64,000 nt of DNA from Isurus oxyrinchus (taxonomy: Eukaryota): positions 154,628,001 through 154,692,000 of the forward strand of contig JANJGN010000010.1 in NCBI GenBank assembly GCA_026770705.1. Reading direction: 5' to 3'. A program made the translations under genes and the position numbers. Of the stretch, positions 1-64,000 are shown piece after piece (within the stretch, counting starts at the first letter, position 1; each line of letters starts with the position of its first letter). Under the pieces are notes generated by a model. The model was given only the letters and a program-made list of their open reading frames with translations. It was not told the DNA's origin and made no database searches.

Positions 1-832
1 AGCATTTCAAAATGGAGAGCAAACGTACAGAAAGGGAGCTCAATTCTTCATTCAACAAGTTGCATCCATGTCACAGTTTGGTGCAGTCACTCTCCTCCAG
101 CCCCAGAAGAGCTGCCGGCCATTCCACAGTACTCTTAGTTTTCCCGGTGCTGCTTCAATCAGCTTTAGAAATTTGAGAAACTCTTCAAAGTTTGGCATTA
201 AATTGATGCTCTCTTATATTTTTGGTAAACTCTCCAGCTTGCTGGGGACTGGTATCTCTCCATGACACCAAATAAAAACGACACCGCCCATAAAAAGGTG
301 GGCCAGCTGAGCATTGGTGCAGTTTGCTTCTCCATGTTGGGGGAGAGAGAAATTCGAACATTCTTTCCATGAAGGCAGCGCTCTTTTTAAAAAGGCCACG
401 TCTGGTGCATCAGGTCAGCTCAGTGACGACTGTGAGAAGCCATCTGCAGCTGAGGGCCAGTAGATGAGAATTTGACAATAATTGCCATGCGCAGCTAGGG
501 ATTCCTGTGTTTGTGTTTGTCTCAGTCATGGGCAAATGTGGACGGTTCTCACTTGGCTGCTTTGAAGTGGCTTTATTGCTAGGATTAAAGTAAATCACAG
601 CCTTGGCCTACTGCCTGGACTGAGTATCACTCAGCTAATTCAGACAATATAAAAAAAACATTGAGTCAAAATTTGCATCATGGCCCAAAGACATGAGAAG
701 CCCAATGCTCGCAGCAATAAAGAGCTGCCTTGGTGTCCTGCCATGATTAGGATTTGAATCCCTTCAGGATTGCTTAACACAAGATCTCTCAGATCTGAAC
801 TTGAAGCAGTCTAAAGCAAAAGGAAGAACAAT

Positions 833-1220
833 TCTCTCACACATCCCATTCACCCTCCTCTTTCTCCCTACTTTTCCCTCTACATTCACCCTTTCTCCTT
901 TTCTTTCTCCCTCTTTTGCTAATTCCGAGTCACACTTCTACTCTTGACTTTCCATTTTCCGTCCTCTTGCTAACTCACCCATTCCTGTTGGCATTCTCGT
1001 GTGCTGTCTTCTCCCTAAATCTCTATTCATGTTGGCTCCTTTCTTTCTCATCAATTTATTTGACTTTCTCTCTTTCTCTCTCTCTCCTCCCCACATACCA
1101 CCCTTTCTCTCTCTCTCTCTCTCTCTCTCTTATTCATGTGGAATTGCATTTTCTTTGTTTCCTTCCTTCCAACTTTTTCTTATCACTCGTATTCACTCTA
1201 CACTTGTCTCTCTCCCTATC
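833..1220. repeat. CT-rich low-complexity tract with (CT)n
   Basis: Direct inspection. Confidence 0.85.
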
Positions 1221-1783
1221 ACAGACCTGTCACAAATAAAACATGCTTGGCCGGTTATCTCTAGTTTCTCACAAAAGTAGGTCAACCTCAACAAAAAAAA
1301 AACCTCAGCCGAGGAGAAAAGGCAAGGGAAGAAGATCCCATTCGTAAAACTCAGTTTTCCAAACATTTCAATGTATGTTTTGTATCTTTTTAGCCTTTCT
1401 TCATTGCTGAAGTATTTATTTTGACACCATGTCCAGTAGACACCACTGATCGTTCTAAGTTGTTGACCCAATATAAGAAAAGTATGAACGAACTTCATAA
1501 GATTTTCGAGGCAACGGATTTAGGAGCTGACGTGACCCCCCCTCTCCCTCAGAGACTGTCCGATCATTGGTTTAATGAAGGTCATCCTGTGCGGTTATTG
1601 TGTTTGGGCCTAAAATCAAAATCAAGTCTTCTGCATTGTCCTGTGTGCCGATCAGTGAGGTCACTAAAGTCTGAAAGGAATTTGCCAGAATTTCTGTTAT
1701 TTAATCAGCCGCACAACCTTTTTGTGGCAGAATCCAATTCGGTTCTTACATCTTGGAAAACTTCTCACCCTAGTCAGTGTAAA

Positions 1784-1927
1784 TGGGGGGGATGGTGGTG
1801 GGGGGTGGTGGCTGGTGGTGGTGAGGGGGTGGAGATGGCTGGTGGTGGTGGGGGGAGTGGAGGTGACTGGTCATGGTGAGGGGGTGGGGTAGTCCAGATT
1901 CCAGCTCTCTTCCCCCCCCCCCCCCCC
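1784..1927. repeat. (GGT)n/G-rich tract followed by poly-C
   Basis: Direct inspection. Confidence 0.85.
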
Positions 1928-2957
1928 ACCACACGCTGTCACTTTCTGCAAGAAACTCTAAGGAGATTCACCTCCGGCTGCATTAAAATTAATCCAGCTA
2001 CCTTACGGCGTTGCAGGGGGTATGGCAAGTCCTGTTGGCAAGGGAATAATTAAACAGAGAAATAGAAACCAAGAAAAGCTACCTGCAAAATAAACACGCA
2101 ATACTTAGCCACTTTATCACTGCAAGTATTAACACAGTCGAAAACCAGATTTCTTTGTTTCTTGTGTCAATTCTGCCACCTTTATTTTCTCAAGTTCACC
2201 ACAGGGGGTAGCAATTAAACAAAATGGCTGTCAAGTTTATAAAGTATTATTTGAACATGCAAATATTATGAATCTGGATAAATGCTAGTATTTTTTTTTA
2301 GAAAAATCGTAAATTCAGTTTAATTGGTAATGCTATTTCTTTCGGATGTTTAAAGGATAGAGAAAGGACAGTCGGTAGGCTCCTACTTAATGCCCCTTTG
2401 GGTACTTTCCCTGTAGTCATGAGTTTGAGACTGCACACACACTGTAGTGTGACAACCATGTTGTTCTTGATCAGGTGACTCATTCGTCTTGGTACTGCAG
2501 AGTTGTGAAAATGACACAGGCTTTCACTCGCTTAGAGTGACATTATCACCGGGGGTCAAGGAGAGGGTCAGCCAGCCTTTTTGTCCTCCCTCCCCACGAA
2601 CTGAGCTAGGTTGCGGGTCCAAGTATGATGGCCTTGGGAGAGAGCATTCTGGAGGTGACGTTTGACTGCATAGACCTCATGTGCAAGCATGTCTGATATT
2701 GTCACACTATAGTGTGCCATCTTCCCTTCACTTCACCATGGTGCCAAAAGCTTCAGCTTTCTCAGATTTTCTCTCTGAAATATTCCCCCCCCCCCACCCC
2801 AAACTCTTCTACATTTCCCTTTCAGTCCCTGCCGTTGAAAATCTCCTCCGATCTTCTTGGCCAATTGTCCTAGCTTGTTTAGTGTGGTGTGAAGCACCTA
2901 GTGATGTTAACTCCATTCAAAGGTGCAATTGCCATTAAAAGCATGTTTCTTATTGTG

Positions 2958-3058
2958 AAACAAAAACAGAATTACCTGGAAAAACTCAGTAGGTCTGGCA
3001 GCATCGGCGGAGGAGAAAAGAGTTGACGTTTCGAGTCCTCATGACCCTTCGACAGAAC
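2958..3058 (-). mobile_element. Short Penelope family 1 tail insert with TSD ttcttattgtg
   Basis: Direct repeat at 2947-2957 and 3059-3069. Confidence 0.85.
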
Positions 3059-4472
3059 TTCTTATTGTGGTCAGTGGAATCATTTAACACCAAAGGCTGC
3101 AATTTATTTACTGTAACATGATTTTTCTTTAGTCTCACGCTCACACATAGACATAAACACGCCCCAATAGGTAACATCTTACAATCCTGTTAAGGTGTGT
3201 TCGTGATCAAGCACAGAATGCAGAAGACTTGAAATTTGAGTCAGTGGGACTGGGACCTAGAGTTGAGGCCTGTATGAGGTGAACATAACTGAGCGGTTGC
3301 TGTGCAGGAGCACACACACAGAACTCTTATTGAGATGTGGCAGAGCTTTGTGAAGCTGCCTGATCTATCCACAGATGTAAATATTGTACAATTAATTTAT
3401 TGCTACTTTGGCAAATTTCTTTTGTTGTGATGTAAAAATTGGAAGATATGAAATTCCTTGTATGTATATTTTGTTCCATGTTGGTGTGTTTCTGTGTGAC
3501 GCTACACAATAATAAATGTATTTTGTGTCAAAACGATTTGAGTCATAAACAATCTACTTTATGAGATAGGTTCATTAACCAGCTTGTAAGCTTAGGGCTG
3601 CCTACTGTGGCTGGACAGATTCTGGAAGTCGTCGGCAGAAGTGATGTCATGGGAAGCCGGTGGAAGTGATGCCACGGCACAGACTAGTTGCGCTGAATGG
3701 CTCCTCTCTATACTTTATATGGTTCAATGTAATACGTGTGAGACCAGGAGCTGCAAAGATACAGCAGAAAGCAGCTATCTGCTCCATTGAGCTTTTCTAG
3801 CAGGCTGGTCACCTGGTCTCGAGGCCCATCGGCTGTCTCCATCAAAGCGTACACTGATTCAGTGTGACACTGAGTGAGGGGGAATGAACCTGTCTCCACT
3901 AAAATCCACTACTGAGTCTGAACAATTACTGCTCCTGCCAGTTGCTCTCAGGGGATGGAAATCCACAGCACACCACAGTCTGCTCGGTCACCACCAATTC
4001 AATCGGACACTCGTTAATAACACCAATTAATCACTATACCAGCTTCCGGCCAGATTCAGCCGAGCCTCTAACCTTGGCTCATAATCGGCGCTCTTTCCTC
4101 CAGCTCTTCAGCCTGTGTGGGCATCGCTTTGCAGGCCAGAGGGAATATGGTTAGGCAGGGAGCTTGTGCAATTGTATTTAGATCAGTAACATGCCTGTAT
4201 GAGAAGCACCCTGCTAAATATCAACACATTCTCGGGATGACAGGTCTGACTGCTGAGAGACCATGCCAGTTACCCAAAGGAAAACGATGTTAACTGCTGT
4301 AGATAATGAGGGTCGGTGGGTCCAAAATGGAAAGGAAAATTATATGAGGCGTAAAAAAGAGCAACCAACTCGCGATCACATGTTTTTATGCCCAATGCTA
4401 AATTAAAAGTTTAAATTATCCTTAATCACCCTTTCTTGTCCTTAAACAGGAACAGAGGTAATGTGCAGAAGT

Positions 4473-4720
4473 GGCATTTATATAGCACCTTTTATTGCTT
4501 CTAGACATCCCAAAGTGCTTCACAGCCAATTAGATACTTTAGTAATCGCTGTTGGGATATAGGAATCGAGGCAGCCAATTTGCACAAAACAAACTCCCAC
4601 AAACAGTATTGTGATGGCATGTTTTAACATTGTTGCTTGAGAGATAAATATTAGCCAAGGCACGGGGAGAACTCCCCTGCTTGTCTTTGACAGGGCAGAT
4701 GTGGCCTCGGTTTAATGTAA
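4473..4720 (-). mobile_element. DeuSINE-like 3' part (other decayed copies near 6655-7150, 37490-37750, 45975-46230, 56750-56945)
   Basis: gcatttatatagcaccttt..cccaaagtgcttcacagccaat. Confidence 0.7.
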
Positions 4721-4996
4721 GTCAACAATCGGGTGACCTTCAGACTCTGGGGTTCACTCATGGGCCTCCAAAGTGCTGGAGAGCCCAGGTTGAAAACCTG
4801 TGACGTAGGTTAGATAAATCCTTGAATGGCTATTAAAAAAAAAAATCAACCAGGATACTGGGGTCAGAAGTGGTGAGCCTGTGAAAGGTCAATTAAGATC
4901 AGATGCCAGAAGAAACTTCTTCACACAAGGGATGATAAACATGTGACATGTCATTCGTATGCCTAACATCAGACTCCCAAAGCTATTGCTCAACGC

Positions 4997-5321
4997 TAAA
5001 ATAAAAGCAAAATACTGCAGATGCTGGAAATCTGAAACAAAAACAAAAATTGCTGGAAAAACTCGGCAGGCCTAACAGCATCTGTGGAGAGGAAGGCAGA
5101 GTTAACGTTTTGAATCCATATGACTCTTTATCAGAGCTGGGAAGATAGAGTTAACGTTTCAAGTCCCTGAAGAAGAGCCTGATGAAGAGTCATTCGGACT
5201 CGAAATGTTAACTTGGTCTTCCCAGCTCTGATGAAGAGTCATATGGACTCGAAACGTTAACTCTGCCTTCCTCTCCACAGATGCTGTCAGGCCTGCTGAG
5301 TTTTTCCAGCAATTTTTGTTT
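4997..5321. mobile_element. Palindromic Penelope pLTR-derived insert carrying tandem hammerhead motifs
   Basis: Inverted arms; two CTGATGA-stem-GAAA motifs at 5179 and 5228. Confidence 0.8.
5224..5262 (+). ncRNA. Minimal type I hammerhead ribozyme (PLE type)
   Basis: CTGATGA a GAGTC atatg GACTC GAAA CGTT, with palindromic AACGTT in place of stem III. Confidence 0.7.
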
Positions 5322-5664
5322 TTGCTCTACCCTGAACATCGTCGTAGCAGGACACTCCCTGGGGGGGGACAGCGGAAACGCTTTAGGGATGTCCTCAAAG
5401 CATCCCTGAAGAGATCAAACATCTATGGGAGACCAGCTGGCTTGTGACCAGCCAAAATGGGGAAGGTTTATTCGGGAAGGCACCAAGCATGCGGAGGTGA
5501 AGTGAAAGCGTCAGAGAGAGCGCACAAACCTCCAAACACCTCATCTGCCCAACCCTTCAAGCAGCACCTGCCCTGCGTGAGGCAGTGTCTGCAGATCGCA
5601 CATTGGACTTATCACCTATCTCGGAACCCATCGAACCACAAATCATCCCCAATCCCAAGAGACT

Positions 5665-6004
5665 TTTTCTTTATTCGTTCACGGGATGTGGGCATCTCTG
5701 GCTAGGCCAGCATTTATTGCCCAGCCCTTATTGCCCTTGTTCAGAAAGCATTTAAAAGTCAACTGCATTGTTGTGGGTCTGGAGTCACATGTAGGCCAGA
5801 TCAGGTAAGGATGGCAGATTTCCTTCCCTAAAGAGCAATAGTGAACCAGGTCGCTTTTTTTACGACAATCGACAATGGTTTATTTTTATTGAATTCAAAT
5901 CGCACCATCTGCCATGGAGGGATTCAAACCCAGGTCCCCAGACCATTACCCTGGGTCTCTGGATTACCAGCCCAGTGGCAATACCACTACACCACTGTCT
6001 CCCC
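5665..6004 (-). mobile_element. tRNA-headed SINE with CR1-like 3' tail
   Basis: A/B-box head, ctggttcacta..tttagggaaggaaatctgcc core, tail shared with the CR1. Confidence 0.8.
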
Positions 6005-7244
6005 AGACGAAGGATAAAAGTGTGGACTAATCTGCCAGGCAGTAGAAAGTCTTTAGCCACATTCGGAACACAACTAGATGACGCAACATACCAGACAAGC
6101 TCCAGTGTGTTGAATGGGCTTTTCCTTGACTCTCCTTATGCTCCAATGTACAGTTTGTGGAACCTTGCACAACCAGCTTCATTAAAACAGTAATGAGTTA
6201 TCACAAGCTTCCAAGTGTGACAAAGGCTGCCTGCTTAAAGCAGTTTTATTTTTGGTTTTATGAGTTCAACTGTGTCAGTTGCCCTCCACCAACTGGCTCA
6301 AGAAGCAAAGGTTCTCATTTGAGGTTAGTCAGCAGTCTATTCAACTGCAAATTGCATCATGGTCAAGCGCACACAGCAGAAAATAAAATGAAATAAGAAA
6401 TGGAGCAGCAGAGGAATATTACCCACGTTTCACTAAGTACCTCTCAACACTGAATGTTAGCAATTTAACAGGAGTAGAAAGTACAAGAACATTCAAAATA
6501 TAGAGGTATTAGAGGTTGACAGATATTTGCTAACTAAATACAATATCCTTTTTAATAAAGACAGAATCATTTTATCTGCAATATATATGTAAAATGCTGC
6601 AAATCTGAAATAAAATCATTTATATCCACAGGATAGGGGCCCAGATGTGACAAAGAACTTGCATTTATATAATACCTTTCACCAACCCAGGGCTCAACGT
6701 TCAATAAAGTGCTCTTTAAGTGCAGCCAGTGTCATGGTACAGGTACAGAGAGGAATGTAGACCAGGAGACCGAGAGACCTCCCTGTGAATAATGTCCTTC
6801 CTCATCCATCTGAACAGAAGGATCAGGCCTCAGTTTAATGCCTTCTCCTAAAAAGCTGAATGTTCACCTTTGCTGCCAGGGAGGGAACCTGGTGGAGCAC
6901 ACTGCACACCTGTCGCGTCAATGGAATAAAAACTAGGCAGGCTCACCAATGGCTGGAGGGAACTGCTCCACCAGATTATTGTCCAAGAGGTGAAAACAAC
7001 TCTTTGTCCGAATATCTGTGCTGATGTTGCACTCCTCCAACTAATACACTGAATTGTCAGTCTACAGGCTTGTGTGCTCATTGTGGGGGGGTCAGACCTG
7101 GAGGGAGCTTAACCTTTACACTAAATCAGATGGAAGTTCTGCTTACTGAGCCAATCTAACACTATAAATCCTTCCCAAGGAATTACTTTGCCCTGCGTGC
7201 CTTCAATTCTGGTCCCTTTCACATTCCCATTGGCTGTGCCTTCA

Positions 7245-7560
7245 GGGAAGTGATGGCATAGTGATATTGTCACTGGACTAGTAATCCAGAGAGCCCAGGG
7301 TAATGCTCTGGGGACCTGGGTTCAAATTCCTGCCACGGCAGATGGTGGGATTTGAATTCAATAAAAATGTACAATGAAAAATCATGAAATGATTGTTGTA
7401 AAAACCAATCTGGTTCACTAATGCCCTTTAGGGAAGGAAATGTACTGTCCTTACCTGGTCTGGCCCACATGTGACTCCAGACCCACAGCAATGTGGTTGA
7501 CTCTTAAATGCCCTCTGAACCAGGGATGTGGGCCATAAATGCTGGCCTGACCATGAAAGA
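7245..7560 (+). mobile_element. Same SINE family, nested in an L2-like 3' fragment (about 7190-7950)
   Basis: Head tggcatagtg...gggttcaaattcc; same core. Confidence 0.8.
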
Positions 7561-7709
7561 ATTTCTAGAAAAGTTGCTAAAATTCTGCAATTTGCTCCCA
7601 AAATCTATCCGCTTCTCGAACTCTCTTCCCTCCTTTAAGATGTGCCTTAATGCCTATCTCTCTTAGGACAAGCTTTTGGCCAGCTGCCTTGGTACCACCT
7701 TATGATAAA

Positions 7710-7746
7710 AGTTCTGATGAAAGGTCACAGACCTGAAACATTAATT
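7710..7746 (+). ncRNA. Minimal hammerhead motif in a short Penelope tail insert (about 7690-7842)
   Basis: agtt CTGATGA a AGGTC aca GACCT GAAA catt aatt. Confidence 0.6.
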
Positions 7747-8309
7747 CTGTTTCTCTCTCCGCCAACACTGCCTGACCTTGCTGAGTTTTTCCAGCATTTT
7801 ATTTGTTCGGATTTCCAGCGTCCGTAGCATGTAGCTCATGTTTCTAATATCTCCTGATATGACTCACTGTAAATTTTGTTTGATAGTGTCCCAGTGACGT
7901 GATTTCGGCTGTTTTACAATGTTAAAGGTGCTTTATAAATGTAAGTTGTCATCTTTAATCATTTATGAGATTCCCTACAAAAGCAATGAATCACAAAGCT
8001 ACAGCGTTATATCGATTAACTGAACTTCTGGCAAAGAGAAAGGAGTGGGTGAATCAGGGCGAATTTTTTTTCATAGAGATAATTATCTGTGCTTCTTTCA
8101 CAGCACATTCTGCAGGAGGGAGTAGGTTTGGTGAAGTGAGCAACTTCTTCATTCCATAGGCTTCAGTTTCTTGACGTTTACCCACAGTTTATGCAAATGT
8201 GCTGTCAAAATAAATCAATCGTCAAGGTAATTTTAGTGCTTTGCACCATGTATTTACTTGGAAACGCACAACAGCAAAGAGGAAGGATACCTTCATGTTT
8301 TGGGTGGAG

Positions 8310-8730
8310 ACTGGAGGAGCTGGGATTGCCCTACTTAGGGGCAGGAAAGGGTTAAAAGGAGCTGCTCAAAATTATGGGAGGTTTTTAATGAGCGATTAAA
8401 GAGAAACAGTTTCCACTGGAGGGAGGGTCAATATCCAGAAGTGACAGATTTAACATAATTGGTGAAGGATTGGGGTGGTTGGGAGGGAGGGAAGGAGAAA
8501 TCCTTTTGTGCAGCATTGACTAAAACGGTGGTGAAAGCAGAATGAATCATAACTTTCTAAAGGGAACTGGATATATACACCTGAGCGGGTGGAATTTACA
8601 AGTCTGTAGGGGAATAAATGTCAGTGGGGGCGCGGTGGGGGTGGAAGGAGAGTGGGACTAATTGGATGGTTCTGTCAAAAAGCTAGCACAGACACAATGG
8701 GCTGAATGGCCTCCTTCTGTGCTGTGAGAG
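8310..8730 (+). mobile_element. Decayed HER1/CR1-like 3' end
   Basis: Tail gggctgaatggcctccttctgtgctg. Confidence 0.6.
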
Positions 8731-9231
8731 TCAATGACCCTTTGTCAAAGCTGATCTGAAGAGGTGTCTGGTAAAAATGTCAATCTGTCTTTGTTTTTCT
8801 AGTGCTGATGGGGAGCTGTGCATTTCTAGCGTTTTCTGTTATGCCAGATTGCAAGCATCTGTGTTTTTTAAGCTCATGTATCATTCACATTTCTGCACAG
8901 AAGGAGGCCAGTCTGGCACATGTCAGTTGGTAGCTCTTTTAATCAGATTTTTCAGTGTATCATCTGAGGTCCTTCATTTTCAATTATTTAACCACTTGAC
9001 CATAGTCAAGCAATAAAATTGGGGCAAGAAAGGCTATAATAAAGACCCCGTTCTATATTTGTAAGTTTTTTGGGTGTGCCATACTGTAGACATCACACTT
9101 TGTTACACATGCAAAACCATCTGACGGCTAATAGGATTATGGCTTGGGTTACTATAGAAAACCATATTATATCATCTGCCAGTGCTTCACAGATGGGTTA
9201 CCAACTCTAGCTGGACATATTCCTGGAGATT

Positions 9232-10860
9232 GTCCAGTCTCCGATCTGAAGAGCACACACCGGCGAGGAATCTAAGAAATTTAACAATAAAACAAGTTCC
9301 AGTGGAACTGGGACATGCTCATCATTTTCTTGTAAAAACAAACGACTAAGCACATCGGCGTTTGCAATCTGAATGCCAGGCCTATGTATGAAAGTGTATT
9401 TGTACGCTGCCAGAATTAAAGCCCTATTAGTATTTCTGTATCTTCTCGCTCGCGCAGACTTTAATCTCAGCTTTCTCTTTGACTTCACTATTGGCCAAAC
9501 TTCTCTTCAGATGCAAGTTCAAATTGTCTGAGCTCAGTGTCTGAGTCTCCCAAGATTTCAGTATCTGTCTGCTTCTTAGAAAACTCTGCGACTTTTGCCT
9601 CCAAAGCCTCTTTGGCTTCATTTAGCTGATTCTTCAGCTCTTCCATCTCTTTTTTGTATTTATTTGCTGCTTCCTGGAAAATTGAGCATTGTTGTGTCTT
9701 CTCTGCCAACTCGTTCTTCAGTTTAGTCAGAGAAGTGCTGAATTCTTTCTGTTTCTCTTCATACTTTTCCAGAGATATAAACTTTGACCTGAGGGAATCT
9801 TGCAGTGTGTGAAGGTCTTTCAGCAGGTTTCCTTTTTCCCTGTGAGGGTTGCTCACCTCATCTCGAACTCTGTCATCAAACAGTATCTCTTTGAGTTCCT
9901 TCTGCTGTTCTTCCAGGCTTTGGCTTAAGAGAGTCTGCATTTCTTCGGGTTGTGGAGTCTTTACACACTCTCTTTTGAAAGCAGGAACACTTCCAGCCTC
10001 CTTTTGGAATCCCATCAAGGTTAATTTCCCTTTGCCAATTTCACCCTAAAAGGCTTTGTCCTCTGCCTCTCAATACCAACACTTCTGCTTTGCTGGTTGG
10101 CTTCCATAGTGCACAGTTACTCTGCTTATGCCTTTCACTTGAATGTCTTCACCTGTACATGTTTTTAGTTTGGCAGCTGTTTCTTCTAAACTTAATTGAT
10201 GTTCATCATTATTCAGATATCTGAAGGTATGTTCCCCAATTACTGTAGTGGAAGCGCCCGTGTCCATTTCCATTCTAACAGGTTTGCCATTTACTTTCAC
10301 TGTGACAAATATTGGTTCTGTCTTTCCAACTTTCAGGTTAAACAATGAGTAAATGTCTGAATTTGTTGTTTCCGGCTCTTCTACATTGTAGGTTTCATTG
10401 GGCTTCTTCTTTTGTTTACAGCCTGTTTGGATCTTTCCTTGCACTATATGTCCATTTCTGTGACAATAGTAGTATTCAATTTTGTTAAACAGCCAATCAC
10501 GAAAAGACTGCTTGTTGCCACCTCTATTAAAATTATTCTTCGATTTCACTGCTCTTATAGCACTTTCCATGGCCAACGCTATCACTAGCGCCTTCTTGAA
10601 ATTCAGATTTACTTCAGACAATAATCTTTTCTGGATTGTGTCCTCTTTCACATAGACAGTTCTTAAGTGAAAACATTAAGTTTATTTACAATATCCTCAG
10701 CAGCAAGTATAGGTGTGTTTTCAACTCCAGCTCTATCTCTACCATGACTGCTGAGGTGGCCTGTGCTACTCTCCTATTGGCTACTACAGATCATGTGATC
10801 TTTCCTAGCAAGTATTATTCTCACTTAAATGAAAGTGTTCCAAACAACTGAATAAACCTC
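9232..10860 (-). mobile_element. Degenerate Gypsy LTR element (LTR-like 10640-10860, gag knuckle, protease, RNase H end) with an internal foreign insert
   Basis: IQKRLLSE, CHRNGH, MDTGAS protease, SLLG*NW, then ALILAAYKY..HRPG..NADVLSRL. Confidence 0.85.
9490..10010 (-). pseudogene. Captured coiled-coil host gene fragment, UACA-like
   Basis: 176-aa heptad-rich ORF; LSQS..Q..EIL..EV..H.E....K.L.T.Q..K...EE..F...LK..L.E.TQ pattern recalls the UACA coiled coil (from memory). Confidence 0.65.
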
Positions 10861-10897
10861 TCATAATTATATTAAAGCCCCTATGATTTTTCTCTTA

Positions 10898-13700
10898 TTT
10901 AAAATTCATTCACAGGATGTGGGCTTCGCTGGCTGGGCCAGCATTTATTGCCCATCCCTAGTTGCCCTTGAGAAGGTGGTGGTGAGCTGCCTTCTTAAAC
11001 CGCTGCAGTCCATGTGGTGTAGGTACACCCACAGTGCTGATAGGGAAGGAGTTCCAGGATTTTGACCCAGCAACAGTGAAGGAACAGCAATATATTTTCA
11101 AGTCAGGATGGTGAGTGACTTGGAGGGGAACTTGCAGTTGGTGGTGTTCCCATCTATGGGCTGCCCTTGTCCTTCTAGATGGTAGCGGTCAATGGTTTGG
11201 AAGGTGCTGCCTAAGGAGCCTTGGTGAATTCCTGCACTGCATCTTGTAGATGGTACACTACTGTGCCTTGGTGGTGGAGGGAGTGAATGTTTGTGGATGG
11301 GGTGCCAATCCAGTGGGCTGCTTTGTCCTAGATGGTGTAAAGCTTCTTCAGTGTTGTGGGAGCTGCACTCATCCAGGCATGTGGGGAGTATTCCATCACA
11401 CTCCTGACTTATGCCTTGTAGATGGTGGACAGGCTTTGGGGAGTCAGGAGCTGAGTTAATCGTCACAGGATTCCAAGCCTCTGACCTGCTCTTGTAGTCA
11501 TAGTATTTATATGACCGGTCCAGTTCAGTTTCTGATCAATGATCATCTCCAGGGTGTTGATCAAAGGGGATTCAGTGATGGTAATGCCATTGAACGTCAA
11601 GGGGCGATGGTTAGATTGTCTCTGGTTGGAGATGGTCATTGCCTGGCACTTGTGTGGCATAAATGTTACTTGCCACTTGTCAGCCCAAGCCTGGATATTG
11701 TCCAGGTCTTGCTGCATTTGGACATGGACTGCTTCAGTATCTGAGGAGTCGCGAATGGTGCTGAACATTGTGCAATCATCAGCGAACATCCTCACTTCTG
11801 ACCTTATGATGGAAGGAAGGTCATTGATGAAGCAGCTGAAGTTGGTATGTCCGAGGACACTACTCTGAGGAACTCCTGCAGTGATGTCCTGGAACTGAGA
11901 TGATTGACTTCCAACAACTACAACCATCTTCCTTTGTGCTAGGTATGAATCCAAGCAGCGGAGAGCTTTCTCCCTGATTCTCATTGACTCCAGTTTTGCT
12001 AGGGCTCCTTGATGCCACACTTGGTCAAATGTGGCCTTGATGTCAAGGGCAGTCACTCTCACCTCACCTCGGGAGTTCAGCTCTTTTGTCTATGTTTGAA
12101 CCAAGGCTGTAATGAGGTCAGCAGCTGAGAGGCCCTGGCGGAACCCAAACTGGGTGTCAGCAAGTAGATTATTGCTAAGCAAGTGCTGCTTGGTAGCTCT
12201 GTTGATGACCCCTTCCATTACTTTACTGATGATGAAGAATAGACTGATGAGGCAGTAATTGGCCAGTTGGATTTGTCCTACTTTTTGTGTACAGGACATA
12301 CCTGGGCAATTGTCCACATAGACAGGTAGGTGCCAGTGTTGTAGCTGTACTGGAACAGCTTGGCTAGGGGCGCAGCAAGTTCTGGAGCATAAATATTTGG
12401 TACTATTGCTGGAATATTGTCAGGCCCCATAGTCTTTGCACTATCCAGTGCCTTCAACCATTTCTTGATATCACGTGGAGTGAATCGAATTGGCTAAAGA
12501 CTGGCAACTGTGATGCTGGGGACCTCTGGAGGAGGCCGAGATGGATCTTCTGGCTGAAGATTGTGGCAAATGATTCAGCCTTATCTTTTGTACTGATTTG
12601 CTGGGCTCCCCCATCATTGAGGATGGGGATATTTGTGGAGCCTCCTCTTCCAGTGAGTTGTTTAATTGTCCACCACCATTCACGACCTCATCTGGCAGGA
12701 TTGAAGAGCTCAGATCTGATCCGTTGGTTGTGGGATCGCTTAGCTCTGTCTATCACTTGCTGCTCATGCTGTTTGGCATACAAGTAATCTTGTGTTATAA
12801 CTTCATCAGGTTGACACCTCATTTTCAGTTATGCCTGGTGCTGTTCCTGGCATGCTCTCCTGCACTCTTCATTGAACCAGGGTTGATCCCCTGGTTTGAT
12901 GGTAATGGTAGAGTGAGGGATATGCTGGGCCATGAGGTTACAGATTGTGTTCGAGTACAATTTTGCTGCTGCTAATGGCCCACAGCACTTCATACCTGCC
13001 CAGTCTGAGTTGATAGATCTGTTCAAAATCTATCCTATTTAGCACGGTGGTAGTGCCACACAATATGATGGAGGGTATCCTCAATATGAAGGTAAGACTT
13101 TGTCTCCACAATGACTGTGTGGTAGTCACTCCTACTGATATTGTCATGGACAGATGCATCTGTGACAGGCAGGTTGGTGAGGATGAGGTCAAGTATGTTT
13201 TTCCCTCTTGTTGGTTCCCTCACCACCTGCTGCGGACCTAGTCTAGCAGCTATGTCCTTTAGGACTCAGCCAGCTTGATCAGTAGTGATGCTACCAAGCC
13301 ACTCTTGGTGATGGGCATTGAAGTCCCCCACCCAGTGTACATTTGGCGCCCTTGCCATCCTCAGTGGTGTTCAACATGGAGGAGCATTGATTCATCAGCT
13401 GAGGGAGGGCAGTACATGGTAACCAGCTGGAAGTTTCCTTGCCCATGTTTGACCTGATGCCATGAGACTTCATGGGGTCCGGAGTCGATGTTGAGGACTC
13501 CTAGGACAACTCTCTCCCAACTGTATACCGCTGTGCCGCTACCTCTGCTGTCTCTGTCCTGCCGGTTGGACAAGTCATACCCAGGGGTGGCAGTGGTGGT
13601 GTCTGGGACATTATCTGTAAGATGCGAATATGACCATGTCAGATTGTTGCGCCCAATTTTGACACTTGCCCCCAGATGTTAGTAAGGAGGACTTTGCCAT
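10898..13700 (-). mobile_element. CR1-clade LINE, 5'-truncated and frameshifted (endonuclease + RT + 3' tail)
   Basis: PTRGKNILDL, SD(Y)H, ALDIKATFD, GVPQSSVLG, FADD motifs; (gaat)n tail. Confidence 0.92.
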
Positions 13701-13764
13701 TGTCGTTTTGATGCCTAGCTCTGTCCAGTTTTATTCCTTTTTTGAGGCTTTGTAGCGGCTTGAT

Positions 13765-14065
13765 ACAACTGAGTGCTTGCTCGGCCATTTCAGAGGGTTT
13801 TTAAGAGTCAACCCCATTGCAGAGGGTTGGGAGTCATATGTAGGCCAGACTGGGTAAGGACAGCAGATTTCCTTCCCAAGAGGGCATTAGTGAGCCAGTT
13901 GGGTTTTTACAACAACGGTTTCATGGCCATCATTAGATTTTTAATTCCAGATTTTTATTAAATTCAAATTCCACCAACTGGATTCGAACCCAGGTTCCCC
14001 AGAGCTTTACACTGGATCTCTGGATTATTTGTCCAGTGACAAAACCGCTACGCCATCCCCTCCTC
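13765..14065 (-). mobile_element. Same SINE family
   Basis: Core and head similarity. Confidence 0.75.
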
Positions 14066-15409
14066 AAGGTTGGGTTAGAGCATGAAGTTAATCGTTAAAT
14101 CCTGAAGAATTTCAGAACAATGATGGGAGTGTTGGCAAGCCTACATACAATAATGTTAACACAATCATACAAGCACAACACATAAAGATACCGATCACTC
14201 ACAAGATCACATCAGGATCTATGCTATAATCAAACAATTAAAAACCTGTCCCACCACTTTCACTAAGCGTGAGTGCAAAAGAACTCACACGTCTGATGGA
14301 GAACTTAAAATTTTAAGGTGTTAATCCAAAGTTCGCACTATAAAATGGCAGCTTGATATAAAAGCTTGACGTGAAAATGGCCGCTAACTTGAATTATTGC
14401 CAAATGTATAAAGTAAATGCGAGGTCCCGTCCTTCAGTCTGTGAAAATTGGCAAGCAGCCAGACTAGCCAGCTGCTTGTCTAGAGTTTGAAGCTTTATGA
14501 ATGAGGCATTAATGAATCGAGATGACTCCTCAGACAAGGTGATGTCTCTCACCAAAACAATAAACAATGAAAGGTGTTTTGAAAGTCTGCTGAATAGTTT
14601 TCTTTAAAAATACTGACAATTTGTTGGACAAATTCAGTTAGCCATCTCTCAACCGTCTTTGGACATAGCTGGAGACCTAGCTTAGCTTGGACTCTCTATC
14701 TTCTAGAGACAGAGACACTTCGAAATCTGATATGACCATATTGGATTTGTGAGTATAATTTTCTATCACTATCAATATATGATCCAAGAATTGCTGACAA
14801 AAATTGTATGTACTTTACAACCTTATTGGCATGTTATGATTAGCTTTATTTACATCTATGCTATTCTATAGTCCTTTTGTATAAGCTGTAATCTATAATT
14901 GGCTTCAATAAAAAAACATGTAATAATGAAGCATGTAAGGGATTGTAGTCTCAAATCTATATTATCTCAAGAACCCACATATCTAATCACACAGCTCTAG
15001 GAATCTGAGTTAGATCCTTAAGGGCTAATATTGGGAAATTCCACAATAATTCATTCTGCTACAACATATCTCCATGTATGTTTTGTCCTAAGATAACTTT
15101 GCTAAATTGGAGACTCCAGGGGAAGAGGACTTCTTATTTGAGGACCTAATCTAAGACTATGTCCCTTTAATATTTGGAAATTTATTTCAGTTGAGGTTCT
15201 AAGCTAGCAATAAGTTATAGGCAACCCTTGCGGCAGGGGGCATAGTGCGGTAAAGCTACTAGAGTCATTAATGTGAGAAACTAGTTTCTGATTTGTTTTC
15301 ATTTCTCTTTTCAATATATTTTATTTTCTCTGCCTCAGCTGGACCTCTACTTGTTCAACAGCTTCAGTAGGAAAGGACTTGCATTTATATGACAATGTTT
15401 CATGACCCC

Positions 15410-17841
15410 TGTTTTGAGTTCAAAGACTGCAGTGCTTTCTCTGTGTCTGTCTCAGTGAGAAGTCTTTATTGAACTGATTTTAAAATGGCAGCTTACAGGG
15501 CTTCCCACATGGCACAGATCACATGACTACAGCAAGCTAGATAGGACATGTATTACTGTTGCATTTCATAACAAGCAAAAGATCCAAGCATTCCCTTTTC
15601 CCTAATGAACAGAAGACACATTTGCATGTTCAATCATGTGTAACTGTGAGTTACTCAAGTTACCCACTATACACCCACTGTTCTCATGCATTGTTAAGTG
15701 TTTGTTCCCCTTGTCAATCTCTTCATTTGCATTGCACACATAGTCTTTAAGTCATGCAGGTCTCTTAATGGTACACTTATGTATTGTCATTGACTGCTCA
15801 TCTAGGTGATGTTCCTTGTCTGGAGAGTGTCATTCCCGTGGCACTTGTTGCCACGGTACCTGTTGTTATTCCATTTCCATTTTTGGGACTCTTGAGCCTC
15901 TGGGAATGATGGTTGTTCTGTACTTGTACAGCTGGTGAGATCCCATCTTCTTGACCGGCCAAATGCAGTAAAGGAACAGCTTTGCTAGTCTTTCGTATAT
16001 GCCTGCATTCATCTCGTTCACCTCCACCGCATACGATCGAGGTGACAATTTCCCTATGTGTGTCCCAAGTTGCCATGTGGGCTGACTCCTGTTGAGCGCG
16101 TTGAAGGTTTGTACCCTGACTGGCTCTCCAATGCTCAGCTCTGGCATCCTTATCCAAATGAAATTTGGCTTTCTGCCATTTCACCCTGAATTTTTACACT
16201 CATGCCTGTTACCACTTTTGTTTTCAATAGCTTTTTTGCTATTGGAAGAATAGTTTGTGTGTAGCATGATGTTAGTCTTTGGACTGGACTACTTTCCATG
16301 CCTTCAGCTGGTGTGTTTCTCTGCTCAAGGATTGCCTTGTCTACACCTGTGCTAGATTTGCTCAATTTCTTGATGATTCCATTGGCGATTTTTACTGCCG
16401 CATCAGCCTTTCCATTCGACTGGGGATAGTGCGGAGATGATGTGTAGTGTTGAATTTCCCAGTCATTCATGAATTGGCTGAATTCTTCACTCATGAACTG
16501 AGGGCCATTGTCACTCATCACAATGTCTGGAATGTCACAATAATTGAAGTGTGCTTTCAGGTATTCTACTATTTCTCCTGTCATTGTTGAAGTCAGTGGG
16601 TCTAATTCCCAGTAGTCAGAATAGTAGTTGACAGTGATAAGATAATCACTTTCTGCTAGAGTGAAGAAGTCTACTCCCAGCTTCATCAATGGTCTGTCTG
16701 GAATGTCATGCATCATCAACAGCTCTCCAGCTTTTTACCTTGGTACTCATTACAAGCACCACACTGACCTATGCAGTCTTTAATTTCTTTGCTCATGTTT
16801 GGCCAGTAGAGCACTGCTCTTGCCTTCCTCAATCCTTCTTTTCCTCTGTATGATGTTCTCTGCAGTATTTGCATCCTGCCCTTTCTCTGCAATTGCTCTG
16901 CTCTTTCGGCCTGTTATGTCTCTCAGCCTAATGTATCTACTGGTCTGGTCTGCCATACATGTGTTCTAACTGACATTTTACAAACTCCGTATTTTCACAC
17001 ATGTCTATTACTTTCCTGAGTGTAAGTTTCTCCTTTTTAAGTAGACTTTCTCTCACTGAGGGGTCTCATATGCCTACGAGTGTTATATCTTTATTCAGAT
17101 CATCTTTTAGCTGTCCAAATTCACATGATTCTGCAAGCCATGTTATCGCAGTTACATACTGTTCAATGGGTTCTTTTTCCCCTTGAGCTCTAGTGTAGAA
17201 TAGAGAGTGTTCACAAGTTATGTTCACTCGGGCGTCAAAGCGTTCATTCAAGACTTTCAAAATCTCTGCTGTCTGTTTTCTTTGTCATTGGTTAGATTTA
17301 GGTTGGTATACAATTTGTAGCAGTCCCTCCACAGCAGTGTTAGAAGTGTGGCTACTCTTATCAGTTCCAGCTTATTAATTAAGTCTGTTGCCAGCACATA
17401 GTTTTGCCATTGCAAGTGGAAAAACTGCCAGTTCAGCCACATTTTGCCTTTCATTTTGACTGGAGCTGGGAGGGGGAAGTTTATTGCCATGTTCACTTAT
17501 CCAGTGTTTTTTTGCAGTCCTGCCTTTGATATGCATTTGCTTTTCATTGTCTCTTTTTAACAGCTTTTAGCAGATTTGAACATTTCTATGTGCCTTACTG
17601 CCTGACCTGTGTCTTCTCTGCAAAATGTCCAGGATTTCAAAACCCTATTTTATCTCCACTTGCTGACACCATGTTTCAAGGTCAAAGACTGCAGCGCTTT
17701 CTCAATGTTTTTCTCAGTGAGAAGTCTTTATTGAACTTATCTTAAGATGGTATCTTACTGAGCTTCCTGCATGGCAGAAGCCACAGGGCTACAGCAAGCC
17801 AGATAAGATATGTAGTACTGTCGCATTTAAAAACTCAAACA
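15410..17841 (-). mobile_element. Internally deleted Gypsy LTR retrotransposon (LTRs about 15410-15590 and 17672-17841; gag; integrase)
   Basis: Paired LTRs; tRNA-Leu-type PBS TGGTGTCAG(C)AAGTGG at 17671-17656; PPT agggaaaagggaa; integrase SDNGPQF/HYPQSNG; near-TSD cccc/ccac. Confidence 0.9.
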
Positions 17842-18272
17842 CCACTAGAATCTCAAAGTGCTTTATAGCCAACGAGGCACTTTTGAAGTACAGTCGCTGT
17901 TGTAATGTAGGCAATGCAGCAGCCAATTTGCTTACAGGAAACTCCCAAAAACAGTAATGTGATAATGACAGATGTGATAATAATAATGACAACAATGTGA
18001 TAATAACACATAATCTGTTCTTGTGATGTTGATTGTGGGATAAATATTGCCCAGGACACCAGGGTTAACTCCCCTGCTCTTCTTCAAAATAGTCAATACA
18101 ACCAACTGATACAGCGGACGGGACTTCGGTTTAAGGTCTCATCCAAAAAATGTTAGTACAATGCAGCACTATACTGGAGTGTCAGCCTTGATTTTTTGTG
18201 CTCAAGTCCTGGAATGGGACTTGAAGCAGAAACCTTGAGTCACAAGTGTTACCAACTGAGCCATGGCTGACA
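17842..18272 (-). mobile_element. DeuSINE-like copy split by the Gypsy insertion (tail at 15372-15409)
   Basis: Sequence continues across the LTR element. Confidence 0.75.
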
Positions 18273-18634
18273 TGAACAATGGGGGCATTGAAAATTAAAG
18301 TGGACATTAATGATTCCATCAGTCATCCCTTTTTTTTAGGAGTCAAACTATCAACAAGAATCAGAGTTAACTATAAATGTCTGTTTGTTTGTCTGTACGC
18401 TTTAAGTAGTGAATCTCGATGACTTCACCAGTGGCGAGTTACTGGACTTTGACAGCGTGAAGGAGCTGGTTCAGTATTAATCCAGGGGTGAATCAATTTC
18501 AACGTCAGAACAGATTCACCCAACAATAACTTCAGTACCAAAATATGAACATTAAAAAATAGAAATAAGAGCAATTCTTGGTAATTGGGATTATTTATAA
18601 TCATTTCTTTATACTACTCTGGGTGCAAGAGGTT

Positions 18635-18900
18635 AGGGAAGATGGTGGGGTAGTGGTAATGTTACCAGACTAATATTCCACATACCCCAGGCTAATGATC
18701 TGGGAACAGATTTCAAATCCCTCCATGGCAGCAATTAGTAAATCTAGAATTGAAAGCTAGTGTCGGTAATGGTGATCATGGAACTATCATTGATTGTTGT
18801 AAAAACCAATCTGGTTCACTAATGTTCTTTAGGGAAGGAAATCTGCCATTCTTACCTGATCTGGCCTGCATCTGACTCCTGACCCACAGTAATGTGGTTG
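18635..18900 (+). mobile_element. Same SINE family, cut off by the Penelope element
   Basis: Core similarity. Confidence 0.75.
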
Positions 18901-21060
18901 AGTATTGCTGAAAAGAGACACATCAAAGCTTCTCATCTTGCACTCATCATGGACACTTGCAAGAACACCAATATAAGGAGAAGACAACAGTTTATACTGT
19001 ATGTGAAGAGACTCTGATTGGTAGAGGCATTGCCATGGAGAGTGATGGTGACTGACAGTTAACTGCAAAGCAATGTTTGAAATTTAAACCAGGCGGCTTG
19101 ACCCTGATTGGTCAAGGCATTGCCCTGAGGATTAAGTCAGTGAATTCACTTATTTTGTTTAGCTGAGATAAGCAAAACGTGTACATGTTCTTTCTGTCTG
19201 CAAAGAGCAGGGCCCTGTGTATTAATATATATAGTTTCCAGTAGATGCAAAATTCAAGAGGGCATGAGGTGATTATTTGAATAGAAACAATGTGCAGTGG
19301 TATGGGGAAAAGGCAGGGCAATGGCACTAGGTCATAATGCTCATTTGGAAACCCAGTGCCGACACTATGGGCCGAATAGCCTCCTTCTGTGCCATTAAAA
19401 TTCTGTGATTCTGTGAAAAGCGCCACACTGAGAGCCCCACTGACAATCTTAAATTGGTTGTCAGTGTAATTCTTAGCACATGGAGGATTATTTAGCAAAT
19501 GTTGTCCATTTGTGGAATCACATCTAATGGATACTGTGTTTTGAGTTGAGCACGGGTTTGCACCCTGCCCGTTGCGATCTGTGGCTGGGAGATGCCGTTT
19601 GATACGATCCGCCAGTCTCTGGCACATGCCGCCCACATACCTTGCATCACACCAGCACTGAAATTCATACCACATTACTCATTTGTGTGATCGGCAGAAC
19701 ATCTTTCTGGCTTAACAGCAGCATCCTGTAAGTGGCGAATTCCACTCATGTTGCTACCGGCTTTACCAGTTGCTCCAATTTTTGAGATACCTTGCCCTTC
19801 CAGGGTAACCTGAGGTAGACTGGGCACTTTTCAGGGCCAAAAGTGACGGCCTTAAGCCCAATCATGAGTTTGAGCATGTCCCGGAGACTGGCGGATCGTA
19901 TCAAACAGCATCTCCCAGCCGCAGATTGCAACAGGCAGGGTACAGACAGGGTGCAAACCCGTGCTCAACTCAAAACACAGTATCCATTAGATGTGATTCC
20001 ACAACTGGACAACATTTGCTAAATAATCCTCCATGTGCTAAGAATTACACTGACAACCAATTTAAGATTGTCAGTTGGGCTCTGTGTGGCGCTTTTCACA
20101 GAATCACAGAATTTTAACGGCACAGAAGGAGGCTATTCGGCCCATGGTGTTGGCACTGGGTTTCCAAATGAGCATTATGACCTCGTGCCATTGATCTGCC
20201 TTTTCCCCATACCACTGCACATTGTTTCTATTCAAATAATCACCTCATGCCCTCTTGAATTTTGCATCTACTGGAAACTATATACACTCTTTGCAGACAG
20301 AAAGAACATGTACGCATTTTGCCTATCTCAGCTAGACAAAATAAGTGATACATAGCATGAAATATCTGAGCAGAGTAGGCATTATCCCGCAGGATGCCTT
20401 TGATGTTCCCTATTTCAGTATCAAGCTTATATGATGAGCAAATAGCTCAGGCCCTATTTACAATGTTGCTGATAAGACCAATCCTATGGCGTGTGGAACT
20501 GTACGAACCCCAAACATGTATACTGACCAGTGAAGGTGGGCATGTGGTAGACTGTGGTAGAGAAACTCCTGGCGGATTTCTCAACTAGTACGTCAAAGAA
20601 AGGGAGTTCATTTGACTGCTCCATTTCACAGGTGAATTTGAGAGCAGGATGGAGCCCAGGAAGACATGTAAGGAAATTATTCCACGCAGCTGCAGATTTA
20701 GATATCACAAACATATCATCCACATATCAGAAATATGTCAAGTGTCATTTCAAAAAGACACATTTCTTATGGAACCCAGCAAATATGTTTGCGAGAGCTG
20801 GGCCTATAGGGGATCCCATGGAAACACCTATTTGAGCATAATTGGTGTCATCAAAACTGAACTCAACTGCCGAGTTCATAAGTTCAATGACTACTGATCC
20901 ACACGATGGTGGCAGGTCTAGATCGCCATGATATAGTGCTGCAGCGCAAATATCTATGGCTTCCTTAAGTGGAACATTGATGAATAGGCTAGCAATGTCA
21001 AATGAGCACATGGACCCAGCATTGCTATTGGTATGCCAGTCCTGTATGGCTTTCGCAAAT
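18900..21060 (-). mobile_element. Penelope-like element, family 2 (RT + GIY-YIG + pLTR), rearranged by an inverted duplication
   Basis: SFDIASLF.NVP, GVSMGSPIGP.LANIF, VDD, YEFQC.CDARYVG..RLADRIK.H. Confidence 0.88.
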
Positions 21061-21064
21061 GTGA

Positions 21065-21467
21065 AGAAAAATGAGGGGTGATCTTATTGAAAGGCACAAG
21101 ATTCTGCGGGGGCTTGACAGGGTAGATGTTGAGAAGATGCTTCCACTAGTGGGGGAAATGCAAACTGGGGGATATAGTTACAGAATAAGGGGACACTCAT
21201 CTAAAACTGAGATGTGAAGGAATTTCTTCTCTCAGAGTTTCGTGAATGTCTGGAATTCTCTACCCCAGAGAGTTGTGGAGGCTGGATCACTGAAAGTATT
21301 TAAAGAGGAGGTGGATAGATTTTTGAAATATCGGGGAGTTGAGGGCTATGAGGAGCTGGCACAGAAGAGAAGTTGAGGCCTGGGGCAGATCAGCCATGAT
21401 CTTACTGAATGGTGGGGCAGGCTTGAGGGGCTGAATGGCCTACTCCTGCTCCCATTTCTTATGTTCT
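21065..21467 (+). mobile_element. HER1-like LINE 3' end
   Basis: aggaatttcttctctcagag ... gctgaatggcctactcctgctcc tail. Confidence 0.8.
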
Positions 21468-22024
21468 GACATTGCATTTATTCTTCTACCATTGCTAAAT
21501 CTGAGGTGTCACAGAACCAGTGCATTTATTCCCATGAAACCAGTAAGTAGAAAATAAAAAGACCACACATAGCCTATGACACTTACAAAGTCAATAAAAA
21601 ACAAGATTGCATTCAACCCATCACATCAGAGGATGTGTACAACTCTTTATTACGGAGACATTCCCTTTGCAAAGAACTACAATTGTGTCATAATGAGCAA
21701 TTTACACATGTAAGTAAATGGCTTCAATTAAGAAGATGAAAAGTCGACCACTGGAGACGGCAGAACAGTGAGAAGGTGCAGAAAATATTGCATAGATATT
21801 GTCGTTGCTACAAGAATAGGCAAAGCAATGTGTTTGTAAAGCCCACCCCCTGGTGGTATCCTGCTGCATTTCAAGCCAGACTCCCTGTCAGAAAACATGC
21901 CACCTCTGAAACACATGCAAAGTCGAACCACTTTACAGTAAAATGGCTGTTATCAGTGACCTGGGTTCACAGTCTTGGCACAAAGTACTCAGATTTGCAG
22001 ATGATGCCAAACTGGGGAGGAGCC

Positions 22025-22566
22025 AAAACAAAAACAGAATTACCTGGAAAAACTCAGCAGGTCTGGCAGCATCGGCGGAGAAGAAAAGAGTTGACGTTTC
22101 GAGTCCTCATGACCCTTCGACAGAACTTGAGTGAATCCAAGAAAGGGGTGAAATATAAGCTGGTTTAAGGTGTGGGAGGGGGGGTGTTTGGGTGGGGGGA
22201 GAGAAGTGGAGGGGGGGTGTGGTTGTAGGGACAAACAAGCAGTAATAGAAGCAGATCATCAAAAGATGTCACAGACAACAGAACAAAAGAACACATAGGT
22301 GTTAAAGTTGGTGATATTATCTAAACGAATGTGCTAATTAAGAATGGATGGTAGGGCACTCAAGGTATAGCTCTAGTTGGGGTGGGGGAGCATAAAAGAT
22401 TTAAAAATATTTAAAAATAATGGAAATAGGTGGGAAAAGAAAAATCTATATAATTTATTGGAAAAAACAAAAGGAAGGGGGAAGAAACAGAAAGGGGGTG
22501 GGGATGGAGGAGGGAGTTCAAGACCTAAAGTTGTTGAATTCAATATTCAGTCCGGAAGGCTGTAAA
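22025..22566 (-). mobile_element. Penelope-like family 1 pLTR fragment
   Basis: Near-identical to 35865-36420. Confidence 0.88.
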
Positions 22567-23068
22567 GGAGATATGGCTGTGAAAACAGGAGGAGCCAATA
22601 CAGTCTTATCAGGCAGACGTGTAAGTAGGCAGAGCAATGGGCAATGAAGTTTAATGCAGACTAGCGCAAAGTTCAACACAGGGCAAGGAAAAATAAGCAA
22701 CACACTTAGCCCATGAAAGATGTCAAAATGGTTAAAGATGAGAGCTAATGAGACCTAAGAGCCCTGGTAGATTCAAAACTCAGCAGGTCCGATCCACAAA
22801 GCCAATAAAATGTTGCAACTCCACAACCAAAACAATCAGAGGAAGAGGTGACCAAACATTGAGGGATTGAGGTCGTAAATTTTCCTGGTGTGTACTTTAG
22901 CCCTTGGAATGTGGGCGACCCTGGAAAGGTCGCATTTACTACACATGTAGTTGACCCGAGTTGGAGACGGTGGAATCTCCTGGAATCACTGCAATCCTGG
23001 TGGCGATGCTGCTCCCACAACGGTATTCGACATTGGGGAGTTGACAATGGGGCTCACGCACGGAACGC

Positions 23069-23314
23069 AAGTTGCCAATTCTGCTTGGGCATATTCCGGG
23101 AGGTCTTATCACATGAGCCTCCCACCTCCGAAAGGTCAAACTGTCTCCGTTTCCCTCCAGCTCGATTATTTTTTAAACGTTAAAAATGAGATTTTTTAAA
23201 AAACTACAATTTTCTATTTAACGTTCCTGTAGGTTTTCCCTTGATTCGCTTGCAGCAGTGCCCAGAAGATAAATTCCTGGAGGTTCCAGGACAATCCTGG
23301 AGGGTTGGCAACCA
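23069..23314. mobile_element. MITE with GTTGCCAA/TTGGCAAC termini (related ends near 3594 and 9195)
   Basis: Short terminal inverted repeat; shared internal ggacatattcctggag motif. Confidence 0.55.
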
Positions 23315-25449
23315 CAGGTTGATGCAGATAACTACAGAAATTTGGTTGCAGAGCCACAATTAATCCAAAAGCACAGTTGTCAAATTATCTCCTTTTTAAC
23401 AGGATATCCAAACAGTAACCAGGAGCGCTGGGTAAGATAACAGCAGTGATGTGCAAGACTCCCGCATAAGACAAATCAGCTGTAACAAAATACCAAATAC
23501 CCAAAATTCCAACAAAATTCCACCTGTTCAACACCATGAAGGTTGGGAGGCATCTGCGCCTGGGGAAGTTCAGGCTGCAGCGGCCGACACCGGATAAATT
23601 TTTGTGAGGCCCTTGAGTCAATCAATATCTTTATCTGTGAAAAGAACCCATCGAAGAGGGCGTGGAGTAGAAAATAAAACAAAGAGGATCACGCACTGGG
23701 AATAGATCCCGTTGGATGATCCCTCATTCCAATGAAAGGAATGGAAGGAAAATCAGGCAGGGCCCAGGTTGTGTGCTCGTTTACCACCCTCCAGTACACC
23801 AGTGTGGTACAGACAGGAATCCCACCCCTCTAACCTCTGAAAGACCAGCTGGGACTCACGTGCAACCCATACATTTTAGCAGTTAGGGGTCTATTTTATT
23901 CCAGAAAGCCAGGCAGTGAAGGATAAATCTAACCTTTGAAAATTTTATGAGCTTTTATTTATAAAGACACACATTACAAACACGCATCTCCTAACCCAAC
24001 AAGCACTCTTTCAGTCTGATCCTATTTAAAAAAGCTAGGTTAATGCTCACCAGCTGCACACAGTTACTACACACAATAAACATGCCCCTTATGTCCCCTT
24101 GTGCTGGAAAAGGGCATGATCTTCAGAGGATGGAAGTTGTTTTTTAATTCGAATGGAAGGGAAAGAAATGAAGATGATCAATGTAACAAGTTGGTCCAGG
24201 CTGTAATTCTCACTCTGCCATTCAAGACAATCTGGACACACTGAGTATAAGAAATGCCTCAACCGTACCTGATGGCAGGAGCATGCCATCTAAAAAGCTC
24301 TACAGTCTCCGGGAAGTCAAAAACCAGCCAGCTCTGCATCACACTTGACCTCCAGTCCCAAATTGTGAATAATCTCACTGGTGACCATCAACATAACCAG
24401 CCCTGGATGGGAAATAGTATCTTTTGCAGTCAGGTCTTGGTTTTAATGAATGGAGTCGGGGTTTAACATCTTTAGGGGGAGACCAACAAAGCAATAAGCA
24501 GTGTCCCTTCAACTGGTTCAGTTCACTTCTGTAGGATAATGTAATCACTTCTAGCAAAAGAAAAAGGAGGAGAATTAGTCACATTGGTTCAATTTATGTC
24601 CAGTCAATAATGTCACATTCAACAAAATCTCACTTGAACTCATGTGACAAAGCATGAATAGCCTTTACTGTGTTATTTTTACATCTATTCAGAGACATGA
24701 CAACCAATAGAATACCTGGAATTGTCAGTCTTTACCACTGAGTGAGAAGGTTCCACCCTAGTGACAGGTAACCTAGGTTGACACTCAGTGCAGTACTGAA
24801 GGAGTGCTGCATTGTAAGGGATGGCATCTTTCAGATGAGATGTTAAACTATATGTCTCTAACACATACACACTGCAGGGCTCATTGTACATCTGTAATAC
24901 AGAAACTGCTGTATTACTGAAGCAAACTGAATGAAGAACTGTCCATTGGGCCTGGTCTTGCTATTAACCTTGTGTGATCAATGACATTAATGGGCAGTGG
25001 TCTTCACAGAGCAATAGCAGTGGAAAACGGAATAGAAGTCTAGTGTACAACAGGGACTGGATTAAAACCAACTTATAATAACTTGTGGCCAGGAGACCAT
25101 CTGGTTCTCCATTACATTTCTGGTCAGGAGAAATGGTTGCCATTAAGATGGCAACCAACTTTTAATATTAGCAGGAGCTGACTGTCCTACTAGTTCTCGA
25201 CTTCTACAGTAAACTATAGGGGATGGAAGAAGAAGTGAATCTAGGAATGGGCTTGTCAACATGGATTGATATGGACTTAGTTGGCAACATCAACCCCTGT
25301 GCTGGATTAATACAGAAAATACAGGCACCTGGATCAGGGACAGATGAGCCTTAGGCTAAACCTTATCCAGTCACAGGTCTGCCATAGATCCTGTCACTCA
25401 TCAGTGACTGTGGGTTTTGAGACAAGTATCAATGAAAATTCACTGATGG

Positions 25450-25885
25450 CAGCTTGGCTCAGTCAGTGGCACTCCTACCTCTGAGTCAGACGGTTGTAAG
25501 CTAAGCCTCATTCTGGGACTTTAACATGATTGGTACGCTGACACTTCAACAGAGTACTGAGGAAGTACTGCTGTCGCCTTTCAGATGAGTCATTAATTTG
25601 AGACTCTCCCCTCCATTTCCAATGGTTCAAGTGGATGTAAAATATCCATTTGAAGAAGAGCACTGAATTGCTCCAGTGTCTTGCTCAACATTCTTTCCTC
25701 AACCAACAACATTAAAAATATATTAATTAGTCATTCACCTCATTTGCTCTTTGTGGGATGTTGCTGTACCTAAGTCTCCTGCTACATTTGCCTACAGTCA
25801 CTGCACTTCAAAGCAATTCATTGATTGCGAAGCATTTTGAGATGCTCCAAGACATGCTGAAGGTCTATATAAATGCAAATTCTTA
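25450..25885 (+). mobile_element. DeuSINE (SacSINE1/AmnSINE-like)
   Basis: tRNA-like head; ctttcagatgag..gaagaagagc core; tatataaatgcaa tail. Confidence 0.75.
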
Positions 25886-25931
25886 CTTTCCTTCCTTATC
25901 AGTACTTACATTGAATCCTCTTTTCCAATGT

Positions 25932-25946
25932 TCAGTATGGTTTCTT
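25932..25946 (-). CDS. TAPBPL: Tapasin-family gene, exon 8 coding part (KKPY-stop); exon continues to a donor at 25910
   Basis: Strong polypyrimidine acceptor ttctttcttttatctcttcaacag; phase 0 gives a KKxx C-terminus; gtaagt donor 22 nt after the stop. Confidence 0.72.
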   Translation of the reverse strand, partial: KKPY

Positions 25947-26689
25947 CTGTTGAAGAGATAAAAGAAAGAACATTAAATACTATACCATAACATAACAGCT
26001 TATGTTGGTTTTAATGACTGTTGGGCTATTTACAAAAGCAAAGTTAAAAGATAAAGGAATTAAAAAAAACCTTTATTAAATCATATTCATCTTGACTGCT
26101 TGGTTTAATTTGTTGATTCAATCTGAGCTGAACATCAAAGTCCACATATTATACAATGAAACCCCTACTTCCATCACAACAACTTCTGTCTCTACCCCTG
26201 CTTCAACCTAAGCACTGTGGAAACCCTTAACCACTCCAGACTCAAATTCTCAAGAGTGCTCCTCACTGGTCATCTATATGTCACCTACAACTCACTCAGA
26301 GTTTCACTACCTACATTTTGGCCTGCATTAAGTCTATTGTGCCCATCACCTCCATCTTCACTAACACCCATTGGTTTTCTGACTCAGAGCGTAGATCTGA
26401 AATGCTCTGCACCTAATTACAGACACTATGGAATCAGCAGGCCTCCCATTCCACAATCAATTCCATTCCTACACCCCGCCATGATCCCTTTAGGCCTCTG
26501 ATTCTGGCCTTTTTCTTCCCTCCACCCCATCAGCTACCTAGCTCATACGCCCTGAATACCCTCGATAAACCTCTCCATTTTGATGCTTTTTTTTCTAGCC
26601 ATTAGAAGCCTTCTCAAAACCCATTGTGCAAAACTGTGAGCAAGAAAGGGGGTTAGAACCAAGTGTTTTTTTTTCACATGGTGAAAAGC

Positions 26690-27365
26690 CTGGAACAATA
26701 GAAATCCAAAAGATTTAGGAGTCCATGTAGAACAGGTTACTAAAATGTAGTAGTCAGGTAGAAAAAATAATCAAGTGGGCTAATGGAATGTTAGCCTTTA
26801 CATCCAGGGGGCTATAGAAAGCCTTGATGAAACCACATCCAAAGTTCTATACACCACACACGAGGAAGAATATATTGGAATGAAGGACTGCAGTGCAGAT
26901 CCAGCAGAATGATACCAGCCTTCAAGGGTTAAATTATGAGGAGAGCTTATATCGATCAGGCTTGTATTCCCTGGACCATAGAAGGTTAGGGTGTGATTTA
27001 ATTGAGAGTTTTAGAGTTTTGAAAGGAAGTGATAGGGTAGATAGTGAGATAGAGATAGAGATAGGGTAGATAGATGCCCCCTCACTGGTGGGGACATCTA
27101 ACATAACGTTACAATCAGAGACGGGGCATTCAGAAGAGAAGTTTGGAAACTTTTCTTCACATAAAGGGTGGTAGAAGTGGCAAGCTCTTTCCTACAAAAG
27201 CAAATGCTAGCTCAAATAATAATCTTAAGGTGATAGATTTTTGCCAGCCAACGGCATGAAGGATATGGAGCCAACATGGGTAACTGAAGTTAGGATACAG
27301 TTAGCCATGATCTCACTGAATGACGGAACAGACTCGAGGGGCTGAATGGCCTACTCCTGCTCCAA
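26690..27365 (+). mobile_element. Decayed HER1-like LINE 3' end
   Basis: Same tail; internal (gataga)n. Confidence 0.7.
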
Positions 27366-27589
27366 TGGTCTGCCCTAACTCCACTACTGCTCCTTGGTAC
27401 TGTTTCTCGCTCTGTGAAGTCCCTAGGAATGTTGAACCCTTTAGCCTTTGCTGGTCTAAGGATACTGGAGTCAACTATAGAATGATCCTGATGCCCCAGC
27501 TCAGCTTAACCAATTAGGATGGAGTGAGTAGTTGAATATTTCAGGCTGTCCAATGCTTGTGGAACCAAGCAACAGCATGAAACAAAAAC

Positions 27590-28005
27590 ATAAAACCATA
27601 AGAAATGGGAGCCGGAGTAGACCATTCGGCCCCTTGGGCCTGCTCTGCTATTCAGTAAGATCATGGCTGATTTGATTGTGGCCTCAGCTCCACTTTCCTG
27701 CCTTCACCCCCCCCATAACCCTTAACTCCCTTGTCAATCAAATATCTGTCCAACCCACCATTGAGCATATCCAATGGCCCAGCCACTGCCTTCTCGGGAA
27801 GAGAACTCCAAACACTAACGACCCTCTGAAAGAAGAAATTCTTTCTCATCTCCATCTTAAATGAGACAGCCCTTATTTTGAAACTACATCCTCCTAGTTC
27901 TAGGTTCTACCCTGTCAAGGCCCCTCAGAATCTTATAGGTTTCAATATGGTCACTTTTCATTCTTCTAAACTGCAATGAGTATAAGCCCTCAATCTTTCC
28001 TCATA
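27590..28005 (-). mobile_element. HER1-like LINE 3' end
   Basis: MRKNFFFQRVV frame and tail. Confidence 0.75.
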
Positions 28006-28158
28006 GTCTGTCAGAGGGAAAAAAATAGAGCTACACTGCCAATATATTCAGTGATCTATCCACATTATATCTGACTAAAATGACCTTTATCATTTTCTTA
28101 TAAATTCTCTGTGCGAGACTTTGTGACATTAATAAAATTCAAATTATATTGTGCTTAC

Positions 28159-28175
28159 CTTGTTTCTTTCTGTGA
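28159..28175 (-). CDS. TAPBPL: Tapasin-family gene, exon 7 (17-nt microexon, VTERNK)
   Basis: ccttgcctttgcag acceptor, AAG|gtaagc donor, converts phase 1 to 0. Confidence 0.72.
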
Positions 28176-28589
28176 CTGCAAAGGCAAGGGTAAAAGTCAT
28201 TAAAAACTCACAACCACATCACGCAGTGAACAGATAGAATATCAGTGCTGACATCACTCAAAAAATGGAAAGGTGTTTTAAGGGGAAAAACTAAAAAATC
28301 TGACTTTGCGTATCTTTTACTTAACTGCTGCACTCCCACTGTGGTTTCAGGCTTGAGAATAAATTGGACGTTATTAGACAGCTGATGTAGGTATCTAGGG
28401 CTGGGTGTCAAATCACAAATCAAATCTATCAGCAAGGCTGCCTTTCAACCATTGTGATAATGTCTTCTCCTGTCACTGCCTCCCCTCTGATGATGCTCAT
28501 ATTCTCATCCATGTCTTTGTCCCCTCCTTGCTTGACTTGTCAGTCCTTTGTCCATTTGTCACATGAGTTGGGACATGTCCATAATTTTT

Positions 28590-28917
28590 ATTTAAACCTT
28601 TCATTAAAATTTAAATACCCTCATGAAACCTCATCCCGCCAGCGGATGAGGTTTCATGTTTTGTCACAAGCCCGCCTGGGCTCCCGGCCTGCCTGCCAGC
28701 CTTAAGGTTGGACGGGCAGGTCCATTAATGAGCTGAGTTGGTTTTCTAATGGCCTTAATAGGCCGTTGACAGGTCGGCGGGCACGCATCCGACTTGGCTG
28801 TGCCCCCGCCGACCTGAAAACAGAAATGACGCGGGGTGACGCCAGGAGTTCCACCCCACGTCATCCCACGTCAGCAAGCGGGCCCCGCCCCCGCTCACTG
28901 ACCGGAATTCCCTGCCC
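28590..28917. mobile_element. GC-rich non-autonomous DNA-element fragment
   Basis: Abrupt CpG-rich block ending aattccctgccc inside an AT-rich intron. Confidence 0.4.
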
Positions 28918-29444
28918 TAACAAAACCGTTTGTTAAGAAATAGCAAATTTCTTAGAAAGCGAATCTTGACCCGGCTGCCCAAATAGATCTATAAATCTTA
29001 TAAAACTCATAACTTCATAGCATGCCTCCCAATATCTTGTTCAAACTGGCAAGTCAAGGCACATTTATAAATCTATATTGATTTTGTTCATGGCTATTTG
29101 CTCTATCCAGTTGGGAGCAGTAGATATCTCTTGATATACCTGACATAATACAGCTTAGGTGCTTTATAAAGGAAACTAGATGAGTACATGAGAGAAAAGG
29201 TAATAGAAAGATATGCTGAAAAATTGGAATGAAGCAGATGAAATGGGAGGAGACACCAGTGAAGACATTTTGAGCTGCATATTCTATGTGATTCTATGAA
29301 AATTCCTCTCTGGTTTGAGTTTCCAAATGAAAACGTTCTTGTAAAGTGTTCATACAAAGATTGGTCAGTTGTAAAGGGATTATTGTGAAAGTCGAGAGAC
29401 CGTATCAGCCAATGGTGACTAACAGCAAAGAATTTGTAACTCAC

Positions 29445-29537
29445 CTTTTTTCAGTTGAATCAGTAGAGCGATCACACAAGTGCAGATGATTAGAATCATA
29501 ATTAAAAATAAGAGAAACAGAAGTATCTGAGGTTGTG
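29445..29537 (-). CDS. TAPBPL: Tapasin-family gene, exon 6 (TM: AQPQILLFLLFLIMILIICTCVIALLIQLKK)
   Basis: ccacag acceptor, G|gtgagt donor, 93 nt, phase 1-1, hydrophobic helix followed by KK. Confidence 0.88.
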
Positions 29538-30139
29538 CTGTGGAATTAAAAGAAAAATTTCATCAGAGTCAGTGTTTTGAGGCTTCTATTACATGTCACT
29601 ATGTACATTGGAAAGAGAATTAGAAGAGCAGAGAGTCCAGGCCGACATTTTCCTTCAAACTGATACTACCAAAAGCCAGAAGACATTTTCCACTTAATAT
29701 GTTATATGCTATATTTGGCAGCATTAAATTTAATTTGTTTGCTCAGTTGCAAAGATGGTTTAAATAGCTCTTCAAATAATTAACTGCATCCTTTGCCCTT
29801 TCTCCTCTATTTTAGAATTAGCTGATCAACAAAGGAGCTTACAGTGGATTTCTGCTTCCAAGGACACTTATGTTGATACAAAGCAAAGGTCCAAGGACAG
29901 ACGCCTGGGATACTCCACTCATGATCGCCACCCCTTCTAACATTATACATTGCACTCTTCATTTCCTACTATTTATTTATGTCCAATCTCCAGGTTTTGC
30001 CCACAATTCTCATGGTTTTAGTTTTGTTATTGGTCTTTCTTGTTGAATTTGTCAACAACTGTTTGAAAATCCAGTTAATCTGCATCACAAGGAATTCCAC
30101 TGCTTTGACTGTAATTTCTTCAAAGAATCTGACCTCATT

Positions 30140-31378
30140 GCACCTCCTAACTTCATTACAGTCTTGGTCCAAGCATGGATAAAAGAGCTGAACTCAAGAG
30201 GTGAGGTGAGAGTGAGTGCCCTTGGCATCAAGGGAACATTTGACCAATTGTGGCATCAAGCAGCCCTAGGAAAGTTGAAGTCAATGGGGATCAGGGGAAA
30301 ACTCTCCACTGGTTGGAGTCATGCCTAACACAAAGGAAGATGGTTGTGGTCATTGGCTGTCAATCATCTCAGTCTCAAGGCATCACTGCAGAAGTTCCCC
30401 GTGGTAGCTGACCTTCTCTCTTTGTAAGGTCAGGAGTGAGGATGCTCGCTGAAGATTGCACAATGTTCAGCACCGTTTGTGACTCGTCAGGTTCTGAAGC
30501 AGTCTATGTCCAAATGCAGGAAGACCTGGACAACATTCAGGGCTTGGGCTGATAGTGGCAAGTTTTTTTTCATTCATTCATGGGATGTGAGCTTCACTGG
30601 CTGGGCCAGCATTTATTGCCCATCCCTAGTTGCATTCGCACCACACAAGTGCCAGGCAATGACCTTCTCCAGCTATCTCCCCTTGATATTCAATGGCATT
30701 ACCATCACTGAATCGCCCACTGTCAACCATCTGGGGGTTACCATTGACCAGAAACTGAACTAGACTTGTCATATAAATACCGTGGCTACCAGAGCAGGTC
30801 AGAGGCTGGGAATTCTGCTGAGCGTAACTCACTTCCTGACTCCCCAAAGCCTGTCCACCATCTACAAGGTACAAGTCAGGATGTGATGGAATTCTCTCCA
30901 CTTGCCTGGATGAGTGCAACTCCAAAAACACTCAAGAAGCTCGACACCATACCCTTGATTGCCACCCCATGAGCCACCTTCAACATTCACTTCCTCTGCA
31001 CAGTGGCAGCAGTGTGTACCATCTACAAGTTGCACTGCAGCAACTCGCCAAGGCTCTTTCAACAGCACCTTCCAAACCTGCAACCTCTACCACCTAGAAG
31101 GACAAGGGCGGCAGGTGCATGGGAATCCCACTACCTGCAAATTCCCCTCCAAGTCGCACACCACCTTGAGTTGGAACTATATCATCATTCCTTCTCTGTC
31201 ATTGGGTCAAAATCCTGGAACTTCCTTCATAACAGCACTGTGGTTGTACCTACACAACACGGACTGCAGCGGTTCAAGAAGGTGGCTCACCACCACCTTC
31301 TCATGGGCAATTAGGGATGGGCAATAAATGCTGGCCTAGTCAGCGACACCCACATCCCATGAAGATTTTTTTTTTAAA
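30140..31378 (+). mobile_element. CR1-clade LINE 3' fragment, same family as 10898-13700
   Basis: Reverse-complement similarity to that copy, including its tail. Confidence 0.88.
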
Positions 31379-31889
31379 CTAAGAGCAGGATCTTTCCCTT
31401 CTAGCTGACTCTTCAGAGGTGTAGGCAGCCCTCCAGCATAATCCCTACAAGAGCTCCTATTATTTTATCCAGGACCTGAGGTTGTCTCAGCCAGCTTTCT
31501 CTGCCTTTTCACACGTAGACACAACACCTTTATATTTTCAACGCTGCAGAAGATCATAAATAGACAATGATTTCTTCACTAGAATGACAAGCGTCCACAA
31601 ATTGCTCTGACTTTTCAATTCCCCTGGTCTTTTCCTGTGTGGCATGTAAACCAGTGGCTGAAACCTATTCATTAATGGTATTTCTTGCATTACTCCTGTA
31701 CTCTTTCTGCATCGTTTGCCAGCGTTCCTCAGGGAATCCAGGGAGGTAGGGGACGGGGTGGGAAAGTTCAGCCATGATCTTAATGAAGTGTGGAGAAGAT
31801 TGGATGGGCCAAATGGCTTACTCCTGCTCATATATGTTGTCCTGCAACCAACTCCCTTTGTTCCCTGTCAGCTCCTTTAATTAGAACTG

Positions 31890-32222
31890 GTGTCAGCCTT
31901 GGTTCTGTTGCCTCTGAATCTGAAGATTGTGGATTCGTTCTAGAAAAATGAGCACACCATCCAGACTGGTACTCCGTGCAATACTGAGGGAGTGCTGACC
32001 TGCCAGGGGTGCCTTCCTTCGGATGAGATGTCAAACTGATGTACCACCTTCCTTCTCAGGTGGACGTATAGATCCCATTGCACTATTCAAAGAAGAGCAG
32101 GTATCTTCCCAACATTTAACCCTCAACCTTTCCTTTTTCCTACATTACAACAGCAATCTAGTTCAAAAGTACGTCTGAGATGGCCTGAGGTAGTGAAAGG
32201 TGCTATATAAATGCAAATTCTT
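31890..32222 (+). mobile_element. DeuSINE-like
   Basis: gagggagtgctg..ttcggatgagatg..gaagagcagg..tgctatataaatgcaa. Confidence 0.75.
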
Positions 32223-33784
32223 TCTTTCTTCTTTATCTCTTCTTTACTGAACTGTATTCATCAACCTGCCACATCACAGAAACACGGTGCCAAAGGAGGC
32301 CATTTGGCCCATCGTGTCTGCACTGGCTCTCCAAATGAGCACCGTGACTTAGTGCCATTCTGCTTTTACCCCATACCCTTGCACATTGTTTCAACTCAAA
32401 GGATCATTTATTGTCCTCTTGATATGTGGCGCAACAAGTGGACAGGGATGATTTCCCAACCACTGAATCCCCCAACAGCAACACCTTCACTCACTCCAAG
32501 GACGGCATGTCACAAACACCTTCACTTTAACCCCAATCCCACGCTTGGATTGCCGTGCGAGGTTTTAAACAGTGCCTCTCGAGCAGAGAGACAAGAATTG
32601 ATCAGCTGTCACTCTCTTGAGTGGCTGATAGCCTGTCTATCACAATGACACAAGACTGATATTTGTATTATTTAAATACTTGTGCAAGGGGAAGTCAGAA
32701 ATCTGTTTTTCGGAAAAGGCTGGGTGCTCTCATGGAGAGGAATGGGAAACTGGCAATAAAAGAGGCCTGAGGTTCGGAGAAAGCTCTCACATAAAGTGAG
32801 TGACCAGAAGTGGAACAGACCCAAGGGTTTGGAGGAAACTCTTGTGGGAAGAGCAGGAGATTGGAAAGGGGACAGGCCAGTCGGGGGGCGGTGGGTAAAA
32901 GTTGTTGCTGAGCCAGAATGCCATTTCGGAGCTCAGTTTAACCACTGAATAGGGCTGCACTTGCCCAGTTGTTTTAAACATACACCCAAGGAGGGCGGAG
33001 AATGTCGAGGGCAATACTGGGCACTAAGATTAGTTTGAACAAAATCAACATGGCAATGCTTGAGTTATGGATCCCCACTGACAGGTTATAACCTCAGGCC
33101 CAGGCACGGATTGACACTGGCCCTCATCAAGGGCAGTTCTTAACAGCTTAGCTTGCTTGGCGATGCCAGAGTGCTCTATTGCGGGGAGGGGGGGGGTGGG
33201 GGTGGTGGTGGTTGGGGTGGGGTGGGGGGGGGGGGGGGGGGCTGACCTATCTTTTCCTGCCAGAAGATCTTGTAGTTTCATTGACAATTGGCATGTGAGA
33301 ATGTTGAGCCCTTTATACCACACCCATGCAAGCTAAAGGAGTAGTTGCTGATGAAAATGGGGAATGAACCATGAATGATATAGAAAATGTACATCTAATA
33401 GTAACAAAGTCATTACATGAAGCTATCTTACTATCATTTTTTCCATTCTCCACAGTGTTTGCAAAAGGTCCAAAGCATTACAAGAACTTAGCAAATTTCC
33501 CATATTGGAAATTATGGAGCATAACTAACGTAGCCTTCTCTATTCCATTGGGATTGGAATGAAATGTGCCAAACTTGTGCAGAATTCACAGTTTGCTCAG
33601 CTCCTTTCTCTGGCTGAAGTAGACTATGAGAAAAAAGAGCCTTTGACAGGCAGCAAACATTTGCTACAAGTGGACTTTTGGACAATCTTAATCAATTTAA
33701 TCCAAGGAGCCACACTGGTTCCAAAATGGCTACAACATTAGGTGAATTAATGGACATTTTCACTGAACTGGCACTGCTTCAAAT

Positions 33785-34885
33785 TAATCTGAGAGGGAAT
33801 GGTGACAGATAGAAAACTGGTTGGCAGACAGGAAACAAAGAGTAGGAATAAACGGGTCTTTTTCCAAATGGCAGGCAGTGACTAGTGGGGTACTGCAGGG
33901 ATCGGTGCTGGGGCCCCAGCTATTCACAATATATATGGATTTAGATAAGGGAATTAAATGTAATATCTCCAAATTTGCAGATGACACAAAGCTGGGTGGG
34001 AGGGTGAGCTGTGAGGAGGATGCAGAGATGCTTCAGTGTGATTTGGACAAGCTGAGTGAATGGACAAATGCATGGCAGATGCAGTATAATGTGGATAAAT
34101 GTGAGGTTATCCACTTTGGTAGCAAAAACAGGAAGGCAGATTATTAGCTGAATGGCTATAAATTGAGAGAGGGGAATGTGCAGCGAGACCTGGGTGTCCT
34201 TGTACACTAGTCGCTGAAGGTAAGCATGCAGGTGCAGCTGGCGGTAAAGAAGGCAAGTGGTATGTTGGCCTTAATAGCCAGAGGATTCGAGTACAGGAAC
34301 AGGGATGTCTTGCTGCAATTGTACAGGGCCTGGAACCACACCTGGAATATTGTGTGTAGTTTTGGTCTCCTTATCTGAGGAAGGATGTACTTGCTATAGA
34401 GGGAGTACAGCGAAGGTTTACCCAACTGATTCCTGGGATGGCGGGACTGATGTATGAGGAGAGATTGAGTTGGTTAGGATTATATTCGCTGGAGTTCAGA
34501 AGAATGAGGGGGGATTTCATTGAAACCTATAAAATTCTAACCGAACTAAACAGGGTAGATGCAGGATGTTCCCGATGATGGGGGAGTCCAGAACCAGGGG
34601 TCACTATCTGAGGATATGGGGTAGACCATTTAGGACTGAGATGAGGAGAAATTTCTTCACCCAGAGAGTGGTGAGCCTGTGGAATTCATTACCACAGAAA
34701 GTAGTTGAGACCAAAACATTGTATGTTTTCAAGGAGTCAGATATAGCTCTTGGGGTGAAAGGGATCAAAGGATATGGGGAGAAAGTGGGAGCAGGCTATT
34801 GAGTTGGATGATCAGCCATGACCATAATGATTGGCGGAGCAGGCTCGAAGGGCCGAATGGCCTACTCCTGGTCCTATTTTCTATG
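33785..34885 (+). mobile_element. HER1-like CR1 LINE 3' part
   Basis: GVLQGSVLGP, KFADDTKLGG, RRNFFTQRVV; tail gggccgaatggcctactcctg. Confidence 0.9.
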
Positions 34886-34983
34886 AACATGCACAGCATC
34901 TAATTTCAATGCATGTCGACTCTGTGAAGCACTTTGTAACAATTTTAGTTAAAGAGTATCATAGGATTCTCCTCATTGCTTAC

Positions 34984-35310
34984 CCTCTACGTTTATTTGG
35001 ACATAACGTTTGATGGGTTTCTCCAAGCTGGTGTGCTCAACGCGACATGTGTAGGTAGCACCATTGTCCCTGAGGGAGGCCGTGAACCTGAAGAAGCTGG
35101 TCATATTGTAGGTGCCGTCCATGTTCCTCCTGTGGGGCGAGAAGATGACGTTGGTCATGTAGACGGGCAGCATGTGCCCCTCGCCCTGCTGCCGCAGCCA
35201 CTTCACTGTTACATCAAGTGGGTAATACCGCTCCGCCTTACAGGTCAGCTTCTCTTCGTCCCCTTCCTTAACAGAAAGTGAATTAGGGCTCATTAGGACA
35301 ATGGGCGACT
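34984..35310 (-). CDS. TAPBPL: Tapasin-family gene, exon 5 (IgC1 domain)
   Basis: LTC..YYPLDV.V.W..HRRNMDGTYN..YTCRVEHTSL; 327 nt, ttgcag acceptor, G|gtaag donor. Confidence 0.95.
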
Positions 35311-35831
35311 CTGCAAAGAAAGTATCGAATGACTTTATCGCAATAAGTTACGACAACTGGACATACGTTCAAATTTTATCAGCTTTTTAACACTTAGGAT
35401 TTGCAGCTTTTAATCCCTTTAAATGCAAGTAAATTGGAATAATAGCCTTCCAATATGAACATGACCCTGAAGCAACGAGTAACCAATCAGGGAACCACCA
35501 ATTTAAATTTTTTTTAAGTAATAAAAATAATCCCTTTAAATAATTTTTCCTCCCTACAGCTCTTTTGATAGTGATAATTTCACATACCGTCATGTGTTAC
35601 ACACATACACACTTTAAGAAGCTGTTGAAAAGAGCATGTATTTAATGTATCTGCAAGGAATGTGTTTGAGAGTGGCAGGACTCAGACTGTAATACCCATT
35701 TGTGAAGGCTCAGCATTTGTTCAGTTAGCAATACGGGAAAGCAGCATTCCTACATCATCTCTCTGAGTTTGCATTGCTAAAATTGGTTTACTCGCCCCTA
35801 CAGCAGAAGCACAGTCCAAGCCCACAACCAT

Positions 35832-36720
35832 AAAAACAAACAAAACTGCGGATGCTGGAAATCCAAAACAAAAACAGAATTACCTGGAAAAACTCAGCAG
35901 GTCTGGCAGCATCGGCGGAGAAGAAAAGAGTTGACGTTTCGAGTCCTCATGACCCTTCGACAGAACTTGATTTCAAGTCCAAGAAAGAGTTGAAATATAA
36001 GCTGGTTTAAGGTGTGTGGGAGGGGGGGGGGGGGGGGGGCGGAGAGAGAGAGAGAGACAGAGGTGCTTGTGTAGACAAACAAGCAGTGATAGAAGCAGAT
36101 CATCAAAAGATGTCAGTGACAATGGGACAAAAGAACACATAGGTGTTAAAGTTAAAGTTGGTGATATTATCTAAACGAATGTGCTAATTAAGAATGGATG
36201 GTAGGGCACTCAAGGTACAGCTCTAGTGGGGGTGGGGGCAGCATAAAAGATTTTAAAATATTTAAAAATAATGGAAATAGGTGGGAAAAGAAAAATCTAT
36301 AAAATTTATAGGGAAAAAAAAGGGAAAAAAAGGGGGAAACAGAAAGGGGGTGGGGATGGGGGAGGGAGCTTATGACCTAAAGTTATTGAATTCAATATTC
36401 AGACCGGAAGGCTGTAAGGTGCCTAGTCGGAAGATGAGGTGTTGTTCCTCCAGTTTGCGTTGGGCTTCACTGGAACAATGCAGTAAGCCAAGGACAGACA
36501 TGTGGGCAAGAGAGCAGGGTGGAGTGTTAAAATGGCAAGCGACAGGGAGGTTTGGGTCATTCTTGCGGACAGACCACAGGTGTTCTGCAAAGCGGTCGCC
36601 CAGTTTACGTTTGGTCTCTCCAATGTAGAGGAGACCACATTGGGAGCAACGAATGCAGTAGACTAAGTTGGGGGAAATGCAAGTGAAATGCTGCTTCACT
36701 TGAAAGGAGTGTTTGGGTCC
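35832..36720 (-). mobile_element. Penelope-like element, family 1, 3' part (GIY-YIG endonuclease + pLTR)
   Basis: LVYCIRCSQCGLLYIGETKRKLGDRFAEH..LEEQHLIFRLGTLQPSGLN. Confidence 0.92.
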
Positions 36721-37764
36721 ACAACCACATGGGTCCACAAAAGTGCAGGACAAAGGAGCCTAATTGAGCAATGCTAAATGGCAGAGGATGAACACTTCTG
36801 CCCCGAGATCTAAACGCAATGAATCTGAAGGTGCCTTTAATCTTGTGTAGCATTTAAATAGGGGCCTTTCCAGCAGCTCGTTATCCAAAATCACTGTTCC
36901 ACCCCTGATAGTGTTCAATTCATATACACTGCTGGTGTGTACAGATCAGCAGCGGTGATGTAAGCACAAGTAAAATAATTGTCTAAGGTGGCTAGATGGC
37001 AAATGGCATCTGAGGTTTTGCCCACCTCACCGCACTCCCCACTGTTCCACTCTAGACCTAACCCTAGGAGACCTCCCCATGAAATTCAGCTCCTTGCACT
37101 CTACTGTTCTGGGTGCATACAGGACTTGCTTTTTTAATTGCATCACCATACTGTCCAGACATTGAATGTAGTGAGTCTGTAGTTATTCTCATGTATCTCT
37201 CTAACTTACCCTTTGTTAATTCATAGAATCATTTGGCCCATCGTACTTGTGTTGGCTCATAGGATGAACTATCCCATTAGCCCCTCTCCCCTGTTCCATT
37301 CCATTCATTGCCTACTTCTGAGGGTAAGTTCACTGATCTTGTATTCCCAGTGGGAAGGTGTGCACTCTTAAAACATAGCTTCCAGCTGGTGCTTCAGAAT
37401 CACAGAACTTACCCTGTGATGGACATGTTATTGGCCAATGTCCAACAACTTTATCATTGCTAAATTTCATTCCATTAAATGTAAACCTTCACTCAGTGAT
37501 CTGCCTTTGAGTCAAAAGTTTATCTGTTCAACCCTCCCCTCAGGCTCTTGAATATGCAGTTGAGGATTATGTTTCAGTGTGGTATTGAGGGAGTGCTGCA
37601 GTGTCAAGGGTGTGGTCTTTCGGATGATACATTAAGCAGAGGCCCCTGTCTGCCTTCTGAGACAGAAGTTAGGAATGGCACTATCTGAATAACAGCAGAA
37701 CAACAGGCTGACTAGCTTAGCGTCGAGTCAACATTTATCCCTCAACCAACAGTGTTAAAAGCCA

Positions 37765-38525
37765 GAACAAAAACAGAATTACCTGGAAAAACTCAGCAGG
37801 TCTGGCAGCATCGGCAGAGATTTGACGTTTCGAGTCCTCATGACTCTTCCACAGAACTGAGTGAATGTAAGGAGAAGGCTGAAATATAAGCTGGTTTAAG
37901 GTTGGGGGGGATGTGTGTGTGTGGGGTGGGGGAGAGAAGTGGGGAGGGGGGTGGTGTGCTTGTAGGGACAAGCAAGCAGTGATAGGAGCAGATAATCAAA
38001 AGATGTCACAGACAAAAGAACAAAAGAACACAGAGGTGCTGAAGGTGGTGATATTATCTAAATGAATGTGCTAATTAAGAATGGATGATAAGGGCACTCA
38101 AGGTACAGCTCTAGTGGGGATGGGGTGGAAAGGCTAGCAGGGCATAAAAGATTTAAAAATAATGGAAATAGGTGGGAAAAGAAAAATCTATATAAATTAT
38201 TGGAAAAAACAAAAGGAAGGGGGAAGAAACAGAAAGGGGGTGGGGATGGAGGAGGGAGTTCAAGCTCTAAAGTTGTTGAATTCAATATTCAGTCCGGAAG
38301 GCTGTAAAGTGCCTAGTCGGAATATGAGGTGCTGTTCCTCCAGATTACGTTGAGCTTCACTGGAACAATGCAGCAAGCCAAGGACAGACATGTGGACATG
38401 AGAGCAAGGTGGAGCATTAAAATGGCAAGCGACAGGGAGGTATGGGTCATTCTTGCGGACAGACCGCAGGTGTTCTGCGAAGCGGTCGTCCAGTTTACGT
38501 TTGGTCTCTCCAATGTAGAGGTGAC
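37765..38525 (-). mobile_element. Penelope-like family 1 fragment
   Basis: YIGETKR...GLNIEF plus pLTR. Confidence 0.9.
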
Positions 38526-38589
38526 CACCGATTATATGGGCAGTTATTTCATTAGTATTTGTGGGATCATGCTGTGTGCTGATTTTTCT

Positions 38590-38968
38590 TTGTTCTTTCA
38601 GGGGTGTGGGTGTAGCTGGCAAGGCCAGTATTTGTTGTCTATCCCTAAGTGCTATTGAACTGAGTGGCTTGCTAGGCCATTTCAGAGGGCATTTAGAAGT
38701 CAACCACATTGCTGTGGGTCTGGAAGCACAGATGGCCAGGTCAGGTAAGGATGGCAGATTTCCTTCCCTAAAGGGCATTGGTGAACCAGATGGACTTTTA
38801 CAACAATCGATAATAGTTGTCTTGGTCACCATTACTGAGACTAGCTTTCAATTCCAGATTTATTAACTGAATTCAAATTCCACCAGCTGTTGTGGTGGGA
38901 TTTGAACCCATGTCCCCAGAACATTAGCCTGGTCCTCTGGGTTATTAGTGCAGCGAGTGGCTACCACA
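38590..38968 (-). mobile_element. Same SINE family, near full length
   Basis: Head, core and tail present. Confidence 0.8.
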
Positions 38969-39844
38969 TAACGAGAGTGACTATAATTGAAAGGTATTGC
39001 ATTTTCTCTGAAGCTGTAGGAGGTCTCGCGGACATGAAAGTAACTATATAAATGCAAATTCTTTCTGAATTGAATTTGCAGGCTGCAAAGCCAATTTCTT
39101 CTGCGAACGTTTTGCTGAATCCTTTGTCTTTACTGTTCTTACTTTAGTGTGGTCAGCAAATCTGATGTTAGGCTTCCAAGTAATTTATGTGGATGAAAAA
39201 AAAAACACAGGAAACAGAGAACCGGCCCCTAAGGGCCTCAGTTTAACGCCTACCGTCAGATTTGGCATTGTACCTCTGTTAATAGTATGTTAATTATATT
39301 GTTGGGACACATAGGTGGAGGTCATTGTTTAATTAAGTACTTTGAACACGTATAAATAGGGGAGAAGAGTGAGACGGAACAAAATCAATAAACTCGCTTG
39401 ATAAAGAAAAACTCTGTGTCTTAGTTTCCACCTCACCAACCAGCTTGGATCCTGTCAACAACCTTCCAAGAGGAATATCTCAGATAGAGTTGTAAAATAC
39501 TCTGGGACACAAGACCAAGAGTAGGCCATTTAGTCCCACTACAATAAACAGCAACAACCTGGTTCTCAGTTGAGCTGAATTCTAATCACGTTGATTGCTG
39601 ACCATCAGGGTGAAGGTTAAAGAAGATTTTGTCAGTGTATGTATTCAGCTGGTTGTAGATTGAAATAATTAATCCAGGCACTACCTCTGAAACAGAAGCC
39701 CTGTCTTATTTCAGGAGGTAAAACGGGCAAAATGGCCCTTTCAATTTCCTGCTGATTTCTACACTGTTCTGTCACCTAAATATATTCAATTTCCCGACCC
39801 ATTCATTTTCTATGTTGATTAATTTACCAGATTCAGTATCTTAC

Positions 39845-40183
39845 CCATAATCTCCACCTCAATGGTGTGCATTCCAAAGAGCGGAGGGACATATACAGAG
39901 CAAGTGTAGGATCCCTCATCTTTAATGCCAATATTTCTTATGCGGAGGGAAGCATTTCCATTCTTGATCTGGTCCATGAACACTTCAACTCCTTTCTCCA
40001 TGTGTTCGACCTGCTCATGTCGCCCATTGTAGGAAAACAATTTCCTCTTGTTCCCTTTGTGCTGATATCGCCAGTCAATGTTAAAGTCTGTGCTGTGATC
40101 AATTTTGTAGCCACAGTCCAGAACTAGGTCTTGCTTCAGTTTGGTTCTGATCGATGGGGTGCTGGTGTGAACAATGTAGGTCA
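39845..40183 (-). CDS. TAPBPL: Tapasin-family gene, exon 4 (IgV-like domain)
   Basis: VLDC..WRYQHKG..GNASL..DEGSYTCSV; 339 nt, phase 1-1, G|gtaag donor. Confidence 0.95.
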
Positions 40184-40320
40184 CTAACAAGTAAAAAGGA
40201 AAGGTCATTATGTTGTATTTCACAACAGTTAATCACTATTACTAACTCAGATAAAACGACTTGAAATTGTATTTTCTTCATAAGCTCGTCACTTCAGAAA
40301 TCCAGTCACATGATCTTTAT

Positions 40321-40454
40321 AAAAACAAAAAACTGCGGATGCTGGAAATCCAAAACAAAAACAGAATTACCTGGAAAAACTCAGCAGGTCTGGCAGCATC
40401 AAATGATGCTGCCAGACCTGCTGAGTTTTTCCAGGTAATTCTGTTTTTGTGTTG
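40321..40454. mobile_element. Penelope-tail hairpin insert with 14-bp TSD
   Basis: cacatgatctttat at 40307-40320 and 40455-40468. Confidence 0.88.
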
Positions 40455-40620
40455 CACATGATCTTTATGTTGCATGGGACTTTTTTGTTCACTTGCATTA
40501 TCATTGGAATTGATGAATTTTTAACACTCTAGTGGAAGGCAAATATTATCCATAACACACGTACATTTTTGCAGCACTCTCCCTAAAATTATACTGGGCT
40601 GGTCAGCATTTGAACGTTAC

Positions 40621-40911
40621 CTTGAACTGACAGGGTGTCTGTATCGCCAATGGCTGAATCTTCACCATCGGTTTTTGCTTCACTGTTCTTAGCCTGCTGG
40701 CTATCGGGCGCTTCTATTTTCCTCATGAAGCTGGTTGCAGTGAACCTGCTACTTAAAAGTTTTATAGTCACTGTGAACCAAATGTCCTTAATGGTCTCCT
40801 TACCCTGGTGGGGCCAGGGTACATGGATGCCATGGGTGGAATATCTGCTAATTTCACATCCCAATTTGTCCGGTGGCTCATTTACATACTGGAAAATATC
40901 TAATGAAGACT
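40621..40911 (-). CDS. TAPBPL: Tapasin-family gene, exon 3 (N domain, CEISRY...WP...WFTVT)
   Basis: tttacag acceptor, G|gtaacg donor, 291 nt open; CEISRY is a tapasin-family signature. Confidence 0.92.
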
Positions 40912-41424
40912 CTGTAAATAAGGAGGAAAATTCACATAATAATTAAACAGCAAGTTAATAGAAAATGATTCAAATCACTCGCAAAAAGAACGGTCCCAAT
41001 ACTAAACACGCACATTTCTCTGATCCTCCTAAGTTGCAAGATTTTACAAATCTTTCCATTGTACCTTGTGATATAAAGAAAAACAACCTGGGCATTCATA
41101 TATTGAAATATTATTCTTAAAACCTGAACTGCCTCCTTTTAAACTGAAAATCTACCTCTCTCAGTCAATGGTATCAACATTACCAATTCCATTTGACCAG
41201 CTGATTTTAAAAGGCTGACTTAGGGAGCTAAAGAACCAATAAACGTTGTCTCTCCCAAAAGACTTCTTCAAACTAATTACTGGCCATTACATCCAATTTT
41301 TTTTTGAAACAGGTCACCCTTACTGTGCAAACTAGCCCTGTCCCCATGAGCCTCAAGCCATGTGCACATCTGTTTTTTTTCCTCTCAATGAATTCTTAGC
41401 CAAACCTTGTCCTCTATGGTCCTG

Positions 41425-41825
41425 AAAGAATTGCATTTATATAGCACCTTTCAAATGCTCAGGATATCCCAAAGCACTTTACAGCCAATGGAACACATTT
41501 GGCAAGTAGTCACTGTGGCAATGTAGGAAATGCAGCAGCTAATTTATGCACAGCAAGCTCCCACAGTGGGATAATGATAATCTGCTTTAGTGCCACCTCC
41601 CCCACCACCCCCAGGTCATCTTCAAAACAGTGCTATGGCATCTCTTACATCCACCTGAAGGCAGGTAGAGCCTCAGTTTAACATCTCTTCCTAAAGATAG
41701 CACCTCCAGCCCCTTGAACAGAAGCATAAGTCTGAATTTTATGCTCAAATCTCCAGCGTGGGACTTGAACCCACAACCTTCTAACTCCAAGGCAAGAGTA
41801 CTACCCACTGAGCAATGGCTAACAC
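41425..41825 (-). mobile_element. DeuSINE-like, near full length
   Basis: Reverse complement of the same consensus. Confidence 0.75.
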
Positions 41826-43374
41826 ACACAACTAACAGAAGCTGTGATAATCTGTCCTTGAGAACTAGTCTTTCTTGCAGAATTTAAGCAGATTGGCAGA
41901 ATATTCAAATTGGGAGAAAAGTGTTAGCAGGCTAAATTTAACAACTAAGCTTGGTTATAGTTAAATGGAAAGTGAAGCAGAAATAGAATTTAGTAAATAC
42001 TGAGTATTAATATTAAGAATAAATGTAATGAGCAAACTCCATAATGGGTTATTTTGTCATCTTGTGAGAAAGATTTTTGGGTAGCCAATAACCTCTGATT
42101 GATGAATTCTGCAGTTTTCAATCTCAGTCGATTGTGCTTGAATCTGATGAATACAGTGTAAACCTCACATTGGAGAGACACCATCATTTGACCAAATCTC
42201 AGGATGTTTTTTTTAAATTCATTCATGGGATGTGGGCATCGCTGACAAAGCCAGCATCTGTTGCCCATCCTTAATTTCCTATGAACTGAGTGGCTTGCTA
42301 GGCTAATTCAGATGCCAATTAAAAGTCAACCGCATCTAAGAACAAATGGACTGTAAAACCAACCCACGTCGCCTTTTTAAGCCTGTTGGACCATTGGAAT
42401 ATCCACCCTCAAAAATCCCCATCACTTCCTTCCCTGGCAAGAGCAAACAATGACTCTTTACCATTTGAGATGTTAAACTGAGGCTCGATCTGACCTCAGG
42501 TGGATAGGAGAGTTGCCATGACACTATTTCAAAGAAGAGCAGAAGGTTTCTCCCTTGCATTCTGGCCCATATTTATTCCTCACAAAAACAGATTATCATT
42601 ATCCCATTGTTTCCAGATAGGATCCTAGGCAAACAGGCAAAGCGTAATGATATTCCAATTTAAAAAGATATAAACAGATTCCTGCAGCATTCAGTTAAAT
42701 GCAGTGCCGTTACCTATGAAAGTTAACACATTTTTATCTGCTTAGTTTAATATCTTTTACATGCTATTCGACAATCAGTGTCTCAGCCATTCAATAGACA
42801 AGAACCAACTGTTCTATGAATCTAGGTCTCATTAGCAATTCAAAACATCCTGTCACTTTACCAGCTTCATTTAAACTGCCATAGATGATTTACAGATTAT
42901 GTGATCAAGTTTCTAGGGCAGGTTTGGAACCCATAATCTAATGGCTTTGAGGCAAGAGTGCTAGCAGCCAAACCACAACTGACATTTAAGAATGTACTTA
43001 AAAGCAAAAACTATCATCACCAAGCAAAGATGGGAGTAATCTGGCAATCCAGCTTCTTGGTATTCATTGAGGTGCCTGTGTAATGCATGGAGTGACAGTA
43101 TGTAGGTATATATGGACAATTACAATTTATTGGTATAGTCTCATTAGATATATAGCTTCACTGTGTTAAACTTCACTTGCGCCAAACTAAAATGAGGAAT
43201 ACAAGATTGTTTTTTTTTGCTCCAACAGTACAAGCCATTCAGCCCATGTCTGACATGCGTCTTTGTGCCCAAGTCATTATTGTTGTGCCCAAGCATCAAT
43301 TTTATAAACACACAACTGGATCACAATCAAAAGGTCATGTATATAGTCTCCCCTCCACCTCCCTGTTAATAGTG

Positions 43375-43767
43375 GAGGTAGTGGCATAGTGGTATTGTCA
43401 CTGGACTAGTATTCCAGAGTCCCGGGATAATGCTCTGGGGACCTGGATTCAAATTCCACTGTGGTAGAATCTAGAATTAAAAGTCTGATGATGAGGGGAG
43501 ACTATATACATGACCTTTTGATTGTGATCCAGTAGTGTGTTTATAAAGTTGATGCTTGGGCACAACAATAATGACTTGGGCACAAAGACGCATGTCAGAC
43601 ATGGGCTGGTTCACTTTAGGGAAGGAAATCTGCTATCTTTACCTGATATGTACAGACCCACAGCTGTGTGTTTGACTCTTAAATGCCCCCTGAACAAGGG
43701 CAATTAGGAATGGGCAATAAATGCTGGCCTAGCCAGAGATGTCCACATCCCATGAATGAATAAAAAA
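43375..43767 (+). mobile_element. Same SINE family, containing an inverted copy of flanking DNA
   Basis: Head 43375-43492; core resumes at 43609. Confidence 0.8.
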
Positions 43768-44493
43768 ATGCAGGTGGAGGGTGTTCATTGGGGTTTCACT
43801 TGAGTATATATAAAGAGACATTCACTGAAACTGTGGTGTGTTTGAGTTAGGAGGTATACACTTGAAATGTTTCACTCTGTAAATAAATGCAAGGCTGAGT
43901 ATAAGATTGGCTCCAGCATCATCCTTCAGTAACTGGTCTTCTGGAATATAACAACCTCCTTTAAGATGTTGACTCAAACTGATGATGGACCAAGCCTGTG
44001 AATTTCCTTGCTCAGCTTTGCACTCTGGATTCAATTAGTTTTGTAGAATTTGAACATTTATATTTAGCTGCAGAATAATGCATTTTGAGGGTAATTTTAA
44101 CCTAACTTGCCATGCGGGATATGGGATCATATGGAACACCAGTTTTACTCTCTAGCCAATATTCCCCAGTGACTTCAATAGAAAATCAGGTTGGATATAA
44201 AACCAGTGTTGCACTCAATCCCATCAGTTTTCCAATGGGTGGGTTAATCTCAAATTACCCCTATTGTATTTTATATCATAAATTGCTCCTGTCCTTAGAA
44301 ATCAGTGGATTGTCTGGCTCATCCTGAGCAATGCCATGGGAGATCTGCTAGTACAATAAGATAAACAAAGTAGGACTTTCTACTACAAGTAATTGTGGGG
44401 GAATAAAAGGATTTCCCAAACCATTTCAAACAATTACCCTGAGTATAGGAGGTGCTTGCCAGAGAGAACTGATTCATGAACAATGCACAATAC

Positions 44494-44673
44494 CTTGAAC
44501 TTTAAAAGTAATGGCCTTCTCATTTGTATTGATATCACCAAACAGCAGCAAAGCCTTCCTCTTGACGGTTATTGGCCCAAGCACCTGTGTCTCTTCATTT
44601 GGTTTCTCCTCCACAAACATGCAGTCCAGCTTTCTTTTTGGGACCGTGTGCCTATTCTGTGCCCACACGATTC
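44494..44673 (-). CDS. TAPBPL: Tapasin-family gene, exon 2 (N domain, KLDCMFVEE...KALLLFG...ITFKVQ)
   Basis: tttttaag acceptor, G|gtattg donor, 180 nt, phase 1-1; resembles the tapasin/TAPBPR N-terminal xDCx(F/L)VE motif. Confidence 0.88.
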
Positions 44674-45222
44674 CTTAAAAAATAAATAGAGGAGTTTAAA
44701 AGAAAGCTTTTAACACCAAATGCATACTGTCGCATATTAGACAGGCACCTCAATGAATATCCAAGAAGTTGAATTGCCAAATTACTTGCTATCTTTGCAT
44801 GATGATAGTTTCTGTTTTGAAGTGCATTTTTTTTGACATCTCAAATGTCAGCTTTGGTTTGTCTGCTTGCACTCTTGCCTTCAAGCCATCAGATGATGGA
44901 TTCCAATCCTGCCCCAGGAACTTGAGTACATAATCCAGGCAATGTTGCTGCACTCTCACAGTGTTGCACTGGAGTACTGGACTTTGGAACCAAAATAGGT
45001 GTATGGAGTTAAGATACGGATCAGCCAAAATTTCATTGAAACGTGGAACAGGCTTGAGGGGCCGAATAGCCTACTTCTGTTCCTATGTTCCAAACTTGGT
45101 GTAATTGATTTCTGTATTGGACTAAATATTATTACTGAATTGCTATATGTTACAGAGAGGCAATAAACACTGCAGACCATTGCTTACTTATTTTGATCTG
45201 CAGCACTGCATCTATCATTGAG

Positions 45223-45766
45223 TGTAAAAACTAAAAAAACTGCAGATGCTGGAAATCCAAAACAAAAACAGAATTACCTGGAAAAACTCAGCAGGTCTGG
45301 CAGCATCGGCGGAAAAGAAAAGTGTTGACTTTTGGAGTCCTCATGACCCTTCGACAGAACTTGAGTTCGAGTCCAAGAAAGAGTTGAAATATAAGCTGGT
45401 TTAAGGTGTGTGAGGGGGGGAAGAGAGAGAGAGAGAAGTGGAGGGGGTTGGTGTGGTTGTAGTGACAAACAAGTAGTGATGATCACTGCTTGTTTGTCCC
45501 TACAACCACACCAACCCCCTCCACCTCTCTCTCTCTCTCTCCCCCCCCCCCCCCCCCCAACCTCCCACCCACACACACACACATACCTTAAACCAGCTTA
45601 TAGTTCAACTCTTTCTTGGACTCGAACTCAAGTTCTGTCGAAGGGTCATGAAGACTCGAAACGTCAACTCTTTTCTTCTCCGCCGATGCTGCCAGACCTG
45701 CTGAGTTTTTCCAGGTAATTCTGTTTTTGTTTTGGATTTCCAGCATCTGCAGTTTTTTTGTTTTTA
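45223..45766. mobile_element. Near-perfect palindrome made of two Penelope family 1 pLTRs
   Basis: Arms meet at 45480-45482 (agtgat g atcact). Confidence 0.9.
45631..45669 (+). ncRNA. Minimal hammerhead motif with variant core CUGUCGA
   Basis: AGTT CTGTCGA a GGGTC atgaa GACTC GAAA CGTC AACT; stem I AGTT/AACT; GUC triplet. Confidence 0.55.
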
Positions 45767-46649
45767 TCTCTATCCAGGTCTTGTTCAATTGAGATTATCA
45801 AAAGATATCATTGGCACTTATGAAAATGGAACATCTTATTGTAGTTCACAACATTCAGGCAAAGCATTCTCTGGTCCCTACATAGACCAGCATCTTGAAG
45901 ATTTCATCTATTGGGCATTTCTTATGAAATTGTAAATGCATTCTTTAAAGTGTTTATGAATTTAATAGATAAAAGAAACTGCCTTTATATAGCACAATGA
46001 AGTGAATGATGAAATAATCTATTCTTGGTGACGTTGGTTAAGAGATAAATGTTTGCTGGGACATAAGGGAGAACTCACTCTTTAAAAGTGCATTTGGATT
46101 TTTAACATCTAGCTGAAGCTCTATTGGGGTTTACAAGTACTGTGACAGTGCAGCACTCCTGCAGCACTGCACTCTGGTGTCAGTATCTTGCGCCTCAGAG
46201 GCAATAACCCAAACCCACTGAGCCAAACTGATCTAAAGGTGCCAGGGGGAATCTTCACACAGACGTGGGAAAAGACCTTAATACATGACCAAATCGAGGA
46301 ATGCTTATCCCATTGGCCCTTTACAGGTGTCAGTTACAATGTTTGTTGGGTTTCTAATCTTCGCTCACCCGTAGAAAGGGGAGGGGTCGCTAAAGCTATT
46401 TCTTCCTCCCGTCATTGACACAGTAAGCCAATGGGGTTTTTTTTTGACATGCCCTTGCTTATTGGCAGTTTGTGTAATCAGTACAGTTCTTTCAGCGGCG
46501 ATGGTACTGGGTTTGTCAAACCCAAGATCAAGAGTTCGAATCTCACAATGGCAAACAATGTAACTTCATCTGAAACAGATGGAAACGGGTTTGTACTCGA
46601 AAGAGTTACACTGCCATTTCTAGCCTGTAATGATCCCACGAGCACTGTT

Positions 46650-46661
46650 AGTTTCACTTTC
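46650..46661 (+). promoter_or_regulatory. Canonical ISRE AGTTTCACTTTC in intron 1 of the tapasin-like gene
   Basis: Exact match to AGTTTCNNTTTC about 90 bp into intron 1. Confidence 0.6.
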
Positions 46662-46747
46662 AAAACACGTCTCTCTGCGGCCGATTTCAAACATAAACAC
46701 AATCGCCAAATTGAAACCAGGTCGGTGGGAGCGACTGAACGTCTTAC

Positions 46748-46793
46748 CGGCAGCAAGAATCGAAAAGTGCAAAAGGAATATCTTTAAAAACAT
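46748..46793 (-). CDS. TAPBPL: Tapasin-family (TAPBP-like) gene, exon 1 (signal peptide MFLKIFLLHFSILAAG)
   Basis: ATG at 46793, hydrophobic leader, donor G|gtaaga, phase 1 matching exon 2. The symbol denotes the tapasin-like family; exact orthology needs phylogeny. Confidence 0.8.
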
Positions 46794-46841
46794 TGCGGAT
46801 TCTCAGTGTGCGCCGCTGCTAGGTCACGGCTGCTTCGCCAC

Positions 46842-46874
46842 ACTTTCGCTTTCCATTCAACGCGGAAGCTTTCC
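46842..46874 (-). promoter_or_regulatory. ISRE/IRF-E (GGAAAGCGAAAGT) plus kB-like site (GGAAAGCTTCC) upstream of the tapasin-like ATG
   Basis: GAAANNGAAA consensus about 50-60 bp 5' of the ATG, as expected for an MHC-I pathway gene. Confidence 0.7.
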
Positions 46875-49800
46875 GTACTTGCAATTTGGAGGAGCATCAG
46901 TTTCGCTGCGAGGGAGGGAGCGAAGGAGGGAGGGAGGGAAGGTTCGAGGGGGTTGGGATGCAGCATCTAGAGTGAAGGTCGGCTGGGAGAACGGGAGGTG
47001 GTGGAAACCGTGAGGGGGACAAGGGAATGACGATCAAGGGATTAACATTGTGTCAAGACAAAAATATGAAACTGCTGAGGAGGATGACCAGCATTTTGTT
47101 TTTTATTGTTTTATTTCAGATTTCCAGCAGTCGCAGTATTTTGCTTTTGTAAGGGGAAATAAAAACAGGAAGAATGGGCGGGTGCGGAGAGGGAAAGAAA
47201 ACAGTGAGGGAAGAGGAGGGGGAAAGGAGAACAAGTTTCAGTAACCTCAGGGCCCCTTCATAGTTTCCCCCATACAGAAAACACAAACATGACATATATA
47301 TATAAATATATACAGAAAGGGGGCTTATTAGAATGTTTGCACAATGCTGTCGGTATTTATATCGTAACACATCTGCCAACGATGCCTCTAATCTTCTGAC
47401 ACTTATTTAAACACTACAATATTCTGATCCATTGATTGTCTATTATTTCTGCATTACCCCACGCTTGGCTGGGCCCCCTGGGCATAGGCCTGTGAATTAG
47501 TCCATTTCTGATGACATGAGTAATATAGATAATGAACTTCGGTCCAAATCGATTTCTTTTTCAAATTTTTTTTAAAGTTTCATATCCTACATTATGATGG
47601 AAATTCACCTCATTCACCAAAATAACTGGTTTATTCCTGGGCCAAATGATATTATGATCGGAGGGTGGGTTCTTGATTTTTTTAGATGTAGGTTCTGAGT
47701 GTTGTTGCTTGACTAGTCAGGGGCAATACAGTAACGCTAAATCTGTCAAAGCAGCAGCTGGGCAATATTATATTCTCTATTTATCAAAGATATACTTTTT
47801 ATTTCAGTATACAGTAATATGCATCCACAGAATTCCAGTCATTTTGTTGAGTGGTGTGGTGAGTTGGACACATCTCTTTAGCAGCTGCCTGCAATGCAGA
47901 GAAGTTGCCATTGGCACCACTTGTGTAAAAATTAACCTTAGAATTAAACAGGGTGAGATTCTGTTGTGCAATGTCACCATATCATGCATTACGGCAATTG
48001 TGTGAAGTTCTACTGCCGTCAATATGTGTATTTGAAAGGAGTCAACGACTCCTCGGTAAAATAGTGGACAATGGAATTTCACAAATGCTACAAGTTTCTC
48101 TTTATTCCAATCATTTACTCAAACAAAAACAGAATGCATACATAACTTTGCCTGTCACATTAATGTCCATGGAGATAAAGTGAAACAAATAATGTATGTA
48201 ACAAACATATTGTCCATGCTAATGCTGCTAAAACCACAGAATTCTGCAGTTTATATCAAGGGATAAAAGTGCGACATAAAAGGTAAGGTCAGTCAATGGA
48301 AACTTCACAAACAAGTCCTTTGTGAATACATCAGCACTATAGACAAGGAAAATAACTTTCCATTTTTAAGTACAAGGGGCACAAAGTATTTATTCTTTTT
48401 GATTATTAAAAAGACAGTTACAGATTAATAGTAACTATTATTAATATATTAAAATATTCCAAACTACAGAAACCATAGAGGAATGAATACAATACATTAC
48501 AATATTAGCAGAGATTGTTTGGAGAATTATACCATGAAGGAACTTATCAGTATGTGTATGTAGTGCATTAAAAGCTTTACAGCCAGGGTCATAAACTCTT
48601 ATGTTACCAAAGAATCAGCCTTACACAATTTAGGCATTTTGAAAACTTTTTAAAAATTGTAATATCTAGTTTATTAATAAGTGTAGGTCAATCCTTGAAT
48701 TACACTATGGGATACTGCTTAATATTTTCCTAGGAAATTCCTGTCCTGCCATTTAAAATAAACAGTTGTATTATTACCTTGGAATACTGAATAAATGAGT
48801 TTTGCATAAACACATTATAAAACATTCAGATGCTAATGTTCCACAGTGTAATTACAAAGCCTCAACCTTTCATTCAAGATAGATCACTCTTGCTTCAGTA
48901 GAAGAGTCATTCCCCAGCTCCCAACTCAGTTTTATCCTATTCATATTTCTAAATACTGGCAATATCTCCTGCAGATGATCTACTCCTAGAACTTTCTTTG
49001 CTGGTCTTCTGTCATGCAAGACATCAAGAAGATGTACAACAGCAACTCAGGGACAACACTTTTTCAACCTTTCCGCCCCTTTAAGGCAGCTGGTAGTGGA
49101 AACTCAACCATGAAAATTGATATGGTATGGCACCACATGCTGGTGCCCCAACACATGGTGGTTAGAGCACTGCTTAGAAAGGATTGTCTTACCATTATAC
49201 AATGTAAATCTTCTGAGTCGAGCTCTATGATGATCTAGCATTGATCGGGAAATTAAATGACACCAGTGGGTACTCCTGAAGCATCTAGTCTTTTCCAGAA
49301 TGGCTCAATAAATTTATCCAGGCACATCAGGAAAATCCCAAATTCAATTCCCAGAGTGTGCTGAGTTAATTGATTGACCTCAGCCAGAGGAGCAGTAGGG
49401 AAGCTACAATTAAATATGGATGAGGTGGAAAGGGCTGCTATCTGTTGACTCCAGTATGCAGATGTTGTATAGTACACACGATGCCCTACTTCAACATCAC
49501 AATTCACATGTGAGTCATGGCTACTTTGATGAGGTATCTAGAACCAAGCCCTTACAAGGATTCAGTTATTTTGAAAGAGAGAGGGGAAGATGAAGGACTA
49601 AAAAAGTGGAATGGCAAGTTAAAAAAGTATTACTTTTCCTCCAAACTCCCTCCTTACAGCTTATAATTATGGTTTCTTGATTATCAAGGGATAGCCTGGA
49701 CACTATATTAAGACCGCTTAGGCTGTAGTGCATGGTCCTGTTAAACAGACAGCAAAGGGCTCTGAAAAGAGAAATTTGGTAAGCTTTGTGGTGGATCACC

Positions 49801-50193
49801 ACTTATTCTGGTTAGTATAAAAAATACATCACAACAAAATTATATCCCACTTTACAACAGTCACTTCATTGGCTGTAAAGCACATTGCAGTTAACAGTAA
49901 AATGAGGTATCTCATCATACATTAATTCAGTGCAGCTGGAAACTGCTTTCCAGGACAGTGAGGCAATAGAAAGACAGGCAAATCCCCTCTGCAGCAAGCA
50001 AGGTTTCTCATACTATATTTGTCAAGTTTTGTGTTCTGGGTAGTTAAGTCACACTGGAGTTCGTTGGCATTATGGAGAGTCATCCAGATAGCACTATACT
50101 TATATTCTAGCATGGAACGCTGGCTACAGCATGTTTCCAGTCATCATAAGAATTCGAAGGTCCCTGGTTAAAACCACAAGTTGATTACAATTG

Positions 50194-50661
50194 TCATTTG
50201 AATTGATTTACTCGATTCTTTTGTGTAGCTTCTTCAGCTTTACTCCGTCTCCACTCACAAATGTCTGCAAAGTCACAAGACCGACATTTCCACGCTTCCT
50301 CAATATCCACACCCATGGCCTCCCTCTGGCCCTTCCAGAAGGAGCTATAATGCTTCAGCTCACTTTTAACCCACTCCCCTTCAAAGGACACCACTTCTGT
50401 TCCGATCACAGAGGCATCTGCCTGGTAACAGTATTCTATCTTCATGGTGTCGACGCTGGGGATCTCTGCGTAGGTCAGATTTAGCAACATTAAATCCAGA
50501 AGGTCGCCAAATGTGTTTATGGTAAATCCCACCTTCTGAGCATGCACGCGAATCTCTGACCCCAACGGCTGATCCGTCCGTAGGTGAAGATGGTGAGTGA
50601 AGGTGTCCTTGTTCAGTTGGCCTTTGATCATAGCCTCAAAGAGAAGTTTGTATATACTAAC
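50194..50661 (-). CDS. EXO5: EXO5 coding exon 6 (VSIYKLLF...EAWKCRSCDFADICEWR...stop)
   Basis: C-terminal CxxC..C Fe-S ligands; ttttatcaccag acceptor; TGA at 50194. Confidence 0.95.
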   Translation of the reverse strand, partial: VSIYKLLFEAMIKGQLNKDTFTHHLHLRTDQPLGSEIRVHAQKVGFTINTFGDLLDLMLLNLTYAEIPSVDTMKIEYCYQADASVIGTEVVSFEGEWVKSELKHYSSFWKGQREAMGVDIEEAWKCRSCDFADICEWRRSKAEEATQKNRVNQFK

Positions 50662-51785
50662 CTGGTGATAAAAGGGATTAAGTTTTACTTCATGATGGTA
50701 ACACAGAGACAAGATCACTCCAACATCGGTTTGCTATGCATTTCACACTAGAGGTCATCACTGGTTCTCTAGTTTTGTGGCACAGATTGTGCCTAGACTA
50801 TAAAGCATGAAAAACAAACTGACATTACAGCAACCCATAACTTCTTCCCATTTGCACTGTAGTAAGATCAAGCCAAGACGTTTTGTCACTTAATTTGCTG
50901 AATGTGATTTAAACAGAATGCAACAGCACCTAGAAATAAATACTGACATTTATTGTCATTGAAACATCTTGGAGGATTCCACTTTTAAAGAATGCTAGAA
51001 TGTTAAGTGGAGAAACATGGCAACCATTCTGCAGCAGCAGTGTCCAACAAACATAAATGAAAAACTGGTTGAGGGAGGAATATTGATCAGTGTAACAAAA
51101 ATGAAACAGTATTTCAATCAGGTAGCTGTCACATTCAGTAACAATGCTTACATGCTTAAAAGCCAGCAAATGATAGAAATATTATGAGCTTTTTCAATTG
51201 ATTTCTATGGTTACAGGCTTAGAGAGAAACCTAGCCACATTTCAAATACAGGCACAGTGCAAAATGATTCCATTATGTGTGTAATAGCCAATTATTTTCA
51301 AATCCAAGTATCAAGTCATTTGAATCCAACAAGTACTAGCAGCCACTCGATGAATATCAATCCCGAGTGGTGTTTTATCAAACTGAATAGAATCTACATA
51401 GAAAGATACAGTAGAGTAACAAGAAAGGTAGAGGTAGAGGTTACAAGAACGTACATAAAGGTTATCTATACAGCAATACCTCAAGATATAAATTTTTTTG
51501 TTGTTTTCCTTTCAAGGATTTAAATAATAAAATTTACTGTATATATTATACTATTGTTACAGAATGGTATGATATGAGAATTTATCAAACTATTAAGAAA
51601 CCTAAAATGAGGTCTGAGGTGATGCTGCTTTTGAAGAATCATCTTGTGGAAGCAATAAGGTATTTTCTAATAGTTAAACAATTAACAGAGTTCTTTTGTT
51701 TGTTATCTTGACAACGCTTATTTAGGTAAGTGAAGACACTTTTAAAGGCACAGGGAATTGGGAATCATCAGAGATTGATCTAATA

Positions 51786-52248
51786 CTGTGGTTCTCAAGC
51801 TGGGGTCTATTAGAGATTTTCTAGAAAATCTACAAGCAAGCAAATGAGTGGCAGCCAGAGTGAGCTTGGTGCGAGACGGGAGACTGGAGTGGAGTGTGGA
51901 AACCACATGTGTGATGCAGAAGGGGCTGGCTATCTCACCTAGGAGTAAGTGTGCATGGAGGAGCACTGAGTGGCACAAAGTTCACGAGGTAGACCTGCAG
52001 TTACCAAGGCTGCTGATAGGCATCAGAGTTCAGCCTTGTACAAGGGAGGGGAGGTTTTTTTAAAAATATTGAAGTGGACAGACACATCTCATTGATATCT
52101 GCAAGCAAATACTTGTTTTCTTAAAAGCATTTTGAAACACTGTACATGCACAACTTGCATAATCATTTTATAATTCAGATGGGAGACCATAATTATCGAT
52201 ACATTTGAAAAAGGGCCCTTCAACCAATAAGGTTTCAGAACCATTGGC
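51786..52248. mobile_element. Decayed hAT/Charlie-like MITE
   Basis: gtggttctcaa ... tcagaaccattg ends. Confidence 0.4.
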
Positions 52249-52826
52249 TGAACACAGAACAAGAAATATAGAATGGAACCAAAAACAGCAATAAAAGTGA
52301 ATATGTTTCTTTGCCCCGAGATTTTTAATGTCCAACTGAACTACTGGTCCTCACAGATAGCACTTTAGTTTGACATCTCAGCTAATGGCACCTCCACTAA
52401 CACAACAGACTGTGTATTAGACCTTGTCTGTGGATTCGAGTCCTAAGGAGAGGCTTGAACCTAAAACCTTCTGATCCAAAGGCTAGAGGGCTGCCAAGTA
52501 AGCCTGAGGGAAAAGTCCATGAAAATACTTCCATATTTCAAATCCACAATGAAGTGCAAAGGCTCTTTAAACTAAATTGTTAGACTGTAGAGTTAGTGTT
52601 GTGTACATATGACCCTACTGTGCAGTGGTACAAAATGTAATCAATGATCTATATGCTTTACAAATGCAACAGGCTATGTTCGTCCAAAGAGCTTTGGGAA
52701 TGACCAGTCATTTTTGTATGATAGGAAACATTGTGCAAAAGCTTGATGTCAATATTTTAATAAAGCAGCTTAAGTGAGTCAGTGAAAACTTATTCATTCC
52801 AAATGATTCTTGCCCCAGCCACTTAC

Positions 52827-52999
52827 TTGTAAGTGATGACTCTTTTTTTGGGCTGCACTGGGATATGTTCGCTGACCACGAGTTTTCAGTTCACGTAATT
52901 CCAGTTCACCTTTAGAATTATAGCACAGTTCATCAACAACACCAACTACAAAAATCCCCTCCAGCTCTCCAAACACCGGCAGCTCTCGTACACGTTCTC
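52827..52999 (-). CDS. EXO5: EXO5 coding exon 5 (RELPVFG..VGVVDEL..ELKTR..Q, RecB-type nuclease core)
   Basis: Catalytic D..ELK motifs; CAA|gtaagt donor. Confidence 0.95.
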
Positions 53000-53434
53000 C
53001 TATACAACACAGAACCATATCACTTCTTTAGATATACTGTACAGCTGAATGGTCAGCCACAATGACATTCACTACTAAAGCAGTCAGTTAGAGAGTTTGA
53101 GTTCTATCTGGCCCATCACTCAAATCTGACAGCCATTCAGCTAGATTTAGACTATTTGGAGCTGAATGTCTAGGTTGTTCATCTCACCTTGTGAAACTTG
53201 CCACATTCTGAAGAGGCAAACACAGCAGCTTTAAAAAAAAATCACTCTCCATCCAGCAAGTCAGGCAAACTGGGTGATGCTGTGGAAGATGCTACAAACC
53301 AAATTTCCTAGCTTAAGAAGTCTGAGGTGCTTTGTGGCAAAAATAAGAAAAATATTGAACATATTAAAATACTTTATGATGAAAAACAAATCCCCTACCT
53401 TTAACGTAACTACCTGCTAGTGTCTTTTTCATAC

Positions 53435-53539
53435 CTGCTTGCAAGAACTGGATCATTGAGAGAAGATTAAGCATCTTTACAGCCCAGTTATCTTCCCGGC
53501 TCTCTACATTTATTGGGACAATGTCCTGGACCTCCAACT
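53435..53539 (-). CDS. EXO5: EXO5 coding exon 4 ([20 protein letters not shown])
   Basis: 105 nt, phase 1-1, conserved ED.WA motif. Confidence 0.92.
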
Positions 53540-54689
53540 CTAAAACAGAAGAGGCAGAAATACACTTTTATCAACACATCCCCCTCAACACTGTGTATAC
53601 AATACACAACAGAATTAACGCTCCCATGCAAACCATACTGGATAGACACAGGAGTTTGAAAAGCATATAGTTTAAAGGCAGGGATTTCAATCCTAGCCCA
53701 CTTCATTCGGTAAGTGCTCATTCTTAAACTACTATCAGGAGTACTGGTTCAATTAAACCTCAACAGAAGTCTTGTGCCTTCCAAGGCACTGTTACAAGAA
53801 ATTAAAATAAGTGGGTAAATGGTGACTCATTCAGACGCAGAAGATCCAGCTTTTGAATTCTCCTCTAATCAGATTATCATTGGCAAAATAAACTGGAAAA
53901 TATGCAAATGTGGATAGGATTAGGTTTGGCTGTGACACAGTTGACAACAAAGGAACAAGCCAATACTAACTACCTAGGCTTGGAAGTAAACATGATCATT
54001 GAACCCTCAGCACATCAGTGCCTTCAAAAGAAGAGCATAGAGGAGAGAAAACCAAAAACACTAAACGAAAAGTTAACCTACGTATGAACTGCATACCTAG
54101 GAAACCATGGGGAGGGCATGAGAGCACATGAATACAACTATTATTTAGGAATATTCTTGTTTTTTTCTGTAGACCTGATGAGGTTCAGTCAATGCTTCAA
54201 TAGCCTTTGTACTTTGTGGTACCACTGACTGGTACAAGCTTACAAGATTAAGAAACCTGTTGATGCAGAGCACAAGATCGTTTAAATTTAGAACTGAAAA
54301 TTAAAAGTGACACCTGCAAATCTGGAGAGCATATTTATGGAGCTTCATTTTAAAAGAACGTCAACTGCCAACAATTTAATGGTGCTCGTGAAAGTCGACA
54401 TTTTATTTACTTGGAAGTACAGGAAAACTACTTCTCTCCCCCATTCCAATTATTAAAGCTATTTTACTTCTCTATTGATTATCCCAGTGACACCAGCCAA
54501 CTCTTGTCTGGCGGAGCAGGGGTGGAAAAATACATACAATATGAAAGCAGGGTGCTGTGGGTCTGGCTTTTAGGAGCTATGCATGAATGACATTTGCCCT
54601 TACTAGTTTTTTTTTCCTTCTAGGAAGCACCTTATTTCCTGTTTACTGGTTTCCCAAAGGGACTGTGATCTAAAAAGCACAGCATAGGA

Positions 54690-55068
54690 TTACATTGGAT
54701 ATACAACACAACCAGTCCATGCCAGCATTTATGTTGCACTCAAGACTCCTCCCATTTTTCCTCATCTAAATCATCTTAATCCTCTAATCCCTTCTCCCTC
54801 ATGTGCTTGTCTAGCCTCCCCTTAAAAGCATTTACACTATACACTTCAATTACTTGCTGTGGTAGCGAGTTCCACATTCTCACCACACTTTAGGTAAAGA
54901 AGTTTCTTCTAAATTCCCTATTGGATTTCTTGGCGATTTATCTCAAATCGATGTCCAGTCATGCTCTTCCCCACAAGAAGAAACATGCTCTCTGTATCCA
55001 CTCTATCAAAACCTTTCAGAATTTTAAAGAACTCTATTAGGTCACCCCTCAGTCTTCTTTTTTTCAAG
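54690..55068 (-). mobile_element. Decayed CR1/HER1-like 3' end
   Basis: Reverse complement of ctgaggggtgacctaatagag...agaaacttctttacc. Confidence 0.6.
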
Positions 55069-55174
55069 CATGTGGAAACATTGGCACAGATCTGCACCTT
55101 AGCACCATGTGGTTTCTGGCTACTTCACTATGATGCTGGGCCACAAGCAACATTTCATTCCAGTGTAACGTTAC

Positions 55175-55440
55175 CTCTTGCCAGGTGTAGACAGCTACCA
55201 GCTTTCACAACTGGAACTTCATCTCGTAGCTGCTGAATGTGTGGTAGTTCCATCCCATAAACCACTTGCTGCTCGCACCAAGCCTGTCGACTCAGGTCAG
55301 TCACACTCAGGTGCTTTCGCCCAAACCGCTCCAGCGGAATCCTTCCATCGCACTTTCTCCTTTTAGTGCTGCTGCCCTCACACAGTGGGTCACTCTCCTG
55401 CTCCGATACATTCTGTTGATTGGAGGATTGCTCATTTGCA
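55175..55440 (-). CDS. EXO5: EXO5 coding exon 3 (PLERF..LSVTDL..QAWCEQQ..GSCLHLAR)
   Basis: EXO5 motif carrying the first Fe-S cysteine; ctctcccag acceptor, G|gtaacg donor. Confidence 0.93.
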
Positions 55441-55849
55441 CTGGGAGAGAAAGGTTGTTTGCCCAATTTACTTTTCAATGACAGAGACAGAAGAAATTTA
55501 AGCTAAAAACACCTCAGTATCAATTTCTCCTTTTAATGGTAAAACAGGAAATGCCTGTAATTAATGACCCGCTGTCAAAACCAGGGTGGCCTGTGGCTTT
55601 GAAGCATGCAATTACAGGGAATGGATTTTAATTTGTGGATTGTTAAACCTGAAACAGATCTGTTTTTCTCCAAAATAGTCATTTCACCCCAAAAGCATAA
55701 AAGGATTTCACAAGAACTCCCATTGTCAGTGCTAGTGTTTAGTAGGGGCACCATCATCAAGAGTGCATTAAAAAAACATTACTGGAACAGCCCTAAAGAT
55801 AAACACATTGCACGGTGAGATATTCAGCTATAAAAGCCACAGAAGTACA

Positions 55850-56190
55850 ATCTAACCCATGCCTCCAAACCAAGATGAAAGCAATACTTTGTTTCTTACT
55901 ACTACCATTACCACTCCCTTTTGCCTTTTGTTTCATCACACATTTGTAATTTAAGCTCCTCTGCCCTCTAACATGTCCCTGACCTTCCTCTTTGTTCCAC
56001 CTGAACCCTCCACCTGTTTTCAAAAGTATAAAATCCATCACCTTTCTACCTCCCTTCAATCCTGAAGTCATAATTGTACTTTAAACATTAGGTCTGGTTC
56101 TCTCTCCACAGATGCTTCCAGACCTGCTGAATTTCTCCAGAACTTTCTGTTTTTAGTTCAGACCTCCGAACCAAGACTTTGTTATTACAT
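55850..56190 (+). mobile_element. Old Penelope pLTR fragment
   Basis: tctctctccacagatgcttccagacctgctga tail. Confidence 0.55.
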
Positions 56191-56248
56191 TGTACTGCAA
56201 GGATTAGCCACAATAATATCATTAATAGTATTAAATACTAAAAATTAC

Positions 56249-56345
56249 CTACAAGTAACTTCGGCCGTTCCGTGGCCAGTACAGCAAGATTCAGTGGATC
56301 TGCTTGAGGTGTGACCACCGTCTCCTTCACACAGTTCAGGCCTTT
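56249..56345 (-). CDS. EXO5: EXO5 coding exon 2 (poorly conserved linker)
   Basis: catag acceptor, AG|gtaatt donor; 97 nt, open, phase 1-2, exactly bridging exons 1 and 3. Confidence 0.68.
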
Positions 56346-57704
56346 CTATGGATTCAGCAATTAGGCAACAGATCATTAGATATATTTCTGAGAACCACTC
56401 TCTCGCTACATTCTCTTTTCAAATTAATTTAAAATTGCAGTTGTTGTAAAATTGAAAACTAACAATTCTCAGCAGTCTACAAAACAACAAACAACCAAAC
56501 TGCATCATGTCTCAGGAAATGCATTTCTGACGTTATAATCTCACACAGACAACTCAAGAAGGACATTTGGTTTGTTGTGCTTCAAAGCCAACTGCACTCT
56601 CATTCAAGAGTACAACACCCTGATACAGGTAGCATTATGCACAAAGTTTAATGACGATTGAGTAATGCTGTCTATCAATAATCTGACAACCTTAAATGAA
56701 CTCCTGCGCTGCCAATTTTTTCACAAAAATTATCCCAGTATAAATATCTTCCTACTTGGCCATTTATTCCCAATCAACACCACTAAAACAGATGGCCAGG
56801 TCATTCGTCTCATTGCTGTTTGTGGGATTTGCTCTGTGCAAATTGGCTTCCATGCTTCCCTACATTACAAGTGACATTTTGAGAGTACTTCATTGGCTCT
56901 GAAGTGCTTTGAGACCTCCCTGAGACACTATATAAATGCCATTCTTCCTTTTTTTCTTGCAAAGTGTGGCCATTTCCAATTTCTGACTGCATCAAGCTAC
57001 AGCAACTATCGCACGAGTATTCTTCTCTCCTGCAAGCCTCCATGGAATGCCTGCATCTTGAATTAGCTAATCACACCTGCAGCAATGTTAAACATCATGT
57101 TAGGATGGTGGGGGTGGGAATATTAACAAGTAAAAATGTACATAGATGGATATCAGGCTGACTAAACAGGATTTACTGTGGGTTTAATGAGAGGGGGGAA
57201 AAAAACTAAGTGAGATCCAAGTTGTGTGTATATAAAATCCAAACATTTTACCAAACGATAAACCATCAATATTCTTTAAGCTTATTCAGACATGATCAAA
57301 AAACAGTTAGTCCAGACTTTTAACAAGAAAATTTATAACTGTATACAGTTCAACAGGTCAATACTATCAACAACAACTTACTTTATATAGCACCTTTAAT
57401 GTAATGAAATGTCTCAAAGTGCTTCATAAAGCATTAAAGCATAAAATATGACACTATGGAGATATTAGGTGAGATGGCCAAGAGCTTGGTCAAAGAGATA
57501 GGTATTAAAAGGTGTCCTAAAGGAAGAAAACAAGGTTGAGACACAGAGAGATATAGGGAGGGCATTCCAGAGCTTGGGGCCTATGCAATTGAAGACAAAG
57601 CCACCAATTAAACAATAGAACAATTAAAATTGGGGATGCACAAGAGGCCAAAGTTAGAGGAGCGCAGATATCTCAGAGGGTTGTGGGGCTGGAGGAGATT
57701 TCAG

Positions 57705-59542
57705 GTTATTTTTTATTCATTCACGGGATGTGGGCTTCGCTGGCTGGGCCAGCATTTATTGCCCATCCCTAGTTGCCCTTGAGAAGGTGGTGGTGAGCTG
57801 CCTTCTTGAACCACTGCAGTCTATGCGGTGTAGGTACACCCACAGTGCTGTTAAGGAGAGAGTTCCAGGATTTTGACCCAGCGACAGTGCAGATATGATG
57901 ATATAGTTCCGTCAAGGTGGTGAGTGACATGGAGGGGAATTCGCAGTGGTGGTGTTCCTATCTATCTGCTGCCCTTGTCCTTCTAGATGGTGGTGGTTGT
58001 GCATTTGGAAGCTGCTGTCTAAGGAGCCTTGGTGAATTCCTGCAGTGCATCTTGTGGATGGTACACATTGCTGCCACGGCTTCAGTGGTGGAGGGAGTGA
58101 ATGTTTGTGGGTGTGGTGCCAATCAGATGGGCTGCTTTGTCCTGGATGATGTCAAGTTTCTCGAGTGTTGTGGGAGCTGCACTCATCCAAGCAAATAGGG
58201 AGCATTCCATCATACTCCTGACTTGTGCGTTGTAGATTGTGGACAGGCTTTGGGGAGGCAGGAGGTGAGTTACTCGTTGCAGGATTCCTAGTCTCTGACC
58301 TGCTCTCGTAGCCACAATATTTATATGGCTAGTCCAGTTCAGTTGCTGGCCAATGGAACCCCCAGGATGTTGATAGTGGGGGATTCAGTGATGGTAATGC
58401 CATTGAATGTCAAGGGGCAATGATTAGATTCTCTCTTATTGGAGGTGCTCATTGTCTGGCACTTGTGTGGGGTGAATGTTACTTGCCGGTTTGTTAGCCC
58501 AAGCCTGGATATTGTCCAGTTCTTGTTGCATTTGGACATGGACTGCTTCAGTATCTAAGGAGTCACGAATGGTGCTGAACATTGTTCAATCATCAGTGAA
58601 CATCCCACTTCTGACCTTATGATGAAAGGAAGGTCAATGATGAAGCAGCTTAAGATGGTTGGGCCTAGGACACAACCCTGAGGAACTCACGCAGTAATGA
58701 CCTGGAACTGAGATGACTGACCACCAACAACCACAACCATCTTCCTTTGTGCTAGGTATGATTTAGTGGAGAATTTTCCCTGATTCCCATTGACTCCGGT
58801 TTTCCTAGGGCCCCTTGATGCCACACTCGGTCAAATGCGGCCTTGATGTCAAGGGCAGTCACTCTCAATTCACCTCGAGAATTCAGCTCTTTTGTCCATG
58901 TATGAACCAAGACTGTAATGAGGTCAGGAGCTGAGTGGTCCTGGCAGAACCCAAACTGGGCATCAGCACTACCAAGTGCCTTCAACCGTTTCCTGATATC
59001 ACGTGGAGTGAATCAAATTGGCTGAGGACTGGCATCTGTGATGCTGGGGACCTCCTGAGGAGTCCGAGGTGGATCATCCACTTAGCACTGAGGAGTCCGA
59101 GGTGGATCATCCACTTAGCACTTTTGGCTGAAGATTGTAGCAAATGCTTCAGTCTTATCTTTTGCACTGATGTGCTGGGCTCCCTCATCACTTATAGGGA
59201 TATTTGTGGAGCCTCCTCCTCCAGAGAGTTGTTTAATTGTCCACCACCATTCACGACTGGATGTAGCAGGACTACGGAGCTTAGATCTGATCCGTTGGTT
59301 GTAGGATTGCTTAGTTCTGTCTATCACTTACTGCTTATGCTGTTTGGCACACAAGTGGTCCTTTGTTATAGCTTCACCAGGTTGACACCTCATTTTTAGA
59401 TATGCCTGGTGCTGCTCCTAGCATGCTCTCCTGCACTCTTCATTGAGCCAGGGTTGATCCCCTGGCTTGATGGTAATGGTAGAGTGGGGGATATATCAGA
59501 CCACGAGGTTACAGATTTTGTTCAAGTACAATTCTGCTGCTG
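57705..59542 (-). mobile_element. CR1-clade LINE fragment nested in an L2-like fragment (57370-57700 and 59545-59810)
   Basis: ALDIKAAFDRVWHQG; gagatt on both flanks; internal 33-bp tandem duplication at about 59055-59120. Confidence 0.88.
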
Positions 59543-61044
59543 ATGAGATTACAGATATAGATAGGGGTGAGGCAATGAAGGATTTAAAAACGAGGATGAG
59601 AATTTTTAAAATCTAGACGTTGTTTGACCAATGTAGGTCAGTGAGCACAGGGGTGTTAGGGGACACAAGTTGCTGAAGGTAGCAAAGTTTTGGATGAGCT
59701 CAAGTTTATAGAAGGTAGAATGAGGGAGACCTGGCAAGGGTGCATTGGAATAGTTGAGTATAGAGGTGACAAAGGCATGAATGAGGGTTTTAGCAAATGA
59801 GCTGATGCAGAAAACATCCAGCAGAAATATTTTATAACTGCATGGACTTTCCTAACCTACTGCACTGCACACATCAATCAAGATATTTTATACTATTTAA
59901 CTAGTACAGGTTTAAACATATAGAATAGTTTACAGGATGGGGTGGTGTGGAAAGAAAGTATCTTCAAATTAATTATATTTAATCTTCTTCCCACACTTAT
60001 ACTCCTCACCACATTCAAATGAATGTTCGTCATTCCACTAATTTATTTTCTCAAGCGTCACAGATTAGTTGAAAAATAAATAATTTAATTACACGAAAAC
60101 TCTTTAAAGTAAACATATACAGCCCGGCAAATCCAAATTGGTTTCCTGCTCTAAGAAGCCAGTGTTCCTGCTTCTGATCAAAATCCAATGAGTGGACATC
60201 AGGTGAGGACAGTAGTGACCCCTGTGTCTGAATACGCTGAGTTACTTATTTTTCCTTCGCGTTCGTCCATAGATTTTGATGTAAATTGCAGCACCCAACT
60301 GATACTGCCCTTCCTTTCCTCCTACAGTTTTTCCCATGTGACATGAGCTCACCCTAACGATGGTTGATATGAAGGGTTGATCGCCCTTCATATCAACCAA
60401 CTTTTTTTTTGGTTGGTGGGTGGTTTTACAGTCAGATTCCCTTCCTGCTGCTAACCCTCCCAATTTATCCAGATGAAAAGACCAGCCCCGATACACTCTG
60501 GCTTATGTACACCAGTGTTGGGTTCCTCCATGGTGGACATGTCCTGGAGTAGGACTTGAACACGGGCCCCATTGGCTCAGAGATAGGAGAGCTACCCACT
60601 GAAACACTCCAGTTCCCTGCCCAACTGATGTTGACACATTGAATATAGATAATCATAAAGAAAGGCTACTGTGCCAATATGCTAGAGGACAACCAGTATT
60701 CATTCAGGAAACTCAGCAACATATTCAGGAAAAACTAACGACTTGTGGGTTACAAATTGTTATATATTTTTTGTTACATTAGTACTTAAGTAACATCTTT
60801 CATGTTTAAAAAAGAAATCTCAAGCCATTTCCATGAAGGAAACAAACAGTGAATGATAAAGACAGCTTAGGAGCAGCAAAAGTTTAGTCAAAAGATGGAT
60901 GTTTAAAAGGAACTGCACTTATATAGTAACAACACATCCTCAAGATCTCCTAAAACAGACTCTGAATTACTTTTTGAATTGTAGCAACTGCTATTTAATA
61001 GATAAATGTGGTAAATAATTTGGACACAACAAATCCCAACATGG

Positions 61045-61265
61045 CATGTGGTCATCACTGGCAAGGCCAGCATGTGTTGCCCATTCCTGATTGTCCTTGA
61101 GGTGGTGGTGGTGAGCCACCTTGTTGAACCACTGAAATCCATCTGGTGCAGGTACACCCACAATGCTGTTAGGCACAGCAACAGTGAAGGAATGGCAATG
61201 ATATAAATCCAAGTCAGGATTGTGTGTGGCTTGGAGCAGAACTTGCAGGTGATGGCATTTTCATG
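61045..61265 (-). mobile_element. CR1 3' tail fragment
   Basis: Similar to the tail of 10898-11150. Confidence 0.7.
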
Positions 61266-61319
61266 CCACTTAAAATTAATTAAATAGAAAATGCTGGGAA
61301 AACAGCCAGTTAAACTGAA

Positions 61320-61520
61320 ACAAAAGCAAAATACTGGAAATTGAAATAAAAACGGAAAACATAGGAAATACTCAGGCGGTTTGGCAGTATTGGTGGAAAA
61401 ACAGAGTTAATGTTTGAGATCTGTGACCTTTCATCAGGACTAAACCAGACCTGAAATGTTAACTTTCTTTCTCTCTCCACAGGTGCTGCCAGACCTATGT
61501 ATTTCCTGCATTTTTTTTTA
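61320..61520. mobile_element. Decayed inverted Penelope-tail pair with a hammerhead motif (61404-61440, minus)
   Basis: Reverse complement reads ctgatgaaaggtcacagatctcaaacatt. Confidence 0.6.
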
Positions 61521-61604
61521 CTTAAGGTAAGTTTGGTGATGTTAGTTAAATTATGAAAAGAAAGTTGACCATGTTACTGAGAACTTGCCTACTCTTAAAA
61601 GAAA

Positions 61605-62130
61605 GACTGGCATCTATATAGCACCTTTCACAACCTTAGGACATCCTAAAGCAATTAAGAGCCAATGAAATACTTTTGAAATGTAGTCACTATGGTAACA
61701 TAGGAACAGCAGCAGCAGCTAATGTGCATACAGAAAGCTCTCAGGAACAGTAACGTGACAATGATCAAACAACCTGCAAGCTGCCAATTGATGGATAAAT
61801 ATTGGCCGGGACATCAGGGATAATTCCCCCGCTCTTCTTCAAAACAGTGCCGTGCGATCTTTAACATCCACCTGAAAGGGCAGGAGGTTTAATATCTCAT
61901 CCGAGAGACGGCACCACTGACAGTGCGGCACCCCGCCAGTACCACACTGGGAGATCTGAAGAAGAATCATATCGGACTCGAAATGTTTACTCTGTTTCTC
62001 TCTCCACAGATGCTGCCAGACCGGTTGAGGTTTTCCAGAGTTCTCTGTTTTATTTTACTGTCACCTAGGGTGGCAGCCTAACCTTTCTGTGCTTAGAGGG
62101 GGACTTGAACCCACAGCCTTCTGACTGAGT
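61605..62130 (-). mobile_element. DeuSINE-like copy with a nested Penelope tail/hammerhead insert (about 61954-62065)
   Basis: Consensus similarity; CTGAAGA..GACTCGAAA insert. Confidence 0.72.
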
Positions 62131-62222
62131 CACGGCTTCCAAAGGGTAAGGGACCTTAAAGGTTCACTTGGACAGAGATTGGGCCGACATGTAATGGTTC
62201 ATCATTCATCATGTTAACATAC

Positions 62223-62292
62223 CACAGTCGGTGGAAAACAAATCCAGGTCCAGTGCGAGAAGCTCCGCATCGCTGAGCTCCCGCTGCATCAT
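62223..62292 (-). CDS. EXO5: Exonuclease V, coding exon 1 (MMQRELSDAELLALDLD...)
   Basis: Resembles the acidic N-terminal LSD.E.L..LDL motif of vertebrate EXO5; G|gtatgt donor; lies in a GC-rich island. Confidence 0.75.
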
Positions 62293-62299
62293 CTCATTC

Positions 62300-63060
62300 A
62301 AGTTCCGACACCGGGCCGGCCGGCCAATCGGTCGGTCGTCCCCACCCCAGCCGCCCCTCCGGCGACTTCCGGCCGAGGCTGTGAGTCCCTCCCACAACCG
62401 CCCCTCCAGCGACTTCGGCCGACGTTGTCCGTCCCCACTCCGTCAGCCACCCCTCCAGCGACTTCCGGCCGAGGTCGTCCGTCCCCTATCAGCCGCCCCA
62501 CCAGCGCCTCCTGAGCTCACACCCAAAGTCAGTTCCGGATGGAAGTTCAGCCGCACATAAATTCATTCGCAGATTCCAATGCCGATATTCCCTCCTTGCT
62601 CCTATCCCAGCCACACAACCACCACCCCCCCTCCCCCTTCATCCTTCAATGGATGTCATGGCCCCAAAACTTGGAAAGGGAAGCAGAAAAACCGGCCGGG
62701 CATCTTGAAGGCGCAGCCGGAGGAGCTGAGAGTCGGCGCAACCGGGTCGCGGCGGAATGATACGCAAACCAAGTTGAAGGGGAGGGGGGGGGGGCGGGAA
62801 ACCGAGGAGAGGAACAGAGTCACGGACAAAATATGTGGCACATTGTGAGCTGAAAATCCGCGAAGAGTTCTTGACGATTTTTCTTTTTGAATCAGTGTTT
62901 CGTTTCCTTTCTTTATTTTTTTTTTCCGGGGACTATGTTGTTAGGGGGGATGTGTTACAGTCCGCGAAGGGGAGGAGAAGAGGCGTCTCCATGGTAACGC
63001 GTTACCGGGACTGCAAGGCGACCAGAAGACAGCAGCAGCCTGGAGGCTGGAGAGATAGAG
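62300..63060. promoter_or_regulatory. GC/CpG-rich bidirectional promoter (EXO5 and a divergent gene), with ETS sites and an RFX X-box at 62985-62998
   Basis: CpG-dense; repeated ACTTCCGG; GTCTCCATGGTAAC matches the X-box consensus. Confidence 0.65.
62330..62510. repeat. GC-rich minisatellite, about 47-49 bp unit, about 3.5 copies
   Basis: cccctcc(a/g)gcgacttc(c)ggccga at 62354, 62401 and 62450. Confidence 0.8.
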
Positions 63061-63550
63061 TCTGTGGTTTAAAATAGAGGGAGGGAGAGAGAGAAATATA
63101 TAATTCAGGCTAGTAAAAGAATAATAATAAGAAATATATTAAACTGGAGGAAAACGGAATAAGCATGAGGTACAGTCTGGTCCGTTTGCTATAGGTGAGA
63201 GCGATTGCTTCAAAGCCCCGAACAAACGATAAGTCAAGGATATATTATATAACCTGATATCTATAACCTTAAATAAACTTGGGGGAAAGACCAGAGATCC
63301 AAATCCAGGACAGTTGGAAGAGAAAAGCGCTGAACATCGCCAGTTCTCCAAAACCTGTTGCAACTGTCTTTGAGAACCAGTGACTTGCTGGGGGTATTAC
63401 TGCACCCAAGTGTTCTTTTGAAAACCCCTACCTTATAGAAGACGTTTATGACACCGGGAAAATTAAACAAAAGACTCACTGGTAAAACTGGAAAGAAAAG
63501 GTGGGAGGAAATTTAAAAATTGGATGCAAAAGGTCAGTGGTTAGCTAAGG

Positions 63551-63722
63551 ATGGAGGACAAAATACCAGCCAGCAAACATAAGGCAAAGTCAACCACAAA
63601 TCTGACTGCTGAGTCGGCAGCAAAGAAGAAAATTAAGAAAAAGAGAGATAAGGAGAAGAAGAAATCCTCTAAGATAAGAAATTCTTCAAGTACGCCATCG
63701 ACTTCAGACGAGACTGTTTCGG
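63551..63722 (+). CDS. Probable first coding exon of an unidentified divergent gene (Lys-rich, MEDKIPASKHKAK...)
   Basis: Kozak aggATGG; open Lys/Ser-rich frame; possible donor G|gtaggg; downstream of the promoter. Confidence 0.5.
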
Positions 63723-63773
63723 GTAGGGCAAATTAAAAATTTATATCTGAATTATGAAAATCAAAACATGTGA

Positions 63774-63845
63774 ATTATACTCAACACACTACATGGTATT
63801 ATACTCAACACGTTACAAGGTATTATACTCAACACACTACAAGGT
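63774..63845. repeat. 24-bp tandem repeat, 3 copies
   Basis: attatactcaacacactaca(t/a)ggt units. Confidence 0.9.
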
Positions 63846-64000
63846 ATATACTGCCTTTAAAACAGGCAACCACAGAAAGCTCCAACAAAAACAGATTGGT
63901 CTGTCAGCACATGTGGTGAAGGAGACAGCATCTTGGGAATATAGACATCCATTATTGGTATCAAAGGGAGTGAAGGGGGGAAAATATATATATTAAAAAA

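Follow-up and report, generated by a model that had tools for sequence, protein, structure and literature searches.

A Gypsy retrotransposon family of Isurus oxyrinchus with a UACA-derived coiled-coil cassette in place of reverse transcriptase

The window analysed here, 64,000 nucleotides of Isurus oxyrinchus DNA, contains on its minus strand a dead copy of a Gypsy retrotransposon. In this element a cassette from the host gene UACA stands in place of the reverse transcriptase (RT). We consider it probable that the cassette came from an mRNA-capturing LTR lineage, was kept by selection and was moved by an RT-bearing parent.

The window copy and the origin of its cassette

Read on the minus strand, the element runs from the end of gag through protease and an open coiled-coil frame to the tail of RNase H. 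Its parts are listed below.

10654..10821, minus strand: partial 5' LTR, positions 41-208 of the 256-bp family LTR, 86% identical to the LTR of copy L047
10307..10652, minus strand: what remains of gag, with another deletion (10553) and, near 10465, a degraded zinc knuckle
10012..10306, minus strand: aspartic protease and its end (Pfam PF13650/PF13975), frame broken near 10080 and 10012
9978..10011, minus strand: 5' junction, a diverged remnant of the protease-RT linker that reads W..FQ..A...P.L
9630..9977, minus strand: UACA piece 1, nt 1513-1862 of the large-exon open frame, 75% identical over 212 nt (E 1e-37 locally)
9527..9638, minus strand: UACA piece 2, nt 2304-2415, 71% identical over 82 nt
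9455..9526, minus strand: non-UACA tail from the donor lineage, aligning with donor copies past the UACA edge
9230..9424, minus strand: RNase H tail and connector, 78-88% identical to parent copies, element cut at 9230

The sequence-only reading had placed the borders of the conventional element where we find them. The protease reading ends SLLG*NWQREINLD at about 10015, and RNase H resumes at 9422 with ALILAAY..NADVLSRL. The protease is recognized by Pfam (Asp_protease_2, E 3e-7, 10306-10148). Between these domains lies a stop-free frame of 185 codons from stop to stop (10045-9488), or the 176 codons counted earlier if taken from 10015, and its predicted structure model consists of three long helices and of helices only. 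Against a full-length Gypsy polyprotein the window aligned with residues 61-304 and 765-838 and gave zero matches to the RT part, which bears out the claim that this stretch is not RT. RT and most of RNase H had been described as missing; they are indeed absent, although the loss measured on parent copies is about 1.3 kb and not 1.5 kb.

The copy is broken. It retains part of one LTR, which also matches both ends of other family copies, and it carries two internal deletions; behind the LTR, the primer site and the front half of gag are deleted. At 9230 the element is cut off, without integrase or 3' LTR. One contig of an independent assembly, which may stem from the same animal, bridges this cut without difference. 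The linker motif at the 5' junction is common to family and parent copies, with poor alignment at the DNA level. Just upstream of the partial LTR ends a decayed LINE on the minus strand (10904-13700; RT ORF, very high copy). Elsewhere in the window, and also on the minus strand, lie an integrase fragment of a different Gypsy element (15798-16734), exons with C1-set and V-set Ig domains from a gene that we take to be tapasin-like (34973-40946), and exons of EXO5 (50194-55502; Pfam Exo5, E 1e-25).

A profile built from ten copies of the insert matched one white shark gene model and 15 mammalian proteins, and all 15 of the latter are UACA. In a wider search of 1.84 billion proteins the best full-length match was ray UACA (E 6e-18); the other hits were two basking shark models and one unnamed fragment. 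A protein search with the single insert sequence missed UACA, Pfam returned generic coiled-coil matches only, and the ESM Atlas gave no usable match for the insert or the donor tail. The native gene lies on contig C25 of the same genome (G000:C25), with ordinary introns and a 911-codon open exon (G000:C25:4881186-4883918). An ankyrin search of the genome had missed this locus. The window insert is 70-75% identical to native shark UACA and consists of nt 1513-1862 and 2304-2415 followed by about 70 nt of non-UACA sequence. Piece 1 averages 70% identity to the native exon across the family (351 nt). The two pieces are joined in frame via a 9-nt repeat (9638-9630) across a 450-nt offset, which is the modal offset of this joint (39 of 45 junctions). 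The earlier assignment to UACA thus stands for 451 nt (9977-9527) and not for the whole of the roughly 580 bp. Searches of the UACA, TPR and C19 regions (see below) gave zero matches to the non-UACA tail. On the strength of these alignments, we conclude that the cassette derives from UACA. Since the UACA piece sits inside one exon, it cannot by itself show a route through RNA.

The family and its RT-bearing parent

When the genome was searched with positions 9440-10060, all 40 scored matches spanned both junctions and covered at least 607 of the 621 bases, the 39 other copies at 86-91% identity. The junctions are therefore neither chance products nor assembly artefacts, and the multicopy family suspected by the sequence-only reading exists. 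Among 30 fetched copies, 23 share the window layout, six keep the end of RT and the whole of RNase H, and one is interrupted. A 26-mer from the insert has 357 exact occurrences in the genome (control 0) and is present in 16 of 30 sampled copies, and we therefore estimate about 670-1,580 family copies. The 3,518-4,106 candidates returned by five DNA searches were dropped as copy counts because the figures were too alike, and summed contig depth was dismissed as a measure of copy number.

Full-length family copies have LTR pairs of 256 bp (TG..CA, 81-89% alike), a primer site and a purine tract. Exact 5-bp target duplications flank L047 and L166, near-exact ones flank L050 and L043, and none are evident in the other full-length copies. 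A search with the RNase H region recovered 30 loci, 23 with RT, six with UACA and one interrupted; two of the RT-bearing loci (L167 and L168) share the family LTR. Parent copies align in order with a PR-RT-RH-IN polyprotein. In family copies PR, RH and IN retain this order, and the RT core is absent. No fixed difference separates family from parent in 258 nt of protease or in 711 nt of integrase. The window family is a non-autonomous Ty3/Gypsy LTR element, as claimed before, with an RT-bearing autonomous parent in the same genome. One parent copy, without the UACA insert, lies antisense at G000:C25:4830000-4841022, some 19 kb upstream of the first UACA exon located, and is possibly intronic.

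All copies seen are old and broken; the age of the bursts follows from the LTR divergence. No long intact chimeric frame was found in 221 loci, and the window copy is broken as well; the intact frame at a conserved locus that marks a domesticated gene was not seen among them. In copies that keep the RT end, this end is joined through a short A-rich overlap and lies mostly in the -1 frame behind an A run (323 columns; four of seven copies at in-frame lengths). Programmed frameshifting at the A run was rejected as unsupported, because the run comes from the parent sequence. The nearest relatives of the window copy, L002, L003 and L004 (89-91%), lie less than 1.2 Mb away (G000:C10:154.5-155.8 Mb) and group with it in the tree; they have no flanks in common with it, and their similarity may reflect local hopping or gene conversion between neighbours. 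The insert is covered, at about 10% divergence, by contigs from DNA runs of two organisms and from two presumed RNA runs. The RNA-labelled runs gave only short diverged contigs, and the label itself is a guess, so that these matches speak for presence and not for expression.

The donor lineage and the hand-over of the cassette

The other matches to the UACA exon in this genome all fall within nt 865-2416 and are 80-84% identical to the host gene, above the 70% of the window family. Their deletions are nested in one another, and the flanks at both edges are shared, which argues that UACA was captured once. These donor copies belong to an LTR element with a primer site and a purine tract, whose LTRs do not align with those of the window family. 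In the donor, 1,551 nt of UACA are combined with 270 nt from a second coiled-coil gene and with spliced exons of TPR, all in sense and in one frame. Its first ORF, which we liken to gag, is followed by UACA in 29 of 30 loci and by pol in none; the ORF had no match in Pfam or in a profile of 1,300-aa Gypsy polyproteins. Neither an autonomous partner nor a pre-capture form of the donor was found in the 30 loci with the gag-like ORF.

Behind UACA, the donor continues with a 90-nt orphan piece, followed by 270 nt from a large exon of contig C19 and by TPR exons from contig C16. The C19 piece is present in 30 of 30 donor copies (77-84% identical). Its source (C19:47786986-47785259) has 576 open codons, received no name from Pfam or PDB, and may be ninein. 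Sources of the 90-nt piece and of a 160-nt piece before UACA were not found. The identity of the TPR part is given by Pfam (PF25481, E 1e-16). Five GT-AG introns of TPR (0.8-8.5 kb) are absent from the donor: the spliced joints occur in 10, 13, 13, 7 and 1 of 30 copies, and the unspliced forms in none. This observation shows that the donor captured mRNA, on the evidence of the TPR exons, the UACA and C19 pieces each lying inside one exon. The natural frames read through each joint in single donor copies, and every named donor piece encodes a coiled coil. In one donor subfamily (L032, L062, L063, L069, L072, L079, L084 and L087) the UACA pieces are permuted, with 2337-2415 before 930-2278. Beside or within another donor element lies a copy, free of introns, of a gene for a small Sm-like protein (L190:2434-2760), which we take to be LSM8 and which is perhaps a further capture.

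The window family and the donor share the 1862/2304 joint, the exact edge at 2415 and the non-UACA tail. We computed a tree of the cassette (351 nt, insertions dropped, rooted on the native gene) from 16 of 30 family copies, 20 of the 34 nearest donors and 27 older copies. Family and nearest donors form one clade with a bootstrap value of 100, nested inside the older copies; with only 351 nt, the long branch of the family (0.2 changes per site on its stem) could be drawn to the nearest group. Four hybrid copies combine the family LTR and the 3' half of the family with a donor-type front, and hence the two lineages recombined more than once. In a hybrid subtype (L122, L123, L137 and L140) short tandem repeats have grown inside the cassette. 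The cassette and the adjoining linker are far diverged, while protease and integrase equal those of the parent without a fixed difference, which suggests that the backbone is younger than the cassette it carries.

These data bear on the proposal of the sequence-only reading that the window element itself transduced a host mRNA. The position of the cassette between parent-type protease and RT/RNase H, with short A-rich overlaps, would suit a direct and independent capture of the UACA message in the window family itself. Against it stand the joint, the edge and the tail shared with the donor, and the grouping with the donor at a bootstrap value of 100. We regard this possibility as exceedingly improbable and close to refuted. 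Capture of host mRNA did occur, as the spliced TPR exons of the donor attest; most likely the window family received second-hand, from a different LTR lineage, a UACA piece that was already deleted and diverged.

Both families extend beyond one species, since of two basking shark gene models built of cassettes (168 and 177 aa) one is 70% identical to the window insert and another is closer to the donor type. A white shark model (LOC121291255, P0001) joins two MHC class I-like halves by a piece of gag and the UACA cassette of the window family; this fusion is probably a prediction artefact.

Constraint on the cassette and what it may mean

By column occupancy, gag, protease and cassette share one frame (531 and 516 columns), and the RNase H tail behind the cassette is out of frame. 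Changes fixed on the family stem were scored at sites where the older copies agree with the native gene. The stem carries 41 nonsynonymous (N) and 25 synonymous (S) changes, compared with 168/40 among rare variants (p 0.003). The UACA frame alone is significantly low; the other five frames give ratios of 0.56-2.25, none of them significantly low. Transitions alone remain significant (p 0.015), transversions alone do not (p 0.12). The donor stem shows a similar deficit (29/21 versus 926/255, p 0.0015), also in the parts that the window family lacks (16/16 versus 496/129, p 0.0003), but not on the short segment alone (p 0.40). N/S on the two family stems is 0.26-0.45 of neutral (p 0.0003-0.014), a moderate effect drawn from 50-80 changes, and neither stem has a fixed stop. 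All ten deletion types are in frame, but this says little, since the repeats of the exon are in frame in 68-80% of cases. A test of shared variants within the family gave p 0.03 for the insert, p 5e-5 for gag and p 0.10 for protease; recurrent transitions could affect it, and we give it little weight. On balance, these counts favour constraint on the cassette at the level of amino acids.

The same history could have unfolded with the cassette as a neutral stuffer that kept the length of the RNA or an open frame, the synonymous excess being mutation bias or sampling. Cassette lengths do shrink steadily by deletion, the repeats within the exon themselves favour in-frame joints, the family stem still fixed about 40-50 amino-acid changes, and the transversion-only test is not significant. 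However, a need for an open frame would remove only stops, which make up about 7% of the N changes among rare variants, and not half of N; moreover, the signal is frame-specific, persists when only transitions are counted and appears again on an independent stem. We therefore judge neutrality unlikely, though it deserves real weight. Less probable still is that the constraint was that of a host gene, a domesticated chimeric locus which served as the source of the copies. Long stems with few surviving side branches would fit a single long-lived source, and the basking shark models made of cassettes could be read in this way. On the other hand, there is no intact long frame among the 221 loci, the backbone tracks the autonomous parent, and gag and integrase show a similar synonymous excess among shared variants, as expected of transposing masters.

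The reading that we prefer runs as follows. In the pol-less donor, the gag-like ORF is followed in sense and in frame by one stretch of UACA whose edges are fixed, part of a second coiled-coil gene and joined TPR exons, and nested in-frame deletions shortened the UACA part. Its 3' part may then have moved into pol of an unrelated Gypsy lineage, as the shared joint, the shared tail and the tree suggest, likely by recombination between co-packaged RNAs with template switching as the route. The backbone around the older cassette would have been renewed by recombination with the active parent, whereas the second deletion, by which the subtype of the window lost what was left of RT and most of RNase H, is plain from the copies. 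Selection probably preserved the cassette within a Gag fusion protein, in a family presumably moved by the RT-bearing parent. The constraint would have acted on transposing master copies, and the simplest cause may be that a Gag-linked coiled coil helped the masters' own RNA into particles. More tentatively, and with less than even confidence, we surmise that a shark LTR lineage recruited UACA, TPR and ninein-like rods as a functional appendage of Gag, that selection on the element itself preserved them over a long period, and that the module was then passed to an unrelated Gypsy lineage, where it displaced RT.

Capture of host genes by LTR elements is already known; what is unusual here is the scale, the relay between lineages and the apparent selection. 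The accessible part of Tan et al. 2016 (PMC5131818) describes LTR-mediated retrocopies of animals in which a piece of host mRNA replaces part of the internal ORF between the LTRs, with short shared sequence at the joints; several genes can be combined, and the chimeras can move again as non-autonomous elements. The counts given there are five for zebrafish, four for chicken, eight for mouse and three for human, with nine retrocopies at 18 insertion sites in flies. The shark capture is likewise intron-less, as shown for the donor TPR exons. In contrast to that handful per genome, the shark family has hundreds to thousands of copies in several nested subfamilies, its cassette moved between two unrelated LTR lineages, and its stems show a synonymous excess. 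FAM8A1 in HERV-K, a vertebrate host gene inside an LTR element, is called a processed pseudogene in the same text, which in this part does not report selection on the captured frame. In maize Bs1, an LTR element, three host gene pieces are fused into a new frame according to the part of PMC13317346 available to us. The Bs1 donors are unrelated enzymes, whereas all identified donors in the shark are long coiled-coil proteins, and the shark element is of high copy number, dead and relayed to a second lineage. Template switching between co-packaged LTR elements also gave rise to a new subfamily in BARE-2 and Veju (PMC13317346, same part); unlike these, the shark lineages pass on a host-derived coding cassette. 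Bdelloid LTR elements share additional coding modules between diverse retroelements, but as excerpted (PMC5408684) these modules are ORF3s of their own, in elements which retain pol, and are traced to no host gene, whereas the shark module replaces pol and its host exons lie in the same genome. We found no paper linking UACA with retrotransposons or transposable elements in sharks or cartilaginous fishes, and none linking shark LTR elements with TPR and ninein. Likewise, amplification, hand-over between lineages and apparent selection of a coiled coil were not found in print, in a search outside which lay repeat libraries and most subscription journals.

Capture of host genes by LTR elements of vertebrates has so far appeared as single or few-copy accidents. 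In this 5-Gb shark genome a captured exon forms the centre of large families; all intermediates survive, and the assembly also contains the parent genes and the autonomous partner. Copies of the cassette already appear as shark gene models, which is a warning for annotation. The system makes it testable by sequence whether captured host coding sequence is selected for the benefit of the element itself, and how modules pass between LTR lineages. If our tentative proposal of recruited rods is true, parasites of a retrotransposon use rods of the host to secure a position inside the particle or within the cell, where the nuclear pore or the centrosome might be such sites.
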